64,000 bases of DNA, from positions 1 through 64,000 of the forward strand of contig JABIHA010000086.1 of the NCBI GenBank assembly GCA_018649885.1, written 5' to 3'. Numbering within the stretch: position 1 is the first letter of the stretch; each line of letters starts with the position of its first letter. Shown here piece after piece: positions 1 through 64,000 of the stretch. The DNA is from Bacteriovoracaceae bacterium (GTDB taxonomy: Bacteria > Bdellovibrionota > Bacteriovoracia > Bacteriovoracales > Bacteriovoracaceae). The translations under genes and the position numbers were made by a program. The notes beneath the pieces were generated by a model that was not told the DNA's origin, searched no databases, and saw only the letters and a program-made list of their open reading frames with translations.

Positions 1-189
1 ATATTAAAATATTGGCAGAAAAGTTACGCTTGGCCAAATAATATGAATGACATAGAGCCGCACCGGCGAAAAAGCCTGGTGGGTTCAACAATTTATTGGG
101 CAGTTACCCTTTTGCGGTAAAACATGCTAGCAGCATGTTTTAGTGCATAGAGGTATGTGAAGGAGGTGGACTCCCCCACAGTGGAACTG

Positions 190-480
190 CAGTCCACCGT
201 GAATCAAGCACTAAAACACCCAACTTCTTTAACCCAAGAATCCGAAAAAACCCTAAATCCACTCCAGTGTCTGCCCACCACAAGTAATTTTGAGAGGCAA
301 TACCGCTCAAACTCGGTTCAGTCCAGACCTGAGCCCCACTACACGGCACCAAGTTGAAAAGCACCACAGGTGCTTTTCATTGAGCGACAGTCCACCGTGA
401 ATCAAGCACTAAAGCTCCCCACTACTCTAAACCCAAAATCCGGAAAAACTTTATTTCCACCCAAGTGTACGCCAATACAA
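190..480. repeat. Imperfect ~95-bp direct repeat (190-283 and 388-480) separated by a perfect inverted repeat
   Basis: CAGTCCACCGTGAATCAAGCACTAAA is identical at 190-215 and 388-413 and similarity continues downstream. TGAAAAGCACC-ACA-GGTGCTTTTCA hairpin at 355-379. Confidence 0.8.
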
Positions 481-542
481 TACAACCAAACCAAACGTTT
501 TAGTGGATAGAGCTATGACATGAGATTAAATTGAATTTTAGA

Positions 543-875
543 TTAATTATGAAGTACAACAGCTTCAACTAAGTCTACTCCTGAGCCGTACCATCTCTCA
601 CAGTCATCAGATGAATCCACAGACTCACAATAACTTTTTAGGACAAAGCCATCTCTTGGCATTTTACTGACTTTCTCTTCAAACTCTTCAAGTTTTGCAA
701 AGCACTCTTCTTTTGTTGTCTTTTCAGGAAGGCATAGAACAGTCTTTTTAAAGCTAGCGAGCTTGGTTTTTCTAGCAAAATATGAATATCTGACATATTT
801 TTTGCCTTCGGTTAATTCTTCACTAAAGGCGTTAGCTGAAATAAAAATTACTGAAATGATGAGTAGGTGTCTCAT
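543..875 (-). CDS. Hypothetical secreted protein
   Basis: 110-aa ORF, signal-peptide-like N-terminus, GGAGAG RBS upstream. Confidence 0.7.
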   Translation of the reverse strand: MRHLLIISVIFISANAFSEELTEGKKYVRYSYFARKTKLASFKKTVLCLPEKTTKEECFAKLEEFEEKVSKMPRDGFVLKSYCESVDSSDDCERWYGSGVDLVEAVVLHN

Positions 876-949
876 TTATTAGCTCTCCCATTAATTGATA
901 AGATGGAGGCATTTCGGAATATTTTTAGAAAAGATAATGGGAAAACTTA

Positions 950-1516
950 TTACCAGCCTGATTGATCTTTATAGCAAGTCATCTTTCCTCTATAGATTGT
1001 CATTGAATCAACAGAAGGCCCACTCCAGGACTCTAATATAAGGTTCTCGCCTTGTTTTGACCAAACCATTTTTGTAAATTGATTACTTTCTCTTAGTACT
1101 TGATATTCTTCACTGTACTTGTATAAATTAGTCCACTCAAGAACTTCTGAATAGGATTCTCCATCACAGGAGTTGTTTAGGATTTTGTTTTCAGGATTCC
1201 TTTTGGTGGGACGAGGATCGTGGATCTGTTGGAATCTCTGTTCTCCTAAAAACATTTGAGTTTCAAGAATCTTATGCCATACAAAGAACTTTATTGATGA
1301 AGTGAAGTTGTATATTCCTTCCCCTGCATCTTCAATCTCTACATAGTACTTGTATTTTTCATATAGTTTTCTTGTTGTCTCTCTGTCTCCTGCTGTAAGC
1401 TCTCCGTCAACGTGTACGCAATTTGTGAAATTTCCACCGAGTTTTGGACAGTTGTTTTCTGCCAGAGCACTTAACCCTGTGAATAGAAAACTTATCATTA
1501 AAATCAATTTTGTCAT
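950..1516 (-). CDS. Hypothetical secreted protein
   Basis: 188-aa ORF, signal peptide (…SALA), AAGG RBS. Confidence 0.75.
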   Translation of the reverse strand: MTKLILMISFLFTGLSALAENNCPKLGGNFTNCVHVDGELTAGDRETTRKLYEKYKYYVEIEDAGEGIYNFTSSIKFFVWHKILETQMFLGEQRFQQIHDPRPTKRNPENKILNNSCDGESYSEVLEWTNLYKYSEEYQVLRESNQFTKMVWSKQGENLILESWSGPSVDSMTIYRGKMTCYKDQSGW

Positions 1517-1608
1517 GTCAGCACCTTTTTATCCGGTCTACATTTTATGCTGGGCCCGAATTTTGATCAACGGTCCAGGAAATAAATACAAAAAAGTAAA
1601 TCGTAATT

Positions 1609-2838
1609 TCAGATATTTACAGGCTTTTTTGACCAGATTGTGATTTCTAGGGCTGCCAGTAAAAAGCACAAAAGGCCTACTGTGAGGAAGCTATTTTCAA
1701 ATACCGCCACTTTGGGGCCGTGAGAGAATTTGATGAATACTGAAAAGGCGAGAGGTCCTAGGGACTGGGAAACCATGGCCATCAAAGGAATGATTGTAAG
1801 GTAAAATGTTTTCCCACTGCTGGGTGAGTTTTTAAACAAGACGGCCGTAAAGCTTAAGCCGACAATTGCATTAATTCCCCCAGAAAGAACGATGAGAGCA
1901 GCAAAGTAATTCTCGGGGTTTTTTAGGCCTAAGTGAGTGATGGTGGGGATGAGAATAAAAACGATTCCTACTATAATGGATGCTGCTTTAAGGGGTTTTC
2001 GAACTCCGAAGTTATCAATAATTTTTCCCGACCATGGAAGTATTAACACCATCGCTAAAAGTTTTAAGCTTCCAAGAACAATATTACTGCTGGCAGGAAT
2101 GCCAATTTTTTTAAAATAGAGAGTCATTGGAGCCTGAAGGAAAGAGAGAAGAAAACTTGAAGCAAAAAAATAGCCAAATATTGTCCATGACTTTTTAGAT
2201 ATGATGGCCTCTATTAAAAGAGGGGACTTTTTTTCTTGTAAATCAACAACAGGAAGTTTTGAGAAAATTAAAATTCTTATAAAAAACAAAATGGATAAGA
2301 TGACCACCACGATGATAAATTTTTGTGGAAAAGCTCCATTTTTAAAATAATAGGAAATCGCGATACTACTGATAAAAGCGCATAATCCCCATGAAGTTCT
2401 AAGTTTTGCAAAAAATCTTCCAAGCTCACCTTGCTTGATTAACCCATGGAGGATTGGCCACCAAAATGTTCTGCCCAGCTCTACAAAGAAATAAAATGCA
2501 GCTAAGGATGCCACCAAGGCAATAGGACTTCTCTCATCGCCAACTGAAAGTAAAAAAAACAGTGATGATGACACCACTACTAGTAGCGCCATGGTGTAGA
2601 AAAAAAGTAGGGCGGTCTTGCCTTTTTTCTCACTAATCATCAGCGAAGCAGGGACTTTCACAATGGGCATAATACCTATGATACTCGAAAAAATTAAGGC
2701 AAGACGGTCTGATCCACCAAATGACTTTATATATAAGACTCCAAATGAACCTGCTAGAATGATTGGTAAAATTATTCCAAAGCTCTGACCAAAGAGAGCG
2801 TAACTAAGTGGATTAGTTTTGGAATAGTTTTTTGACAA
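1609..2838 (-). CDS. MFS-type transporter
   Basis: About 12 hydrophobic segments; MFS motif-A-like GKIIDNFGVRK. Confidence 0.75.
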   Translation of the reverse strand: MSKNYSKTNPLSYALFGQSFGIILPIILAGSFGVLYIKSFGGSDRLALIFSSIIGIMPIVKVPASLMISEKKGKTALLFFYTMALLVVVSSSLFFLLSVGDERSPIALVASLAAFYFFVELGRTFWWPILHGLIKQGELGRFFAKLRTSWGLCAFISSIAISYYFKNGAFPQKFIIVVVILSILFFIRILIFSKLPVVDLQEKKSPLLIEAIISKKSWTIFGYFFASSFLLSFLQAPMTLYFKKIGIPASSNIVLGSLKLLAMVLILPWSGKIIDNFGVRKPLKAASIIVGIVFILIPTITHLGLKNPENYFAALIVLSGGINAIVGLSFTAVLFKNSPSSGKTFYLTIIPLMAMVSQSLGPLAFSVFIKFSHGPKVAVFENSFLTVGLLCFLLAALEITIWSKKPVNI

Positions 2839-3541
2839 GGGCGTCTCCGTATTTTATGGACTTGATATAGTAAAAAGCGCGAATCGCTTCTTTTTCTTCA
2901 AGAGTAAGGTCTCCCATCTTTCCAAAAGTATTTTTTCTTTTTGAATAGGCTTGCTGCAAGCAAATCGCTGCTGCCACCGAGACATTAAAGCTCTGAGTGA
3001 AACCAACTGAAGGAATCAGAACATTAACGTCGGCAAGCTTTGCTGCTTCTTCAGAGACACCAATATGTTCATTGCCGAAAACAAAGGCCCATTTTTGCGT
3101 GAAATCAAGTTCCGTTATTTCAACGGCGTCACTAGCAAGTGATGTTGTAGCGACTTTATATCCGGCCTTTTTAAGAGATGATATGCATTCAGGAGTCGAG
3201 TCCCAGTCAAAGAAATCACACCACTTATGTGCACCAGAAGTAATTCTATTGGCAGATTTGGTTCTGTCCGCACGGATCAAATGCATGCTCATGATACCAA
3301 AAGCTTCAGAAGAGCGAACAATGGCATTGATATTTCCCATATCATAGAAGTTTTCAAGAACTGATGTAATGGAGTAGGTGCGGTTTTCTAGAATTTCAGT
3401 AAATTTATCTTTTCTAACTTGTGTAATATAGCTGTCTAGAATTTCGCAAATCTCTTTGTCACTAACTGATTTTCCACTAATTTCCATTTGATTGGGATGG
3501 GGGCAAATTTTTTGAGGATCAAAGTCGAAAACATTATTCAT
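2813..3541 (-). CDS. trmH: TrmH/SpoU family RNA 2'-O-methyltransferase
   Basis: SPOUT motifs VLEN..D.GN.NAIVRS, VFGNEH.G, SFNVSVAAAI. Confidence 0.8.
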   Translation of the reverse strand: MNNVFDFDPQKICPHPNQMEISGKSVSDKEICEILDSYITQVRKDKFTEILENRTYSITSVLENFYDMGNINAIVRSSEAFGIMSMHLIRADRTKSANRITSGAHKWCDFFDWDSTPECISSLKKAGYKVATTSLASDAVEITELDFTQKWAFVFGNEHIGVSEEAAKLADVNVLIPSVGFTQSFNVSVAAAICLQQAYSKRKNTFGKMGDLTLEEKEAIRAFYYIKSIKYGDALVKKLFQN

Positions 3542-5223
3542 TCCTTTGCTCCTTTAAATCTTTTGATGGCCAGAAGTCCTTCAACCACAATCCATATTTG
3601 GGAGATAAATAAGGTGATGGCCAAAGTAGTTAAAAACCAATTTGAATTTCCAATATAAATTTTGATATTCATTATTAGACTCAGCGAGGTTACCCCCACC
3701 ACAAAGACTGCTGGAATTGCAAAAGACGCAGTCGGCTTCTTTGCTTTAATTAGGTAGACCACGATCACTATAAGTGAAAGTCCTGCTAGCATCTGGTTAG
3801 TGGCACCAAAAAGTGGCCAGAGAATAAGACCTCCCTTTCCTCCACCTTTAAGAAGCATGAGTCCCAGAGCACTTCCAACAGCAAGGCCTGCGCCAATAAA
3901 TCTATTTTTAAAAGCATCTATGCCAAAGCTTTCTCCGATTTCTCCAATAATATATCTTTGGATTCTGGCAGCAGTATCGAGGCTTGTGGCCGCAAAAGAA
4001 ATAATCAAAACGGCGATAACGGTTTGGCCAATTTCTTCAGGGATACCAAGTCCCCCTAGAAATCTTGAACTTCCCACAACAAAGGCAGATATTTTGGCCT
4101 TTAGCCCAGAAGCGGCTGACCAAGATGAGTAGTGAAGGTGCCATTCTGTGGCGGTCTTAAAACCAGCTGTTGCTGCTATTGTTGCTAGCAAGGCCAGAAG
4201 TCCTTCACCTAGCATACTTCCGTAGCCTATGGGTCTGGCATCCACCCATTTATTCACTTGCTTTGAAGTGGTACCACTGGCCACCAAACCGTGAAAACCC
4301 GAAATAGCGCCGCAAGCAATGGTGATAAATAGAAAAGGAAACATGGGAGGGGCACCATCGGCAGATGTATTAATCATGGGGGCGACAACTGGTGGGTGAA
4401 CAACAATAAGCCCTAAAATAATCAGCCCAAGCCCTGTGTAGAGTTGGTGAGAGTTAATATAATCTCTAGGCTGCAGTAAAACCCAAACTGGCAGGATGCA
4501 AGCTATAAAAGAGTAGCCCATGAGAAAAATCATCCACGCATAGGCTTGGTTAGCCCCAAAAATCGGCTCAAGGCTAATTGGGTTGTAGGTTCCAATATAG
4601 ATCATCACCCACAAACAAATCTGGGCCAAAATCGAAGGCCACAAGAGTTTTCCTCCGCCATTTTTATTGATAAAGACACCCATTAAAATAGCGATGATTA
4701 TTTCAAAATTAACGGGAAGAACGGAGCCGGGAAAGCTAATAAATAAATTGGCAATAACAAGAGCAAAGACGGCCAGGACCATCAAAACTAAAAAGAAGAT
4801 CACTATCAGAAAAAGTGTTCTGACTCTTTTGCCAGACTCACCACCAAAAATGCCTTCTGCAATTTGGCCGATGGATTTGCCACCATTTTTCATGGATAAC
4901 ACAAGGGTTCCGAAATCATGGGCCGCTCCCATGAATATAACTCCAAAAATAATCCACAAAACGGCGGGAAGCCATCCCCAAATAACGGCCACGGCAGGAC
5001 CAACAATGGGAGCTGCGCCAGCGATTGAGGAGTAGTGGTGCCCGGTCAGGACATTTTTATGACAAGGGACGTAATCCACTCCATCTTCTAGGGCATGTGC
5101 GGGAGTAGGTGTGTCAGCAAGACTTTTGAGAGCAAATATTTTTTCGCTCAGATACCTTGAGTAAAATCGATAAGCTGTCAAAAAGGCCATGATGCCAAAT
5201 ATTGCAAGCACTGCAGAATTCAT
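3538..5223 (-). CDS. cstA: Carbon starvation protein A family transporter (likely start ATG at 5223)
   Basis: DGVDYVP, GHHYSSIAGAAPIVGP, ACGAISGFH, LWPLFGATNQ motifs; GGAG RBS before MNSAV. Confidence 0.92.
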   Translation of the reverse strand: MNSAVLAIFGIMAFLTAYRFYSRYLSEKIFALKSLADTPTPAHALEDGVDYVPCHKNVLTGHHYSSIAGAAPIVGPAVAVIWGWLPAVLWIIFGVIFMGAAHDFGTLVLSMKNGGKSIGQIAEGIFGGESGKRVRTLFLIVIFFLVLMVLAVFALVIANLFISFPGSVLPVNFEIIIAILMGVFINKNGGGKLLWPSILAQICLWVMIYIGTYNPISLEPIFGANQAYAWMIFLMGYSFIACILPVWVLLQPRDYINSHQLYTGLGLIILGLIVVHPPVVAPMINTSADGAPPMFPFLFITIACGAISGFHGLVASGTTSKQVNKWVDARPIGYGSMLGEGLLALLATIAATAGFKTATEWHLHYSSWSAASGLKAKISAFVVGSSRFLGGLGIPEEIGQTVIAVLIISFAATSLDTAARIQRYIIGEIGESFGIDAFKNRFIGAGLAVGSALGLMLLKGGGKGGLILWPLFGATNQMLAGLSLIVIVVYLIKAKKPTASFAIPAVFVVGVTSLSLIMNIKIYIGNSNWFLTTLAITLFISQIWIVVEGLLAIKRFKGAKE

Positions 5224-5316
5224 ATTGTCTCCAATTTTTGGACCATACCAAAAGGGGTCTATTATGGATACGATTTGGTTTTGACTATGTGGGTAAAAGA
5301 CTGTCACAATAAGTGT

Positions 5317-6681
5317 ATGAAACTTCTGTTACTGCTTGTTATTTCTCTTTTTTTCATTATGGAAGGCCGCGCCCAAAATCTCTCTTTTAGCGCTTCTTAT
5401 ATGGGGGGGTCGACAATGAGCGCTGAGTATCTGCTGATTAATAGCGTGGATGATGGAACCAGCTCTTCATATCCAGTGACAATCTATTATCCTGTGAGAA
5501 ATGACTTTAACACTGAAAATATCACCCTTCCCAATTACACTTACGCTACAGCTTCAAATTGGAGCACATATAATGAATTGCCTGCTATCGAAGTTGGCTT
5601 TCCCGAACAAGATGTAAATACTGATCTTGATTTCGGCGAGCCCTATCTCAAAGTTTTGATAAAAAGGGAAACTACTGATGCATCATTAGACGATGTTCAC
5701 TTTTATGCCAGAAAAAGTAGTAGTGATGATTTTTCTATGTTTGAAAGCAGTCTTGACGCATATTCTGCTCAGGATTGGAGCGATACAGGAGCGGCTAATT
5801 CTCAAGTTATTGCAGACAATGTTGATCACACTTATTACTTGGAATTAGATGATATTGCCAAAGCCGTTGGAGCAGAATCAAACTTTGACGATCCAACGAG
5901 TATTTCCCTCGATATTGAGATTTACGTTTTTATAAACAATGGTGTAATTTCAGCAGATATCTCTGATGATGATATAAGTTCAAGTTACTCAGATGGCATT
6001 TATTTAAACCTGACTATAAGTGATCAAATTCCCAATCCAGGGGTCGACTTCACAGGGATTAAAAGAGGTGACGGTCAACTTACTCTACAATTCAATGGCA
6101 GCGGTGTATCGATACCTGGGGGGCATAAGTACAATTTGGTGGCAACAAATATTGGTAACAACGATGTCGCTTACGGAGTCAATTACAGCACAATGGCCAC
6201 AAGTAGTTACAGTATTTCCAATGAGGATGCCGCCACTAGTGGAGAGCTGTCTAAAACTGGCTTAAAAAATGGACAACTCTATGAATTTTCCATGGCCTTC
6301 CAAGATAACTATTCATTTGTTTCTCCATTTACAAACTCGCTGGATAAAATGCCTTTAGAGATTGAGGCCTTTATAAAAGAGAAGTCTTGTTTTTTACTGT
6401 CAGCGGGATTTCAGACTGATCACTACGTTCTCGAATATTTTAGAATGGTGAGGGATAGCTACCTTTTAAAGACTTCTGTGGGTAAAAAGTTTGTAGATTT
6501 TTATTATAGCTTTGCTCCCCAGTGGGCTCCCTACGTTTACAAGTCAAAGGCCCTCAGTTCAGTTGTAAGAACCCTGGCCTATATTGCTTATGGGGTAGTT
6601 AAATTTTGGTTATGGCTTCTACTGTCAGCAATGCTTTTGATTTCATTTGGGTTGGTGCGAAAAAGAAGTGTTGCAGCATAA
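5317..6681 (+). CDS. Secreted acidic protein with C-terminal CFI-box-CTERM-like sorting domain (likely start MKLLL at 5317)
   Basis: Signal peptide; C-terminal CFLLSAG…FR..RD..LL….GKKFVDFYY.FAP followed by a TM helix and basic tail. Confidence 0.7.
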   Translation: MKLLLLLVISLFFIMEGRAQNLSFSASYMGGSTMSAEYLLINSVDDGTSSSYPVTIYYPVRNDFNTENITLPNYTYATASNWSTYNELPAIEVGFPEQDVNTDLDFGEPYLKVLIKRETTDASLDDVHFYARKSSSDDFSMFESSLDAYSAQDWSDTGAANSQVIADNVDHTYYLELDDIAKAVGAESNFDDPTSISLDIEIYVFINNGVISADISDDDISSSYSDGIYLNLTISDQIPNPGVDFTGIKRGDGQLTLQFNGSGVSIPGGHKYNLVATNIGNNDVAYGVNYSTMATSSYSISNEDAATSGELSKTGLKNGQLYEFSMAFQDNYSFVSPFTNSLDKMPLEIEAFIKEKSCFLLSAGFQTDHYVLEYFRMVRDSYLLKTSVGKKFVDFYYSFAPQWAPYVYKSKALSSVVRTLAYIAYGVVKFWLWLLLSAMLLISFGLVRKRSVAA

Positions 6682-6782
6682 AGGTTAAGCTTTATTTGCA
6701 CCCACCATGGTCATTGAAATTTTCTGATAATTTTGTAAAAATTCCTCTAAATATATTTGAATAAAATAAAGGAGAGGCGGTT

Positions 6783-7526
6783 ATGGCCGGCCACAGTAAA
6801 TGGAAAAACATTCAGTTTAGAAAGGGTGCCCAAGATAAGAAGCGCGGGAAGATGTTTACTAAGGTGATTAAAGAAATCACTGTAGCAGTTAAAAAATCTG
6901 GACCTGATCCGGATTCCAATCCGGGCTTAAGGCTATGTTTGCAAAATGCAAAATCCGCCAACATGCCAAAAGACACCATTGAGCGCGCCATAAAAAAAGC
7001 ATCTGGGGTTGACTCTGCCAATTACACAGAAGTAAGTTTTGAAGGATATGGTCCTTGTGGAGTGGCGATCTTTGTTGAGTGTGCCACTGATAACAACACT
7101 AGAACTGTTTCCAATGTGCGAAGTTATTTTAATAAATATGGAGGCAGTCTGGGAAAGGATGGATGTCTTGAGTTCGTATTTTCTAGAAAGGGGATCTATA
7201 CCCTTAGCTCAGTGGGGATTGATGAAGAAGAGTTCTCATTAGAGATGATAGATGCAGGGGCAGAGGATGTTGAGTTTGAAGATGAGATGGTGACAGTTAG
7301 CTGTGATATGGAAGAGTTTGGAAATATTCAAAAAAAGTTAACTGAGCTTAGGCTAGAGCCACTTGAAGCTGGACTTCAGAGAATCCCTAATGACACCAAA
7401 GATATAGATGTGAATGATTTTCAAAAAGTAATGAGACTTGTAGATATAATTGAAGACGATGATGATGTTCAAAAAGTTTACCACAATATAGAGTTTACGG
7501 ATGAGCTAGCTCAGGCAATGGAGTGA
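6783..7526 (+). CDS. yebC: YebC/PmpR family protein
   Basis: MAGHSKW.NI..RKGAQD, EGYGP.GVA, DDDDVQ.VYHN. Confidence 0.95.
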   Translation: MAGHSKWKNIQFRKGAQDKKRGKMFTKVIKEITVAVKKSGPDPDSNPGLRLCLQNAKSANMPKDTIERAIKKASGVDSANYTEVSFEGYGPCGVAIFVECATDNNTRTVSNVRSYFNKYGGSLGKDGCLEFVFSRKGIYTLSSVGIDEEEFSLEMIDAGAEDVEFEDEMVTVSCDMEEFGNIQKKLTELRLEPLEAGLQRIPNDTKDIDVNDFQKVMRLVDIIEDDDDVQKVYHNIEFTDELAQAME

Positions 7527-9211
7527 TGATCAAATCTAGAATGTCCCTAAGGGCGAAATTTATTTATCTTTTCGGATTTTTCTTTATTGCGATATTTTCT
7601 CATCTGTTATTTTCGCATCTAGGTTTTGTCGTTTCAGATCATGGAAATAGTCTGGCTATTACCAAAAGATTACTGTTAGGTCAGATTCCTCACTTAGATT
7701 TTATATCCACGACTCCTGTATTTTCTCATTTTCTTTGGATTCCTTTATTAAAGTTTGGAGGAGACTCAATCTTTTTGTGGGAGAGATTTATTGTATGGAT
7801 TGAATATGTTTTTCTAAGTTGGCTGTGGGTTTCTATTTTTAAGAATCTATTTAACTTGAGTCTGACCATTTTGAGAGAATGGTTAATTTTAATTGTTTCT
7901 TTTACATTCACGGCCAACGTTATGCCGCTTATGAGTACGTCCTATGTCGATGCATTCATGCTTTGCTCTCTTGGGATTTATTTAAGGATATTTTACCCTA
8001 AAAATGGAATATGGGGATATGGGCTGATAGCTCTTTCAGTTCTTTCCAAATTGAGTTTTATTGGGGTTTTTCCTATTTTACTTGTGCTCAACAAAGACTA
8101 CAAAAGGCCCACTAGTTTTGTGGCTTTTTTCACTCCGATCTTGTGCTACGCTTTTTATTTAAGCAGTCATGGAGCAATGAGTGAATCCATTCAGCAAATT
8201 TTTTATACTGATAATTTCCTAGATATTGGCTTGCTCTCTACAATCGTAAATAAGTCTTTTTATAGAGGTTTGATCCCTGGTCTTTTTTGGCTGGTTATTG
8301 CTAATTTTGTTTGTAAAAAATATGCCAACGCAAGACAAGAAAGATACCGTTATTTTGAAATCGACTCTATCCTACACAATATTAAGACCCTGATCATTGT
8401 GGTCTTTTTTAGCTATGGTTTCCTTGTCTATTTTCAAGAGAAGTTCACCTACAAATTTCCACTTGCACTATTTGGATTCGTTGTCGGTCATTTCGTTTAC
8501 AAGGTTTTTAACGGAGGATTTGAAAACAAAAAATTTACACTGGCCTCACTTTTAACAATTTATTGTTCCTGGTCCATTCTTTATAATGAGACCTATAACA
8601 CACCTGCTTTTGCATCGGGAATGAATGCTTTATACGTTTTATTTGTATACCTTCATGAAGAAGCTATAATGGTGAATTTTAAAAAATATACTCACAGAAC
8701 AAATAAATTCTTAGTAACTCTCATGGTTTTTGGCATTTCTGTTTGGACCTTTGTTAGAGGGCACTATATATACGGAGAGCTTGAAAGAGTTAAATTAAAG
8801 CATTCTTTATCTCAGATATTGCCTGGGGCCCGCGGTATATTGACCAATGAGAAAAATGCCATGGCCTTAACTGAGCTTAAGTTTCTGGCAGGTAAGTACC
8901 AAAGTGGTGGTTTTACTATCTTTCCAAATTATGGAGGATTTTGGGTGGGATCTTCCCTTTTAAATTCACAATCCATTGACCATTTTGGAGCTCATTTATT
9001 AAAACGAGAGCACATACTTTCCAGGCTGCTTAGTGAGTTAAATTCACTTCCTAAAGAAAGCGTGGTCTTTTTAGAAAATTATGATTCTGCGAGCTTTTCT
9101 CACGATAAAAAACTTATTCCTGCAAAAGAAAATCAGTACTCAGATGCTGTATTAAGTAATTTTAGAGAAATTGAGAAAACAAGTTACTTTACTGTCTATA
9201 AATCAAGGTAG
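7523..9211 (+). CDS. Multi-pass membrane protein, possibly GT-C-type glycosyltransferase-like
   Basis: 562 aa, many TM segments, early loop GQIPHLDF, soluble C-terminus; function inferred only. Confidence 0.55.
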   Translation: MMIKSRMSLRAKFIYLFGFFFIAIFSHLLFSHLGFVVSDHGNSLAITKRLLLGQIPHLDFISTTPVFSHFLWIPLLKFGGDSIFLWERFIVWIEYVFLSWLWVSIFKNLFNLSLTILREWLILIVSFTFTANVMPLMSTSYVDAFMLCSLGIYLRIFYPKNGIWGYGLIALSVLSKLSFIGVFPILLVLNKDYKRPTSFVAFFTPILCYAFYLSSHGAMSESIQQIFYTDNFLDIGLLSTIVNKSFYRGLIPGLFWLVIANFVCKKYANARQERYRYFEIDSILHNIKTLIIVVFFSYGFLVYFQEKFTYKFPLALFGFVVGHFVYKVFNGGFENKKFTLASLLTIYCSWSILYNETYNTPAFASGMNALYVLFVYLHEEAIMVNFKKYTHRTNKFLVTLMVFGISVWTFVRGHYIYGELERVKLKHSLSQILPGARGILTNEKNAMALTELKFLAGKYQSGGFTIFPNYGGFWVGSSLLNSQSIDHFGAHLLKREHILSRLLSELNSLPKESVVFLENYDSASFSHDKKLIPAKENQYSDAVLSNFREIEKTSYFTVYKSR

Positions 9212-9276
9212 TGAAAACCCCGACCTTCCTGGCCAGGGTTTTAAATCTTATAAATCAATTGAGAGAGAAGAGAGAT

Positions 9277-9924
9277 TTAAATAAGAATCGAATCAAATTC
9301 ACCCTCGCTCCCTGAGAGTTCGACTCGATTAATGATAACTTTTTTCTTATTTCTATGTTGTTCAAAGATAAGGAAAATTTCTTTAATATTAGTGGGAAAT
9401 CCGGCAAGGCTTAGACCCCACTGGTGATCTTTCTTTACCACTTGAAAGCTATGAGAAATCATTCTTCCTATCATTCCACTCATGGCCACTGACCTTGGGT
9501 GAGAGATCAAAATATTCCCTCCATTTTCTAGGTTTAGGCCACTTGCTTTTAGGCCAAAGAAGTTAATGGGAATACCTATTACTTTAACACCTCTTGTGTG
9601 ACCATTTTTACTGTATAGCTCTGATGCATCAAATTCCGTGTAAAGCTCAGGAGAGTCATCCTTGGTGTCAGTATTATAGTTTGAGTAACTATAACAAACT
9701 TTTGAAATGGCCCCTGCCTGGTTTTTAATAATCCAAATTCTGGCAGAGAAATCCTCAATGCTCACATTGTACTTTGGCAAATCAAGGCTCAAGTTTGAGT
9801 CGAGCACAAATGTAGGAGGAGTTGCTGGGCAAGGATTTTCCTCAGCGCCCATGGCCGTGGCCGCGAAAAAAAGAAGCGCCCAAACTGAAATGAAATCCTT
9901 TATAAGTATCGATGTCCTTTTCAT
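9277..9924 (-). CDS. Hypothetical secreted protein
   Basis: 215-aa ORF, signal peptide, GAGG RBS. Confidence 0.7.
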   Translation of the reverse strand: MKRTSILIKDFISVWALLFFAATAMGAEENPCPATPPTFVLDSNLSLDLPKYNVSIEDFSARIWIIKNQAGAISKVCYSYSNYNTDTKDDSPELYTEFDASELYSKNGHTRGVKVIGIPINFFGLKASGLNLENGGNILISHPRSVAMSGMIGRMISHSFQVVKKDHQWGLSLAGFPTNIKEIFLIFEQHRNKKKVIINRVELSGSEGEFDSILI

Positions 9925-10471
9925 GTTAACCTCGCTTTTTAGAGTTTCGATTTACATAAGAACATCCGTGTTCAAGTGAATGAACACTACGCCTAAAGTT
10001 TGATCAGGCCTAAAAAAAAAGGCCCAATGGTAAAAATGCCCTAGGTGTAAAAAGTTTTGGCAGTGCCAAAATAACCCTTTAAAATTAAAGAGATTTTTCG
10101 CTAGGTATTTAAAAAGCTTGGATTTTTATTTTGGATCTTTTTGGCACTGGTCATGAAAATATGACCAGGTTTTCGTTAGAAATTCATAACAATTTCATAT
10201 TTACTAAAACTCAAAGAAAATCTAAAAATCATATAAGTACCGACTAGCGTGACCATCTTTCCATAAAAACATTTTCTACCTCAAAAAATAATACCAGCTC
10301 GAGCTAGGTTTCAATAAACTATTGCGCTTCTTAAGAATCTACGCCTTATCTGGCGCGCCGATAAAAGTCTCTTATTTGAGCTTACTAAATCCAGAAGAAT
10401 ATTCTAGGGGTGTGTGAGCAACAAGACCTTGAAAACGCCCTGCTGATAATACAATTTCATTTACTCTAGAT

Positions 10472-10855
10472 TTAACTCGTCGCAAAAAAACTTGTGAAAA
10501 AGGTAAGCGAGCGCATCACTGTTGTTGTCCAACCTAGGATCTTATGTTTTTTCAAGACGCTCTTATCTCCCTTTAGAAGCTTTCTTCCAAAGAAGATCAT
10601 AGCAAAGTATAGAAGCACTGTTATAACAGCACAGGAAACGTGGATATTGAGTATCACAGGGTTTGTAACGGCCTTGGAGGCCTTGGCAATGGCGCCACGG
10701 CTTAGTTCAATTTCTAGTATTAATACAATGTCCCACACTATGGCCCAACTCATGAGCTTTACATGAATGGAAGGTGTTCTGCGACAAAATATACCAAAAT
10801 AGATAAGAAGAAGGATACATAGAGATTGTATTTGAAAAAGAGTTGCAGTATTCAT
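10472..10855 (-). CDS. Small four-TM membrane protein (DUF420-like)
   Basis: Hydrophobic helices with spaced His residues (IHVKLM, IHVS, HKILG). Confidence 0.6.
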   Translation of the reverse strand: MNTATLFQIQSLCILLLIYFGIFCRRTPSIHVKLMSWAIVWDIVLILEIELSRGAIAKASKAVTNPVILNIHVSCAVITVLLYFAMIFFGRKLLKGDKSVLKKHKILGWTTTVMRSLTFFTSFFATS

Positions 10856-10967
10856 TATGCTCCTTAAGGGCCTTATTTATTTGGTGTGATTTTCGGCTAG
10901 CGTTATTCCCTTATAGCACGGGCCAAACAAGTTTTTAACTTTTATTCATATCTGAAGACGGGAAGAA

Positions 10968-13865
10968 ATGGAAAAATTTAGTAAGTTAGGAAAATGGGCA
11001 GCAATAGATATTGAGACAACTGGTATCAATCCATCTTTAGACGATATAATTGATATAGGTTTTCTAGAATTTGAGGGAACAACCCTTATTAGAAAATATA
11101 GCTCACTCGTTAATTATGAATATGGTCTGTCTGAATTCATTCAAAAGCTCACAGGCATTACAAGTAAAATGGTGAAATCAGCTCCTCATTGGTCCACTAT
11201 TGAGCCCGAGCTGACATCTCTTGCAGGAATGACTCTTCTGGCACATAACGCAGGATTTGAGCAAAGTTTTCTTGGAAAGTACTTTGATAGCGTTTCCCAC
11301 AATCTTTCTGAGGGTGAAAAAACACAATATGCTGATTCAATTTACTATCTATCTCTTTTGTTTCCGGAAAGAGACTCTCTTGGTCTTGATTCTTTTATAC
11401 AAGACTTTGGTATAAGAGATAGTGAGGTTCACAGAGGATTTGAGGATTCACTCGATTTAATAAAGGTCATGTTAATGGCCACGAAAATATCCTACGCTGA
11501 TCCACAGAGAAGGATGACGCTCTCACAGCTCATTAAAAACTATCACTTATCAAATAACTGGTTATTTTCTTTTTTTGATTTGGACCTAGAAGAAATTGAT
11601 GAGCTGGCTTGTCAGCTAGACTTTGATATTGAAAGCGCAGTAGATAAATACTTTGATAAAAATTGCGAAACAAATAAACTTCCCGAAGGGCCAAGGCTAC
11701 TTCCCAAAGAATTTTCTGGTAAGGCCTTAGAGGGGTTCTTTAAAGATGAGCAGAAGCTTGGTGAAGTGATGCCGGGCTATCTCTTTAGAGATGTTCAATT
11801 AAACCTAGGCCTTAAGGTTGGGCAGAGTTTTAAAAATCATGTTCACTCTCTTATTCAAGCTCCTACAGGTACTGGGAAAACTCTTGGATACCTTGTTCCC
11901 GCAGTATTATTTTCAGAAGAGACTGGAGAGCAGGTACTAATCGCCACAGGAACGAAAGCGCTCCAAACTCAGGCAATGGAAAAAGATATTCCGGCCCTCC
12001 AAAATATTATGGGAGTCGATAGCCAAAAATTAGATATTGTAAAACTTGTGGGCTCTAGTAATCATTTTTGCGAATCACTTTTTAGAAGATCTGTTGATGA
12101 AGACCTATTATTTGATTACGGTGATGATTTTATTCCCAATTTTTTCAAAGTTTATTTTGATCTCCTTTTTTATGATAATTCAAGAGGGGGAAGTCGCTCG
12201 AGAGAAAGTGTGCCGGGGTTTTTGAAAAGAGATCCTATATACGCTGAAAGTGAAAAGAAATACGCCGTTGATTATAGAGCTTGTGTGGGCAGTAAGTGTC
12301 CTTTTGCTGGAACATGCAGCTATATTAATGGACTAAGAAAGGCCAAAGAAGCCGATATTATTGTAGGGAATCATTCAATGATGTTTACCTGGCCTAGAGG
12401 TCTCGCAAGGCCTTCATATGTAGTTGTTGATGAGGCCCATAAACTTGAAAAAGAAGCCACTTCGTCGTTTTCCCATATTTTGGATCAAAGAGGTATGGAG
12501 AGTCTTCAAAGAAGCTTAACCAATTTCACTGGAATTGGAGCCTTCTTTTATTTAATTAGTGAGCTGGGTACAGGATCACAAAAAGAGACGGAAGAAATTG
12601 AGTGGATAAAAAAAGAGAGTTCTAGTACTGCTGAAATGTTAGAAGAACACCTTGCTCCTCTGAGTGACTTGATGGAAAGGTATTTTAAAAAAATGCCTCG
12701 CTATAGTTCAATGTATTGGAATGAACTTCCCATGTTGACTAAAAATGGCGCCAATGATCAATTGGGCCGAAGTATTTTTAATCATCTCAGTTCAATTTAT
12801 CATATTGTATCAGGGTATTTTGAGTATATTTTCCCTCGGTATCAAAAATTAAAAGATTCTGGTGTCTCAGGAGATGATAATCTACTGGCCTTCACTCGCT
12901 TTGAGTCTTTCATTATAGGACTTGAAGATGTTGTTAAATGTCTTGAGATTTGCCTTGAAGGAAGTGGAGAGTACGGACACTCCATTAAATTTCACGAGCA
13001 AAATGGCTATCAATTAGAAGCGGCTCCAATTGATGTTGGTAAGATTATTCATGAAAACCTACTTGAGCCTTCAAATTCTGTTATTTTTACATCCGCCACC
13101 CTGGGAAATGCCCACGGCGATTATGGAAGCACTGGGGCTGAATGGATGACTGGCTACACTTACCTAGACCCAGAAAAAAGATTTAAAAGTGGTTTTTACC
13201 TGCCAGCAACTTTTGATTACAAAAATAATGCTAGGGTTTTCTTATGTGACGATACTCCTAGTCTCTATGATTCCGCATTTGTAGGGACTACACTCACTCC
13301 CGTCGTAAAGTTAATCAAAAAATTAAAAGGTAAATCTCTTCTTTTATTTTCAGCAAAAACCAGGTTTGAGAAGGCGCGAGAGCTGCTTTTAAAAGAGCTC
13401 AAAGGTGAAGTTGAAGTCTATATCCAAGGAATGGGAAAAAATGTTGTGGAGGAGTTTAAAAACTCTAAAGCAGGTGTGCTTCTGGGAATGGAATCATTTG
13501 GCGAGGGAATTGATGTACCAGGTGAGGCCTTACAATTTGTTTTTATCGATAAAATTCCAGATTTAAGGCAAGACCTTGTGATCGGAAAAAGAAGAGACTT
13601 CTTTGAAAGATCTTTTGGGAATGAATTTCAAGATTACTTTATGGCCCACCGGGCGAGAGGGCTTCATCAAAAATTGGGAAGGCTCATTAGGTCTGGATCT
13701 GACTTTGGTGGAGCTATTATTGTAGACTCCCGAATAAAGAGATGGAAAAAAAGAACTAAAGACTCTTTTCTTAAATTAATGGAACCCTATCAAATCGAGT
13801 TGAATCAATTAGATAAATCATGTGAAGGGGTTTTTGACTTTATTGCTGATAAAGGAAAATCATAA
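10968..13865 (+). CDS. dinG: DinG family helicase with N-terminal DEDDh 3'-5' exonuclease
   Basis: DIETTG, AHNAGFE, H.G.ED exonuclease motifs; QAPTGTGKT, DEAH, SATL, EGIDVPG, Q.LGRLIRS helicase motifs. Confidence 0.9.
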   Translation: MEKFSKLGKWAAIDIETTGINPSLDDIIDIGFLEFEGTTLIRKYSSLVNYEYGLSEFIQKLTGITSKMVKSAPHWSTIEPELTSLAGMTLLAHNAGFEQSFLGKYFDSVSHNLSEGEKTQYADSIYYLSLLFPERDSLGLDSFIQDFGIRDSEVHRGFEDSLDLIKVMLMATKISYADPQRRMTLSQLIKNYHLSNNWLFSFFDLDLEEIDELACQLDFDIESAVDKYFDKNCETNKLPEGPRLLPKEFSGKALEGFFKDEQKLGEVMPGYLFRDVQLNLGLKVGQSFKNHVHSLIQAPTGTGKTLGYLVPAVLFSEETGEQVLIATGTKALQTQAMEKDIPALQNIMGVDSQKLDIVKLVGSSNHFCESLFRRSVDEDLLFDYGDDFIPNFFKVYFDLLFYDNSRGGSRSRESVPGFLKRDPIYAESEKKYAVDYRACVGSKCPFAGTCSYINGLRKAKEADIIVGNHSMMFTWPRGLARPSYVVVDEAHKLEKEATSSFSHILDQRGMESLQRSLTNFTGIGAFFYLISELGTGSQKETEEIEWIKKESSSTAEMLEEHLAPLSDLMERYFKKMPRYSSMYWNELPMLTKNGANDQLGRSIFNHLSSIYHIVSGYFEYIFPRYQKLKDSGVSGDDNLLAFTRFESFIIGLEDVVKCLEICLEGSGEYGHSIKFHEQNGYQLEAAPIDVGKIIHENLLEPSNSVIFTSATLGNAHGDYGSTGAEWMTGYTYLDPEKRFKSGFYLPATFDYKNNARVFLCDDTPSLYDSAFVGTTLTPVVKLIKKLKGKSLLLFSAKTRFEKARELLLKELKGEVEVYIQGMGKNVVEEFKNSKAGVLLGMESFGEGIDVPGEALQFVFIDKIPDLRQDLVIGKRRDFFERSFGNEFQDYFMAHRARGLHQKLGRLIRSGSDFGGAIIVDSRIKRWKKRTKDSFLKLMEPYQIELNQLDKSCEGVFDFIADKGKS

Positions 13866-14591
13866 ATTTTTCACTCTATTTGCTGTGAGATCGTTTAGAC
13901 TTTTCACCTCAATTTTGAGCCCTGATGGATCTTCTACCAGATAGGGAATGCATAGATGGTCACTTAGATAGTAAATCACAGGCTTTTCATCCCGATGTTT
14001 AGTGTCTCCAGCATCATGTTGGTAGAGATGAAAAACATTTGCTGTTAAATCATTGTCCCCAAGATTAATTGTTGCAGTTTTGGTAGTGGGAGACTCCACA
14101 TACACTTCTAACGATTGAATCGGTTTTACATACTCCCAAGTGTTTTCACTGGAAAGAAGAATATATCTAGTTCGCACATTGAGATCGGGCTTTCTCGATT
14201 TGGTAAACATTAATGAAAAGCAAACTGAAGGTGTGGCAATTTGATAATTGCTTGGAGTTGCGATTACCTTTTTAATGTCCTGGCCCCTATCATTTTGAAA
14301 ATGATAATTAATAGATTGCTCTTTATATTGGGATATATAGGTTTCTGTGACTTTTAAAGTACCAAGGTTTTTCTCTACCTTCACATTTACAGGAAGGAAT
14401 TTCTTATTCACAAGGTATTGGATATTAATTTTTAGAAAATCACCTGTTGAGGCCCTTGAAAGAGTTTCCGACTTTAATAACAGACCTCCACTGGACTCTG
14501 AGTGAAAAATTTCAAAGTTTTCTTGGGTGTATGAGACCCCGTCATTAATATAGTTAAATGATCCTCTATAGATGAGGTCTGTATCTTCCAT
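13860..14591 (-). CDS. Hypothetical protein
   Basis: 243-aa ORF filling the gap between dinG and lysS. Confidence 0.7.
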   Translation of the reverse strand: MEDTDLIYRGSFNYINDGVSYTQENFEIFHSESSGGLLLKSETLSRASTGDFLKINIQYLVNKKFLPVNVKVEKNLGTLKVTETYISQYKEQSINYHFQNDRGQDIKKVIATPSNYQIATPSVCFSLMFTKSRKPDLNVRTRYILLSSENTWEYVKPIQSLEVYVESPTTKTATINLGDNDLTANVFHLYQHDAGDTKHRDEKPVIYYLSDHLCIPYLVEDPSGLKIEVKSLNDLTANRVKNL

Positions 14592-14659
14592 TAAATGATT
14601 CTATCAAAAAATTACGATTACCAATAACTGGAAAAACAAACCCGACAATACTAGTTCTG

Positions 14660-16240
14660 TTAAAGTAGAGAGATAACTCGCTCTTTTCCAATTGATTTTA
14701 TGAAACCCGCAAGTTTTGGCCCTTTTTCCCTATTGATGAGGTGTTTGTACATCACAGGGAATACTTCAGCTGGCTTTACTTCAAGGGTGTGAATGATTTC
14801 GTACATTTTTTCATGCAGATCTTTATCTGTTTCAAATTTGTCCCAATCGGAGCCCAGAACATCTTTTAGATTTGTAACAAAGCTCTTTTCTACATCATTC
14901 ATTTCAATATCAATTTTACCTTTATTGATTTGAAATTTAAATTCATCAGGGGCGTAGTTTTCAATCCAAAATTTTGCGCATTCACTTCTTTGCTCAAATC
15001 GTCTCTGATCTCTTGGAGATTTAATAGAGTCGGCGTAATATTTTTTTGCCACATCGATATTGAAGTCATTGATTTGCAAAATATTACAAAGATGTCTAAA
15101 TGAGGGTTGAATTGGACATACTTCTGGGATTTGTCCAACTTGCGACAGTTCTAGAACTCTTTTGGCCATATTTGTTTTTTTCTCATTACCAAGGTCTAGA
15201 CCATAGGCCAGACGTTCTTGACGATCAAAATCTTCATAGGTTTTGAGCACATCTAAATCAAAGCTTATGCTAAAGTCTACATTCGTTTTGTAGCTGGCAA
15301 AAATCCATCTCACCATTTCGGGCTCATAAACTTTGAGTACATCATTTACTGTGATGACGTTTCCAGCGGAGCTACTCATTTTGCCGCCGCCACCTTTAAC
15401 ACTTACAAAGTCGTATTGGAGATAAACTGGGGGCTGGTAGCTGTAAACTTCAGCTGCCAGCTCTTTTGCAGTGGTATAAGATCCACCTTGGCTAGAATGA
15501 TCTTTTCCACCTGGCTCGAAATCAACTTTTTCAAAGGCCCATCTCATTGGCCAATCTTCTCTCCATGGGAGCTTTACCTTAGTAGTGGTTTTAAGATCAA
15601 TGGTGTGATCACTTGTGCAGTTATCACAGTGATAGCTAAGGGCGTTTTCACCATCCCATTTAAGGTTTGTGATCTTATTGTCAGTATTACAACCATCACA
15701 GTAGACAGATAGGGGGAGCCAGTCTTTTGCAAGAGGCTCTTTTCTGTGTTGGTCTAGAATCTTTCGGACTGTATCAGTATTTTTTAAAGTGGTAGCAATA
15801 CCTTCAACATATTCACGGTTTCGATACTTGTCCGCTTGGTAAAGGAAATCGACCTCTATTCCAACTTTTTCAAGTTGAGACTCAAAGGATTTAATACTAG
15901 CACTTGCATAATTTTCTTCCACTCCATGGGGATCAGGAGTATCCACAATTGGTTGAAAAAGGTGTTTTTTTAAGAGCTCTTGGTTAGGCATATCAACAGG
16001 TATTTTTCTGAAGGTATCGTAGTTATCCCAGCTGAATATAAAGCGAACTTTTTTACCACGTGATCTAAGGGCCCGTGCTACAAGATCTACAGTTATAACT
16101 TCTCTAAAATTTCCAAAATGGACGACACCTGAGGGAGTGATTCCACTGGCAACTACATAGGTATCCTTGTCACCTTTTTGTCTAATAATTCTATCTGCTG
16201 TGTTATCTGCCCAGTGAACAAGATGGTTTTGGCCACTCAT
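14660..16240 (-). CDS. lysS: Lysine--tRNA ligase, class I (likely start ATG at 16240)
   Basis: SGITPSG.VHFGNFRE (HIGH-type), KL.WR.DWPMRW, GKDH, KMSSS motifs; GGAGTGGAG RBS. Confidence 0.95.
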   Translation of the reverse strand: MSGQNHLVHWADNTADRIIRQKGDKDTYVVASGITPSGVVHFGNFREVITVDLVARALRSRGKKVRFIFSWDNYDTFRKIPVDMPNQELLKKHLFQPIVDTPDPHGVEENYASASIKSFESQLEKVGIEVDFLYQADKYRNREYVEGIATTLKNTDTVRKILDQHRKEPLAKDWLPLSVYCDGCNTDNKITNLKWDGENALSYHCDNCTSDHTIDLKTTTKVKLPWREDWPMRWAFEKVDFEPGGKDHSSQGGSYTTAKELAAEVYSYQPPVYLQYDFVSVKGGGGKMSSSAGNVITVNDVLKVYEPEMVRWIFASYKTNVDFSISFDLDVLKTYEDFDRQERLAYGLDLGNEKKTNMAKRVLELSQVGQIPEVCPIQPSFRHLCNILQINDFNIDVAKKYYADSIKSPRDQRRFEQRSECAKFWIENYAPDEFKFQINKGKIDIEMNDVEKSFVTNLKDVLGSDWDKFETDKDLHEKMYEIIHTLEVKPAEVFPVMYKHLINREKGPKLAGFIKSIGKERVISLL

Positions 16241-16500
16241 GAACTCCACTCCTTTCATAAATTAGATTTGTTTTCATACCATAGAGTACTCATTACATAA
16301 ACTTTGCCACATACTGGAGGCAATGTCGCTTGTTATCAAATAAATTCTATGGAGTTCAAGCCTCTGTATTTACCAGGACTTAATATAAACTTTTGAAAAC
16401 CGATCAATTAGCACCATTTCCTAGTTACAATAGAATTATTCGAGGAGTACTGGGGTGAGCAGATTGGAAGGGATAAGCACTCCTTCTACAATTGTAGGAG

Positions 16501-16875
16501 TTGCTAGTGATTTCAACTAACAGAGTCAAAGCTTTTATATTGATAGTGCTTTGTAGTGCATTAAGTCTTGGTGCTTACCCTCGGAAGCCGAATAATGAAG
16601 TCTATATTATTTGTCCCAAAAGAGTGAAAAATACTAATTTTAAGGTTCCCTACGGGCTTGAAAAAGTACCTGGTGCTAGAAACTGCTTCGGTGGACGCAC
16701 AGATGTTGGAAAATTTGCCCAAATTGCTGTGGACCCTTTTGGAATAGCCTGCTTTTACAAAACGGCCAAGGCCAAGAGATGCCCACTTTTTGAATTTAGA
16801 CCGAAAAGAGGAAAGAGGTTGAAGTGCAGTGAGACTGAGTTTGATCAGGCCCTGTGTAAGATTGAAGACGCTTAA
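16501..16875 (+). CDS. Hypothetical Cys-containing secreted protein
   Basis: 124-aa ORF, AGGAG RBS before GTG at 16507, signal-like N-terminus. Confidence 0.6.
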   Translation: MLVISTNRVKAFILIVLCSALSLGAYPRKPNNEVYIICPKRVKNTNFKVPYGLEKVPGARNCFGGRTDVGKFAQIAVDPFGIACFYKTAKAKRCPLFEFRPKRGKRLKCSETEFDQALCKIEDA

Positions 16876-16956
16876 AACCTGCTAAAAATATAGCGGCAGG
16901 TAGTGAGCATAAGAGCTTTTTTCATTACTCTCTCAAAACCTGCCAATTTCATAATT

Positions 16957-18087
16957 TTATAATTCAAGATCAATATTTACTGGTGCGACAAATGTTGTCA
17001 CTCCGCAAAATGTCCCAGATGTTATGATGCCAATTTGCCTGAACTCACCATTTTCTAGTCTGGTAAACGCTGGTCCACCACTGTCACCGTAGCAAGAGCC
17101 CTTAAGTACTTTCTCCTCAGGTGCAACAAATAGGTGGTAGTCATCTTGATTATCATGGGGAGCCATTTTGAGCTCAACTTGATTTTTGTCACCAGAGTTA
17201 TTGTATAGCAGGATAAAGTAGGCCCTCATCCCAACAAGTTGGCCTAGCTTTTTATCTATTTCAGCAATTTTTTCTGGGTCCTTTTCGAATATCTTTGCAA
17301 AGGCCAGAGTTTGTATATCTGACTCTACAATTTGGATCATTCTAGGATCAATTTGTCTTCCAAATCCCGCCACAGTAACTCTTGCATCCATAACCATTAG
17401 CTTTGCCTGATCTTCTGCAGATATCAATGGAGTAGGTGCAATATCAGTGATGGCTTCAGATAAATGGATGATCGCTTTATCTTCAGAAATTTTATACGAA
17501 AGAGAGTTATCCTCCTCATTGGCCAAGTCAGTGTGTTTAAAATAGCCGGTGTATATGAGTTTACCTGCTAATTTTGAAAGCTCTACCGATTCAACTATAT
17601 CTTGACCTTCAGCTTTTCCGCCCGGCTTTGAAATCCCAAAGTGGATTTTTATTTCCGAGTTATCTCTCTCCATTATTTTATAAATGTGAGATTTAATGAC
17701 TTCTCTTTGACCTTCTTTATCCATTTGATCAAATTCATCTTGTGTGAGGCTCTGTCCTTCAGATTCACCTCTTATGGCCCTTTGAACTTTTTCGGCCTTA
17801 TCTGAAAACTCTTTCTTACTTGAATACTCCATAGTGGAAACACAGTGGGCAGCAGTTAAAATCTCGGTTGGGCTAATAAGGTTTCCTGTGCAAAAAACTC
17901 TTCCGTTTTTTACCAGGCCTACAACACTTTTAAAGTCAAGATTTCCTTCTTCTACTTTCTCTCCACCTACTACATGGCCCAATTTAACCTGTGCTACATT
18001 CGCGTTTTCTTTCCCACAACCAATGAGTAGTAGAGTTAGGGCAGCAGAAGCCATAACTTTTTTACTCACGTTTACTCGCCTTTTCAT
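16957..18087 (-). CDS. Trypsin-like (S1) serine protease, probable lipoprotein
   Basis: LTAAHC, D.AII.L, CYGDSGGP triad motifs; lipobox LIGC. Confidence 0.9.
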   Translation of the reverse strand: MKRRVNVSKKVMASAALTLLLIGCGKENANVAQVKLGHVVGGEKVEEGNLDFKSVVGLVKNGRVFCTGNLISPTEILTAAHCVSTMEYSSKKEFSDKAEKVQRAIRGESEGQSLTQDEFDQMDKEGQREVIKSHIYKIMERDNSEIKIHFGISKPGGKAEGQDIVESVELSKLAGKLIYTGYFKHTDLANEEDNSLSYKISEDKAIIHLSEAITDIAPTPLISAEDQAKLMVMDARVTVAGFGRQIDPRMIQIVESDIQTLAFAKIFEKDPEKIAEIDKKLGQLVGMRAYFILLYNNSGDKNQVELKMAPHDNQDDYHLFVAPEEKVLKGSCYGDSGGPAFTRLENGEFRQIGIITSGTFCGVTTFVAPVNIDLEL

Positions 18088-18333
18088 ATTCTCTCCTTCA
18101 ACTTTCTCTTCGATAAAAAGAAGATATTTTTTTCATCATATTTGGTCTATAACCGTGTAATCTTTTCAAAGTGGCGAAAAAAGGTGAGTGACGCAGAGAA
18201 TATGTCTTTTATTTTAGATGGTTGGGAAGATGTAAGAAGTGGTGAAAAAATTCTCACTTTCTTACATTTGCTTACTAAGTAGGTGGTTAATAAAAATTCA
18301 TTGGACTGGCCCAAGCTGAGAGCTGTTTTGAAT

Positions 18334-18365
18334 AAAAAAAGGCCCTCTTTTTACGAGAGGGCCTT
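18334..18365 (-). terminator. Intrinsic terminator of pckA
   Basis: GGCCCTCT/AGAGGGCC stem with A7 on + strand (U-tract on - strand). Confidence 0.85.
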
Positions 18366-18395
18366 GTGATATTTTTTAAAATGATTTGTTTATTA

Positions 18396-19991
18396 TTAAA
18401 CTAATGGACCGGCTTTAATAACTTTTTCCTCTACTCCAGATTCGAAGATTTTAAAATTGTTTCTAAATAAGGTCGCTAGATTTTTTGCTTTGGCATCGTA
18501 TTCTTTTGGATCTTCCCATGTTTTTTGTGGAAGAAGTAAGGAATCCGGTACACCTGGGCATGTTAGTGGCATTTGCAATCCAAAATATTCGTCAACTGTT
18601 GTGTCCACATTTTTTAGCTCACCTTTATTGATGGCATCGATAATAGATCTTGTGTATTTAAGAGAAAATCTCTTACCCACACCATATCCACCACCTGACC
18701 AACCTGTATTGACCAGCCAAACACTAACATTGTCTTCTTCAATTTTTTCAGCAAGTAGCTCAGCGTACTTTCCAGGGTGCCAGGCCATAAAAGCAGCTCC
18801 AAAACATGCTGAAAATGTAGCCTCAGGTTCTTTGACTCCAACTTCTGTGCCGGCGACTTTTGCAGTGTATCCACTTATAAAGTGATACATGGCCTGCTCA
18901 GCTGTTAGCTTACTGACTGGAGGTAGAACTCCAAAAGCATCACAAGTTAAAAAGACAATATTTTTTGGCTTTGGTCCAACACAGGGAATGATTGCATTGG
19001 GGATGTACTCAATGGGATAAGAAGCTCTAGTATTTTCTGTTAACTCTGTATTGGTGTAATCCACTGTTCTAGTTGTCTCATCGTAGACAACATTTTCTAG
19101 AACAGTGCCAAATTTTATTGCGTCCCATATCTCAGGTTCACTTTCTTTTTTAAGATCAATTGCTTTGGCGTAGCAACCACCTTCAATATTAAAAATACCT
19201 TTTTCAGTCCAGCAGTGCTCATCATCTCCAATAAGTCCTCTATCTGCTACGGCCGATAGAGTTGTTTTCCCAGTGCCTGAGAGACCAAAAAAGAGAGTGA
19301 GATCATTTTGACTACCGACGTTTGCAGAACAATGCATGGAAAGTGATCCCTTCTTAGGCATCAAATAGTTCATGATTGTAAAAACACCTTTTTTCATCTC
19401 TCCTGCATACTCTGTTCCAAGGATCACCATTTCATTTGATGCAAAGTTTAGAGCAACACTTGTATTTCCTGTAATTCCTGCCACTTTTGGGTCAGCACAA
19501 TGTTGACCGGCATTGAAAATGACATAATCAGGGGTTCCAAAATCACTAAGCTCTTCAGCTGTTGGACGTATTAACATATTGTGCATGAACAGAGCATGGT
19601 AGGCCCTGGTGCAAACAACTCTGATTTTTAACCTATGGGTTTCATCCCAACCGGCGTATCCATCAACAACATAGAGTCTGTCTTTATGATTGAAAAAATC
19701 AATGGCCCTAGCTTTATTGATATTGAAGGAGTCACCAGAGAGCTTAATATTAATATCTCCCCACCAAATATTTTCTGATGAACCTGGCTCATCGACTATT
19801 CTTTTATCTTTTGGGGAACGCCCAGTCCTGTCACCGCTTCTAACCATAAGGGCCCCAACATCTGATATGGCAGAACCTTCTTCATGTTTTAAAGCATGTT
19901 CATAAAGTTTTGCTGGGCTTTGGTTTCTGTAAATGTGCCTATCTTTGATTCCGTAGGCTTCTAGTGAAAAGTGATTCATCAATGGCTCCAA
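18396..19991 (-). CDS. pckA: Phosphoenolpyruvate carboxykinase (ATP); start may be ATG at 19979
   Basis: TGRSPKDK, YAGEMKK, GLSGTGKTTLS, LIGDDEH, NIEGGCYAK. Confidence 0.97.
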   Translation of the reverse strand: MEPLMNHFSLEAYGIKDRHIYRNQSPAKLYEHALKHEEGSAISDVGALMVRSGDRTGRSPKDKRIVDEPGSSENIWWGDINIKLSGDSFNINKARAIDFFNHKDRLYVVDGYAGWDETHRLKIRVVCTRAYHALFMHNMLIRPTAEELSDFGTPDYVIFNAGQHCADPKVAGITGNTSVALNFASNEMVILGTEYAGEMKKGVFTIMNYLMPKKGSLSMHCSANVGSQNDLTLFFGLSGTGKTTLSAVADRGLIGDDEHCWTEKGIFNIEGGCYAKAIDLKKESEPEIWDAIKFGTVLENVVYDETTRTVDYTNTELTENTRASYPIEYIPNAIIPCVGPKPKNIVFLTCDAFGVLPPVSKLTAEQAMYHFISGYTAKVAGTEVGVKEPEATFSACFGAAFMAWHPGKYAELLAEKIEEDNVSVWLVNTGWSGGGYGVGKRFSLKYTRSIIDAINKGELKNVDTTVDEYFGLQMPLTCPGVPDSLLLPQKTWEDPKEYDAKAKNLATLFRNNFKIFESGVEEKVIKAGPLV

Positions 19992-20296
19992 TTTTCCCGA
20001 TTGATTGGTTGTGAAAAAATTCCGAGTTAATTAATAGCGGTCTTATATCATTTGTTAAGTTTTTATAATACTGAAAATTAATAGGGTTAACATAAATACA
20101 ATGGCTTGACGCGCAGCATTTGTTTCTGCACTTATGAAAGGTGAAAAAAATTGCCAGTTTTGGCCCAAAATATTTAGCCCCATCCATTTTTTTTTAAAGT
20201 AATCAGCTCGGACAATGGTCTCATGAGAGGAAAATAGCTCGCATTGGCTTAAGGGCAGTCACTTGCTAAAATTAACGTAGGTGGTTGTTTTTAAAT

Positions 20297-20383
20297 TGGT
20301 GCCCAGGGCGAGACTTGAACTCGCACAGCTTTGCAGCCGAGGGATTTTAAATCCCTTGTGTCTACCGATTCCACCACCCGGGC
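20297..20383 (-). tRNA. tRNA-Leu (anticodon TAA)
   Basis: Reverse complement GCCCGGGTGGTGGAATCGGTAGACAC-AAGGGATTTAAAATCCCT-long variable arm-GCGAGTTCAAGTCTCGC-CCTGGGCACCA. Confidence 0.97.
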
Positions 20384-20436
20384 AATAACATCGCACTTGC
20401 AGGCGCAAGGCGTAAGTAACTGGAAACTTTGAGCTT

Positions 20437-21966
20437 ATGTTGAACCAGAGGACTCCATCTTGTCAAATCAAAACGAGCGTAGGAATGCGAAGATTTTTAT
20501 TTTTGGCAATTTTTATTTTTACGGGTTGTGCCCAAACGAAAGATCCTAAGTGGAGAATTGAGACCTCCGACAGTAAATGGTTTACTGAGTCGAAGTTTGG
20601 CCATGTTGATGATCTTGGTAAGCCCTCATTTCATCCCTTCTTTGATTTGCAAACAGGACTAGATTTTAAAAATCGAGAATTAAATTTTATTGTGACGACT
20701 CCTTACGAAAGTAAAATCTCCTATGGCCTCGATGTTATTTCTGGAAAAAAATATCACCTGCACCACTACTGTTATCAAGATGACATTTGGAAAAAATATG
20801 ACGGGACACTGACTTATCCTCCCTATACAGAAGGAGTGGTACCAAGGGTTCTCGATCAGCTTGGGCAGCCTCAAAAAATAATTGTATTTGGTAATGGTGA
20901 GTTCTACAGCGAAGACCACGGAAAAAATATTCACAGAGTAGTTGTTGTAGGTGGCGTGATAGAGCAAATGTGTACAAAGGTTTCATGCAGGAGCGGTGAA
21001 GGTTGGCAATCTAGGATGGTGTTAATTGCAGTTGACCCAAGAGACCCCTGGGTCAGAGAAGTGAAACATATTCGAGAATTAAAAAAGAGAATTGATTGGG
21101 ATTATGTTCAGGCCTTTATGCAAAATGGACAGGGTAGGTCTGTGACAAGAGGGAGACAATTTCCTGGCTTTAGGGTTGTGGGAGAAATATCTCCAGGAAT
21201 TGCGCTGAGGTTTTCAAGTGCCTACAGCCATATTTTTACCTGGGAAGAGCTCAAAAATATGAGGAAGTCCTGTCATAAGCTCTTTGATCATGCTTGGGAT
21301 AAGCTGGGAAAGTTAGGAGCAGAGTTTCTTAGAAAAACATCCAATCTAAATGGACAAAAACTCAAAGGCTATAAAGGCCTAAAAGCCTATTTGGCTTCGG
21401 TCAAAATGGAAGAGAAGAAGGTAAACTATTTTGGTAAGGCCTTCATTCAATTTCACAAAAAATTTGGCAAAAGATTCCAAACCTGTACCGACTTTGTGCG
21501 GCCTTCAAGTATCAATTTTAACTACGAAATTGAAAGGCACTGGTTTTTTACCTATGTGGTGGCCTTTTATAAACTTCAAAGGTTGGGCTACAGGTTTAAC
21601 TGCGGCGCCAAAAGATGGGTGGGAAATCCTTATGGGCCCAAGGCCAGAAGAATTGTCGACCCTTATAACTCTCTTAAACACTGCACCACTGAGTCCTTGG
21701 ATATGGCATTCCCCGCAGCAGTGAGAGTTCTCGAGGGCCGCTTGAAATCAGGCTTAGAGACCTATAGCTATATTGAATACGACAATAGGGTAGGGGGAAG
21801 CCATCAAAAAATCTATTCTTGGGTCCCCATCAAATCTAAGAGACTTGATTGTAAAGACGAAGATTACGCCTTAAGAAATAAATATTTTCCTGAATTTCCA
21901 AAAGACATTGTGTGGCACACCAAATCCATTCACAAGCAGCTTAGAAAAATGGGCATCATTTACTAA
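20437..21966 (+). CDS. Hypothetical lipoprotein (likely start ATG at 20485)
   Basis: 509-aa ORF; MRRFLFLAIFIFTGC lipobox. Confidence 0.75.
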   Translation: MLNQRTPSCQIKTSVGMRRFLFLAIFIFTGCAQTKDPKWRIETSDSKWFTESKFGHVDDLGKPSFHPFFDLQTGLDFKNRELNFIVTTPYESKISYGLDVISGKKYHLHHYCYQDDIWKKYDGTLTYPPYTEGVVPRVLDQLGQPQKIIVFGNGEFYSEDHGKNIHRVVVVGGVIEQMCTKVSCRSGEGWQSRMVLIAVDPRDPWVREVKHIRELKKRIDWDYVQAFMQNGQGRSVTRGRQFPGFRVVGEISPGIALRFSSAYSHIFTWEELKNMRKSCHKLFDHAWDKLGKLGAEFLRKTSNLNGQKLKGYKGLKAYLASVKMEEKKVNYFGKAFIQFHKKFGKRFQTCTDFVRPSSINFNYEIERHWFFTYVVAFYKLQRLGYRFNCGAKRWVGNPYGPKARRIVDPYNSLKHCTTESLDMAFPAAVRVLEGRLKSGLETYSYIEYDNRVGGSHQKIYSWVPIKSKRLDCKDEDYALRNKYFPEFPKDIVWHTKSIHKQLRKMGIIY

Positions 21967-22020
21967 CGGCTTCCTTACAGACTAAACTGGAATCAGTATA
22001 GTAGCTAGAATTTAAAGAAG

Positions 22021-22533
22021 GTGATGGTCGTGTCAAATACTGACCCATGGGCAATAGAGCAATCTGATTTTTTTGCGTGGACAACGAAGTTAGATACATT
22101 TTTAAACTTTGTAAGTAAGAAAAAAGCAGGTGGGGATGTATGGCCTATAAGTATGGCCAATAGTTGTTGCGGCAGTGAGCTCTATTCGACTTCAAGTGAA
22201 AAATATTTTGGCAATAAAATTTCTGCACAGTTTCTTGAAGATTCTCCAGAGGATTGTAATTTACTTATTATTGGTGGCGTTATTACCAGCAAAATGGCCT
22301 TAGAAATTAAGCAGGTCTATTCCCAGATGTTAACTCTCAAAAAGGTTATGGCCCTAGGAAATTGTTCTTGTGGCGGAGGCCTTTATCCCACTTACAATAT
22401 AGTGAAGGGAATTGAAAAAATCATACCTATCGATATATATATACCAGGTTGTCCGCCAAGCCCTGAAGTAATCCTCGCAGGAGTGCTTCAACTTTTAGAA
22501 GAGGTTTCTGTAACGACTGGGGGCCCTCAGTGA
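22021..22533 (+). CDS. nuoB: Divergent NADH-quinone oxidoreductase subunit B-like protein
   Basis: SCC..E, GNC.CGGG, YN.VKG, PIDIYIPGCPP.PE. Confidence 0.8.
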   Translation: MMVVSNTDPWAIEQSDFFAWTTKLDTFLNFVSKKKAGGDVWPISMANSCCGSELYSTSSEKYFGNKISAQFLEDSPEDCNLLIIGGVITSKMALEIKQVYSQMLTLKKVMALGNCSCGGGLYPTYNIVKGIEKIIPIDIYIPGCPPSPEVILAGVLQLLEEVSVTTGGPQ

Positions 22534-24155
22534 AAAATTTGGAAGAAAAATTAAACTTACACCGCGGGGGCAATGACACTGGTGAAATTTTTGTCGAGGG
22601 AGATCCAAATTCAATTAATAGTGAATTGAATTTATTGAAAAATCAATTTGGGTTTTGTTATTTTCTAGATATGTATGCAGCTGAGTGTCCTGGAGATGAT
22701 TTTGATTTTAAAATTTATTACTATATTTTAAATTTAGATGAAAATATCAGAATTAGGTACACAGTTTCAATTTCATCTAAATTTTCGATGCCTTCAGTTA
22801 CTAGTATTTGGAAATGCAGTGATTGGTATGAGCGTGAAATTCATGAAATGTACGGAGTATATTTTGTAAATAGAAACCTCGACCGATTGTTATTACCTGC
22901 AGGATGTTCTGAAAAACCGATGTTAAATAGTTTTCGAATGGGACAAGAAATTGAAGCGACGACTCCCTTTGGCCCCTATTTTACAAAGAGAAATCAAAAA
23001 GACCCATTAAAAAATTGGACGAAAATTTCAACGTGGACCAAGTCTACGCATTTAAGTTTTAAGCTATGGCTACAATCTGATGAAGGAAAGGTGAGTGATT
23101 CTATTGTTGAAGTGGGGTTTCTACATCGAGGTGTTGAGAAGTTGTGCCAGAATCTGAATCTCTTTCAATTGTCTCCTTATATTCAAAGGGTCAATTCTCA
23201 CAGTTTGTTTTGTGGAGAGTTATCTTGGCTTATGGCCATTGAGCAGAGGCTTCAAATAAAAATACCTCCAAAGGCTATGGCAATTAGGATGCTTTTGGCC
23301 GAATTCTCAAGAATCTGGGAGCATTTCTATTTCGTAGAGCAAGTTTGTCTTAAATTAAAAATGGATAAGGACATTCGAGAATTTCAATTTTATAAAGAGT
23401 ATATAACAGAATTGTTTGAGAATTATACTGGTAGACGTCAGTATTCGAATGTCTTCATTGGTGGTGTTCCCTCTGAGTTGCAGGCAGGATGGATTACCTC
23501 TTGTTATGACTTCTTACCCAAGTTAGAAATCTTTACTTCCAAAAAAATTAGAGAATTATCAAAAGATTACTTTTTTTCAGAAATCCTCAGAAGTGATTCC
23601 ATCGATGGCAACACTGCTTTAGAGCTCAGTTTGACTGGACCAACACTAAGGGGATGTGGCATTAATTTTGATATACGCAAATCTTTTCCTTACTATCACT
23701 ACGAAAGTGTAGATTTTGAAATCCCTCTTGGAAAGCATGGGTCATCTTTTGATAGGGTGCTTGTTAGATTGGAAGAGGTTCGTCAAAGTACAAGTATTAT
23801 TTTGCAGCTCCTCGACAATTTGCCCACCGGAAATTTACTAGATGAAGGCCATGAAATAGTCTCCCTTTTTAAAGCACAAGATGATGGAAATTTTAATGCT
23901 TTGGATTTAATGAACTTGATCGATGGAGTGAAAATATCAAAAGATGTTTCCTATAGCTCAATTGAGGCAGGTTCGGGAGAGTGGGGAATTCATTTACACG
24001 GAGATGGATCAAATAAGGCTTCAAGGCTTAGAATTTCTCCTCCTAGTTTTTCATTATTACAAGCATTTCAAAGTTTAGTTATTGGAAGGGAAGTCAGTGA
24101 GTATGGCGCTTTTCTTGAATCCTTTGGTATTAATTCAAGTGAGGTTGATAGGTGA
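22530..24155 (+). CDS. nuoCD: Divergent fused NuoC/NuoD-like protein
   Basis: W…DWYEREI.EMYG (NuoC); GFLHRGVEK, TGP.LRGCG…D.RK..PY..Y, DR.LVR.EE.RQS, C-terminal EVDR (NuoD). Confidence 0.8.
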   Translation: MKNLEEKLNLHRGGNDTGEIFVEGDPNSINSELNLLKNQFGFCYFLDMYAAECPGDDFDFKIYYYILNLDENIRIRYTVSISSKFSMPSVTSIWKCSDWYEREIHEMYGVYFVNRNLDRLLLPAGCSEKPMLNSFRMGQEIEATTPFGPYFTKRNQKDPLKNWTKISTWTKSTHLSFKLWLQSDEGKVSDSIVEVGFLHRGVEKLCQNLNLFQLSPYIQRVNSHSLFCGELSWLMAIEQRLQIKIPPKAMAIRMLLAEFSRIWEHFYFVEQVCLKLKMDKDIREFQFYKEYITELFENYTGRRQYSNVFIGGVPSELQAGWITSCYDFLPKLEIFTSKKIRELSKDYFFSEILRSDSIDGNTALELSLTGPTLRGCGINFDIRKSFPYYHYESVDFEIPLGKHGSSFDRVLVRLEEVRQSTSIILQLLDNLPTGNLLDEGHEIVSLFKAQDDGNFNALDLMNLIDGVKISKDVSYSSIEAGSGEWGIHLHGDGSNKASRLRISPPSFSLLQAFQSLVIGREVSEYGAFLESFGINSSEVDR

Positions 24156-24637
24156 TCATAAAAAAAAGTCATTACAAAAAACCTAGCTTTCATTTTGAGA
24201 TTTTAAGAATCTGTTTTTCAATCTTGCAAGGTGTGAAACGCAAGTGGATAAAAAGATGGGAAGTAAATAAATTTACAATTAATTATGGCGAAGAAGTTTT
24301 TTATTCAAATCGTCATATGGGATTTCCCTCTCTTAAAATGGATTTGGGTCAATCTTTGATTTGTGATGGCTGTAAGCTTTGCAAGAAAATTTGCCCAACA
24401 AATTGCATCGAAATTGATTTGAAAAATGGGGATGGCAATGGGAAAGACAACCTTGCTTGTTTTAGTATTGATTTAAGAAGTTGTTTCTATTGTAATTTAT
24501 GTGTAAGTGTTTGCCCTATATCTGCTATTGAATTTAAAAATGGCTTTTTTTCAGCACAAAACAATGTTGATAAATTTAAAGTAGATTTACTAGAGAGATC
24601 TAATAAACAGTCCCCACCATATAACTTATTCCATTGA
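24152..24637 (+). CDS. nuoI: NuoI-like 2[4Fe-4S] ferredoxin
   Basis: CDGCKLCKKICP and CFYCNLCVSVCP motifs; follows nuoCD. Confidence 0.7.
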   Translation: MIIKKSHYKKPSFHFEILRICFSILQGVKRKWIKRWEVNKFTINYGEEVFYSNRHMGFPSLKMDLGQSLICDGCKLCKKICPTNCIEIDLKNGDGNGKDNLACFSIDLRSCFYCNLCVSVCPISAIEFKNGFFSAQNNVDKFKVDLLERSNKQSPPYNLFH

Positions 24638-24682
24638 AATCAGTGGGCCTTTGAAATTTTTATCTTTCTGATTTGATAGGGT

Positions 24683-24754
24683 TGTTCCAAAAGTAAGTTG
24701 TATGAACAATAAAAAAGTCCGTCCCTTGTGCGAAATCCAACTACGTCTTATAAG
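24683..24754 (+). promoter_or_regulatory. Unit 1 operator and sigma70 promoter
   Basis: TGTTCC-N14-TGAACA (24683-24708); TTGTGC(24726)-N17-TATAAG(24749). Confidence 0.7.
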
Positions 24755-24760
24755 TTATCC

Positions 24761-24947
24761 ATCAATGAGGGATAGGTTTTTGTGGCGACTCCAAAAGTTA
24801 GTTCCATCATTCATGACAGACCTCCGTATTTTGTGCACCTTGATTTGAGTCGCACGTTTATAGGCCGGGATCTTCGGGTCCCGACCTTAAAATTTTGAGA
24901 GAGAGATTAAATTATCCGGCCTTCCTAAATGGAAGGCCTTTTTTTTT
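24761..24947 (+). ncRNA. Predicted structured small RNA, copy 1
   Basis: Invariant motifs at 24779-24792 and 24819-24842; GCGACTC/GAGTCGC pairing; C-UUCG-G hairpin 24862-24887; terminator 24918-24947. Confidence 0.75.
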
Positions 24948-25002
24948 CAAAAATTCCAATACTTCCCTGTAATTTTAGGTCATTGTAGATTTCTCAGAGA
25001 CC

Positions 25003-25074
25003 TGTTCCATATTGGTGATTTCGGAACACTTTGTTCCAAAAATAATTGAGAAAAATTGGGTAGTGACCTACAAC
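25003..25074 (+). promoter_or_regulatory. Unit 2 operator and sigma70 promoter
   Basis: TGTTCC-N14-GGAACA-N3-TGTTCC (25003-25037); TTGAGA(25046)-N17-TACAAC(25069). Confidence 0.75.
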
Positions 25075-25080
25075 ACACTT

Positions 25081-25264
25081 AGTCAGAAAGAGACCAAGTG
25101 TTTGTGGCGACTCCTTATGTTTGAGCTCTTTCTATCACGACGACCTCCGTATTTTGTGCACCTTGTAAGAGTCGTACTTTTTTGGCCAGAATTAAGCAAG
25201 CTGGCCAAATTTGGGGAAGAGAGAATAAAAATAGGCCCTCATAAATTGAGGGCCTTTTTTTTTT
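25081..25264 (+). ncRNA. Predicted structured small RNA, copy 2
   Basis: Invariant motifs at 25101-25114 and 25142-25165; hairpin 25181-25209; terminator 25234-25264. Confidence 0.75.
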
Positions 25265-25327
25265 ACTCTCTAGCTTCAATTAGTAAAATCCTCGTAATTT
25301 CAATCAATTGTAGAATTGCCAGAACTG

Positions 25328-25399
25328 TGTTCCATTTGTGATTGTTCGGAACACTTTGTTCCAAAAGTTGTTGAGAAAAATCTGGTGGTGACCTATAAC
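25328..25399 (+). promoter_or_regulatory. Unit 3 operator and sigma70 promoter
   Basis: TGTTCC-N14-GGAACA-N3-TGTTCC (25328-25362); TTGAGA(25371)-N17-TATAAC(25394). Confidence 0.78.
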
Positions 25400-25405
25400 A
25401 CGTCA

Positions 25406-25587
25406 AGTCAGAAAGGGAATGAACATTTGTGGCGACTCCTTGTGTTTGGACTCCTTCTATCATGACAGACCTCCGTATTTTGTGCACCTTGTATGAGTCG
25501 CAATTTTTAACCAGAAGTAAGCTAGCTGGTTAAAGTTGAGAGAGAGAGAATTTTTAATAGGCCCTTCTAAATGAAGGGCCTTTTTTT
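25406..25587 (+). ncRNA. Predicted structured small RNA, copy 3
   Basis: Invariant motifs at 25426-25439 and 25468-25491; hairpin 25506-25534; terminator 25560-25587. Confidence 0.75.
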
Positions 25588-25623
25588 GCTTCAACTCAGA
25601 CTTGTGAATTTATCTCCAGGGAG

Positions 25624-25695
25624 TGTTCCTAATTAATGCCTCAAGAACAGTTTGTTCTGGTACTCGTTGCTCGCTATGCGTAATAGGGTTATAAG
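25624..25695 (+). promoter_or_regulatory. Unit 4 operator and sigma70 promoter
   Basis: TGTTCC-N14-AGAACA-N3-TGTTCT (25624-25658); TTGCTC(25667)-N17-TATAAG(25690). Confidence 0.75.
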
Positions 25696-25701
25696 CTTTT
25701 T

Positions 25702-25833
25702 ATTGAAAGGAAATGAAAATTTGTGGCGACTCCAAGATTTGGTTTCCTCCTTCAAGACAGACCTCCGTATTTTGTGCACCTTGATCTGAGTCGCATATTA
25801 ATGGCCGAATCCACCCGATTCGGCCTTTTTTTT
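25702..25833 (+). ncRNA. Predicted structured small RNA, copy 4 (short form)
   Basis: Invariant motifs at 25720-25733 and 25760-25783; terminator 25803-25833 directly after the core. Confidence 0.75.
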
Positions 25834-25870
25834 CAATAAAAACTATAACTTGAAATTATGAACACGAAGT

Positions 25871-25942
25871 CGTTCCAATTGTTCTGTATCGGAACGGTTT
25901 GTTCCAAAATAGATTGTACCGAGAAACGCACTGCGCTATAAA
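25871..25942 (+). promoter_or_regulatory. Unit 5 operator and sigma70 promoter
   Basis: CGTTCC-N14-GGAACG-N3-TGTTCC (25871-25905); TTGTAC(25914)-N17-TATAAA(25937). Confidence 0.72.
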
Positions 25943-25948
25943 CTCTCT

Positions 25949-26091
25949 ATCGGATTCTTTGAATACGTTTTAGCATGTTTTTATATTTGGCCTTAAAAAG
26001 GCCAAAGCTCCTATTAATTTAGGAGAGGGGAAATCTCTTGGGGAAGGGAAATAAAATGAGGGCCATTATTTATTAATGGCCCTTTTTTTTT
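25949..26091 (+). ncRNA. Predicted small RNA from unit 5, lacking the conserved core
   Basis: Same promoter architecture; hairpins 25986-26006 and 26008-26025, purine tract, terminator 26059-26091. Confidence 0.5.
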
Positions 26092-26755
26092 CAGTAAAAG
26101 GATCTTTCACACTGCCTTGTCTGGCAATGCCAAGTAACTCAATATAGTTTTCTCTTGGGTATTCACTGCCACCAAGAGACTTAACTACAGGGGTGACCAT
26201 CTGGGTGTCCATCCACTCAATTCCATTTTGGTATAAAAATTCCATCACCCAAATGAGTGCAAACTTTGAGGCGTTATCGCTTTCAAAGAACATGGATTCT
26301 CCTGAGAAAACTCCTTTCATAAAGACCCCATAGAGCCCACCGATGAGTTTTCCACCTTCGTCTTTGACCTCAACGCTGTGGGCGTAACCCGCCCGGTGAA
26401 AGAGCCTGAAAGCTGATTGGATTTCATCAGTGATCCACGTACCGCCCTCAAGCTTTCTATTTCCTGAATTAGCGCATCTGCTAATAACTTCATCAAAGCA
26501 AGTATCAACACTTATAAAATGATCTGATTTATTAAAGGCCTTCTTTAGACTTCTAGAAATATATAAATCTTTGTAAAAAAGTATTCCCCTAGGGTTTGGA
26601 CTAAACCAGGCCAGTGGGTACGTACTTGAAATAGGCCAAGGAAAAATTCCCTGCGTGTAGGCCAAAACCAAGGAAGGGATTTCTAGATCTCCGCCTATTG
26701 CGAGAAGTCCATCTTCGGTAGCACTTTCAACAGGAGGAAATTCGATTATTGGCAA
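26066..26755 (-). CDS. aat: Leucyl/phenylalanyl-tRNA--protein transferase
   Basis: GLLA.GGDL, AY..GIFPW, AHSVEV, GGLYGV, F.GESMF, ASK.AL, DTQ. Confidence 0.95.
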   Translation of the reverse strand: MPIIEFPPVESATEDGLLAIGGDLEIPSLVLAYTQGIFPWPISSTYPLAWFSPNPRGILFYKDLYISRSLKKAFNKSDHFISVDTCFDEVISRCANSGNRKLEGGTWITDEIQSAFRLFHRAGYAHSVEVKDEGGKLIGGLYGVFMKGVFSGESMFFESDNASKFALIWVMEFLYQNGIEWMDTQMVTPVVKSLGGSEYPRENYIELLGIARQGSVKDPFTEKKRAINK

Positions 26756-26767
26756 AAGCAGCTCGAT

Positions 26768-27877
26768 TTATTTTAATTTTTCCAAAAATTTTCTGGCCAG
26801 TTCACCAGCAATTTCAATGGTCATATCTTTTGATAGGCTCGATTTTTGGCTGGCTTCAATGAAAGGAGCCACTTCTACTATATCTGCACCAGTCAGTGGA
26901 AATGATTCACAGAGTTTATCAATAATTTGGTGGGCCTGATGGGGTTCAAGGCCTTGGTCTTCTGGAGTACCAGTTTTAGAAGCATATTCTGAATCTATGG
27001 CGTCAATATCAAAGCTTATGTAGATTTCTTCTACGCCCTTACTTTTTAGAGAAGTAGTAATACTTTCTGCTATGGCCCCAGCGCCCACATTTTTTATTTC
27101 CTGGGCCCAATACTGAACAACTCCAAACTTACTTTCCCAATGAGACTTTTCTTTTCCACTTGAGCGTATGCCTACTTGGATTAAATGGCTGGGATCTGGT
27201 AGGTCTTCCAAAATATGGTAGGCCCAAGATCCAAAGCAGTAATCAATGCCAAGCCTCTGATCCAGAAGATCTGTATGAGCATCAAAATGGATGATGGCCG
27301 TTTTTATACCAGATCTTTTTTTGCTCTCAAGGTAGGCCTTGGTCACCGGAAAACTCACACTATGGTCCCCTCCAAAAAAGAGAAGTTTTGCAGCAGGCCT
27401 TTGCTCGTAAATTGATGAGATCAGGTCATAGGAAATGGAAAGAGGTGAAACACATAACTGGGAGTCTTCGTCTCCGAACAATGCACTCCTGCAGCTTTTT
27501 AAGGTCTGAGAATTGAGATATTTATCGTGGAGCAGGTGAGGGATAACTCTGATGTCTCCAAGGTCAAAAAAATCTTCAGCACCAGTCTCGGCCTCATAGA
27601 GCTCTTTGCGGATAAATAGAGGGCCCCAATTCGCGCCCCTTAAGATACCGCCTCCACAGTCAGAGCATATTCCTAAAATCATGGGCTTAGTGAAGTTTGA
27701 CTCATCTGCCAGCGAATCCGTGAAACACTTACTCACTTTTCCTGGAATGGCCGTTCCAAATATTTGCTGATGCAAAATATCCTTCCTTTCTTTGGCCGTA
27801 TTTACTGTAAATACTCCATTTCCAGGTGGGACTAAGTAGTTTTTTAATTTTAGGTTTACGTCCATTTTTACACACAT
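26768..27877 (-). CDS. Arginase/agmatinase (ureohydrolase) family protein
   Basis: GGDHS, HFDAHTD, SFDIDAID, TGTPE, D.VEVAP motifs. Confidence 0.9.
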   Translation of the reverse strand: MCVKMDVNLKLKNYLVPPGNGVFTVNTAKERKDILHQQIFGTAIPGKVSKCFTDSLADESNFTKPMILGICSDCGGGILRGANWGPLFIRKELYEAETGAEDFFDLGDIRVIPHLLHDKYLNSQTLKSCRSALFGDEDSQLCVSPLSISYDLISSIYEQRPAAKLLFFGGDHSVSFPVTKAYLESKKRSGIKTAIIHFDAHTDLLDQRLGIDYCFGSWAYHILEDLPDPSHLIQVGIRSSGKEKSHWESKFGVVQYWAQEIKNVGAGAIAESITTSLKSKGVEEIYISFDIDAIDSEYASKTGTPEDQGLEPHQAHQIIDKLCESFPLTGADIVEVAPFIEASQKSSLSKDMTIEIAGELARKFLEKLK

Positions 27878-27964
27878 AAAGTAAATATTTCTGAGAGCTT
27901 AAGCATCTCACAGGCTTATTAATATGGGGAGGGTTAAGAGGAGGTGTAAAAATAACACTGTGCA

Positions 27965-27998
27965 TTGTACTGTGTTCCAATTTACCGTAGTATGAGCA
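27965..27998 (+). promoter_or_regulatory. Putative sigma70 promoter of the HTH gene overlapped by an operator-like site
   Basis: TTGTAC(27965)-N17-TAGTAT(27988); TGTTCC-N14-TGAGCA at 27973-27998. Confidence 0.4.
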
Positions 27999-28028
27999 AG
28001 CACTAAACGGGTTACGGAGTAAAATCAG

Positions 28029-28838
28029 ATGCTTACAGACTATCGTACTGTATTAAGAGAGGAACTAGCACGCCGAACTGCTATTAATAGTAGTTATTCA
28101 TTAAGAGCGTTTGCTAGGGCCTTAGAGATGGCGCCATCGGCGTTATCGGAAATTCTCAACGGCAAAAGACCGCTGTCTTTCAAGAAAGCACAAATAGTTG
28201 TTAAAAAACTATGCTTGTCTCCAGAAGAACAGGAAGTCTTTATTAGTTCTATTGATGGCAAGTATCGCCCAAGAGCTAAGAAGGTCGATCAACTAGGTGA
28301 TTTAGGTAGAGACTATTTTCTTGATAAAGATAGATTCTCCCTTGTGGCCGACTGGTATCACTATTCTATTATGGGTATGGCAGAACTCTATGAACTTCCG
28401 GAGCAGATTGAAATTGTTGCGGAGAAATTAAATCTTCCCATTTCAAAAGTTACTGATGGGATAGAAAGATTAAAAAGAGTTGGGCTTCTTGTTTTTACTG
28501 ATGATGGAGTTTTAAAATACGTTGATCCTGTGACTAGACACAACTCAGAGATCCCATCTGAAGCCTTGAGAAAGCACAACCGAGAAATAATTTATAAGGC
28601 CCTTGAAAGTTTGGACAACACACCCCGAACTAAAAGAGACATCACTTCAATGACTATATCAATAAATAGTAAGAATATAGGAAAGGCAAAAGAGAAAATT
28701 GCCGAATTTAAAAAAGAGATGTACACGCTGCTCAAAAGTGGCGCAGATGATTGTTTAGATAAACTATACAATTTGAATATCAATCTTTTCCCATTAGAGA
28801 ATATTGGCGGCAATAAAGGGGGAAAAGATGAAAATTAA
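28029..28838 (+). CDS. TIGR02147/DUF4423-type HTH DNA-binding protein
   Basis: YR..L..EL..R…N..YSLRAFAR.L…PS.LSEILNGKR, W.H..I, R.ITS.T, Y.LNI.LFPL pattern. Confidence 0.8.
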   Translation: MLTDYRTVLREELARRTAINSSYSLRAFARALEMAPSALSEILNGKRPLSFKKAQIVVKKLCLSPEEQEVFISSIDGKYRPRAKKVDQLGDLGRDYFLDKDRFSLVADWYHYSIMGMAELYELPEQIEIVAEKLNLPISKVTDGIERLKRVGLLVFTDDGVLKYVDPVTRHNSEIPSEALRKHNREIIYKALESLDNTPRTKRDITSMTISINSKNIGKAKEKIAEFKKEMYTLLKSGADDCLDKLYNLNINLFPLENIGGNKGGKDEN

Positions 28839-30687
28839 TCTTATCTTCGCAGCTATTGTTGCCTTTACCTTTAATACCAATATCGCTCGTGCAGGTTTTG
28901 CCGGAGATGCTGGCAATGGTGAGATTCTTGTTGGCTGTAATGTTAAGCTGAAGAAGAATGGTTATTTGAAAATCAAATCACTTTCACCAATTGATTTTGT
29001 TGAGGCGAAAAGGTCGAACCCTAACTATCAAGTGGCACACGATCGTCAGACAAGCATTTATAAGCAAGTTATGGTTGCCATTAAGAAAATTGAAGCTGTT
29101 GACAGTAAGTATGCACAACTTGTTGAAAGAGAATTTCAATTCATGATCAGTCGCTATGGTGATCAACCATTTAGAGATGTTCCTGGAATGGATTTTCTAG
29201 ATGAATTGAAGCCTGAAAATTTCATATCAACTTTTATCTATCCTTCAGCGGGTTCACTAACAGAGACTAATGATAGGTATAGTGTTTTTAAAATTCAAGA
29301 AGGTTGTAAGCATTTTCAATTAGTTAACTATCCTGAAAATCTTGAACGCTTTAGCAGCCCAAGAGATGTTAATAATGAGGACAAAATAAAAATTTCTCTC
29401 TCTCTTTGGAATAAAAGAAAGCGTGCTAAGGGCAATCCCAAATACAATAGGAAGCTTTTAACTAAAACTGATAAAGCAGCTGTATTTCTCCACGAAGCGA
29501 TTTACAAAGTTGAAAGAGATTATTTTGATGCTAAGCTTTCAGTACATACTTTAAAAGTTGTTGCAAAATTATTTGAAAAAAATGGAATCCTTTCAGCTTC
29601 AACATTATTTCCAAAATCTAACAAGATTTTTTCAAATGAATCTTTCACCTTTGGAAATATAACTGATTTCTTCTCATACAAAGGCAAATTTGTAGATGTA
29701 TCTGCAAGTTCTTTAAATGCTTCTCAGTGGGACGTGTTTGGATATGTTGGGGTTAGGGGCTATGATGACAAGCTCTATATTGAGGGCTACGGCCCACGAT
29801 CTTTGAGTACTGGTTTTAGATTCTCTGGAGATACTCAACCAAAGATTGCCTTTCTTGGAGATAACCAGTCTCTAGTAATTGGTGATGTTCTTCAAAGTTC
29901 AGTCTGTCCATTGGCCTTCGAAGAGAAACCTGAAATGGAAGCTTGCGGAAGCAACTTTATGGTTCACCAAGGGGTTATTAAAATTCGCCCTTACCTAAGT
30001 GGCAGTGCAAAAGTAATTTGTAAAGTTCTCTACGGAAAAGAAGTGATGCTTTGTGGAGTTGATGAAAATTCAAGTGCCAGAGGAAGAGGTATTTCAAAGT
30101 ATATTGTACTCCAAAAGAACCCTGGTTTCGAAGGTGGCAATTTAAGTCAGAAAATTAAAGAAACTAAGTGGACCTTGGTTGGGAAAGTTAAAGAAGTTAA
30201 TGATGATGTTATGATCAATATGTTTCAAGGTACCGACCAGGCACTTAAAGGGGTTGTTGACTCTTATAGCAGGCTGCTATTTGGAACCAACAATGAGTTT
30301 CACATGGTAGCGGATTTTCAGAATGAGATTTGTTCTGAAGGTGAAGGTATCACCGCTAGAGATGTTCTTGGCGAAGATATACCAGAAAGGTACTCCATGG
30401 GTGATGCTGTAGGAGCTATGAGCACCGGCCGGCTGGTAGGACCTACTGCAATAGGAATGGTTTCAATTGCAGAAACTATTACTGCTAAGGAGCATTTGAC
30501 TTGTGGAAGCAATTATTCAGTAAGGGGTGATAAAATATTACTTAGCAGTGAAGATGGGAATGTAGACGATAGTGTTGCCTGTATTACAAACTATCATTTT
30601 AATTACTTAATTTGCTATTCTGTGAAGGCTCCAGGTTTTAATCTCAGTGTTTATAAAAATGATTGCGAAGGCCCTGCTTGTAATTAA
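28828..30687 (+). CDS. Hypothetical secreted protein (likely start MKINL at 28828)
   Basis: Signal peptide followed by GDAGNG; A.FLHEAIY motif; overlaps end of the HTH gene. Confidence 0.75.
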   Translation: MKINLIFAAIVAFTFNTNIARAGFAGDAGNGEILVGCNVKLKKNGYLKIKSLSPIDFVEAKRSNPNYQVAHDRQTSIYKQVMVAIKKIEAVDSKYAQLVEREFQFMISRYGDQPFRDVPGMDFLDELKPENFISTFIYPSAGSLTETNDRYSVFKIQEGCKHFQLVNYPENLERFSSPRDVNNEDKIKISLSLWNKRKRAKGNPKYNRKLLTKTDKAAVFLHEAIYKVERDYFDAKLSVHTLKVVAKLFEKNGILSASTLFPKSNKIFSNESFTFGNITDFFSYKGKFVDVSASSLNASQWDVFGYVGVRGYDDKLYIEGYGPRSLSTGFRFSGDTQPKIAFLGDNQSLVIGDVLQSSVCPLAFEEKPEMEACGSNFMVHQGVIKIRPYLSGSAKVICKVLYGKEVMLCGVDENSSARGRGISKYIVLQKNPGFEGGNLSQKIKETKWTLVGKVKEVNDDVMINMFQGTDQALKGVVDSYSRLLFGTNNEFHMVADFQNEICSEGEGITARDVLGEDIPERYSMGDAVGAMSTGRLVGPTAIGMVSIAETITAKEHLTCGSNYSVRGDKILLSSEDGNVDDSVACITNYHFNYLICYSVKAPGFNLSVYKNDCEGPACN

Positions 30688-30692
30688 AGATA

Positions 30693-31706
30693 TTAAATCA
30701 AATATGTATTTCCACTGCAATCTGATTTAATTCTATTGCTCAGAATTGAGTTTTCATATCGATCATAAAACTCACTGCGCCCTAGGGATAAATAGTCTTT
30801 AAGGGTCTTAACCTCAAAATCAATTAAGTCATCTTCAAGATCACCATGAACCCCAGCGATATGAGAGCTTGTTAGGGCGTTTTTAACCTGGTCAAATGCG
30901 CTCAGATCATCCGGTTCATTTTCAAAAACATCTAAGTAGACAAAGGCTTTGGGATTACCTGTGAGGAATTCTCTGAGTGCCAGCTGGTCAATGAGAGCTC
31001 CTCTGGCTGCATTAATGATGACACAATTATCACTAAGGCCTTCAAAAAAGCTTTTATCTAGTAGATGTCTTGAGCTGGGATTAAGGCCACAGGCCAGAAT
31101 TACATGGTCAAATCGGGTATGTTCAAGAGTTTCTAAAACAGAGGTCTTAATCATGGCCGGAGAGTCATAACTTGATTTTTGTTCTTTAAAAGGATCAAAG
31201 GTGGTGCAATTTACGCCAGCTGAATCCAATTGTTTGTGGACAATTGTCCCGATCTGTCCATTTCCTATAATTAAGACTTTTCTTTTTTCAATAAGTGTTC
31301 TTTCAAAACTTCGAAATGCGTCCCACTCATTACAAAAGGGGATCTTTTCGATAGAGTGAAAAAAGCATTTTATTATATATTCAGAAACTGCACGGGCCCT
31401 CAATTTGTTTCCGAGTACAATGGGGAAATCAACGCTCGATGTGAAATCGAGTGAAAAATTGTCATGGCCTGAATTGCTGTGAATGATGAGACTCGTTTTA
31501 TCAAGTAGTGCCGTGTCCAGTTTGTTAAAGTCAACCTGAGTAGTAGAAATTAAAATGAGTTTTTCAAAATCACAGCTCTGCTCTTTTTCTATAAAATGAA
31601 GTCCTTCAATTTCATTGATACAATCTTTCTCCCGTGAGCTAAAATTTTTGGTAAAATACCTTGAGAGATTTAATCTTAAAATTCCATAGCTGCTATGTTT
31701 TTTCAT
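30693..31706 (-). CDS. D-isomer-specific 2-hydroxyacid dehydrogenase family protein
   Basis: IIGNGQIG, INAARG.LID, LDVFENEP, SHIAG. Confidence 0.85.
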   Translation of the reverse strand: MKKHSSYGILRLNLSRYFTKNFSSREKDCINEIEGLHFIEKEQSCDFEKLILISTTQVDFNKLDTALLDKTSLIIHSNSGHDNFSLDFTSSVDFPIVLGNKLRARAVSEYIIKCFFHSIEKIPFCNEWDAFRSFERTLIEKRKVLIIGNGQIGTIVHKQLDSAGVNCTTFDPFKEQKSSYDSPAMIKTSVLETLEHTRFDHVILACGLNPSSRHLLDKSFFEGLSDNCVIINAARGALIDQLALREFLTGNPKAFVYLDVFENEPDDLSAFDQVKNALTSSHIAGVHGDLEDDLIDFEVKTLKDYLSLGRSEFYDRYENSILSNRIKSDCSGNTYLI

Positions 31707-31812
31707 GGAAGAAATTTAGTGTATAGTGAGGGGAATTGACAATATATTAGGTGTTTAATTTTGGTGTTCTTTTTGGTAATAATGCTTTTAGTCAAATACT
31801 GAGGATAGGAAA

Positions 31813-32592
31813 ATGGTATCAATAAAGTCCACTAGAGAAATAGACTTAATGCGTAAGACATGTGATTTGGCAAAGCTTACACTTGAGTTTCTTGGTGAGC
31901 ATGTAAAAGCAGGTGTCTCAACTGAGAAAATTAATCAGCTGACGCACGATTTTATTGTTGAGCACAATGCCTACCCATCTCCTCTAAATTACAGAGGGTT
32001 CCCCAAATCAGTTTGCACATCCCTAAATCAAGTTATTTGCCACGGAATTCCAACTGAAAAAGAAGTTCTAAGTGATGGAGATATTATCAACATTGATGTC
32101 ACCACCTATCTCAATAAATTTCACGGCGACACCAATAAAACATTTTTTGTGGGCCAAGCTTCGGATAGTACCATAAGGCTAGTTGAAACCACTTACTCTG
32201 CCATGTTGGCCGGGATTAAGTGTGTAAGGCCTGGTGGCAGACTAGGAGATATTGGTGCGGCCATTCAAGAGATTGTTGAGGGAGCCGGTTACTCAGTTGT
32301 GAGAGAGTACTGTGGACATGGCATTGGTCGAGAGTTTCATGAAGATCCGCAAGTTCTACACTATGGAAATAGAGGAACAGGCATAGAGCTCAAGCCTGGA
32401 ATGACCTTTACAATTGAGCCAATGGTTAACGAAGGCTCTGCAGGCTGCAGGCTATTAAAAGATGATTGGACAGTTGTCACTAGGGATGACTCATTATCAG
32501 CTCAATTTGAACATACAATTTTGGTTACTCCGGCTGGATATGAGATATTAACTCTTCGGGATGAGGAAGATCAAAGTTTGAGATTAGGCTAA
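31813..32592 (+). CDS. map: Methionine aminopeptidase type I
   Basis: CTS.N.VICHGIP, DGDIINIDVT, GHGIG..FHE.P, FTIEPM, SAQFEHT. Confidence 0.97.
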   Translation: MVSIKSTREIDLMRKTCDLAKLTLEFLGEHVKAGVSTEKINQLTHDFIVEHNAYPSPLNYRGFPKSVCTSLNQVICHGIPTEKEVLSDGDIINIDVTTYLNKFHGDTNKTFFVGQASDSTIRLVETTYSAMLAGIKCVRPGGRLGDIGAAIQEIVEGAGYSVVREYCGHGIGREFHEDPQVLHYGNRGTGIELKPGMTFTIEPMVNEGSAGCRLLKDDWTVVTRDDSLSAQFEHTILVTPAGYEILTLRDEEDQSLRLG

Positions 32593-32598
32593 GTTGTA

Positions 32599-33300
32599 AT
32601 GAATGATACTATTCAATTCAATCACGATTTGGAATTCGCGGGCCAACGGATCTCTATAGAACTCACAATCGATCAAAATCAATATTCTATAATATCGTCA
32701 AAATTCACCCATGACCAACCAGCATGGCTTCCACTTACCGACGCTATTGAAGCCTCTATTGCATCAATGGATGTTGAAAAGGCCCGCTTTTTATCAATTG
32801 AGGATATTAAAGGGTTTTGCACTCAAATTCCGTTTCCATGTTATCCACTTCATTTATTGAAAGCGGGGCTAAATGAGTATGTTGGAGTTGAGAGTGAGAA
32901 TTTTGATAAGGATATTGTGTGCAGATGTTTTGGAGTGAGTGCCTCTGAAATAAGTGATAGCATTAAAGCCTACGATATTACGAAAGTGACTTCTCTTACT
33001 GAGAAATTGTCGGCTGGGGCCCTTTGTGGAAGCTGCGTGCCAGATTTAATCGAAATGATAATTGAACAATTTGGTGATCAACTAAAGAGTCAGTTTTTTC
33101 CTGAGAAAGTGAGTCCAGCAGAGATTGTATTAGGTGCCGAGAGAGTCTTTTCACATTTTGAGCATGGGACAAGGAAAATAGAGATTCTTGGAGTGAAAAA
33201 TAAAACAATTCTTTTGAAAGTCATAGAAAGTGAAGATTTGGCCAACTTTGTGGTAAGGATGGAATATTTTCTTCCTGAAGGGTTTAGTTTTTCTTTTTAG
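32599..33300 (+). CDS. Protein with BFD-like [2Fe-2S] domain (NifU-related)
   Basis: IVCRCFGVS…AGALCGSC motif. Confidence 0.7.
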   Translation: MNDTIQFNHDLEFAGQRISIELTIDQNQYSIISSKFTHDQPAWLPLTDAIEASIASMDVEKARFLSIEDIKGFCTQIPFPCYPLHLLKAGLNEYVGVESENFDKDIVCRCFGVSASEISDSIKAYDITKVTSLTEKLSAGALCGSCVPDLIEMIIEQFGDQLKSQFFPEKVSPAEIVLGAERVFSHFEHGTRKIEILGVKNKTILLKVIESEDLANFVVRMEYFLPEGFSFSF

Positions 33301-33913
33301 CGGCGTCTTTTTTGCTGGTTTGCTGACATTTTTTGTAGATACTATCAAGGTCATCTAGTCTTTGAATAATTGGTTTTATTCCTCCACTATCTTTTATAAT
33401 TGTACTTGAATCCACAACGTCTCGAAGACTTTTGTACCGGTATAAAAGCGTTGCAAGCTCTGGAACTTCTTCCTCTAGGCATTTGGCCCTTGTCATCATT
33501 CCCTGAATTGAAAAAATATAATCAAAGAATATCAGCTCGGCTTTGGAAATAAATTCAATAATAAAGATTCTTTTAACCTCACTCGCTGGGATATGTGATT
33601 TTTTAGGAATGTTAAATAATTTTTTCTTATTGAGAAGCAAGTTCTTGAGAAGAGCAACTGAAACGGAGAGTCCCTTAGGTTTGCAAATCTTTTCGTAATA
33701 TTCTTTATTAAGTTCAATATCGCCAAAGGTTGTTAGCTCCTCAATTAGTCTTTGGTTTAGCTTGTAGACTGGTCCAAAAACTCTATTTTTATGGATGGAA
33801 AGTTCTTCGAGTCCAAGGCATCTCAAGGTAGATCTATTTGGGGAGACCTCTGCACTGTGGGCCTGAAAGGCAATAAAAATAAGAAAAATCGACCAAGATA
33901 CTTTCATAACCAC
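33284..33913 (-). CDS. Hypothetical secreted protein
   Basis: 209-aa ORF with signal peptide. Confidence 0.7.
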   Translation of the reverse strand: MVMKVSWSIFLIFIAFQAHSAEVSPNRSTLRCLGLEELSIHKNRVFGPVYKLNQRLIEELTTFGDIELNKEYYEKICKPKGLSVSVALLKNLLLNKKKLFNIPKKSHIPASEVKRIFIIEFISKAELIFFDYIFSIQGMMTRAKCLEEEVPELATLLYRYKSLRDVVDSSTIIKDSGGIKPIIQRLDDLDSIYKKCQQTSKKDAAKKKN

Positions 33914-34041
33914 TTAAAAATACTGGGTTTCCTTCTGTCTGTCATCTATCATACTGAGTTCTTCGGTGAAAACTTAAAATTATTGAATAATGGGGAAATC
34001 ATTGGCGGGACAAAACCAGTATCAGTTGATATAAATGCTTT

Positions 34042-34797
34042 GTGCGAGATATGAGTTTTGTAGAACATTTAGAAGAGCTAAGAAGAGCTGTTGTCCATAT
34101 AGTAATTATATTGGGTGTGGGCTTTATGATTTGCTACGGTCTAGGGGACTATATCTCCGAGTTTCTTTTGCATCCTCTAAGAGACGTTTTACTCGAAAAA
34201 ATTTCAGGCCAAATAGTTTATTTAGGAATTCTCGACAAAGTCCTTTCTCAATTTCAAGTCGCTTTTTGGTCAGCGGTGCTTTTGACATCACCCTTTTGGT
34301 TTTTTGAGATTTGGCGCTTTATAAAACCTGGACTATTTGAAAAAGAAGTAAAAGTTATAAGACCCTTTATTTTCGCAGGATTTCTATTTTTCTGTCTCGG
34401 GGTTGCTTTTGGATATTTTATTGTGTTTCCCCTGACTTTCGAAACTATTATGAGTTTTGGAGTTTCCGATATTTCAGCACAAATTGGCATCAAAGATTAT
34501 CTTATTTTAGTTGTAAAAGTGCTGGTTTTTTTAGGTATCGTTTTTCAGCTGCCCAATATTTTATTAATTTTGGGATTTATGGGAGTTGTGACCAAGTACT
34601 CACTCAGATCAAAAAGACGATATGTTTTGGTGGGATTCGCTGTACTCAGTGCAATGTTAACCCCACCGGATGTTATAACTATGATGGGGCTGTGGGTTCC
34701 TCTTGTACTACTTTATGAGGTAGGGATTTTGGCCGTGGCCGTTATTGTTCACCCCTACCTTGCTAGACAAACTCAGCTAGCTAGCTCCAAAGAGTAA
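34042..34797 (+). CDS. tatC: Twin-arginine translocase subunit TatC
   Basis: HLEELRR, W.FI.PGL…E, FQLP, A.LTPPD, LYE motifs. Confidence 0.95.
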   Translation: MRDMSFVEHLEELRRAVVHIVIILGVGFMICYGLGDYISEFLLHPLRDVLLEKISGQIVYLGILDKVLSQFQVAFWSAVLLTSPFWFFEIWRFIKPGLFEKEVKVIRPFIFAGFLFFCLGVAFGYFIVFPLTFETIMSFGVSDISAQIGIKDYLILVVKVLVFLGIVFQLPNILLILGFMGVVTKYSLRSKRRYVLVGFAVLSAMLTPPDVITMMGLWVPLVLLYEVGILAVAVIVHPYLARQTQLASSKE

Positions 34798-34799
34798 AA

Positions 34800-35345
34800 T
34801 TATTCCTTACAAAGATGCTTAAATCTATTTTTGTATAAAAACCGATGATAAGAAACTGAGAAATAGGGCTGCTTTGGCCTTAAATCAACCTTGTGTGAAT
34901 GAAACCCTGAAAATGTTGCTTGTACTACTTCTGAGAGGTTCTCTCCGTAAAATAGTGGAGGACAGCTTCCCGCTTGTTTTCTGGCCTTATCAAAGAGGTG
35001 TGGGTGAGGCTTTTTAAGTTCTTCTTTTGGAGGTGTGAGTATGACCTTAAAGGCCTTCCACAGCATTGGTTTTTTATCGCCCCAGTTGTCATCAACAAGG
35101 TCCTTTAAAACTTTGACTCTGTCCTCATTAGTAACTCCCCAAGAGACAGGAACATTTGTAATGATCCCCAGCTGGTAGTCTTTTTTTACAAGCCATTCCA
35201 AGTACTCCCAAGACTTTTGAGTGTAGACGTATAAACCTTTGTCATTTTTTTTAATAAGGGTATCGCCCAAATCAAAAAAGACCCACGGTCCGGCCATTAA
35301 ATTCATGGATATTGTTAGGGCCATTAAAAAGAAAACGCGTTTCAT
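34800..35345 (-). CDS. Secreted HAD-superfamily hydrolase-like protein
   Basis: FFDLGDTL, GIITN, KPHP.LF motifs; signal peptide. Confidence 0.7.
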   Translation of the reverse strand: MKRVFFLMALTISMNLMAGPWVFFDLGDTLIKKNDKGLYVYTQKSWEYLEWLVKKDYQLGIITNVPVSWGVTNEDRVKVLKDLVDDNWGDKKPMLWKAFKVILTPPKEELKKPHPHLFDKARKQAGSCPPLFYGENLSEVVQATFSGFHSHKVDLRPKQPYFSVSYHRFLYKNRFKHLCKE

Positions 35346-35355
35346 GGTATAACTC

Positions 35356-36237
35356 CTATAAAATGAGTAGTAATTCTCTTGCGACTTTTGAAGCGAGACA
35401 AGAACTTCTACCTGTTGGGTCTAAGTTAGGTGCCAGCTCAACTATGTCTGCACCGACAATATTTTTGGTATTTAATACTTTTAGAATTCTGATAAAACTT
35501 TGAAAGCTCTCTCCTCCGGCTTCAGGAGTTCCTGTTCCCGGTACTTCGCTGGGGTCAAAGAAATCTAGATCTAGGGTAAGATATATGGGTCTATCTACAG
35601 CAATATTTTCTAATTTTAATATTAACTCATCTAGTGAGTGGCAAAGAGTTTTCATTTCTTCCATCCACTCAAATTCTTCTTTTGTCCCAGAGCGGATACC
35701 ATATTGGATAATTTTGTGACCATTTTGAAGGTGATCACATATTCTGCGAATAATACTGGCATGTGAAAAATGCTCTCCCCTATATCCATCTCTTAGATCG
35801 GCGTGGGCGTCAAGATGAACAACCACTAAGTCGTCGTATTCCCCCAGGTATTTTTTGATAGGAGCGTAGGAGATAGAGTGTTCCCCTCCAAGAGTTAAAA
35901 GCTTAATTTTTTCTTTTGATAGGACTACTCCTTCAAAGATTGAATCAAACTTTTTATACCAAGAGAGGGGACTTTCGCCCTGATCTTCAAGATTGCCTAT
36001 ATCGACAATCTGTTTGCCTTCTAGGTCTTTTTCTAAGTAAGGGGAGTAGGTTTCAAGGTTTTGGGAAGCTGCTCGTAGTTCACGTGGTCCATCTTTCGAT
36101 CCCGCTCTATAACAAGAGGTCCCATCAAAACAAACTCCAATTATGTGGGTATAAGAAGGGAGCAACTTAGAGCTGGGAGCTATATCTAAAAATGGTGTGG
36201 AAAGTTGAAGTCCTTGTATCTCCTTGCCTGCACTCAT
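35356..36237 (-). CDS. speB: Agmatinase
   Basis: GGEHS, DAHADL, TLDLDFFDP…PGTGTPE; coupled to speE. Confidence 0.9.
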   Translation of the reverse strand: MSAGKEIQGLQLSTPFLDIAPSSKLLPSYTHIIGVCFDGTSCYRAGSKDGPRELRAASQNLETYSPYLEKDLEGKQIVDIGNLEDQGESPLSWYKKFDSIFEGVVLSKEKIKLLTLGGEHSISYAPIKKYLGEYDDLVVVHLDAHADLRDGYRGEHFSHASIIRRICDHLQNGHKIIQYGIRSGTKEEFEWMEEMKTLCHSLDELILKLENIAVDRPIYLTLDLDFFDPSEVPGTGTPEAGGESFQSFIRILKVLNTKNIVGADIVELAPNLDPTGRSSCLASKVARELLLIL

Positions 36238-37097
36238 TACAGCCCCACTCCTGTTATTTTCTTTTGAAAATTAGAAAGAGCAAAGGCAGATTTGTGCCAC
36301 TGCATATTGTACCATTTTAAATCTCTTTGAATGCGGGTCATATCAGCCGTCAGTTCGCTATTTAAGTGATCTCCTCTGACTCCCTTTGAAGCAAAGGCAA
36401 AGGTCCAAAATACACCAGGGTAGATGAGCATTGGGGCCCAATAGGACTGGACATTTTTAAAGCATGATCTCAAGTTGTCATATATTTTCTTTATATTGTA
36501 TTCGTCTAAAAAAGGGTTCTCAGTTTGGGCCACCATGATGCCGTCACTTGTGAGTGCTTTGCTTGCAGAGTTGTAGAAATCTCGAGTGAAAAGACCACTG
36601 GCAAAATCTTCTGGATCAGTAGAATCAATACAAATAATATCGTATTCATTTTCAATGTTGGTCAGAAACCGGGTGCCATCTTTAGCTAGTACATTTACGC
36701 GTGGATCACTAAGGGCACTGGTACATCCGGGAAAATAGGTTTTACTTACTTCTATCACTCGTTCATCGATTTCAACCAAATCTATTCTCTCAAGTCTTTG
36801 GTGTTTAGCTAGCTCTCTTACGACTCCGCCATCTCCACCACCAATGACTAAGGCCTTGGTCGGATTTTTTGAACACATAAAGGGAATGTGACCCATGACT
36901 TCATGGTAGACGAATTCATCAATGTCGCTAACCATTGTTTTTCCATCAAGGGTCAGAAGACGGCCAATGGCATGGGTTTCATAGACATCAATTTGCTGAT
37001 ATTTAGAGCGCTCGCTGTGAAGGTGGGCCTTAACTTTGTATCCCGAGGTGTAAGAGTTGAAAAAAGATGTTTCGTGGTACCAACCATCTTGATACAT
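36237..37097 (-). CDS. speE: Spermidine synthase / polyamine aminopropyltransferase
   Basis: S.YQ.I, LDG, DEFVYHE, LVIGGGDGG, VEID, DSTDP. Confidence 0.95.
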   Translation of the reverse strand: MYQDGWYHETSFFNSYTSGYKVKAHLHSERSKYQQIDVYETHAIGRLLTLDGKTMVSDIDEFVYHEVMGHIPFMCSKNPTKALVIGGGDGGVVRELAKHQRLERIDLVEIDERVIEVSKTYFPGCTSALSDPRVNVLAKDGTRFLTNIENEYDIICIDSTDPEDFASGLFTRDFYNSASKALTSDGIMVAQTENPFLDEYNIKKIYDNLRSCFKNVQSYWAPMLIYPGVFWTFAFASKGVRGDHLNSELTADMTRIQRDLKWYNMQWHKSAFALSNFQKKITGVGL

Positions 37098-37341
37098 ATT
37101 TATTCCTTAATGCGCAAAGCGCCAAGAATTATCATAAGGGCCCGCTAAGCATAAAAAATCACAGCTGACTTAGCAAGCTTCCATCTACTCAAAAATCAAT
37201 TGCAGGTGCTTTTTTAGAGGGATTCACCATGATGCCTTTAGTTATTTCCTCCATTTTAGACCGAGGGAGTTGTGAAGCTGTAGCAAAGGCCGGCCAAGCA
37301 GTATAAAATAGACTGGTTAAACAGTTCATAAGGAAAGAGAA

Positions 37342-38319
37342 ATGATTGTTGTTACAGGTGGGGCAGGCTTTATCGGCAGTTGCTTAGTCAAGGAACTAAA
37401 CAACTCTGGCAGAGCTGACATAACTATCGTCGATAGACTTCATTCAGGCGAGAAGTGGAAGAATTTAAATAATCTCATGTATGAGGATTTTATTCATGCA
37501 GATAGATTTATGACCCAAGATGTATTCAGTGCAGTTCTCGAAAAGGCCAGTATGGTTTTTCATCTGGGAGCATGTTCAAGCACCACTGAAAAAGATGCTG
37601 ATTATTTAATGAAAAATAACCTAGGCTTTTCTAAGGCCTTGTTTAATATTTGTGCTCAAAAAAAGATTCCTTTTATTTATGCAAGTTCTGGGGCCACTTA
37701 TGGCCTTGGTGAAAATGGGTTTTCTGACAGTGATGACATCACTGATAGACTGAGACCAATAAATTGCTATGGATATTCTAAGAGGGCATTCGATAGTTGG
37801 GCGATTTCACAAAAGAGTACTCCTCCTGTTTGGGTTGGGCTTCGATTCTTTAATGTATTTGGACCCAATGAGTATCATAAAGAAAAAATGAGATCTGTTG
37901 TCGTCCAAGCATTTGCTCAGGCCAAAGAAAAAGGAGAGATTCGTTTATTTAATTCTGATAACCCTGAGTACGCTGATGGTGAGCAATTACGAGATTTTAT
38001 TTATGTTGGGGATGTGGTTAAGGCCATGATCCAAATTTCTAGATTAGAAAACCCAAAAAGTGGAATATATAATCTGGGTACAGGTAAGTGCAGAAACTTC
38101 AATGATTTGGCAGGAGCAGTATTTTCGGCCCTTGAAATGGAGGGGAAGATTACCTATTTCGATATGCCAGAAAATCTAAAGGGTCAGTATCAATATTACA
38201 CATGTGCCGATATGGATAAGTTTAAGACCCTATTGCCCCGATTTGAATTTATGGGCCTGGAAGAGAGTGTTAAAGATTACATCACTAACTATTTAGACAA
38301 AGAAAACCGCTATTACTGA
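37342..38319 (+). CDS. hldD: ADP-L-glycero-D-manno-heptose 6-epimerase
   Basis: VTGGAGFIGS, HLGACSSTTE.D, YASS.ATYG, YGYSK, RFFNVFGPNEYHK, YQYYT.AD. Confidence 0.95.
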   Translation: MIVVTGGAGFIGSCLVKELNNSGRADITIVDRLHSGEKWKNLNNLMYEDFIHADRFMTQDVFSAVLEKASMVFHLGACSSTTEKDADYLMKNNLGFSKALFNICAQKKIPFIYASSGATYGLGENGFSDSDDITDRLRPINCYGYSKRAFDSWAISQKSTPPVWVGLRFFNVFGPNEYHKEKMRSVVVQAFAQAKEKGEIRLFNSDNPEYADGEQLRDFIYVGDVVKAMIQISRLENPKSGIYNLGTGKCRNFNDLAGAVFSALEMEGKITYFDMPENLKGQYQYYTCADMDKFKTLLPRFEFMGLEESVKDYITNYLDKENRYY

Positions 38320-38328
38320 GGAATAAGT

Positions 38329-38769
38329 ATCGCCAAGGCCAAAATAACATTCAATGGAGTCAAGGAGGCCTTAAAGCTGCTTCAGAACCTGGATTCTGAG
38401 CACAGGGAGAAGTTGCTCCAAAGTATGGCCGAATCTGACCCCGAAGTTGTCGAGGTCCTTAGAAAATATATTGTAGGGATCGAAGATTTACTTTACCTGA
38501 CAGAAGACATGCTAAGTCTTTTGCTTCGAAAGTTTGACCCAGAGTTTATTGCTCTCGCTCTCAGAGGTAAAAGCGAGAAACTTCAGAATTTCTTTTTAAC
38601 CAAGGTTTCGAGCAGAATGAAAAAGGACATGAGGGAAGTCCTTGAAGGCCCTCCAAAGCCTGCCCATGAAGTCCAAAAGGCTGTAGAAGAGGTCATGATC
38701 TATGTTAGAGAGAAAGTAAAAACGGGCGAAATAGTAATAGATAAAAGTGGTAGCACAAAGTACGTGTAA
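38329..38769 (+). CDS. Stand-alone FliG C-terminal-domain protein (open frame extends upstream to ATC at 38329)
   Basis: GVKEA..LL..LD, EDL..L, IALALRG, S.RM…MRE, V..A.EE pattern of FliG-C. Confidence 0.75.
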   Translation: MAKAKITFNGVKEALKLLQNLDSEHREKLLQSMAESDPEVVEVLRKYIVGIEDLLYLTEDMLSLLLRKFDPEFIALALRGKSEKLQNFFLTKVSSRMKKDMREVLEGPPKPAHEVQKAVEEVMIYVREKVKTGEIVIDKSGSTKYV

Positions 38770-38912
38770 TTTTTTCTTACATATCATCACCTCACAAACT
38801 GGACAAAATGCCACCTTCACATTGTTCCAATTTGTCACCAACGGGCGTGGAACAACCCCACCTTAATTTTTCTTTGACGCGGTAAATCTCTAAATTTATT
38901 TAGTTTAGAACT

Positions 38913-38928
38913 TGGCACCATCCTTGCT
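38913..38928 (+). promoter_or_regulatory. Sigma54 (-24/-12) promoter
   Basis: TGGCAC-CATCC-TTGCT matches TGGCAC-N5-TTGCW with GG-N10-GC spacing. Confidence 0.85.
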
Positions 38929-38939
38929 TTATACAGGGG

Positions 38940-39083
38940 CAAGCAGGCCGGAGGACAGGAAGTCTTTTGGTAGGGCATGGAAGCCCAGGTGTCCTGCCAG
39001 TGTCGCATGGATGAGGCGCTTAAGACTTTAGTGACAAAAAGGATTTTCTGTCACCCCAGAGGTATAGAATAGGAGGAATATTT
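38940..39083 (+). promoter_or_regulatory. Structured leader with multiple GGA-loop hairpins (CsrA/RsmA-type sites)
   Basis: GAC-AGGAA-GTC, GGGC-ATGGAA-GCCC, CA-TGGA-TG, GTGACAAAAA-GGA-TTTTCTGTCAC, then AGGAGGA RBS. Confidence 0.7.
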
Positions 39084-39566
39084 ATGCTTCAAATTGATAT
39101 TAGTTATTTTAAAAAACATTTAGAGGACGCCATTAAGATCCAAAGCTCTGAACAGGGGCAGAAGAACTTAAAGAGAAAAAAGGTCTTAACCCTAGCTAAA
39201 GGAGACACCGTAGATCTTACGGATGAAGAACGGGAAAATATTATCGATTTTAAAATGCAAGGTCGAAAATATGTTTACTTACAAAAATTAAAACTAGCAC
39301 TACATAGAATAGAGGACGGAAGCTTTGGTTGTTGCAGTGATTGCGGTGAAGCCATTTCCGCCATCAGGTTAAAAGCAAGACCAACGGCAGAGTTATGCAT
39401 TAGCTGTAAAGAAGTTCAAGAAAAAGAAGAAAAGCAGCGTATAGGGTCTGCTAAATATGGCACTGGAAAGTTGATAACCGCTGAAAGATTCCATGGCCTT
39501 GATAAGTCTGGTGGTGCAGAGAAAAGTGCTGCCATAACAGCTGAGAATTTGATTAAAGGGGCATAA
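39084..39566 (+). CDS. dksA: DksA/TraR family C4 zinc-finger protein
   Basis: AL.RIE.GSFG.C..CGE.I…RL.ARPTA.LCI.CKE.QE; D..D coiled-coil tip (DLTD). Confidence 0.85.
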   Translation: MLQIDISYFKKHLEDAIKIQSSEQGQKNLKRKKVLTLAKGDTVDLTDEERENIIDFKMQGRKYVYLQKLKLALHRIEDGSFGCCSDCGEAISAIRLKARPTAELCISCKEVQEKEEKQRIGSAKYGTGKLITAERFHGLDKSGGAEKSAAITAENLIKGA

Positions 39567-39660
39567 ATATCGGAGGATACCTTACTCGGTGGGTGTTTTA
39601 GATTACTGCCTGCAAAGTCTAGTTAATGTAAAATAGTCACCAAGTAATGAGTCAGAAAAA

Positions 39661-39694
39661 GAAGGCCGCTCTAATTGAGGGGCCTTCGTTTTTT
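39661..39694 (+). terminator. Intrinsic terminator after the dksA-like gene
   Basis: GAAGGCC…GGCCTTC stem followed by GTTTTTT. Confidence 0.75.
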
Positions 39695-39886
39695 GATGAT
39701 TCGCCACAATTTTATCAAAAGTTAATATTCTTGCATATAATCCACTGAAATTACTTGAAATAGAGTATGTAAAATTAGCTCCATTTTATAACGCTTATTG
39801 TTATTCATCCTCTTGGCCGGTACATAAGAGTAGACGGTTTTATTGGGGAATTTAAGGGGTGAAAGTAAGGATATCGGTGAGTTGAA

Positions 39887-41965
39887 ATGGTCAAGACTCT
39901 ATCAATTTGGATCACAATATTTAGCATTAATTCTTCAGTTGTTTTAGCAGCTGGAAATATTCAGCACCGTAAATTTGATCGCATTTTAAAGAGAAAACAT
40001 ATTGGAAAAGAATTTTCCACTGAATCTTTTGATTCACTCATCACATTCTTGGACAAAGAACTATCCAGATTAAAACATAAGTTTGGAAGGGCGAAGGCCA
40101 GGAAAGATGACAAGGCCATGGACGATTTAAAACCCAAATTATCCCTTCTCAAATTTGCTATAAAAAAAATTGATGATGTAAAAGATCTTAAAGAAAGCGA
40201 TCCTTCGAAGGATAAATATTTTTATCTAGCAAAGAGAATCTACTACACTATAAGCTCTGAGCCCTATGAGCCAAAAAATTCTAATCTACAGATGCTTTGG
40301 GAGGCCTTACTTCAAATAAATACTCACTTGAAATATAAGAAAAAGAGTAAACTTGATGACGAATTAAATGAAAATGAAGTTGTAAAGGAATCCAAGTTTT
40401 TAGTTGATCCGCATTCCGGGATTACCTTTACAAATCCTTCTGAACTTGCGGGAATGAGTACCCAGCAGATTTCCAATTTGGATATCGAAGACGATCACCC
40501 TTTGTGGAATACTCACTCTTATATGAAAGAACACCCAAACCCTTGGGCCCGTATGGAAAAATGGGTGGAAGATAACTACACTGAGGTTTTATTAAAAAAT
40601 GAGAAAGAGCTAAAAGACACAAAATTTAGATACAACTTAAAAGATGCTAGAAGAATCCTATTTTTCACAAAAATTAAAGATTCGGATAGTAATGCCAAGG
40701 CCAATGCAAAGGATCGATTTGGAATTAAGTGGAAAGTTAAATGGGGCGGGGAAACTCATAGTGAACCAGTCGCAAATCGCTTGTACCTAAAGGCCGGTGG
40801 AAAAATTAATGATCTGGTTTATTCAAACGATCCAGGTGGAGAAAACTTTCTATTTATTTTAGAAGATCCAAATGAGTCGGGAAAAAAATGTGATGATATC
40901 AGTAGTGTTAAAGTATTTATAAAATGTATGAGAAAATCCGTCTATAAGATGGATGTTTCACCTTATATTAAAGAGTCTGGCGTCATAAAAAAATCTAATT
41001 ACCAAAGACTCTTTGGCGACAACTATCTGACAGTAAAGAAAAAATATTCGCTCAAAAAGCTGATGGGCCGAGAATATATTCTATTCAATGAAGTCAGTGT
41101 TGAATTCAAAGGTGAACAGAGGATGAAAAAAGGCGGGCCTACACCCTTTTCTTCCATGGGTGGACTCAAGGACCGCGCTATTAGATCCCTTTCATTATTT
41201 GATTTATGGATTCACAATATTGATGCAAGAGACCCCAATAATAGAGGGCTTTTGATTAAAAATTTCCAAGATGGTTTTAAAGGATATCAATACGTCGAAT
41301 CTCAACATGATCTTGGTTCCTCAATGGGGGCCATAACCAAACCAGTTGAATTGAATAAACTAAAAATCGGTCCGAAATTTGTAGAACTTCAAAAGTCTGG
41401 TCCAGCTGGACCACGTCTTCGGTTTGAGCAATTTACATTGTTCAGACCTAAAAGTTGGCTCAAGGCCACCCATGCAGATTTATGGTGGATGGCAAGACAC
41501 TTAAACCGCATCGATTATGCTTTTGTGAAGTCTGCCGTCAAGGCCACACATCTTCCCGATTTTGTCAGGGAGGTTTACGCCTACAGGCTCTATAGAAGAC
41601 TCCTAGATATTCTTGTCATATACGGACTTCGGGATAAATCAGAAATCGATGAGCTTCCTATTCCCAATGTCTCTATTGCTTTATCAACCCCGCAAGATCG
41701 CCTAAATGCGGCCATCAAATACAATATCCCACTATCTGAAATTGAAACTGTTATGTATCAAAGAAAAATTTTGAAAAAAGAGATCCCAGTGGCCTTGTTT
41801 GAAGATGTTGTGGTGAGAAAAGGTAAAATTTGGGAATGCGATGACTCAATCATTATAGGCCTTTTAGAAAAGCATGTTTACCCCACTGGAATTGATCGTA
41901 GAGTTTTTCGCTACTTCGATAATAGGCCACTAAAAGAGTGTAAGTTTGATGATTCGAATGATTAA
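39887..41965 (+). CDS. Hypothetical secreted protein, possible kinase-like fold
   Basis: 692-aa ORF; signal peptide; WKVKWG.E, N.D.R..NN, DLG motifs. Confidence 0.7.
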   Translation: MVKTLSIWITIFSINSSVVLAAGNIQHRKFDRILKRKHIGKEFSTESFDSLITFLDKELSRLKHKFGRAKARKDDKAMDDLKPKLSLLKFAIKKIDDVKDLKESDPSKDKYFYLAKRIYYTISSEPYEPKNSNLQMLWEALLQINTHLKYKKKSKLDDELNENEVVKESKFLVDPHSGITFTNPSELAGMSTQQISNLDIEDDHPLWNTHSYMKEHPNPWARMEKWVEDNYTEVLLKNEKELKDTKFRYNLKDARRILFFTKIKDSDSNAKANAKDRFGIKWKVKWGGETHSEPVANRLYLKAGGKINDLVYSNDPGGENFLFILEDPNESGKKCDDISSVKVFIKCMRKSVYKMDVSPYIKESGVIKKSNYQRLFGDNYLTVKKKYSLKKLMGREYILFNEVSVEFKGEQRMKKGGPTPFSSMGGLKDRAIRSLSLFDLWIHNIDARDPNNRGLLIKNFQDGFKGYQYVESQHDLGSSMGAITKPVELNKLKIGPKFVELQKSGPAGPRLRFEQFTLFRPKSWLKATHADLWWMARHLNRIDYAFVKSAVKATHLPDFVREVYAYRLYRRLLDILVIYGLRDKSEIDELPIPNVSIALSTPQDRLNAAIKYNIPLSEIETVMYQRKILKKEIPVALFEDVVVRKGKIWECDDSIIIGLLEKHVYPTGIDRRVFRYFDNRPLKECKFDDSND

Positions 41966-41971
41966 TACAAT

Positions 41972-42001
41972 ACTCGCGTGATTAAGCTTGATCACGCGAG
42001 T
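41972..42001. terminator. Hairpin between convergent genes (probable terminator)
   Basis: ACTCGCGTGAT…ATCACGCGAGT inverted repeat; no clear U-tract. Confidence 0.6.
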
Positions 42002-42012
42002 GAGTAATTAGA

Positions 42013-43962
42013 TTATTTTAGTGCTAAATCTGAAAGCTCTGAAATCAATTCTTGAGATCTTAGAACAAATTGATCTCTGTCTTGATCTTCAAGACCATCA
42101 CTTGATAGTGAAGCCAGATCTTGTACATGGTGACAAATTTTTGAAACCAGTGTGTCCTTATCACCAAGCTCAGAAATCTTAAGAGCATTTTTTATCAGAG
42201 AGCTATTAGGGTTGAGGACTAAGGTTTTTTTAAGACCAGCTTGAAAAGCATTATTTCCCATATTCTTTGTCATCTGCTGAAATCTTTTCATTTGCTCATC
42301 AACTTTAAAGTAAGCTGGAGAGACAGCATTTTTTAGGGCCTTGACATCTATTTCAAGTCCACCGGCCATGGGGTTTGCTGGTTCGTCAGTTTCTTCTTTT
42401 TTATTTGGAGTGAGAAATTTGGAAAAGAGCTCTTTAATCTTCATATCATCTGCAGTTGTTGCATCAGAGTGAAGAAGGTTTTCAGCTTGGCAGTCAACTG
42501 ATGAAAAGCTGTATTTATGGTCCCCTTTGTGTTGCATCTCTACGTGTTGCATATAATGGGGGTCAATATAGGCTTCAGTATCTAAAATGTAGACACCCTC
42601 GTCCTTACACTGTCTTTTAAGAGCTTGGTCTGATTTTCCTTTCTCAAAATAGACGACTTTGTTGACATCATTTTCTTTTAACTTTTCTGCAACTTCTTTA
42701 GGTAGGGTTTCAACATACTCAGGAAGAGTGACATAGGCATCATTACTATTTTTAAATAAAACGATCTCTCTTGTGAGCTCATCAAATTTAGGATCACTAA
42801 TTGAGCCGTATTTTACAAATAGACCGATATCTTCCCAAATTGTCTCATACTTAGTTCTATCTTTTTTGTAGAGTTTCTTTAAAGATTCCGCCACTTTTTT
42901 AATAATGTAGTTAGAGATTTTTTTGACGTTTGGGTCACCTTGAAGACTTGATCTCGAAACATTGAGAGGAATGTCAGTTGAATCTATAACCCCTTTGAGT
43001 AGAGTTAGAAATTCAGGGATAACATCTTTGACACTATCAGAGACAAAAACTTGTTTGCAGTAAAGTTTGATATTGCTTTCCTGAACAGGCTTTTGTGGGT
43101 CAAGCTTAGGAAAGTATAAAATTCCTTGAAGCTCAAATGGGTGGTCTACTTTGAGGTGTAACCAAAATAGAGGCTCGCTCTCCATTGGAAAAAGCTTGGT
43201 GTAAAATTCTTTATACTGCTCATCTGTAATTGTATTGGGGTCTTTTTTCCAAAGAGGTGTGGTGTCATTGATCTGCTCGTATTGAGGTGCAACGATATTA
43301 TCGTCATCGTCTTTAGTTTCAGCGTCGAGGTCAATGGCCTTAATTGGGTAGGACATAAAGTCACAGTGTCTTGTAAGTGTGCTCTTTGTAGTCCAGTAAT
43401 TTAAAAACTCTTCACTTTCTTTATTAATGTGAAGAGTGATTGTTGTGCCAATTTCAGTTTTTGTTGAATCATCAAATTCGTATTCAGTTTCACCTTCACA
43501 GCTCCACTTAACGCTTTTGGCACCTTCCATCATACTGAGGGTGTCGATTTCGACTTTGTCGGCCACCATGAAAGCTGAGTAAAAACCAAGCCCAAATTTT
43601 CCGATAATATCATCTCTAGAGGTCTCATCTTCTGCTCCCTCACTTTTTAGTTTTTCAATAAACTCTTCGGCTCCTGAAAATGCTAGAGAGGCAATATATT
43701 TTTCTACCTCTTCTTCACTCATTCCAACGCCATTATCGGTGATGACAATAGTGTTATTCTTCTTGGAGATATCTATTTTTATTTCACCGTCTGGAACTTC
43801 GCAGTTACTATTTCTTCCAAGGGTGGCCCTTTTTGTAATGGCATCACTTGCATTGGCCACGAGCTCTCTAATGAAAATATCGTGCTCCGAATAAAGCCAT
43901 TTTTTGATAATGGGGAAGATGTCGGATGATGTGACTGAAATTGATCCTGTACGCTTACTCAT
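42013..43962 (-). CDS. htpG: Chaperone HtpG (Hsp90)
   Basis: LYS…IF.RELV.NASDA, DNGVGM, IG.FGLGFYSAF, PLNVSRS.LQ. Confidence 0.97.
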   Translation of the reverse strand: MSKRTGSISVTSSDIFPIIKKWLYSEHDIFIRELVANASDAITKRATLGRNSNCEVPDGEIKIDISKKNNTIVITDNGVGMSEEEVEKYIASLAFSGAEEFIEKLKSEGAEDETSRDDIIGKFGLGFYSAFMVADKVEIDTLSMMEGAKSVKWSCEGETEYEFDDSTKTEIGTTITLHINKESEEFLNYWTTKSTLTRHCDFMSYPIKAIDLDAETKDDDDNIVAPQYEQINDTTPLWKKDPNTITDEQYKEFYTKLFPMESEPLFWLHLKVDHPFELQGILYFPKLDPQKPVQESNIKLYCKQVFVSDSVKDVIPEFLTLLKGVIDSTDIPLNVSRSSLQGDPNVKKISNYIIKKVAESLKKLYKKDRTKYETIWEDIGLFVKYGSISDPKFDELTREIVLFKNSNDAYVTLPEYVETLPKEVAEKLKENDVNKVVYFEKGKSDQALKRQCKDEGVYILDTEAYIDPHYMQHVEMQHKGDHKYSFSSVDCQAENLLHSDATTADDMKIKELFSKFLTPNKKEETDEPANPMAGGLEIDVKALKNAVSPAYFKVDEQMKRFQQMTKNMGNNAFQAGLKKTLVLNPNSSLIKNALKISELGDKDTLVSKICHHVQDLASLSSDGLEDQDRDQFVLRSQELISELSDLALK

Positions 43963-44075
43963 GGAAAGCTGCTCCTTATTAAATATTGATTGTCATATGT
44001 GTAAAAAAACTCCATAAAAATAGAAAATAAAATGAATAGAGACAAGGCATAGCATGGCGAAAATGGGACTTATTT

Positions 44076-44597
44076 ATGACCAGTAATGAAAAAACTGAAC
44101 TTCTGTTCTTGACTACCGGCGGTACAATCGAGAAAACCTACGATGAAGGCCAAGGAACCCTGGAAAACAGGGAATCCGCCATCAGAAAGTGGATTCTTAG
44201 CTCCTTGCGTCTACCATACACTCAGATTAAGGTCAGAAGCATTCTGAGCAAAGATTCTCTGCAAATGGATGATAAGGATCGCGACAAAATTTACAAGGCG
44301 ATTAAAAAATATAGCGCACATAAAATCCCCATTGTTGTACTCCATGGAACTGATACTCTTGAAAATACTCTTGAATATTGCATCCAAAAAATGGGGAAGG
44401 TTGAGGTTCCTGTTGTGTTTACTGGGGCCATGAGACCACTTGAATTTGTTGATTCCGATGCCAAACAAAATATTACCGAGGCGATGATGGTGGCCAAGAT
44501 AATCGACCCTGGGTTTTATCTCTCTTTTCACGGAAAACTATTTTGTGGAACTAGAGTCCGAAAAAACCGAGACCTCCTAACATTTGAAGAAAAGTAA
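44076..44597 (+). CDS. Short asparaginase-domain protein
   Basis: TTGGTI, HGTDT, V.TGAMRP motifs; only 173 aa (N-terminal domain only). Confidence 0.85.
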   Translation: MTSNEKTELLFLTTGGTIEKTYDEGQGTLENRESAIRKWILSSLRLPYTQIKVRSILSKDSLQMDDKDRDKIYKAIKKYSAHKIPIVVLHGTDTLENTLEYCIQKMGKVEVPVVFTGAMRPLEFVDSDAKQNITEAMMVAKIIDPGFYLSFHGKLFCGTRVRKNRDLLTFEEK

Positions 44598-45224
44598 ATA
44601 CTATTGACTCAAATTACTTTGTTTAACGTTTACCTGAGGCAAAGTGTGCGCTCGAGTGGAATGTTGTTTTGTTTTTTGGTTATGCCCGGGCCGGATGGGA
44701 TTGGGGAGGGGACTGACTTTTCTTTCGGCCCTTGTTCACGGCGTAGTCTTGAGGTTTGGATTGGTGTGGTGTGAACTGTAAGGGCTGCTATTTTTTGAAT
44801 TGTGGTTGTTGTTGTCTGGTAGGGAAAAAAGATGGAGTTCTATAGAGTTTTATAGTGGCAAGGTAGAGGAAGCGTGGGCCCCGCAAAGGGCCCCTTGAGC
44901 GCCTGAACTCATAAATCAATTTTATATAAATCAGAAAAAAATAAATAGAATCTTTATGCGAGGCAAAGTGTGCGTTCATGTTTAATTTAGTTTGAAGAAT
45001 GTAAAAAGATTTTTGGGGGGATAAAAATATTTGACTGAGTTGGGAGCAATGATGATTTTTTATAAATCTTAGGTTCGCTTTTGGCATGGTTAAAACTTTT
45101 TTTTGAAGGCAATTTTATAATTGTGATGAATGGGGCTTAGGTTGGAATTATGAAGGCTTACATTTGGAGGGGATTTTTTTTGAAATGGAAGTTGTGGTAG
45201 AAAGAGTTTTGTTTGGGAGATTGA

Positions 45225-45980
45225 ATGAGAATTTTTAGCGAGATAAAAGAGTTGGTTCGGGTTGAGAAAAGTTATACTCGGAAGATTTTGAAGAAGTTGA
45301 TGGTGATTGAAAAAGACAAGCTCTACTGTGATTTGAAGTATTCTTCTTTGTATAAATATATAGTGAAGGAGCTTGGGTATTCGGATGCAGAGGCAAGTAT
45401 TCGGGTTAATGCAACTCGGTTGATGCTTAAATCTGAAATGGCGCTTAAGAAAATTGAGTCTGGAGAGTTGACGCTGACTAATGCGGCTTGTGCTCAAAGG
45501 GTTTTGCAGGGGAGTCGTGATCAAAAATTTATTGAAGATGTTGTGGGTAAGGCTTCGGGGTGTTCTACGCGAAAGTTTAAGAAAATTGTGAGTGAGGAAT
45601 ATGAAATTGAAAGGCGGGAGACGTTGATTCTAAGTGAGTTTATGCTTTTGAAGTTTGATAGGCTTCGGAAGGTTTATGGGGATCTTTCTACCCATGAATT
45701 GATTCAGATAATGCTTGAAAAAGAGTTGTCGGCTCCTGGGAAGGTGCAACGTGTTCGCAAAATTGATGTAAAGAACTCTCGATATATTCCCAAAGGGGTT
45801 AAGAGGGAGGTTTATACGGGGGAGTGTGCTAATTGCGGAGTAAGGCATGGGCTTGAGTATGATCATAAGCTTAAGTTTTCTCATGGAGGGGATAATAGTA
45901 AGGAGAATATTCAGATTCTTTGTGGGGCCTGTAACAGGAGGAAAGAGATTGTGGCCAGGGGGATGAACTTATTTTGTTAA
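45225..45980 (+). CDS. HNH endonuclease with N-terminal helical domain
   Basis: C-terminal CANC…EYDH…HGG.N…N.Q.LC..CN; N-terminal Y.SL..Y…ELGYS..EA..R. Confidence 0.85.
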   Translation: MRIFSEIKELVRVEKSYTRKILKKLMVIEKDKLYCDLKYSSLYKYIVKELGYSDAEASIRVNATRLMLKSEMALKKIESGELTLTNAACAQRVLQGSRDQKFIEDVVGKASGCSTRKFKKIVSEEYEIERRETLILSEFMLLKFDRLRKVYGDLSTHELIQIMLEKELSAPGKVQRVRKIDVKNSRYIPKGVKREVYTGECANCGVRHGLEYDHKLKFSHGGDNSKENIQILCGACNRRKEIVARGMNLFC

Positions 45981-46295
45981 TATGAGGATTTGCCAAGAGG
46001 GTTATCACTATTTTACCTAATTGGTATAAACCAACTATATAGCTTCTTTCTGGTAGGTACTAGAAATGGTAATAGATCTTAAGCTTTACAATTTGCTACA
46101 ATAATAAACAAATCGCCTCGAATTGTAGGCTAGAAGCTTTCTTCTCTTGGAACACTAATCCCTTGAATTTACAATGACTCCATAAAAATTATTTACCAAA
46201 GCTTAGTGTAGTGGGGAAAACTCACTAAAATAGTAAACTAACGGATGCAAACACCCGAAAGAAAAAGGGTGTGAACCAAAAAAGAAAAGACCATT

Positions 46296-48233
46296 ATGAG
46301 AGCTAAAACTTTTCTGAAATTGTCTAAAAAATTGCTCCCGCTAATTACTTTGGCGATATTTTTTAGTGCCTGTATGCCTCAAGGTGGATCAAGCCGGAAA
46401 TCTAAAATAACTGATGCAGCTAGTGACGTCACTGGCGGTGGATCTGATGCTGATGGACAGGGTACTTCCAGAGAGGATGATGACACTGAGACAGTCACTC
46501 TGACGCAGAAAACTGAAATCAGACATATTGCAGATCCTGTAGATGGCGTCTTTAAAACCAAAGTATCAATTCCCAAAAACTTTTCGGGATTCTTATATAT
46601 TTCAGGGATCAATGTTACTGCCTTAAACGATAAGCGAGTAAAGGTTCGCTTTAAGTTTGGAAAAGATTACGAGGCCATAACACTAGATGCAACAGTGGCA
46701 AGGGCGATGAGTGGAGGGATTACTCCTCAAACAGATATTCAGGTTTTAGTACTGGATTTTGATGGAAAGCCTTTTAAAGATTTAAGGCTTTTATACGATC
46801 TTTACGATTACTCAACATACGCAGCTAGTGATTCACCAACTTCTGACAATAGAGACACTAACTTGTATTGTAGAGGAGTCAATTTAACTGATGACCCTAC
46901 CTTTGAAGCCACCTCAAGTTCTACTACTTGTTCAAGCTCGGGCGATAAGTGTCTTTATGCCTATGCCAAAGTTGTTGATAAAGGGTTAGTAGATGATAGC
47001 AGTGGTAGTGATATTTCTACTCTACCTTCAAGTCATCAAGTAGACCTGGACGGAAATGGATCAGGTGCAAGTTCGACCTATGATACTGATACCTCGGCAA
47101 ACAAGATAAAGAAATGTTTGCCTGATAATGCTATTGCCAGCTTTGCTAGCATTAGCTCAACCTTGACAACTTTTGCTGAAACCGCCACCGCTTCTCCATA
47201 TGATTACTCATTTAGTTCAGCTTCTGTAGCAATCAGTTACGGTGACTACGCTCTTACAAATAGTAGTGTTGACTACAAATTTAAAGGCTCATACCGGGCC
47301 TTAAATACTTCTAGCTGGCAAATTTCAAGTGACGCCGTTGTACACGACCCTGCCTTTGGGACTCAGCCCTATGGTATTTACCGGGCCGTTCAGACTGCTG
47401 CTGATTTCAATACAGGTTATGGATCTTATATGTTCCCACTTGCTGGAAAGCTTGAGCTAGAAACTGGCGTTCAGTATATTGGTGGAACAACTTGGTATAG
47501 CACTAAAAGTGTTCAGACTATGCTCTCCTCAGGAGAGTCTGAGTGGATGGACGGTTGTAACATTAGAATTAAAGAAACCAATCCAGAAACAAGTGAGCAT
47601 GTTGGCTCATGTAATGTTTCCGCTACTATCGAAGTTTACTATACAGACGATGACGGTGATGAAGTTATCGTCGACGAATCAATAGATGTAAAACTTCAAA
47701 TAGTAAGAGAAAGTGACACAAACTCTGTAGGAGAGGATGTCTTATTTTCAAACTACTCAACTTGCGAAGGCTCAAATGGCTGCTCAGCTGATGAGTGTTG
47801 TTTCAATAGTAGATGTTGGAGTAGAGACGTTGTTTATCAGTGTTTGAATGATACAGATGATGGTAGTAAGGGAGTGGGGGACAGTTGTTCTTCAGATTAT
47901 GAATGCTCAAGCTTATGCTGTAATAGATCCATGGGAAAATGTGCTGTTCACGATACCAGCTCGGATGACCCTACTTACTGCTCTAAAACAGCGGGAGACT
48001 CTTGTGTCGCCAAAGAGTGGTGTGCTGTTCAAAATGTTAATCAGTGCTACATAGTGAAAACTGGACTTGATAATCAAGGTCAGACAACCTGTGCCCTGAG
48101 ATGTTACAACGTGCCGACCCATGGAGACTGTCGAAATGGGACCTGTGTGCCTCCTACCCAACCTACGGCCCCAACATTTGACCCCAATAATCCAGATTGT
48201 AGCACTGCGATAGATGCACCTGTTTCCCTCTAG
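46296..48233 (+). CDS. Lipoprotein with Cys-rich C-terminal repeats
   Basis: FSAC lipobox; Ser/Thr/Asp-rich body; G..C…..C.S..C repeats. Confidence 0.8.
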   Translation: MRAKTFLKLSKKLLPLITLAIFFSACMPQGGSSRKSKITDAASDVTGGGSDADGQGTSREDDDTETVTLTQKTEIRHIADPVDGVFKTKVSIPKNFSGFLYISGINVTALNDKRVKVRFKFGKDYEAITLDATVARAMSGGITPQTDIQVLVLDFDGKPFKDLRLLYDLYDYSTYAASDSPTSDNRDTNLYCRGVNLTDDPTFEATSSSTTCSSSGDKCLYAYAKVVDKGLVDDSSGSDISTLPSSHQVDLDGNGSGASSTYDTDTSANKIKKCLPDNAIASFASISSTLTTFAETATASPYDYSFSSASVAISYGDYALTNSSVDYKFKGSYRALNTSSWQISSDAVVHDPAFGTQPYGIYRAVQTAADFNTGYGSYMFPLAGKLELETGVQYIGGTTWYSTKSVQTMLSSGESEWMDGCNIRIKETNPETSEHVGSCNVSATIEVYYTDDDGDEVIVDESIDVKLQIVRESDTNSVGEDVLFSNYSTCEGSNGCSADECCFNSRCWSRDVVYQCLNDTDDGSKGVGDSCSSDYECSSLCCNRSMGKCAVHDTSSDDPTYCSKTAGDSCVAKEWCAVQNVNQCYIVKTGLDNQGQTTCALRCYNVPTHGDCRNGTCVPPTQPTAPTFDPNNPDCSTAIDAPVSL

Positions 48234-48287
48234 TTTCTGCTGGGCCTTATACTGTCCAGATCATAAATCTTAGGACATACTACCTGG

Positions 48288-48605
48288 ATGAGAATTCTTT
48301 TCATTATTCAGCTATTTTTAGTGGTTGGTATCCAGAGTGGATATTGCCACAATAATAAGAGCTATTTTACTCGCTCTGAGTGGAAAGAGATTAAAAGAGT
48401 ATTTAATAGAAACCATTTTTACAATTTAAGGCAAAATGAAACGGCCAAGAAAACAAGAAGACTGCTGGCTGAGTTTAGAAAACTGGCCGTTAAAGATCAC
48501 CAAAGTATTGTAGGTAATAGAAAGTTTCTTCCTAAGCTCGGTAGAGTTGATGGCAGTGCTAGTGAAAATTTAACTTATATAGTGAATAAATATGGAAATA
48601 GGTAA
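48288..48605 (+). CDS. Hypothetical protein
   Basis: 105-aa ORF, signal-like N-terminus, overlaps next gene. Confidence 0.55.
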   Translation: MRILFIIQLFLVVGIQSGYCHNNKSYFTRSEWKEIKRVFNRNHFYNLRQNETAKKTRRLLAEFRKLAVKDHQSIVGNRKFLPKLGRVDGSASENLTYIVNKYGNR

Positions 48606-49044
48606 AATTATGGAAAAGGTCCCTGAGTTAGAAGATGCAGTTCTCGATCATATTGCAATTGCAGTTCAAAGTATTGAAACCTCTCTTTCAATCTATGAAG
48701 ATCTTGGGTTTAAGTTTCAGGAAAAAAGAGAAGTGGTAGAAGAGCAAGGTGTGAAAACTGCTTTTGCAAGAATTGATCAAACAGCTCATTTAGAGCTACT
48801 AGAGCCTACCCACGACAAGAGTCCCATCTATCAATTCATCGACAGAAAAGGACAGGGGATTCACCATATTTGTGTTCAGGTTCGAGATGTAAAAAAGAAA
48901 ACAGAAGAGTTAAAAAATAAAGGCTATAGAATGATTTATGATCATCCTATGACTGGAGCCGGTGGTCACATGGTGAATTTCATACATCCTAAGTCTACAG
49001 GCGGAGTTTTAATTGAGATTTCTCAAAAGGTAGCGGTAAATTAA
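48592..49044 (+). CDS. mce: Methylmalonyl-CoA epimerase (VOC family)
   Basis: DHIAIAV, EQGVKTAF, LELLEP, G.GIHHI, FIHPKSTGGVLIE. Confidence 0.9.
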   Translation: MEIGKIMEKVPELEDAVLDHIAIAVQSIETSLSIYEDLGFKFQEKREVVEEQGVKTAFARIDQTAHLELLEPTHDKSPIYQFIDRKGQGIHHICVQVRDVKKKTEELKNKGYRMIYDHPMTGAGGHMVNFIHPKSTGGVLIEISQKVAVN

Positions 49045-49799
49045 TGAGAATGCCAGGTGGTCAGGCCTTTCACGCTCCTCCATTAACCCCCCTTAACAGG
49101 GCCTTAATCATTGCGATTATTGGCCTCTTTGTACTAGATTCCATGACTAAAATGGCATCTGGTGTTAGCTTGGCCTCCATATTTGGCCTTTTTCCTGGTC
49201 GTTTTTTGGAAGGCCATATTTACCAACTTATTACTTACCCTTTTTTTAACACCCACCTTTTAGGTGTTATTTTTAACTGCCTGCTTCTTTGGTTTTTGGG
49301 AACAGATGTGGAACACCGCTTGGGACAGAAGCGCTATATCATGCTGATGCTCGTTTCCATTATTGGCGCTGGGATAGTCTATATTTTCATGGCCAGTTTT
49401 TTGTTCAAAAGCTTTCTTTTTATTCCGCTAATGGGCATGTCGGGAGCCATTTTCTCTCTGGTTTTAGTCTATGGAATAAATAACCCCGATACCTACTTCT
49501 CGTTTATGTTCCTATTTCCCATTAAGGCCAGATATGTGTTGTGTTTCTACGTCATGATGGAGCTATATTCGGCGATTTTCTCTCCTATGGGGAAAGCTGC
49601 TTGGGCCCATCTCGGGGCCATGGCCTTTGGATTTATGTACCTAAAGATGCCAGATCTAGATCTTTTTTCGAAGTTATTTAAGAAAAATGGCCGGAAACCT
49701 GGTGGTGGGAAGAAAAAAAGACGCGATGGTCCAGGTTTATATATCGTCAAAGATGGCGAAGGAGAGGCAGACAAAAAAGATCCTAGATACTGGCAGTAG
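49044..49799 (+). CDS. Rhomboid family intramembrane serine protease
   Basis: YQL.TY.F, FN.L.LW..G, GMSG catalytic Ser, AHLG catalytic His. Confidence 0.9.
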   Translation: MRMPGGQAFHAPPLTPLNRALIIAIIGLFVLDSMTKMASGVSLASIFGLFPGRFLEGHIYQLITYPFFNTHLLGVIFNCLLLWFLGTDVEHRLGQKRYIMLMLVSIIGAGIVYIFMASFLFKSFLFIPLMGMSGAIFSLVLVYGINNPDTYFSFMFLFPIKARYVLCFYVMMELYSAIFSPMGKAAWAHLGAMAFGFMYLKMPDLDLFSKLFKKNGRKPGGGKKKRRDGPGLYIVKDGEGEADKKDPRYWQ

Positions 49800-49877
49800 A
49801 TTTTGGCTGACATTTTTGGAAACTATGTGGTAGTTTGTTGCACCTCGTAAGTTAAAAACCTAGTCTGTGGAGAGATA

Positions 49878-50078
49878 ATGAAGCTTGCTAAAGCATTGAG
49901 TGACAAAACATATGATATTAGGCTTCGCCAAAAACTCTTGGGAGAGGGAAAGCTGGACAAGGCTGAACTCAATAAATATCTAGAAGGCTTAGAAGACGAT
50001 GCTGGTAAATGTGAAGATTTAAATGCAGTTGTCGCTGCCACAGTCAGTGAGCCAGCTCCAAATAATACAGATTACTGA
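49878..50078 (+). CDS. Small hypothetical protein
   Basis: 66-aa ORF with GGAGAG RBS and protein-like composition. Confidence 0.7.
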   Translation: MKLAKALSDKTYDIRLRQKLLGEGKLDKAELNKYLEGLEDDAGKCEDLNAVVAATVSEPAPNNTDY

Positions 50079-50542
50079 ATAACGAATTTTGTAAAAAAGA
50101 TTCTTTTGATCACCTGCTTGTCGAGCTGGTCATTTACAACACGTTTAATTTTATCTTCTAATAAGATTCTTCCCGCAACAGAGTTTAAATCTTTTGGTTC
50201 CATCTTGCCGGTTATATCTATTATTGAATCGAGAACCATTGCTTTATTTTCTTTTAGAAGTTCCAAAAACTCTTTTCTAAATGGCAGCATGTGCATTTCC
50301 ACATCTAAAAACCTAAGCTTGGTATGCCTGGCCTGAAGATTAATAGTAAAGCTATCGAGTTTAAAAGTTTCAGAGAAAACCATCTTTTTTGCAGTATCTT
50401 TTAGCTTATCGTATCCCTCAATGTCGGTGGGAAGCTTGCGGCTATCAATGAAATTACTCCAAGCAAAAACACCTATACCTGCAGCCACCAGGGTGAGATT
50501 GAGGGCAGAGACAATGAGATCTGTGGTTTTATTACCAGTCAT
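50072..50542 (-). CDS. fliL: Flagellar basal body-associated FliL family protein
   Basis: N-terminal TM; F.INL, G…L…I…VN, I.FT.FVIQ. Confidence 0.85.
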   Translation of the reverse strand: MTGNKTTDLIVSALNLTLVAAGIGVFAWSNFIDSRKLPTDIEGYDKLKDTAKKMVFSETFKLDSFTINLQARHTKLRFLDVEMHMLPFRKEFLELLKENKAMVLDSIIDITGKMEPKDLNSVAGRILLEDKIKRVVNDQLDKQVIKRIFFTKFVIQ

Positions 50543-50854
50543 GACACCATTTTATCAGATAATTTAACTGGGTGAAATGGGGAGAAATAGGTTTGAGTTT
50601 AGATGACGGAAATGATCAGGCACTGGTCGACTATCCACTGTCTGTAGTAATTATAACCATAAAAAACCAGCGGAAGCGCCTCAACGGTCGAGATTAGGAC
50701 GATCACCATAATGCCACATAAAAGTTAGTAATTCCCTGCCATGAGCTCCTCATTCCATGATGGGTAAAATAGTAGTGTGGTTTTCTTTTTTGATGCAACT
50801 ACAGATAGATTTATTCCTTCTCCTGAAGGTTCCAAATTCTTCAATCTATTGCCT

Positions 50855-52681
50855 TTATTTTAGAACGGCATTACAACTAGGTTTTGGGTCACATACAAAA
50901 ATGCTATCAAACTCTAGTCCTAAATATAAAAGTCGAAGGATTCTTTCTTGGCCCATGGAGTGAGTAAATCCAATTCTATCTTCTTTCTTTTTTAAAGGCT
51001 CTAACTCAGCTCCAAAAATTGATCTTTTTCCAGGGTGGCAAAAACTATGTATCAGTGGCGCCATAGAGTTCACCGTCATGGGCGCCTTTTTACTTCGCTG
51101 AGAAAGGTTGGCCCCAAAAAAATCTCCCAAGTCTTCATAAAATGACAAAGAGTCTTTTTCTATCTCCTGCTGACAAATTGAAACAATTTTTTTATAACTT
51201 ACAAAAGTCGAAGGTGACAGGATGTTTTTTTTTCCATCTTTAGTGATGACTCCTTTTTTTGGGTTCATCAACTTTCCTATGGCATGAGACATTTCATGAG
51301 ATAGTGTCAAAATCAAATTATCTGTATATCCATTTTTAAAATCTTTTATCAGCTGATAACCAAGCAAAATCGAATTACTTTCATTTGCATAGAAGGCTTG
51401 GGTACTATCCACAGGCAAATCTCTAGCGTATTTGCCTGCACTGCCTGTTGGCTCTCCAGTGAAAGTGGCAAGACTCATATCATCGATAATTTTATCAATT
51501 GTTTCAATACTATGTGAGGAGGCCCGGTTTTGAAGTAGCGGAGAAAGAGCAGCTGGGATATTATCAATTCCATTTAACATGACAGTAAACTCACTTCTCA
51601 CTATTTTTTTAAGCGAACTCTTAAGATCCTCATTGAAAATTCTTCTTATTTCAGCTATCGAATCAGCCGTATCAACTGAATCTTTTAAGGGGTACTCTTG
51701 TTTTATTTTCTTTCCACATAGTTTGTGTAAATTGCCAATCATACTATTAAAAGGAGCACCGAATACTTTTTGATCAAAGCCGAGATACTCAGAGTGAGTC
51801 ATCTTAGAGATTTGAACAATAGATTTCAGATTTTTTAAAAGATTTCTATAAATTGTTTCTGCACTCGTTGAAAAACTATACTTAAGTTTAATCGCAGATA
51901 AGTATTCATGGTAGGTTATCGTTTTTTTATCCGTGAAATATTCTGAAACATCAGCAATATGGGAAAGCTCAATTTCGCCGTCTACGACATTTTCACAATT
52001 AGCTACGATCTTGCTATAGATCAATTCGACTTTGGGATGCATTATCCCAAATGAAGTCATTTCATCTAAAAATTCAGATTTTTTCGACACTTCATCTATC
52101 CCACTTGATTCACAAATCTTTTCAAATGTACTGGGTGCTCCACTCCTGGAAATAAAAGGATAGCTCCCAGGCCTTGAAAAATAACTTAGATAGGGTGAAA
52201 GCAACTTATAATCTTCAATTTTCACATTTTTTAAATCATCGCTAGAGTTAATATCAAAAATATTGTATCCAACAATTTCTATATTATTAGCTACAGATGT
52301 ATCAAGTGTTCCATAGGAACGCGACTGTGATAAAACTCTTTGATACTCAGATGAAAAAAAGAGATCCTTTTTCTCGCTCAAACTTAAGGCATCAATGTCT
52401 AAATTCTCAATTTCTTCCAAAGTCTTGGGGTTTTCGAATAACTTTCCAAAGACTCTTTTTTGGCATTTTTTAAAAGTCCTCTCAACTTCTTTTTCATTTT
52501 TGCTCAAGTATTGTTCAAAATAATTGGTTGGAGTAAAATTTGCGTCGATTTCTTGACAGATTTCATCTACTTTATCAACACAACCCTGCGGAATTTGAGA
52601 TTCAGGACAAATCCCCATACCATTTTCAATAAAAATAGAAAAAAGGGTCAAAATGAAAGAGCTTCTATACATAAGGGCCAT
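50855..52681 (-). CDS. Secreted protein with M13-like zinc metallopeptidase motifs
   Basis: QAFY, HEMSH, EDLGD..G, HS….RI in M13 order. Confidence 0.6.
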   Translation of the reverse strand: MALMYRSSFILTLFSIFIENGMGICPESQIPQGCVDKVDEICQEIDANFTPTNYFEQYLSKNEKEVERTFKKCQKRVFGKLFENPKTLEEIENLDIDALSLSEKKDLFFSSEYQRVLSQSRSYGTLDTSVANNIEIVGYNIFDINSSDDLKNVKIEDYKLLSPYLSYFSRPGSYPFISRSGAPSTFEKICESSGIDEVSKKSEFLDEMTSFGIMHPKVELIYSKIVANCENVVDGEIELSHIADVSEYFTDKKTITYHEYLSAIKLKYSFSTSAETIYRNLLKNLKSIVQISKMTHSEYLGFDQKVFGAPFNSMIGNLHKLCGKKIKQEYPLKDSVDTADSIAEIRRIFNEDLKSSLKKIVRSEFTVMLNGIDNIPAALSPLLQNRASSHSIETIDKIIDDMSLATFTGEPTGSAGKYARDLPVDSTQAFYANESNSILLGYQLIKDFKNGYTDNLILTLSHEMSHAIGKLMNPKKGVITKDGKKNILSPSTFVSYKKIVSICQQEIEKDSLSFYEDLGDFFGANLSQRSKKAPMTVNSMAPLIHSFCHPGKRSIFGAELEPLKKKEDRIGFTHSMGQERILRLLYLGLEFDSIFVCDPKPSCNAVLK

Positions 52682-53123
52682 TCGGCTAATTAGCGGTATT
52701 ATTTACTAATCTTGACTATCAAATAGAAGGAGATACATTCATGCATGAAGGTTCCAACACATCTCGAAGTTGGCCTCGTAAAGTCCAAAGGCTATCTGTA
52801 GCAATTTTAATACCCTGCCCAGCAAAAGTCAGGACTCTCTTAATTTCTTTATTTGATGCAATTACAGATAGGTATTAGTCTTCAAGCCTCCCCATTTAAA
52901 CCCCAAATACGATAACTCAAACTTAATACTCAAGGTGGGGCTTATGTTTCTCGTGGCCTCTAACTACTTGAAAAGTAGTGCATTTGTGACGAATCACTAC
53001 GAAATGCAGACCCTGATCATTAAGAATTAATTAACAAGAGGAGAGGGCTTACATAATTGATTGTGCGATGCGTTGCACTGCATTAATATTCCTCCACATT
53101 AAACAACTTTTTAAAATCACTGC

Positions 53124-55763
53124 TTGGGGGCAACTATTAAAAATCTATTGGCCATTTTCATATGTTTAAATCTGCTTGGGACACATGCCCTCGCAAGTAC
53201 TGTGGAAACTGGCGCAGAATTAGACACAGAGCTTGTCTCAGATATCTATTTAAATGAAGATCTATTAGACGAACGCACAAAAGTGGCAGATCGCTTCCAT
53301 CAAAGAGCAGGAAGAGTCACATGCCAATTCGTTGATAGTGAAATTAGAAAAATTAGATTGAAAAAAAGAGAACAGATCAACGCGGAAATTCAAAATTCAA
53401 TAGATGCCATTGAAGTGAGTATTGAGTCTTTGAAAAAACTGAAGACTAAAGCTTCAAGAAGAAAAATTAAAGAGCATAGAGCAGTTGTTGTTAAATTTAA
53501 GACAATGAAAAAAGACCCAAGTCTTGCTATTAACCTAGTTAAAGGACTTGAAAGTATTTGTCTTGCCATGAGTAGACCTGCAGTAGAGCTTGTAAAAGCT
53601 GGCTCAATGCTCAACTCAGTGGCATTTAACTCGGTGGCACTACCAATAGTTTCTACATACAAATTTTTTAGAGCTCTTGGCACAGGAAGTGTTAAAACTC
53701 AGGGAAATAGTATTTTGTATGCTGCCTTAGGCCCTCAAAATAGTGCTGTTCCATATGCTCTTAGTAGTATTGCTGGGCTGGGTGTTGGTGTACTACTAAA
53801 TTCCAGTCCTATCAGCTTGGCCATGAGCGGATCTTTTACAGTGGAAATGCTTCTCAATTACCATTGCGAAAATAACAATCTCTACAATCAGTCCGACAAA
53901 AAGTTTTGTGATGACTACCACGCACTTCGTGATGCCTATTCACAAATGAGCTCTGATGCAGAAGCGGCGGGACTCAAACTTAGAAAGCTAATTGATAAGG
54001 GAATTATCAAACACCACGGTGATAAAATATCAAAGAAGTTGTGCACTAAAAATGAATTAGCTCAAACAAGATATGCAAAACGTGTTTATGAGAGAAGTAG
54101 TGAATTAATAAAGCAAGAAATAATTGAAAAATTTGAAATAGAGTTAGAAGCCTTCACGATCATTTTACCTGACTCAAAAAACAAATGTGTGAAATTTCTT
54201 ATTTCACCTCAAATTTCAGCTAATCCGACTGAGCAAGATTTAGCGCAATTTGAAAGTGAAAAAAGAAAACTTCATGAGTGGGGAAGAGTAGCGATTGAAG
54301 GTATTAAGCTTCTCATTGGTAGTACCAGGGAAGTCGAATTTAGCTATGATAACGCTGATGGTGAAAAGTCCACCTCTACAGAAACTCATATATATTATGG
54401 AAATGCTCAGGGAGATGAGGAAGTTCAACTTGAAAAGGATCATGCAAGTGATTTTTTTGATCTATCAAGAGAAGAACAATTTTGCGGTCAATTCAGAAGA
54501 TTGAAGCAGCAGCGAATCTTTCAAAATAAGCTCTTTTTACTTGAGCAAAGTCTAACGGTGATGCTTGCTCCACAATATGTTGCAAAACCTGAAATACACA
54601 AAATCATCATTCCAGATGAGAATGTCTACAAAGCAAATTTAAAATTAGACAAAAAATTAAAGGGTCTAAGAAATATAATATTATCAGTTGGTCATACTGA
54701 GAGCAAAAAACGTGAATTTCAAGAGTTAGGTGGCAAGAGCTTTATAAAAAAGCAAAGAAAACAGTTGAGACTAGAGCTAAAAGGATTGGTGCCTCGAATC
54801 CGAAAATTACAGAGAATTTCAAAAATTGGTAATTATCAAAAATGTGTAGAAAAGTTAAATGCCATAGAATTTGATTTAGAAGAGTATATTGAAGAGGTCA
54901 AAGATTATTCAAATAGAAAAAATGAATTTAAAAAAAGTCCATTGGTCACACAACTTGCTGAACACGGGGTTGTTAAAAGTCAGTTTATGATCTCAAAAAT
55001 CCATTTGTCTTTAAAGTGGGAATTAATTGAAACAAATTCAATCTTTGAACTTGATAGGCTTCTTAAATCAGGTGATATTGGAAATATCATTATTATCTCC
55101 CATGGAAGAGATGATGGACACCTTGTTGATAGTGACAAAAATGAGCTTCCCACAAAGTTCTTCTCCCAAATTTCTCCCTCTATTGCGTCTATTAATTTCT
55201 ATTCTTGCCACTCACAGCATATTAACAAACTGTACAAAATAGTTGAAAAACTAAAGAGCACTCCAAGTTTTCATAAACTCAGATCTTTCACCAATGTGGC
55301 CTACAATAACTTATTAAATGGAGATGAATACGCACCCATATCAGCTTTTGGGCACTACTTAGTTAAGCTCGATAAATATTTAAAAAACGGAAATGCTGGA
55401 ACTTATTTATTCCAAGAAGTTTTTAGTGAAAGTCTTGAACCATTTAAAATTCCCAAAAAGTGCAGTCTTAATACCTCTGATATTCATGTAACTAATGGCG
55501 CCTTTGGAATTGTCTTGAATGGAAATTATATTGGCGCAATTGGAATGACAAGTGAGAGTGGTCTTATTGAATATGATTGCTCTTACTTGAAGCTAGAGAA
55601 AAATAAATTAACCATCCAATCATTAGGACTTAGAAAGTATTCACAGTCAAAAGGGCAAATTGAGAATTCCAATGACTTTAATATAACCATTAATGGCAGA
55701 GTTCTGAGTATTGCTAAAGATGGAAAAAACTATAGTGACTCAATATATATTTTTAAATTTTAA
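53124..55763 (+). CDS. Large hypothetical secreted protein
   Basis: 879-aa ORF, signal peptide; IIISHG…FYSCH motif pair near the C-terminus. Confidence 0.75.
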   Translation: MGATIKNLLAIFICLNLLGTHALASTVETGAELDTELVSDIYLNEDLLDERTKVADRFHQRAGRVTCQFVDSEIRKIRLKKREQINAEIQNSIDAIEVSIESLKKLKTKASRRKIKEHRAVVVKFKTMKKDPSLAINLVKGLESICLAMSRPAVELVKAGSMLNSVAFNSVALPIVSTYKFFRALGTGSVKTQGNSILYAALGPQNSAVPYALSSIAGLGVGVLLNSSPISLAMSGSFTVEMLLNYHCENNNLYNQSDKKFCDDYHALRDAYSQMSSDAEAAGLKLRKLIDKGIIKHHGDKISKKLCTKNELAQTRYAKRVYERSSELIKQEIIEKFEIELEAFTIILPDSKNKCVKFLISPQISANPTEQDLAQFESEKRKLHEWGRVAIEGIKLLIGSTREVEFSYDNADGEKSTSTETHIYYGNAQGDEEVQLEKDHASDFFDLSREEQFCGQFRRLKQQRIFQNKLFLLEQSLTVMLAPQYVAKPEIHKIIIPDENVYKANLKLDKKLKGLRNIILSVGHTESKKREFQELGGKSFIKKQRKQLRLELKGLVPRIRKLQRISKIGNYQKCVEKLNAIEFDLEEYIEEVKDYSNRKNEFKKSPLVTQLAEHGVVKSQFMISKIHLSLKWELIETNSIFELDRLLKSGDIGNIIIISHGRDDGHLVDSDKNELPTKFFSQISPSIASINFYSCHSQHINKLYKIVEKLKSTPSFHKLRSFTNVAYNNLLNGDEYAPISAFGHYLVKLDKYLKNGNAGTYLFQEVFSESLEPFKIPKKCSLNTSDIHVTNGAFGIVLNGNYIGAIGMTSESGLIEYDCSYLKLEKNKLTIQSLGLRKYSQSKGQIENSNDFNITINGRVLSIAKDGKNYSDSIYIFKF

Positions 55764-55814
55764 CAAAATAAGCTCGAAAACAATTTAGCGAACCACACAA
55801 ACAAGGATGTAACT

Positions 55815-56195
55815 ATGAAAAAGTTTTTAGTAACACTCTCACTTTGTCTTTCATTTTTTTCAGGCACTGCTCATTCGTCGATTGTATTGATGGCAAGTGG
55901 ATTGACCGTTTTTACAGCGGGTACAATAAAAAGTGGAGGGTATGGAGTTGATCCATCTGCTGCTATTGGTTTGGGAACTTTGTTTGGAGGTATAGTAGTA
56001 GGCAGTGCAACGATATTTTCACCTCACTCGACTCATAGTAAATTTATAGCGCTTTTAGTTCTCAACGAGGATGGGGTGAGGAAAATCAGCACAAAAAATC
56101 TTGATGAAGCCGCAATTCCTATTTTGCAAAATGCAATAAAAGATAACTATTCAGAGCAAGAGATGAGAGATCTAGTCAAAGAATTATCAAACTAA
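55815..56195 (+). CDS. Hypothetical secreted/membrane protein
   Basis: 126-aa ORF, AAGGA RBS, signal peptide. Confidence 0.7.
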   Translation: MKKFLVTLSLCLSFFSGTAHSSIVLMASGLTVFTAGTIKSGGYGVDPSAAIGLGTLFGGIVVGSATIFSPHSTHSKFIALLVLNEDGVRKISTKNLDEAAIPILQNAIKDNYSEQEMRDLVKELSN

Positions 56196-56318
56196 AAAGA
56201 CTAAAGGCCATCTATAGCAATTCAAATACCCTGCCCAGCAAAAGTTCTGAGGTGAAATGTGAAGATTCATTTTGATATTTGTTGAAGAGTTTTTTACACC
56301 AAGTAGACATTAGGATAT

Positions 56319-56993
56319 CTAAAGAATTCTCCAGTCCACAATATTTTTTCCATGAGTTTTTAAATAGGCATTAGTTTTAGAGAAGTGCTTATTGCCATAA
56401 AAACGATGGGCCGAAAATGGTGATGGGTGGGCAGACTCTAAGACTAAGTGCTTAGAACGGTCTATTTTCTCACCCTTTTTCTGGGCATCTCTCCCCCAAA
56501 GTATAAATACTAGGTGCTCATTTTCTTGGCTTAAATAATCAATTACGGCATCAGTAAATTGCTCCCATCCCTTACCTCGATGTGAGCCGGCATTAGATTT
56601 TTCAACTGTTAAAACTGCATTTAGAAGAAGCACTCCTTGCCCTGCCCATGATTCTAAAAAGCCATGATCAGGTGGATTTAATCCCAGATCGGTGTGCATT
56701 TCTTTATATATATTTTTTAGAGATGGTGGAGGCCTTACACCGCGTTTTACGGAGAAGCAAAGGCCATGTGCCTGATCAGGACCGTGGTAAGGGTCTTGGC
56801 CTATAATTACAACCTTCACCTTATCCAGTGGGCATAGGTTAAAGGCACTAAATATCTCACTGCCATGGGGATAGATGGTTTTCCCCTTTTCGATTTCACT
56901 TGTTAAAAAGCTTTTTAGATTTTTAAGAACCTCTGAATTTAGGATCTCTTTTAATGGTTCTTTCCAGGTTTTATCTATATTTACTCTTTTCAC
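56319..56993 (-). CDS. ung: Uracil-DNA glycosylase (family 1)
   Basis: GQDPYH, PPSL.NI, LLLN.VLTV, HPSP.S. Confidence 0.97.
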   Translation of the reverse strand: MKRVNIDKTWKEPLKEILNSEVLKNLKSFLTSEIEKGKTIYPHGSEIFSAFNLCPLDKVKVVIIGQDPYHGPDQAHGLCFSVKRGVRPPPSLKNIYKEMHTDLGLNPPDHGFLESWAGQGVLLLNAVLTVEKSNAGSHRGKGWEQFTDAVIDYLSQENEHLVFILWGRDAQKKGEKIDRSKHLVLESAHPSPFSAHRFYGNKHFSKTNAYLKTHGKNIVDWRIL

Positions 56994-57814
56994 TAATAAA
57001 CCCTCGCACTTGCTTGCATAATTGAGTCATAAAAAACAGCGTTGGGGTCAAAGGCAACATTTTTAAGCTCTCGTTGGGCACCCTCAACAATTTCTTCTGT
57101 TACAACACCAGCTTCCAGAAGCTGATCTTTTGCACTTAAAAGTAGCTCTGCCCAAAACTCAATATATTCTTTTCTTTTTGAGGGAAGGCGGTTGTCGAAA
57201 TGCCAGGTTTTTACATTGGTCTGGATATCTTTATAACCTTGAGCTGTTAATAAATTTCCAAGTTTAGCGCCTATAAATGGGTCACCCCCATTATCGTATT
57301 GATAGTCATTAAATGCCATCCACAATTTCCAAACGTTGGGAGAGTAGGGGTCTAGAAAGAATGTGTGGTTCATAACTTCTGTAAGATAAATCACGCCGCC
57401 CGGTTTGAGCACTCTTCTTATTTCCGCTAGCACTTTTTCTGGACTGGGGATGTGTTCTAGTACCCAGCACAAAAAAGCGCCATCAAATGAGTTGGATTCA
57501 AATTCCAGGTTAACAGCATTCATTTTAGATAATTTATATCTACCTTTAAATTCTTTGAATTGATCCAAATGCTGCTTTGCTGCGGAGAGCTGTTTCTTGT
57601 TAAGATCAATACTCTGAGTCTTAATGCAGGGAAAACGTCTAAGCAGTATTTCGGTTTGGGCCCCTACTCCACATCCAACTTCTAGGACATTTTTGCAATC
57701 GCTGAAGTTGATATCCCGGTAGAGGGTTTGTTCAGCAAAGCGTGCTTGCCTTCTTAAGCGGTCTTGCTCAATTGGTGAAAATCCGTGCTGATAGGGAAAG
57801 CTTTTTTTCTTCAT
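56993..57814 (-). CDS. Class I SAM-dependent methyltransferase
   Basis: VLEVGCGVG, SFD, VLEH, RVLKPGG. Confidence 0.9.
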   Translation of the reverse strand: MKKKSFPYQHGFSPIEQDRLRRQARFAEQTLYRDINFSDCKNVLEVGCGVGAQTEILLRRFPCIKTQSIDLNKKQLSAAKQHLDQFKEFKGRYKLSKMNAVNLEFESNSFDGAFLCWVLEHIPSPEKVLAEIRRVLKPGGVIYLTEVMNHTFFLDPYSPNVWKLWMAFNDYQYDNGGDPFIGAKLGNLLTAQGYKDIQTNVKTWHFDNRLPSKRKEYIEFWAELLLSAKDQLLEAGVVTEEIVEGAQRELKNVAFDPNAVFYDSIMQASARVY

Positions 57815-57855
57815 GGGCGAGAGTATAGCGCCAATTTAGCGTTCTTAAAAGTCGT

Positions 57856-59571
57856 TTAAAACTCCAAATCCCAGTACTTTAGGTCATTGTAGATAAAGCT
57901 AGCATAGCGAAAATTCTTGAGATGGTTGTGATAGAGAAGATAGGATCTATTGTAGAAAATAAGAATCCATGGGTTATCCATATGCACAGTTTTCTCAATG
58001 TCATCTAGGATTCTCTTTCTTTCATTTCCTTTGGTGGCGCCCGCAAGCTTTTTATAGAGCTTATCTACTGATGGGTTTGAATAAGCCGATTTATTGACCC
58101 CTGGTGAGTTTTTACTAAGCAGTAGCTGGATGATATTTTCAGCGACAGGAAAATCATAGATCCAACCATCCATCCAAAATTGAAGATCGCCGGCCCTTCC
58201 TCTTTTAAGGAAATCTTTAAATTCCACTTGCTCAATTTTTATTTTCACACCAATTTTTTCAATTTTCTCTCTTATCCAATTGGCTTGGGAAATTTGGGTT
58301 TGGCTTTTGGATCTTGTTGTATAGGTAAATACGGGAAGGCCTTTGCCTTCAGGGTATCCAGCGCTTTCGAGGTATGCTTTGGCCTTTTTTAGATCATATT
58401 TATAGGGAAAATTTCTACTGGGTGAGTATCCGGGGATACCTGGAAGTAGTATTGAGTTGGCCCTTAAAGATGTATTTTGAGTAAATTTATCTATAAATTC
58501 ATCAACATTAATGGCGTGGGTGATGGCCAGCCTTAAGTTTTTATTTTTTCCCAAAATGGGATCATTCATATTAAAGCCAAGCCATTTGAGAGAAAAGCTG
58601 GGATAGATTTGAAGTTTTACATTTTTTGACTTCATTTCTTGTGAGAGCTCACCACTGGATGTGAGGTGTTTTTGAACTAGCTCTTTTGGAGCTTCAATCC
58701 AATCGATTTCTTTTCTTAGAAATTTTTTGAAAAGCTCATTTTCATCTTTTTCAATAAAAATATTTACTTCATCAACAAAGGGGATAATTCTTTTCTTTCT
58801 CTTTAGAAGTCCTTTGGAGTGAGCATATCTGTCACCTGCATTGGGATAGAGTGAGTTTCTGTAGCTAGGGAATCTTTTGAGTGTTATTTTCTTCCCTTTC
58901 TCCCAATTGGATAAAATGAAAGGGCCAGTACCAATAATATTTTTAGACAAATTATTTTTGTATTTTTTTATAAATTCTATGGGGATTGGAGATACAAATG
59001 ACATTGATAGTAAATGAAGCATTTGATTTTCGGGCTGGTTGAGCTCAATGACGAGAGTGTTGTCATCTTTGGCATAAACGCCTTCAATATTTTCTTTGAG
59101 AAATGAATCCATGTCTTTTACGGTCTTGGTAAAATGGTCAATGCCTTTTACTTTGCCTTTAAATAACCATAGTCCTGCACTTTTAATAGGTGCATAGGCC
59201 ACCCTTTTGATTTGATTCACAAAGTCTTGGGCCTTTACATATCTTTTAGTGTCTCCAAATACAGGATGGTCGTGATAGGGAACATTTTTTTTGATACTTA
59301 TTGTGTAACGTCTTCCACCTTTATCGATTTTAGGAAATCCTTCAGCAAGTAGAGGCTCAGGTTTATAAGGTCTTCTCAAGTAGTGATAAGCGTAGAGAGT
59401 TTCTATAGTCTGGCCAATGGCCTTTAAAGACTGAGAGTCATAGGCACCAGCAGGATCTAGTGTCGCTACTTCAAGTGGGAAGGCCATGTTAATAGATTTT
59501 TTGCTAGTTTTTTGCTTGAAAAAGTTGCAGCTACTAACGGAAAGAAGAAATACTAAGAGAAGATAAGGCAT
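57856..59571 (-). CDS. ABC transporter peptide-binding lipoprotein (SBP family 5)
   Basis: TLDPA, IGTGPF.L..W, FN.NDP, R.AI..AIN. Confidence 0.9.
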   Translation of the reverse strand: MPYLLLVFLLSVSSCNFFKQKTSKKSINMAFPLEVATLDPAGAYDSQSLKAIGQTIETLYAYHYLRRPYKPEPLLAEGFPKIDKGGRRYTISIKKNVPYHDHPVFGDTKRYVKAQDFVNQIKRVAYAPIKSAGLWLFKGKVKGIDHFTKTVKDMDSFLKENIEGVYAKDDNTLVIELNQPENQMLHLLSMSFVSPIPIEFIKKYKNNLSKNIIGTGPFILSNWEKGKKITLKRFPSYRNSLYPNAGDRYAHSKGLLKRKKRIIPFVDEVNIFIEKDENELFKKFLRKEIDWIEAPKELVQKHLTSSGELSQEMKSKNVKLQIYPSFSLKWLGFNMNDPILGKNKNLRLAITHAINVDEFIDKFTQNTSLRANSILLPGIPGYSPSRNFPYKYDLKKAKAYLESAGYPEGKGLPVFTYTTRSKSQTQISQANWIREKIEKIGVKIKIEQVEFKDFLKRGRAGDLQFWMDGWIYDFPVAENIIQLLLSKNSPGVNKSAYSNPSVDKLYKKLAGATKGNERKRILDDIEKTVHMDNPWILIFYNRSYLLYHNHLKNFRYASFIYNDLKYWDLEF

Positions 59572-59610
59572 TGGAATACTGTAATATTATTAAGAAAATT
59601 TGAATACGTG

Positions 59611-59633
59611 CAAGGCGGCTTCACGCCGCCTTG
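59611..59633 (-). terminator. Hairpin downstream of ald (terminator or stabilising element)
   Basis: CAAGGCGGC-TTCAC-GCCGCCTTG. Confidence 0.6.
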
Positions 59634-59640
59634 TTCGTAA

Positions 59641-60747
59641 TTATAATTTTAATTCGGTGTAGGTTAGGTCTAAATCGAGAGCAACTTGTTGATAAACTAA
59701 GTCACCTTTATAGGTATTGATACCTGGTCTGAATATAGGATCTTTTCTAGCAGCTTCATCAACACCCATGCCTGCAATCATTCTAGCGTATCTTAAAGTC
59801 ACGTTAGTTAGGGCGTAAGTTGAAGTTTTGGCCACAGCTCCTGGCATATTGGCAACACAGTAATGGATAACATCGTCGACCATAAAAGTCGGGCTTTCGT
59901 GTGTTGTAGGTCTACATGTTTCAATACAACCACCTTGGTCAACGGCAATATCAATGACCACTGAGCCTGGCTGCATTTTAGAAATCATATCTCTGGTGAC
60001 AAGCTTAGGTGCCCTGGCCCCTGGAACTAAAACAGCTCCAATAACTAGGTCACTTTGCTTAACGCAATCTTCGATATTCATAGAATTTGAAAAAAGGGTT
60101 GTGATTCTATTGTCAAAAAGATCATCCATCTCGGCCAATCTCTTTGTAGAAAGATCAATGGCCGTTACGTCAGCTCCAAGTCCCATGGCCATTTTGATGG
60201 CATTTGTTCCAGCGACTCCACAACCTATGACTGTGACTTTGCCTCTCCTGGTTCCGGGAACTCCTCCTAGGAGTATTCCTTTGCCACCTACATCATGTTG
60301 TAGGTAGTGTGCACCAATTTGTGTGGACATTCTTCCGGCCACCTCAGACATTGGTACTAATAGAGGTAGAGATCCATTGGCCTCTTGAATTGTTTCGTAG
60401 GCAATGCAAGTTGAGCCTGTTTTCATGAGTGCTTTGGTTAGCTCTACATCTGCAGCTAAATGCAGGTAGGTGTAGAGAATATGATGGGGCTTTAAGCAGG
60501 CAATTTCTCTTGGTTGAGGTTCTTTAACTTTTATTATCATTTCTGCTTGTGCAAAAACTTCTTCAAGGCTTGGAAGGATAGTGGCTCCAGCAGTGACATA
60601 TTCGTCATCACTAATACCAATTTCACTTCCTGCTTTTGTTTCAACATATAATTGATGTCCGTCTTGAACTAGCTGTCTAACGCCAGCAGGAACAAGCCCT
60701 ACGCGGGACTCTTTGTTTTTAATTTCCTTAGGAACCCCTATTTTCAT
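59641..60747 (-). CDS. ald: Alanine dehydrogenase (start MKIGVPKE at 60747)
   Basis: [54 protein letters not shown]. Confidence 0.96.
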
Positions 60748-60832
60748 GGTTTCTCCTCTCAGTGATTTTAGATAGATAATTGGTTTTTCTAGTAACATGG
60801 CTAAAGTTATTTGGGTAGAAAGAAATGAAGCG

Positions 60833-61651
60833 TTAATACTCCAAAATCTGGCCATCATAAAGGGGAAATACCCCTGGACCGAACCTTTTTTCAGCAAGTT
60901 GAGACAGTTCTGTGTGCTCTAGATCGTGAGTCATATGGATTAGACCGGCCCTTTTCGGTGTAATTTTTTCAATATAATCGAAGGATTCATTAACAGATAA
61001 GTGGGTTTGATGGGCCTGGGGTTTAAGGCAATCTATTATTAAAAGCTCCACTCCTCTGTTAGTTAGAAAGTCTATCACCTTGTCTGGGATTGATTTACAG
61101 TCTACTAAATAGGCCAATTTTTGATGGACTACCGCCAGGGTTTGAGTGTGGCCATGGGGAAGTAGAAAAAAGAAAAAACTTTCACCAAAAATTTTGACTT
61201 CCACGCCTTCTGGAACTTCCACCAGTTTTAATCTCGGTATGCCACCTCCAAGGATTGGTTTTTTTTTGGAAAAAACTTCGTCTTGCTTAAAAATATAGGG
61301 AAAACGAGATCTCAAACTTTCGGCGCATGTGGTCGAAGTGTAGGTAGGTATTTCTTTTTGAGGAGGACCAAAGCAAAAAGGTCTGAGGTCATCTACGCCG
61401 TGAGTGTGATCAGCATGATCGTGAGTGAAAATAACCGCATCAATTTTATCCACTTTATTTTTTAGCGCCTGAGTTCTTAAGTCTGTTGAAGCGTCAATTA
61501 GTACTTTAACTCCAGACCCCGTATGAAGTAGTAGGCTACAACGCATTCTTTGATTCTTTGGGTTATCGCTTTCACACACTTCGCAATGACAACCTATAAC
61601 AGGTACTCCTGTACTAGTACCAGTTCCTAGAATTAAAACTTTGTTCTTCAT
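60833..61651 (-). CDS. PhnP-like metallo-beta-lactamase fold hydrolase
   Basis: LGTGTSTGVP.IGC.C.VC, THDHADHTHG.DDLR. Confidence 0.92.
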   Translation of the reverse strand: MKNKVLILGTGTSTGVPVIGCHCEVCESDNPKNQRMRCSLLLHTGSGVKVLIDASTDLRTQALKNKVDKIDAVIFTHDHADHTHGVDDLRPFCFGPPQKEIPTYTSTTCAESLRSRFPYIFKQDEVFSKKKPILGGGIPRLKLVEVPEGVEVKIFGESFFFFLLPHGHTQTLAVVHQKLAYLVDCKSIPDKVIDFLTNRGVELLIIDCLKPQAHQTHLSVNESFDYIEKITPKRAGLIHMTHDLEHTELSQLAEKRFGPGVFPLYDGQILEY

Positions 61652-61702
61652 TTAGGTATTTTATCTTCTCTGTCATTATCAGGCCATTGGCACGGGCCTC
61701 GT

Positions 61703-63151
61703 TTGTGGTTATTCTTTATCTTGCTACTTTTTTTAGGAATATATATGAATTTAAATATGAGAAGCCTTTTAATCTTTCTACTTTGTGGATCCTTTCTTTT
61801 GTCTTGTTCAACTCCTCAGACTAAGAAGGTCAGTTATCATTCTGATGATCCTTGGAATTTGGATATAAAAGTAGAAAAAGTTGTTTTGAAAAATGGACTA
61901 ACAATTCTATTAGTGGAAAACCATACTCTACCAATTTTTTCTCTTTATACCTTTTTTGATGTGGGATCTAAATATGAGAGGAAGGGGATAACTGGATCTT
62001 CACATTTTTTAGAGCACCTAATGTTTAAAGGTGCAAAGAAATATGGTCCGGGAGTTTTTGAGAAAGCTATTGAGACTAACGGTGGAAGTTCAAATGCCTA
62101 CACCACCATGGATCAAACAGTTTATTACGAAAATATGCCTACCAAGGCAATCGATTTAATTATCGATATGGAAGCTGATAGATTAGAAAATCTTTTGTTA
62201 GAACCCAAGGGGTTTGAAAGCGAAAGAAGCGTTATCCTAGAGGAGAGAAAGTACCGATATGAAAACTCCCCTGGTGGGCAGCTTCTTTTGGCCACCACAC
62301 AAGCAATGTTTGATGGAACCCCTTACGGCGAATCAGTCATTGGAAGAATTCCCGATTTAAAGAAAGTCTCGAGAGATGAGATTCATACTTACTTTAAAAC
62401 CCACTACGCTCCCAATAATGCAGTAGTCGTTATTGTTGGGGATATCATGACCCATGAAGTAGCTCACCTGATGAAAACCAAATTTGGGGGAATCGCAAAA
62501 AGTAAAACTCTCGAAGCGATGAAAAGAGATCTCGATGATGCTTTTTTGTATAAAGACCGTGCTAAATATAAGAAGAGCCACAATATATATGGAGAGTCAC
62601 CCAATCCCGTATTTAGACTTGCCTACAGAGGGGAACCCCTTGGTACAAGAAGAAGCTTAGTGTTAGATCTACTCTCATCAATGTTAGGAGATGGAAAGAG
62701 TAGTTATCTTCACCAAAAATATGCAACCGGAAAAAAGGCCATGGCCGGAAATATTTATGCGTATAACTATAATTTACAAGAAGCCGGATCCTTCTTCATT
62801 GGGGGGCAATTGCTCTCTGGTACTTCTTTAAAGTCTTTCGAAAGAAAGTTGAAAAAGGAAACCAAGACAATTTGTAAAAAAGCGCTTAATGAACGAGCTC
62901 TACAAAAGACGAAGAACCAATACTTAGTATCATACTATAATTCATTGCAAACAAATGATGGAGTCGCCTGGTTCCTAGGTGCTAATGAATCTGTTTTTGG
63001 GGATTACAACACCTATAAAAAAGAATTAAAAATTTATCGTTCAATTCAGTTAGCTGAAGTTGAAGAAGTCTGCCACAGTGTATTTGATGGTGGTAAAAAT
63101 ATATTTTTATCAGTTTGGAATAAGAATCCAAAACATAGGAGAAAGTTTTGA
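61703..63151 (+). CDS. M16 family zinc peptidase, lipoprotein (start likely at 61745 or 61757)
   Basis: L.NGL, G.SHFLEHLMFKG (HxxEH), NAYT..D.T.YY. Confidence 0.93.
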   Translation: MWLFFILLLFLGIYMNLNMRSLLIFLLCGSFLLSCSTPQTKKVSYHSDDPWNLDIKVEKVVLKNGLTILLVENHTLPIFSLYTFFDVGSKYERKGITGSSHFLEHLMFKGAKKYGPGVFEKAIETNGGSSNAYTTMDQTVYYENMPTKAIDLIIDMEADRLENLLLEPKGFESERSVILEERKYRYENSPGGQLLLATTQAMFDGTPYGESVIGRIPDLKKVSRDEIHTYFKTHYAPNNAVVVIVGDIMTHEVAHLMKTKFGGIAKSKTLEAMKRDLDDAFLYKDRAKYKKSHNIYGESPNPVFRLAYRGEPLGTRRSLVLDLLSSMLGDGKSSYLHQKYATGKKAMAGNIYAYNYNLQEAGSFFIGGQLLSGTSLKSFERKLKKETKTICKKALNERALQKTKNQYLVSYYNSLQTNDGVAWFLGANESVFGDYNTYKKELKIYRSIQLAEVEEVCHSVFDGGKNIFLSVWNKNPKHRRKF

Positions 63152-64000
63152 AATTACTCTACACAGTTTGCGCTCTCGCACTTTTTTTTGGGAGTAATTC
63201 CTATGGATTTGAGAAAAAAATTACCAAAGTCGCCTGGTCTGACAGTCTAGAGGTGGTATTTCTTGAAGATCACAGATTCCCAACATATGCTCTTTCAATC
63301 TATTTTGCAGACGGAGCCTTAGGAGATCACAGAGGAAGACTAGGTGAGACAGATGCCATGTTCGCCAATTTAACTGCTGGCACCAATCGTTATAATCAAA
63401 AACAAATTAGTGATGCTCTTGAATTTTATGGAACTTCATTTTCCTATAATGTCACTCATGAATATTCTTCAGTTGGTATTGCAGGTCTTGCCAAGGATTT
63501 TAGACCCAATGTGAAAATGTTATGTCATCTCTTTAAAGATGCCACATTTCCAAAAAGGGAGCTTTTAACTTACAAAAGAAAGCTTGTAAGTGCATTTGAA
63601 AGCATGGCCAGTAATCATTCAGCACTGGCCAATCGGATTTTCAGAGAGCTTTCACTCAAAAATACTCTCTACCAGGCACCTGTAAGTGGGAAAATTAAAA
63701 CCATAAAGAGATTTACCAGCAAATTTTTAGATAAAAAATTGCAGTACTTCAAAAAGAAGGTGAAAAAAAGAATTTATCTTGTTGGTCCTAACAAGCTCGA
63801 TGAACTCAAACGAGTCGTTAGTGAGGAGTGTGACTTTAATATTGCCGGTGCAAGTTTTGTCAGAAGTGTAAAAGATTCTAATGCAAAATTTGCAAAGAGT
63901 AGAAAAATTTATTTAATTCCAGTGCCTAATGCTAATCAAGCGCAGGTGAGAGTGGGCTCTTATCTTGGTCAAAGTGAGATAGAAGAGCCGGACTTAATGT
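63148..64000 (+). CDS. Second M16-family subunit lacking HxxEH; truncated by window end
   Basis: TTG start overlapping the upstream stop; frame reads LEDHRFP…YFADG…L.AGT..Y….I..ALEFYG…A.FP..E. Confidence 0.8.
   Translation, partial: MKLLYTVCALALFFGSNSYGFEKKITKVAWSDSLEVVFLEDHRFPTYALSIYFADGALGDHRGRLGETDAMFANLTAGTNRYNQKQISDALEFYGTSFSYNVTHEYSSVGIAGLAKDFRPNVKMLCHLFKDATFPKRELLTYKRKLVSAFESMASNHSALANRIFRELSLKNTLYQAPVSGKIKTIKRFTSKFLDKKLQYFKKKVKKRIYLVGPNKLDELKRVVSEECDFNIAGASFVRSVKDSNAKFAKSRKIYLIPVPNANQAQVRVGSYLGQSEIEEPDLM

Follow-up and report, generated by a model that had tools for sequence, protein, structure and literature searches.

Tandem sibling small RNAs, putatively controlled by a TIGR02147/DUF4423 protein and possibly pairing with translation starts, in a probable relative of the predatory bdellovibrios

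The 1.43 kb gap between a nuoI-like 4Fe-4S protein gene (24152..24637, + strand) and the convergent aat gene for Leu/Phe-tRNA protein transferase (26066..26755, - strand) is made up of five promoter-to-terminator units, all on the + strand. The host is a marine bacterium and probably a relative of the predatory bdellovibrios, its place in the Bdellovibrionota being indirect, by way of the Atlas taxa for one of its proteins. The locus raises the question of what these units encode, what controls them and what their products act upon. An earlier reading from the sequence alone (the sequence-only reading) of the window, by which we mean the whole stretch of 64,000 nt that was analysed, had proposed a multi-copy ncRNA system, regulatory or protein-binding, under one transcription factor.

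Each unit has the same order of elements; an operator, a TTGxxx-N17-TAHAAx site, an A, an RNA body and a GGCC-stem terminator. A pattern scan of 24641-26100 found five promoter-like sites of this kind, one in each unit and always on the + strand (60 shuffles: mean 0.2, maximum 2), namely TTGTGC-N17-TATAAG at 24726..24754, TTGAGA-N17-TACAAC at 25046..25074, TTGAGA-N17-TATAAC at 25371..25399, TTGCTC-N17-TATAAG at 25667..25695 and TTGTAC-N17-TATAAA at 25914..25942. The A follows 7 nt past the -10 box in every unit (24761, 25081, 25406, 25702 and 25949). Five GGCC-stem terminators lie on the + strand, and terminator-like sites number nine in total versus 2.1 in shuffles. A strict TATAAT promoter scan picked up none of the five promoters, because the last base of the -10 box is not T. 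The TTGxxx-N17-TAHAAx arrangement also stands upstream of 8 tRNA genes among the 36 tRNA/tmRNA genes called, and in five of these eight the last T is missing. The predicted RNAs, all on the + strand, are sRNA 1 (187 nt, 24761..24947, ends inferred), sRNA 2 (184 nt, 25081..25264), sRNA 3 (about 183 nt, 25406..25588), sRNA 4 (132 nt, 25702..25833) and RNA 5 (about 143 nt, 25949..26091). Their terminators are at 24918-24947, 25233-25264, 25559-25587, 25803-25833 and 26058-26084. The last of them is bidirectional and coincides in part with the stop codon of aat, the convergent gene.

Misassembly does not account for the array, as independent marine assemblies carry the identical sequence; one contig of 1042 nt, assembled from a run that belongs to a different study, covers 25044-26085 with 0 differences, and a metagenome contig (L096) matches the locus over 6961 nt with 1 mismatch. 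Contigs from four DNA runs hold no variants in the array, and hence offer no covariation between strains.

Units 1-4 have two invariant motifs in common, located exactly where the sequence-only reading had placed them: a 14-mer at 24779-24792, 25101-25114, 25426-25439 and 25720-25733, and a 24-mer at 24819-24842, 25142-25165, 25468-25491 and 25760-25783. The 24-mer is followed by GAGTCGY as claimed (GAGTCGC at 24847-24853, GAGTCGT at 25169-25175, GAGTCGC at 25495-25501 and 25788-25794). The 14-mer, the 24-mer and GAGTCG are 100% identical across the four copies, while identity falls to 46-60% in the stem arms, the linker and the tail. In sRNA 1 a third hairpin and then a purine tract precede the terminator; in sRNA 4 the third hairpin is the terminator itself. 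Unit 5 is without both core motifs; all that it has in common with the other units is its control elements and, with units 1-3, a 3' tail of purine tract and terminator, and its RNA is predicted to be strongly folded (z -3.9).

The distances from 14-mer to 24-mer are 40, 41, 42 and 40 in units 1-4, so that no reading frame is common to the copies, in agreement with the earlier reading. The units could be taken for short mRNAs, leader peptides or cis-acting elements on the strength of the ORFs of 8-54 codons readable in each of them; given that the frame is not conserved, that each unit has its own terminator and that no + strand gene follows downstream, we find this highly improbable.

All four RNA copies in the 5.45-Mb genome (G000) are in the array; the 24-mer has no further site there at up to 4 mismatches, and the 14-mer has two isolated extra matches at 1 mismatch. 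BLAST against 60 relatives gave 6 short matches (E 0.001-0.008), only on the terminator and purine-tract parts of the query. Pattern searches returned 5 single matches in 200 family genomes and 39 matches in viral contigs, none with the core, 18 single matches in a genome contig collection, from taxa unrelated by title and taken as chance, and 1 match in metagenome contigs, from the same species. The sequence-only reading had also called for a covariance-model search of relatives. Our model R1, built from the four copies only, gave 17 matches (20-26 bits), spread over 15 of the 150 family genomes and all but two of them inside ORFs, and none in 100 phylum genomes, which leaves no credible homolog in either set. 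No RNA homolog was thus found beyond the same species in the collections searched, which held no genus-mate of the host, so that a narrow family would be missed. Among the nuoI-like loci of 29 relatives aat is nearby in 9; seven of these nine junctions have gaps of -77 to 57 nt and two carry other inserts, of 472 and 687 nt. As the junctions in relatives lack the array and no homolog was found, we regard it as a lineage-specific insertion. A tandem duplication devoid of function, or repeats that act at the level of DNA, for instance as sites of protein binding or recombination, would fit the occurrence in one genome only among those searched and a junction that takes other insertions in relatives, but seems scarcely credible to us when the invariant blocks sit inside such diverged flanks, the stem has compensatory changes (see below) and promoter and terminator are intact in all five units on one strand. 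We conclude that the five units are very probably functional ncRNA genes, with transcription predicted from their promoters and terminators.

In fold predictions each of the four 5' domains forms a long hairpin that carries the 14-mer at its tip. Within the upper 5' stem, 2 of 8 pairs are changed on both sides and 3 of 8 on one side with pairing kept; it should be noted that this covariation comes from four sequences only and that 40-60 of 500 shuffles reach the same values. RNAalifold did not recover the 5' stem from the alignment of the copies, because the lower part of the stem is out of register in it. The loop heptamer GCGACUC is complementary over 7 bp to the GAGUCGY just 3' of the 24-mer. 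Six of the seven pairs are invariant and one changes from G-C to G-U, and a helix of at least 7 bp between the conserved blocks was seen in 0.4% of 20000 shuffles. The fold that reserves these bases for the pseudoknot is 4.6-6.0 kcal/mol from the MFE before the helix of about -10 is added. It is possible that the 14-mer hairpin loop and GAGUCGY form an H-type-like pseudoknot, or that the two helices are alternatives, the predicted energies being comparable; if both form together, the 24-mer would lie in the long connecting loop. In a bolder form of the idea, the pseudoknot would be a ligand- or protein-gated switch exposing the seed. Opening the pairing stretch of the 24-mer has a predicted cost of 1.6-3.9 kcal/mol. 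An invariant 24 nt together with an invariant loop is more than seed pairing requires.

The 24-mer holds two anti-Shine-Dalgarno stretches, CCUCC and CACCUU, and we searched for its complements using our own gene calls (4572 genes in the genome) with a start window of -30..+10, which amounts to 1.7% of the sequence. Outside the array there are four perfect complements of at least 13 nt genome-wide, three of them in start windows. At purB (C147:12145, TIGR00928) 14 nt are complementary at -12..+1, over the AAGGUG SD and the AU of AUG. Two lipoprotein genes (C138:15864 and C32:2425) have 13 nt each at -22..-9, extendable by G-U pairs, and the predicted duplexes of their leaders with the 24-mer reach -22 to -27 kcal/mol; both are directly upstream of virB2-like genes in T4SS-like clusters. 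The fourth match (13 nt, contig C131) is inside a coding region. The flanks of the two lipoprotein sites are 76-89% identical, and as the pair is paralogous it counts as one event, which leaves two independent start sites of at least 13 nt. The probability of two or more such start matches was 0.0005 in 2000 dinucleotide shuffles and 0.005 with the anti-SD stretches kept; both values are nominal, and several match-length thresholds were tried. A radical-SAM gene (C24:49123, 11 nt) and four sites of 10 nt are weaker candidates, and 10-nt start matches number 8 versus 3.2-4.0 expected (P 0.06-0.11). No enrichment at the starts of the genome was seen for 6-8-mers taken from the 24-mer (TACGGAG ranks 1591 of 9840), the 14-mer has no match of 10 nt or more at translation starts, and no obvious pathway is common to the candidate targets. 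The non-core parts of the RNAs have 6 matches of at least 13 nt in about 700 nt (about 0.1 per 24 nt).

The purB starts of 29 relatives are complementary to the 24-mer over only 3-7 nt, and the lipoprotein homologs over 4-7 nt at the 29 loci of relatives with a called start (one further locus has no called start). The lipoprotein clusters have a patchy distribution (61 of 237 genomes), and near the C138 locus are genes that we take, by eye, to be ParA-like and transposase-like; this suggests mobile elements. Neither Hfq nor ProQ was found in the genome (92% complete), while KhpA and CsrA are present.

The excess of long start matches is left unexplained if the array instead makes a structured RNA that binds a protein or ligand as decoy, antitoxin or sponge, with the copies giving dose and the mRNA complementarity due to chance. 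Such an RNA would agree with the full invariance of both motifs while the stems drift, with a pseudoknot-reserved fold energetically near the MFE, with the lack of regulon enrichment of 24-mer k-mers at starts and with CsrA and KhpA in the genome, and for a stand-alone riboswitch RNA of Bdellovibrio a role as c-di-GMP sponge has been proposed (PMC3627812). However, no partner gene is adjacent, the flanks being nuoI-like and aat, the core is without an Rfam match even at E 10, and the repeated GGA loops of CsrB-type RNAs are missing. We consider this explanation unlikely, though it deserves to be taken seriously. Between the regulatory and the protein-binding RNA named side by side in the sequence-only reading, the start matches of at least 13 nt thus favour the former, and base pairing of the 24-mer with translation starts seems reasonably probable as the mode of action.

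The operator of the array is palindromic over 15 bp (GGAACA-N3-TGTTCC) and ends 8 nt before the -35 box. In unit 2 (25003..25037, +) a half-site TGTTCC and N14 precede the palindrome GGAACA-CTT-TGTTCC at 25023-25037, with its centre at -51. Unit 3 (25328..25362, +) has the palindrome at 25348-25362, unit 4 (25624..25658, +) a variant AGAACA-GTT-TGTTCT at 25644-25658 and unit 5 (25871..25905, +) GGAACG-GTT-TGTTCC at 25891-25905. Unit 1 has a partial operator, TGTTCC-N15-GAACA (24683..24708, +), in which the right arm of the palindrome is missing and which fails the palindrome test. Of the operator-promoter-A-terminator order that had been claimed for all five units, the promoters, the A and the terminators stand throughout, and the full operator in units 2-5 (4 of 5) only.

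The pattern with three half-sites was matched in 9 of 236 relatives, and two of the nine matches have a TIGR02147-like HTH gene on one side and, on the other, a divergently oriented gene for a secreted protein. The Atlas links the divergent secreted protein of the host to Bdellovibrionota clusters and weakly to DUF992/EipA, which we treat as a lead only. Among 29 TIGR02147-like genes of relatives, 8 have upstream of them a palindrome followed by 7-8 nt and a -35 box, each with its own arms (shuffles: mean 0.15, maximum 3), and the arrangement also stands upstream of 52 of 4542 other genes in the host genome; this pattern was fixed after the upstream regions of the relatives had been viewed. 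The host has about 30 TIGR02147 paralogs, of which 4/30 pass the palindrome test (P 0.08). The GGAAC-type palindrome with the full promoter pattern occurs in this genome only at units 2, 3 and 5 and at the gene C143:10960. The protein of that gene (C143:10960-11736) scores 102 bits for TIGR02147 against a cut-off of 50, and 150 against 30 for PF14394. Its AlphaFold model has a pLDDT of 90, and Foldseek gave nothing at E <=0.001, the resemblances to HigA and MarR being weak; an HMM match to the PADLOC Control_protein was obtained (E 1.4e-5).

The array palindrome, at up to 2 mismatches, lies upstream of 9 of the closest 16 homologs of C143:10960 (shuffles: mean 0.12, maximum 1), and 7 of 12 homolog loci not viewed before the prediction test carry it. 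In a clade of 16 that includes these homologs (support 98/93) the site is found in 11, whereas outside the clade GG-type palindromes occur at 3 of 27. A site matrix was made from 11 loci of relatives, with 5 of 16 dropped for having no site and the sites picked by likeness to the array motif. The top 8 intergenic sites in its scan of the host genome are the C143 gene's own two, those of units 2, 3 and 5, and three others, two at the secreted-protein gene C143:61166 and one at C21:110384; the unit 4 site ranks 30 of 52, and unit 1 is absent among the 45 matches listed. As the site of the array recurs upstream of its HTH clade, we name the C143:10960 protein as candidate regulator, and we believe that a TIGR02147/DUF4423 protein of this type probably governs the array, judging by co-occurrence of sites. 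The expectation of one transcription factor over several ncRNA copies is thereby supported. That the regulator would activate the promoters is slightly favoured.

Other TIGR02147 paralogs could bind the array too, since GG-type palindromes are also found outside the clade. The paralog in the window (28029..28838, +; HTH_3 + DUF4423) is only 2 kb off and has a TGTTCC half-site upstream, but with no palindrome and a place outside the clade it is the weaker candidate. An NtrC-like gene (C72:71462) has TGTTCC-N14-GGAACA in its promoter, which resembles that of unit 1 (local score 34, reached in 0.3% of 3000 planted-motif controls), yet this dyad is upstream of none of 29 NtrC-like homologs; and for LexA, the motif is absent upstream of lexA. 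That the RNA reading is right with one of these as the regulator is in our view rather improbable.

With the C143-type protein as regulator, we propose the following model. Units 1-4 would have arisen by local duplication in the host lineage as sibling trans-acting base-pairing sRNAs, and unit 5, under the same control, would make an RNA whose body is different. A signal would act on the C143-type XRE-type HTH protein, which would bind the palindrome at -51 of each sigma70-type promoter, probably activating it, and the five promoters would be active at the same time as the operon of the regulator itself and a few genes for secreted proteins. The 5' hairpin loop UGGCGACUC would pair with the downstream GAGUCGY, as pseudoknot or alternative helix, and leave the invariant 24-mer largely single-stranded. 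The 24-mer would then pair over 13-15 nt with ribosome-binding regions and block initiation without Hfq or ProQ, four near-redundant RNAs presenting it to purB and the lipoprotein genes upstream of virB2 as top candidate targets. For this model as a whole, co-regulated siblings repressing translation without Hfq under a C143-type regulator, we estimate a probability of roughly 0.55; the odds of its components are not independent and the targets are candidates. More tentatively, we speculate that the TIGR02147/DUF4423 proteins may be paralog-specific autoregulatory switches, one of which recently gained pseudoknotted Hfq-independent sRNAs silencing a T4SS-like cluster and purB.

The array would offer a concrete set of sRNAs and targets in a genome where neither Hfq nor ProQ turned up. 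More widely, the gain lies with the regulator; our search of the literature found no functional account of TIGR02147/DUF4423 proteins, DUF4423 appearing only as a table entry, and the predicted operator makes their function directly testable. Operators are predicted to be specific to the paralog (GGAAC-, GCAAC-, GTAAC-, ACGAC- and GAACC-type sites), and such variants, in step with the protein tree, would allow regulons to be traced throughout the phylum.

Several known types of RNA locus were compared and set aside. A CRISPR array is out, as had been argued before, with an own terminator per unit and no cas1 found in the genome (92% complete). The 6S RNA of the genome is at C73:46755-46953, and the array has no RF00013 match and its folds are not rods. 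For the omega RNA of TnpB/Cas12f, PF07282 was not found in the genome; for retron or DRT ncRNAs, the only reverse transcriptase found is on another contig, C141. RNAs of the CsrB/RsmZ type carry many GGA motifs in hairpin loops, and the conserved loops here have none, though CsrA is present. The absence of a recognised family was upheld by Rfam 15, where 33 matches at E <=10 are all below gathering (best 27.5 bits) and mostly on terminators.

Sets of sibling sRNAs are known, for example Qrr1-5 of Vibrio, and several features of the class are present in the sequence here: homologous non-coding copies, an own promoter and terminator for each, and a common regulator site, full in 4 of 5 units and partial in unit 1. 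In the literature searched on sibling sRNA arrays we found nothing on the present locus. The rarity implied for this architecture in the sequence-only reading did not hold, as tandem sibling arrays have been published (NsiR1, PMC9045159; LhrC1-5, PMC4132741; NmsRA/B, PMC5362039). LhrC1-5 of Listeria monocytogenes are described as multicopy sRNAs, four at one locus, with own promoters that depend on LisR through an element upstream of -53, and C-rich single-stranded motifs block an operon-internal SD (PMC4132741). LhrC thus resembles the array in several copies at one locus, own promoters and one regulator, and differs in having no sequence match, in the two-component LisR versus XRE/DUF4423 and in its Firmicute host; the description of LhrC mentions no pseudoknot, which is a possible feature of the array. 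NsiR1 of Nostoc PCC 7120 is described as 12 tandem copies of about 60 nt with individual promoters that have a common motif and depend on HetR; it represses translation, and one copy is antisense to the leader of the neighbouring hetF (PMC9045159). The array is alike in its tandem siblings, individual promoters with a common motif and single regulator, but consists of 4+1 units of 132-187 nt, for which the 3' end of aat is the sole cis-antisense target.

The csRNAs of Streptococcus are reported as five similar sRNAs of the CiaR regulon, a genus-wide family in which a conserved unpaired region between stems is complementary to the SD and start codon (PMC3091779). This resembles the 24-mer against purB (-12..+1); unlike the csRNAs, the array was found in one genome only and its 24-mer is without the full CAU anti-start triplet. 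NmsRA/B of Neisseria, as described, are siblings in tandem in an intergenic region; they are about 70% identical, carry two anti-SD motifs and act on metabolic targets (PMC5362039). The array likewise has tandem intergenic siblings with two anti-SD motifs, whereas NmsRA/B have two copies, RelA control and a host with Hfq. For the regulator, the controller (C) proteins of R-M systems offer a parallel; the source describes paired palindromic operators at their own promoters, with the activating site of C.AhdI centred at -44 (PMC2275141). The C143 protein is like them in its XRE-type HTH and paired palindromic sites at its own promoter, but TIGR02147 proteins are about 260 aa with DUF4423, no R-M genes are adjacent, and the array site is centred at -51 with a second site further upstream, not over the -35 as in the C proteins.

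RNA regulation in the Bdellovibrionota appears little described beyond a few RNAs of B. bacteriovorus, namely APsRNA1-7, merRNA and the hit-locus sRNA, which are given as individual loci, some driven by FliA (PMC3627812, PMC3818213); the literature searched yielded no other ncRNAs of the phylum. Unlike merRNA, which holds a c-di-GMP riboswitch (PMC3627812), the array has no match to that riboswitch, the B. bacteriovorus RNAs being compared by description only. As LhrC1-5, NsiR1, the csRNAs and NmsR work alike, the architecture is already known. By its sequence the array belongs to none of these four families, and what appears to be new is the sequence family, the possible pseudoknot, the phylum and the putative link to TIGR02147 proteins.

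Upstream of TIGR02147/DUF4423 family genes (loci L154-L182 and L246-L262) we found 15-bp palindromes that are paralog-specific and lie directly 5' of the -35 box; for the candidate regulator of the array, the palindrome region is at C143:10871-10915 of the host genome, G000. The palindrome arms differ between clades in the loci compared, with both sides altered together. These paralog-specific palindromes are an independent result, apart from the sRNA array. Within the window, at 28029-30687, a TIGR02147 gene is followed by an overlapping ORF for a 627-aa protein, which matched no Pfam family and has a signal-peptide-like N-terminus, and C143:10960-12779 has the same arrangement of a TIGR02147 gene and an overlapping protein gene. 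Divergent from the candidate regulator is a gene for a secreted protein (L148:1800-2288, -), and this gene adjoins the regulator in the relatives' genomes G029 and G228 too. In the Atlas the secreted protein weakly resembles DUF992/EipA; this hints at a function in the envelope, which we take as a lead only.

Further, the promoter of an NtrC-like gene (C72:71352-71440, locus L077) carries an 11-bp inverted repeat beginning TGTTCC along with further blocks common to the unit 1 promoter. The repeat was not found at NtrC-like homologs in the 29 relatives' loci. The NtrC-like gene may be a co-regulated target, or it may be tied to the origin of the array. At window positions 22021-24637 the nuo genes are limited to nuoB-, nuoCD- and nuoI-like; the nuoI-like gene is the last of the cluster in most of the 29 relatives' loci and the genes after it vary, and this junction looks like an insertion hotspot.

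Unit 5 (window 25949-26091) has a 15-nt perfect complement to the translation start at C16:72651, the unit 4 stem arm (25742-25755) a 14-nt perfect complement to that at C47:50055, and unit 3 has 13 nt complementary to C92:381. These complementarities could be copy-specific targets or background.

Three clusters (C138:13847-18384, C32:1-4826 and C135:20594-31507) each combine an XRE gene in divergent orientation with genes for small secreted proteins, for a lipoprotein and for a VirB2-like pilin, and the C135 cluster runs on into additional T4SS-like genes. The lipoprotein is present in 61 of 237 family genomes, with at most six matches per genome. No link to the sRNA array was seen for the reverse transcriptase at C141:14099-15415 (locus L264), the sole one found in G000, to which RT_UG17 is the closest among the named PADLOC models.

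Follow-up and report, generated by a model that had tools for sequence, protein, structure and literature searches.

Four neighbouring sibling non-coding RNA genes with a predicted 5′ hairpin and loop-pairing helix in a marine predatory bacterium

Introduction

The 1.4-kb gap that separates nuoI (+) from the convergent aat (-) in a marine predatory bacterium of the Bacteriovoracaceae contains several copies of a similar sequence, and the question raised by this locus is which fold and which function RNAs made from it would have. An earlier note, based on the letters of the DNA, had proposed that covariation between the copies supports a 5′ hairpin combined with a loop pseudoknot or a two-state switch, and that the RNA could be ligand-binding, catalytic or a protein scaffold rather than a simple antisense RNA. 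Here, the stretch of 64,000 nucleotides that carries the locus (the window, C8:1-64000) was analysed together with the rest of the host genome (5.4 Mb, 92% complete), the contigs of which are labelled C8, C23, C24, C32, C57, C135, C138, C141, C143 and C147 where they are cited. The nearest GyrB among 236 family genomes was 73% identical, which places the host in a deep, isolated lineage whose close relatives are missing. As judged from its sequence, the array is a real, uncatalogued and lineage-restricted group of four neighbouring sibling non-coding RNA genes, and its RNA is known from this one uncultured lineage.

Organization of the array

Between the nuoI-like gene (24152..24637, +) and aat, which encodes leucyl/phenylalanyl-tRNA--protein transferase (26066..26755, -), lie four units that carry a common core, with RNAs of about 130-190 nt, and a fifth unit that lacks it. 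Each unit is about 320 bp long and has its own promoter-like and terminator-like sequence. In several relatives nuoI and aat abut or have one unrelated gene between them, indicating that the array is an insertion in this genome. The core consists of a 14-nt loop, an invariant 24-nt linker (GACCUCCGUAUUUUGUGCACCUUG) and a helix partner; it is confined to units 1-4, and exactly four copies were found in the genome, all at the array. Conservation follows blocks: the promoter elements and operator, the loop, the linker and the helix are retained, the spacers diverge, and the 5′ hairpin (P1) diverges with its pairing kept.

RNA copy 1 (24761..24947, +; about 187 nt from an inferred start) comprises the P1 hairpin with the loop at 24779-24792, the linker (24819-24842), the helix partner (24847-24853), hairpin 2, a purine tract and a terminator (24918-24947). 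Copy 2 (25081..25264, +; about 184 nt) has its loop at 25101-25114 and its linker at 25142-25165, followed by the helix partner GAGUCGU (25169-25175), a hairpin (25181-25209), the purine tract and a terminator (25233-25264). The same order is found in copy 3 (25406..25588, +; about 183 nt), with the loop at 25426-25439, the linker at 25468-25491, the helix partner at 25495-25501, the hairpin at 25506-25534, the purine tract and the terminator at 25559-25588. Thus, the core of units 1-3 is followed by a further hairpin and by the purine tract. Unit 4 ends early: its short-form RNA (25702..25833, +; about 132 nt) has the loop at 25720-25733, the linker at 25760-25783 and the helix partner at 25788-25794, and then at once the terminator (25803-25833). 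The coreless unit 5 (25891..26092, +) would, from a predicted start at 25949, give a transcript of about 144 nt with hairpins, a purine tract and a terminator (26058-26092), the last of which extends over the stop codon of aat, encoded on the opposite strand.

In units 1-3 and 5 a tract rich in purines (GA) lies after hairpin 2 and before the terminator, at 24898-24911, 25213-25225, 25537-25550 and 26019-26050, and in some folds it can pair with pyrimidine-rich parts of its own RNA. The invariant linker includes a self-complementary GUGCAC (24833-24838 and the equivalent positions), which could let copies dimerise.

Promoters, terminators and a candidate operator

A sigma70-like pattern, TTGnnn-17-TA(C/T)AAn with an A at +7, was present in 5/5 units. 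The unit 1 promoter (24683..24754, +) was assigned by sequence pattern, with -35 box TTGTGC at 24726, a 17-nt spacer and -10 box TATAAG at 24749; upstream it has half-sites TGTTCC (24683-24688) and TGAACA (24703-24708) and no full palindrome. Unit 2 (25003..25074, +) has a half-site TGTTCC at 25003, an operator-like palindrome GGAACACTTTGTTCC at 25023-25037, -35 TTGAGA at 25046 and -10 TACAAC at 25069. The corresponding elements of unit 3 (25328..25399, +) are a half-site at 25328, an operator at 25348-25362, -35 TTGAGA at 25371 and -10 TATAAC at 25394, and those of unit 4 (25624..25695, +) are a half-site at 25624, the operator GAACAGTTTGTTC at 25645-25657, -35 TTGCTC at 25667 and -10 TATAAG at 25690. 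In unit 5 the operator lies at 25891-25905, the -35 box at 25914 and the -10 box at 25937. None of the five promoters was flagged by a stock promoter scan, in which a final T is required. Each unit ends with a GC-rich hairpin and a U-tract; eight terminator-like sites were counted, compared with 1.4 ± 1.3 in shuffles, and the UAAAU terminator loops reported in the earlier note were as described there.

The candidate operator, GAAC-N5-GTTC, is located 9 nt before the -35 box in units 2-5. In combination with the promoter geometry it occurred four times in the 5.4-Mb genome, all within the array. Among the relatives the operator-promoter pattern gave 35 matches in 32/236 genomes, by inspection no more than a reversed control, so that only the genomic context of these matches counts. 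Of the 35 loci, 33 were examined. A TIGR02147/DUF4423 gene directly followed the pattern at 7/33 of these, and in 5/7 of these regulator genes an ATG lay 7-8 nt past the -10 match, lending independent support to the promoter geometry and the start sites. The exact ACTTT spacer was found at 10 relatives' loci, five of which precede TIGR02147 genes and five genes for proteins whose starts resemble signal peptides (by eye). The candidate operator GAACACTTTGTTC stands 9 nt before the -35 box of TIGR02147/DUF4423 genes at L249, L258, L263, L265, L275, L279 and L280 and at C143:10872-10960 (L285) of the host, and before secreted-protein genes at L247, L253, L261, L262, L277 and L278. Many of the TIGR02147/DUF4423 genes that follow it are near-leaderless. 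A candidate operator for this large uncharacterised family, shared across the Bacteriovoracaceae by near-leaderless regulator genes and secreted-protein genes, may matter as much as the RNA.

In the host genome, an operator matrix trained on 13 relatives' sites ranked three array operators first, a rank that is partly circular because the training sites were picked with the array's own pattern. Two sites at the divergent promoter of a TIGR02147 paralogue on C143 (C143:10960-11736) ranked next, and the product of this gene is the best candidate regulator of the array. A second TIGR02147/DUF4423 helix-turn-helix (HTH) gene only 2 kb from the array (28029..28838, +) is not the best candidate, since its upstream region has only an operator half-site (27973-27978). 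About 20-25 TIGR02147/DUF4423 paralogues are encoded in the genome, several with related but different upstream palindromes, and the host proteins cluster mainly with those of Bdellovibrionota. A search of the PDB gave no sequence relative of the C143 regulator. We infer that the C143 regulator, or a factor controlling it, drives the array. The autoregulation-like position of the operator suggests that the TIGR02147 protein itself would be the binder, although another factor could bind.

Predicted structure of the RNAs

The sequences on which the earlier note relied were all present where it had placed them, with GAGUCGY starting at 24847, 25169, 25495 and 25788. The note had paired the variable segment of each copy with that copy's own leader. 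Seven of the nine P1 stems that it quoted formed without mismatch, several of them relying on G-U pairs (three consecutive in the copy 2 inner stem); the other two contained one mismatch each, an A-C in the copy 3 stem AGAAAGGG/CTCCTTCT and a G-G in the copy 1 stem TAGGTTTT/AAAAGTTA. With the loop held open, the energies of the four cognate leader/variable pairs summed to -36.9 kcal/mol, compared with -17.3 ± 4.7 kcal/mol for composition shuffles (0/1500 as good) and -14.8 kcal/mol for random genomic partners (0/1500 as good as the cognate set). The cognate assignment ranked second of 24 permutations, the top one swapping the near-identical copies 2 and 3. When copies 1-4 were folded freely and singly, P1 was distinguished from shuffles in copy 4 only (p 0.19, 0.12, 0.62 and 0.011, respectively). 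The predicted P1 hairpin is supported, as a set, by sequence variation.

The complementarity of the loop GCGACUC to the downstream GAGUCGY was likewise present in all four copies (28/28 cells paired, copy 2 being G-U compatible). Six of its seven pairs are invariant and one changes on one side; no pair changes on both sides, and the helix is therefore a case of conserved complementarity, not of covariation. Its chance probability in shuffled invariant blocks was 0.004-0.007 by length and 0.01-0.02 by energy, and GCGACUC/GAGUCGY was chosen independently as the consensus helix by RNAalifold. The claim that covariation supports a hairpin plus pseudoknot thus stood for the hairpin, by the joint shuffles; for the knot it was not borne out by any two-sided change. 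The hairpins of copies 2 and 3 show the double compensatory change that the note had described; it involves two paralogues and two adjacent pairs only, and may be a single event. Covariation throughout rests on four paralogues because no homologues were found in the genomes searched.

A competing 3′ hairpin of -4.1 to -5.7 kcal/mol was predicted in all four copies. The copy 2 C-to-U change keeps a G-U pair in this hairpin too, and so cannot choose between the folds. In copies 1 and 3 the nested minimum contained the loop helix, and in copies 2 and 4 the competing 3′ hairpin; the pseudoknot lay 1.5-4.2 kcal/mol above the nested minimum in 4/4 copies by a rough Dirks-Pierce estimate, a gap within the error of that estimate. 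In the 3′ hairpin the linker would have its GUGC end hidden; formation of the loop helix would free this end. These analyses support a structured RNA with a predicted 5′ hairpin and a loop-pairing helix; the loop-pairing helix proposed in the note was retained, and the choice that it had offered between an H-type pseudoknot and a two-state switch was not decided by the energies.

Complementarity of the linker to ribosome binding sites

The invariant linker contains the anti-Shine-Dalgarno sequence ACCUCC. When it was compared with 4793 ribosome binding site (RBS) windows (-35..+15, with gene starts from a simple in-house caller), perfect Watson-Crick complements of 13-14 nt were found in three windows; none of at least 12 nt was found in coding-sequence or antisense control windows. 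The candidate targets are two paralogous lipoprotein genes (C138:15864 and C32:2425), where the complement covers the Shine-Dalgarno region, and purB (C147:12145), where it covers the Shine-Dalgarno region and the AU of the start codon. The two lipoprotein sites were counted once because they are 84% identical across the site, leaving two independent loci. Two such loci at a threshold of at least 13 nt were obtained in 14 and 19 of 10000 shuffles and with 7/874 real ACCTCC-containing 25-mers (p 0.001-0.008, the threshold having been chosen after the fact). At 12 nt the corresponding counts were 191 and 245/10000 shuffles and 60/874 real controls, and at 11 nt (four loci) they were 227 and 422/10000 and 94/874.

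By duplex energy C138 was the first of all RBS windows, with the duplexes of copies 1 and 3 reaching over the AUG; the best linker duplex energy was not unusual, 13/66 and 20/63 shuffles being as good. The short seed TACGGAG was not enriched before start codons (rank 44/64). The loop block had no excess complementarity to the 4793 windows, and antisense pairing therefore fails to explain why the sequence of loop and helix is invariant. In the 236 relatives the linker-target 13-mer had eight chance occurrences, none of them Shine-Dalgarno-like, and the target sites were absent from the leaders of homologous lipoprotein genes, whose RBSs shared at most 7 nt (28 windows; 2/30 loci gave none), as would be expected if the RNA is lineage-specific. 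The pairing signal of the linker is modest, and suggests these targets rather than establishing them.

Further complements were noted. The leader of a radical SAM gene (C24:49123-49152, L287) has about 20 nt in common with the C138 and C32 leaders, part of which is a flank not accounted for by pairing with the RNA. Within the window, an 11-nt linker complement (2845-2855, -) falls in the Shine-Dalgarno region of a membrane-protein gene (1609-2838) and a 7-nt complement (28014-28020) in that of the nearby TIGR02147 gene, both within chance. The two lipoprotein targets belong to a duplicated cassette (C138:13847-17917, L216; C32:468-4581, L215) of a divergent HTH regulator, a short lipoprotein and a long lipoprotein of 570-590 aa. 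The long lipoprotein had no Pfam match and no usable Atlas match, and relatives of it are present in 72/236 family genomes.

Searches for related RNAs

None of the Rfam 15 covariance models, which include RydC, csRNA, LhrC, riboswitches and ribozymes, reached its gathering threshold at the array, and the window as a whole passed for one tRNA only. The 48 weak Rfam matches (E up to 10) fell mostly on terminators and hairpins, all far under threshold. ARAGORN identified only tRNA-Leu (20297-20383) in the window, the array being neither tRNA- nor tmRNA-like. Pairing of the loop with a tRNA 3′ end, as in a T-box, was considered and rejected, since inspection of the tRNAs of the genome showed none whose 3′ end is the complement of the loop.

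A BLAST search with the region against 150 family genomes returned mainly terminators and short pieces, with no full core, and a search with one core against 236 family genomes gave four short chance matches. The covariance model R2, run on 235/236 family genomes and 150 phylum genomes (with laxer settings on five), gave seven weak matches, all inside open frames of 242-710 codons. The matches listed by a GTDB-wide scan with a loose pattern were due to chance, so that among GTDB genomes the homologue search is in effect confined to this phylum. A metagenome scan with a 19-mer recovered one contig (L151), which is not independent because it is 100% identical to the window over 3960 nt; four low-share DNA sequencing runs showed no variants over the pieces covered. 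Viral scans returned 0, 25 and 1 stretches, all unrelated and mostly coding DNA, and BLAST against phages and plasmids gave no match to the array. The main text of a motif-discovery study (PMC11109978) does not mention Bdellovibrio or Bacteriovorax, and its supplementary tables could hold a related motif. The top search results of the literature included no study of small RNAs in Bacteriovorax or Halobacteriovorax and none naming TIGR02147; DUF4423 appeared once, in a proteomics table.

Proposed mechanism and alternatives

We propose, at a probability of about 0.55, that the array encodes co-regulated, trans-acting sibling antisense small RNAs. An internal seed, exposed by the knot or in one of two states, would prevent the initiation of translation. 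The four siblings would have been produced by tandem duplication at this locus in a single deep lineage of Bdellovibrionota, and the copies would be turned on jointly by an HTH protein of the TIGR02147/DUF4423 family, for which the C143 paralogue is the most likely candidate. The variable P1 and the invariant 7-bp loop helix would combine into a pseudoknot of the H type, or into one state of two, and would thereby keep the linker single-stranded. Pairing of the linker with a few mRNAs, across the Shine-Dalgarno region and the start codon, would then block their translation. No match to PF17209 (Hfq) or PF04352 (ProQ) was found in the 92% complete genome, so that pairing would depend on long seeds and perhaps on KhpA; the genome encodes a KH protein of the KhpA/B type and also carries csrA.

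The earlier note had suggested a ligand-binding, catalytic or scaffold RNA over a simple antisense RNA. This suggestion found no support: the units have their own promoter-like and terminator-like sequences, no gene lies downstream, no riboswitch or ribozyme family matched, and the only functional signal found was antisense pairing at ribosome binding sites. A protein-binding RNA, that is a sponge or scaffold in which loop, helix and linker form one tertiary surface, the copies raise the dose and the complementarity to mRNAs is due to chance, is nonetheless an alternative of some, if low, probability. It would account better for a loop and helix that do not vary in sequence: P1 drifts, but the helix and the UUUGUG loop beside it are unchanged, which is more than base pairing needs, the loop block has no mRNA targets, and UUUGUG occurs twice in the core. 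Yet the array is flanked by nuoI and aat with no partner gene nearby, conserved GGA repeats for CsrA are lacking although csrA is present, and the RBS complements of the linker exceed chance. We regard it as improbable that the small RNA is itself gated, the 3′ hairpin masking the seed end and the pseudoknot unmasking it, so that a ligand or protein stabilising loop and helix would switch antisense pairing on; if true, this would be a small RNA under riboswitch control, amplified to four copies and connected to the TIGR02147 regulators that predatory bacteria carry. Ligand-sensing or catalytic RNAs as a class (an aptamer, a self-cleaving ribozyme, or a two-state small RNA with a ligand-unmasked seed) would fit the two competing folds, which are close in energy and differ in the exposure of GUGC in the linker. 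We consider them slightly less probable again, given that no Rfam gathering score was reached and no ribozyme or riboswitch was among the 48 weak matches, that each unit is terminated and then followed by the next promoter or by convergent aat, leaving no gene downstream in cis, and that no related RNA was found in the other genomes searched. Aptamer and ribozyme classes are usually widespread.

A recent tandem or mobile expansion of a non-functional or selfish repeat, conserved only through recent duplication or gene conversion, would be consistent with the occurrence of the array in one lineage and its absence where nuoI and aat abut in relatives. It is very doubtful, however, as the core occurs four times at one locus only, conservation is blockwise with P1 diverging and its pairing kept, and no terminal inverted repeats of the kind expected for a MITE or dispersed repeat were seen bounding the units. 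Slightly less credit still can be given to the partner RNA of a protein system (a type III antitoxin, a retron/DRT ncRNA or a guide RNA) or to short coding units. Tandem pseudoknotted repeats are reminiscent of type III antitoxins, and the genome has one reverse transcriptase; but no toxin, reverse transcriptase or nuclease gene is adjacent, the reverse transcriptase is on contig C141 in a neighbourhood without similarity to the array, and the copies are separately promoted and terminated. Against coding units, the short open reading frames across the core are in different frames, and the copy 2 leader has no ATG.

Comparison with known small RNAs

Type III antitoxins (ToxI, TenpI, CptI) consist of 34-60-nt H-type pseudoknots repeated in tandem within a single transcript that precedes a toxin gene, RydC is a single-copy RNA of about 60 nt, and LhrC1-4 are arranged in tandem. 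The array differs from the antitoxins in that its units measure about 320 bp and are separately promoted and terminated, and in that no toxin gene is adjacent. In passages of two papers (PMC4337610, PMC8383071) RydC is described as an enterobacterial trans-acting small RNA with a pseudoknot and an exposed 5′ seed, which needs Hfq. To that extent it resembles the array RNA as proposed here, in which a pseudoknot fold would also go with an exposed, putative seed in a trans-acting RNA; in contrast to the RydC of those passages, the putative seed of the array lies inside the RNA, in loop 3 of the knot, the search for Hfq gave no match, the RNAs measure 130-190 nt, and there are four tandem copies. 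An internal seed displayed by the knot needs a different model, according to a passage by the RydC authors (PMC4337610).

The Streptococcus csRNAs, as portrayed in parts of PMC4211561 and PMC4507080, are CiaR-dependent siblings, partly in tandem and additive in effect, that pair at the Shine-Dalgarno/AUG region of comC. The array would share with the csRNAs of those accounts several siblings under one transcription factor and pairing at the RBS region. It has no sequence relation to them, its regulator is probably a TIGR02147/DUF4423 HTH protein and not a response regulator, and a pseudoknot is proposed, a word absent from a review on sibling small RNAs. The LhrC RNAs of Listeria are multicopy, Hfq is dispensable for their target pairing, and CU-rich motifs block the RBS of envelope-protein mRNAs, as stated in a section of PMC8383071. 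Three short redundant CU-rich motifs are described there, whereas the array has one long invariant linker with 13-14-nt complements and a putative knot, and no sequence match to LhrC. On our preferred reading, the array would work like the csRNAs and LhrC as sibling RBS blockers and like RydC in combining pseudoknot and seed; by the Rfam comparison it is a member of none of these families. If so, it would represent an uncatalogued small RNA family in predatory bacteria with testable targets and an internal seed shown by a knot.

Other features of the genome

Upstream of the array, divergent nuoB, nuoCD and nuoI-like genes (22021-24637) score under the usual equivalog cut-offs, and their synteny with aat and agmatinase is conserved across the family. 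The reverse transcriptase on C141 (C141:14099-15415) is a lone protein of 438 aa; it has no link to the array, and a partner gene was not evident. The genes for tRNA-Ser(GGA) and tRNA-Cys(GCA) each occur twice, with identical sequence, on different contigs (C23/C57 and C23/C135, respectively).
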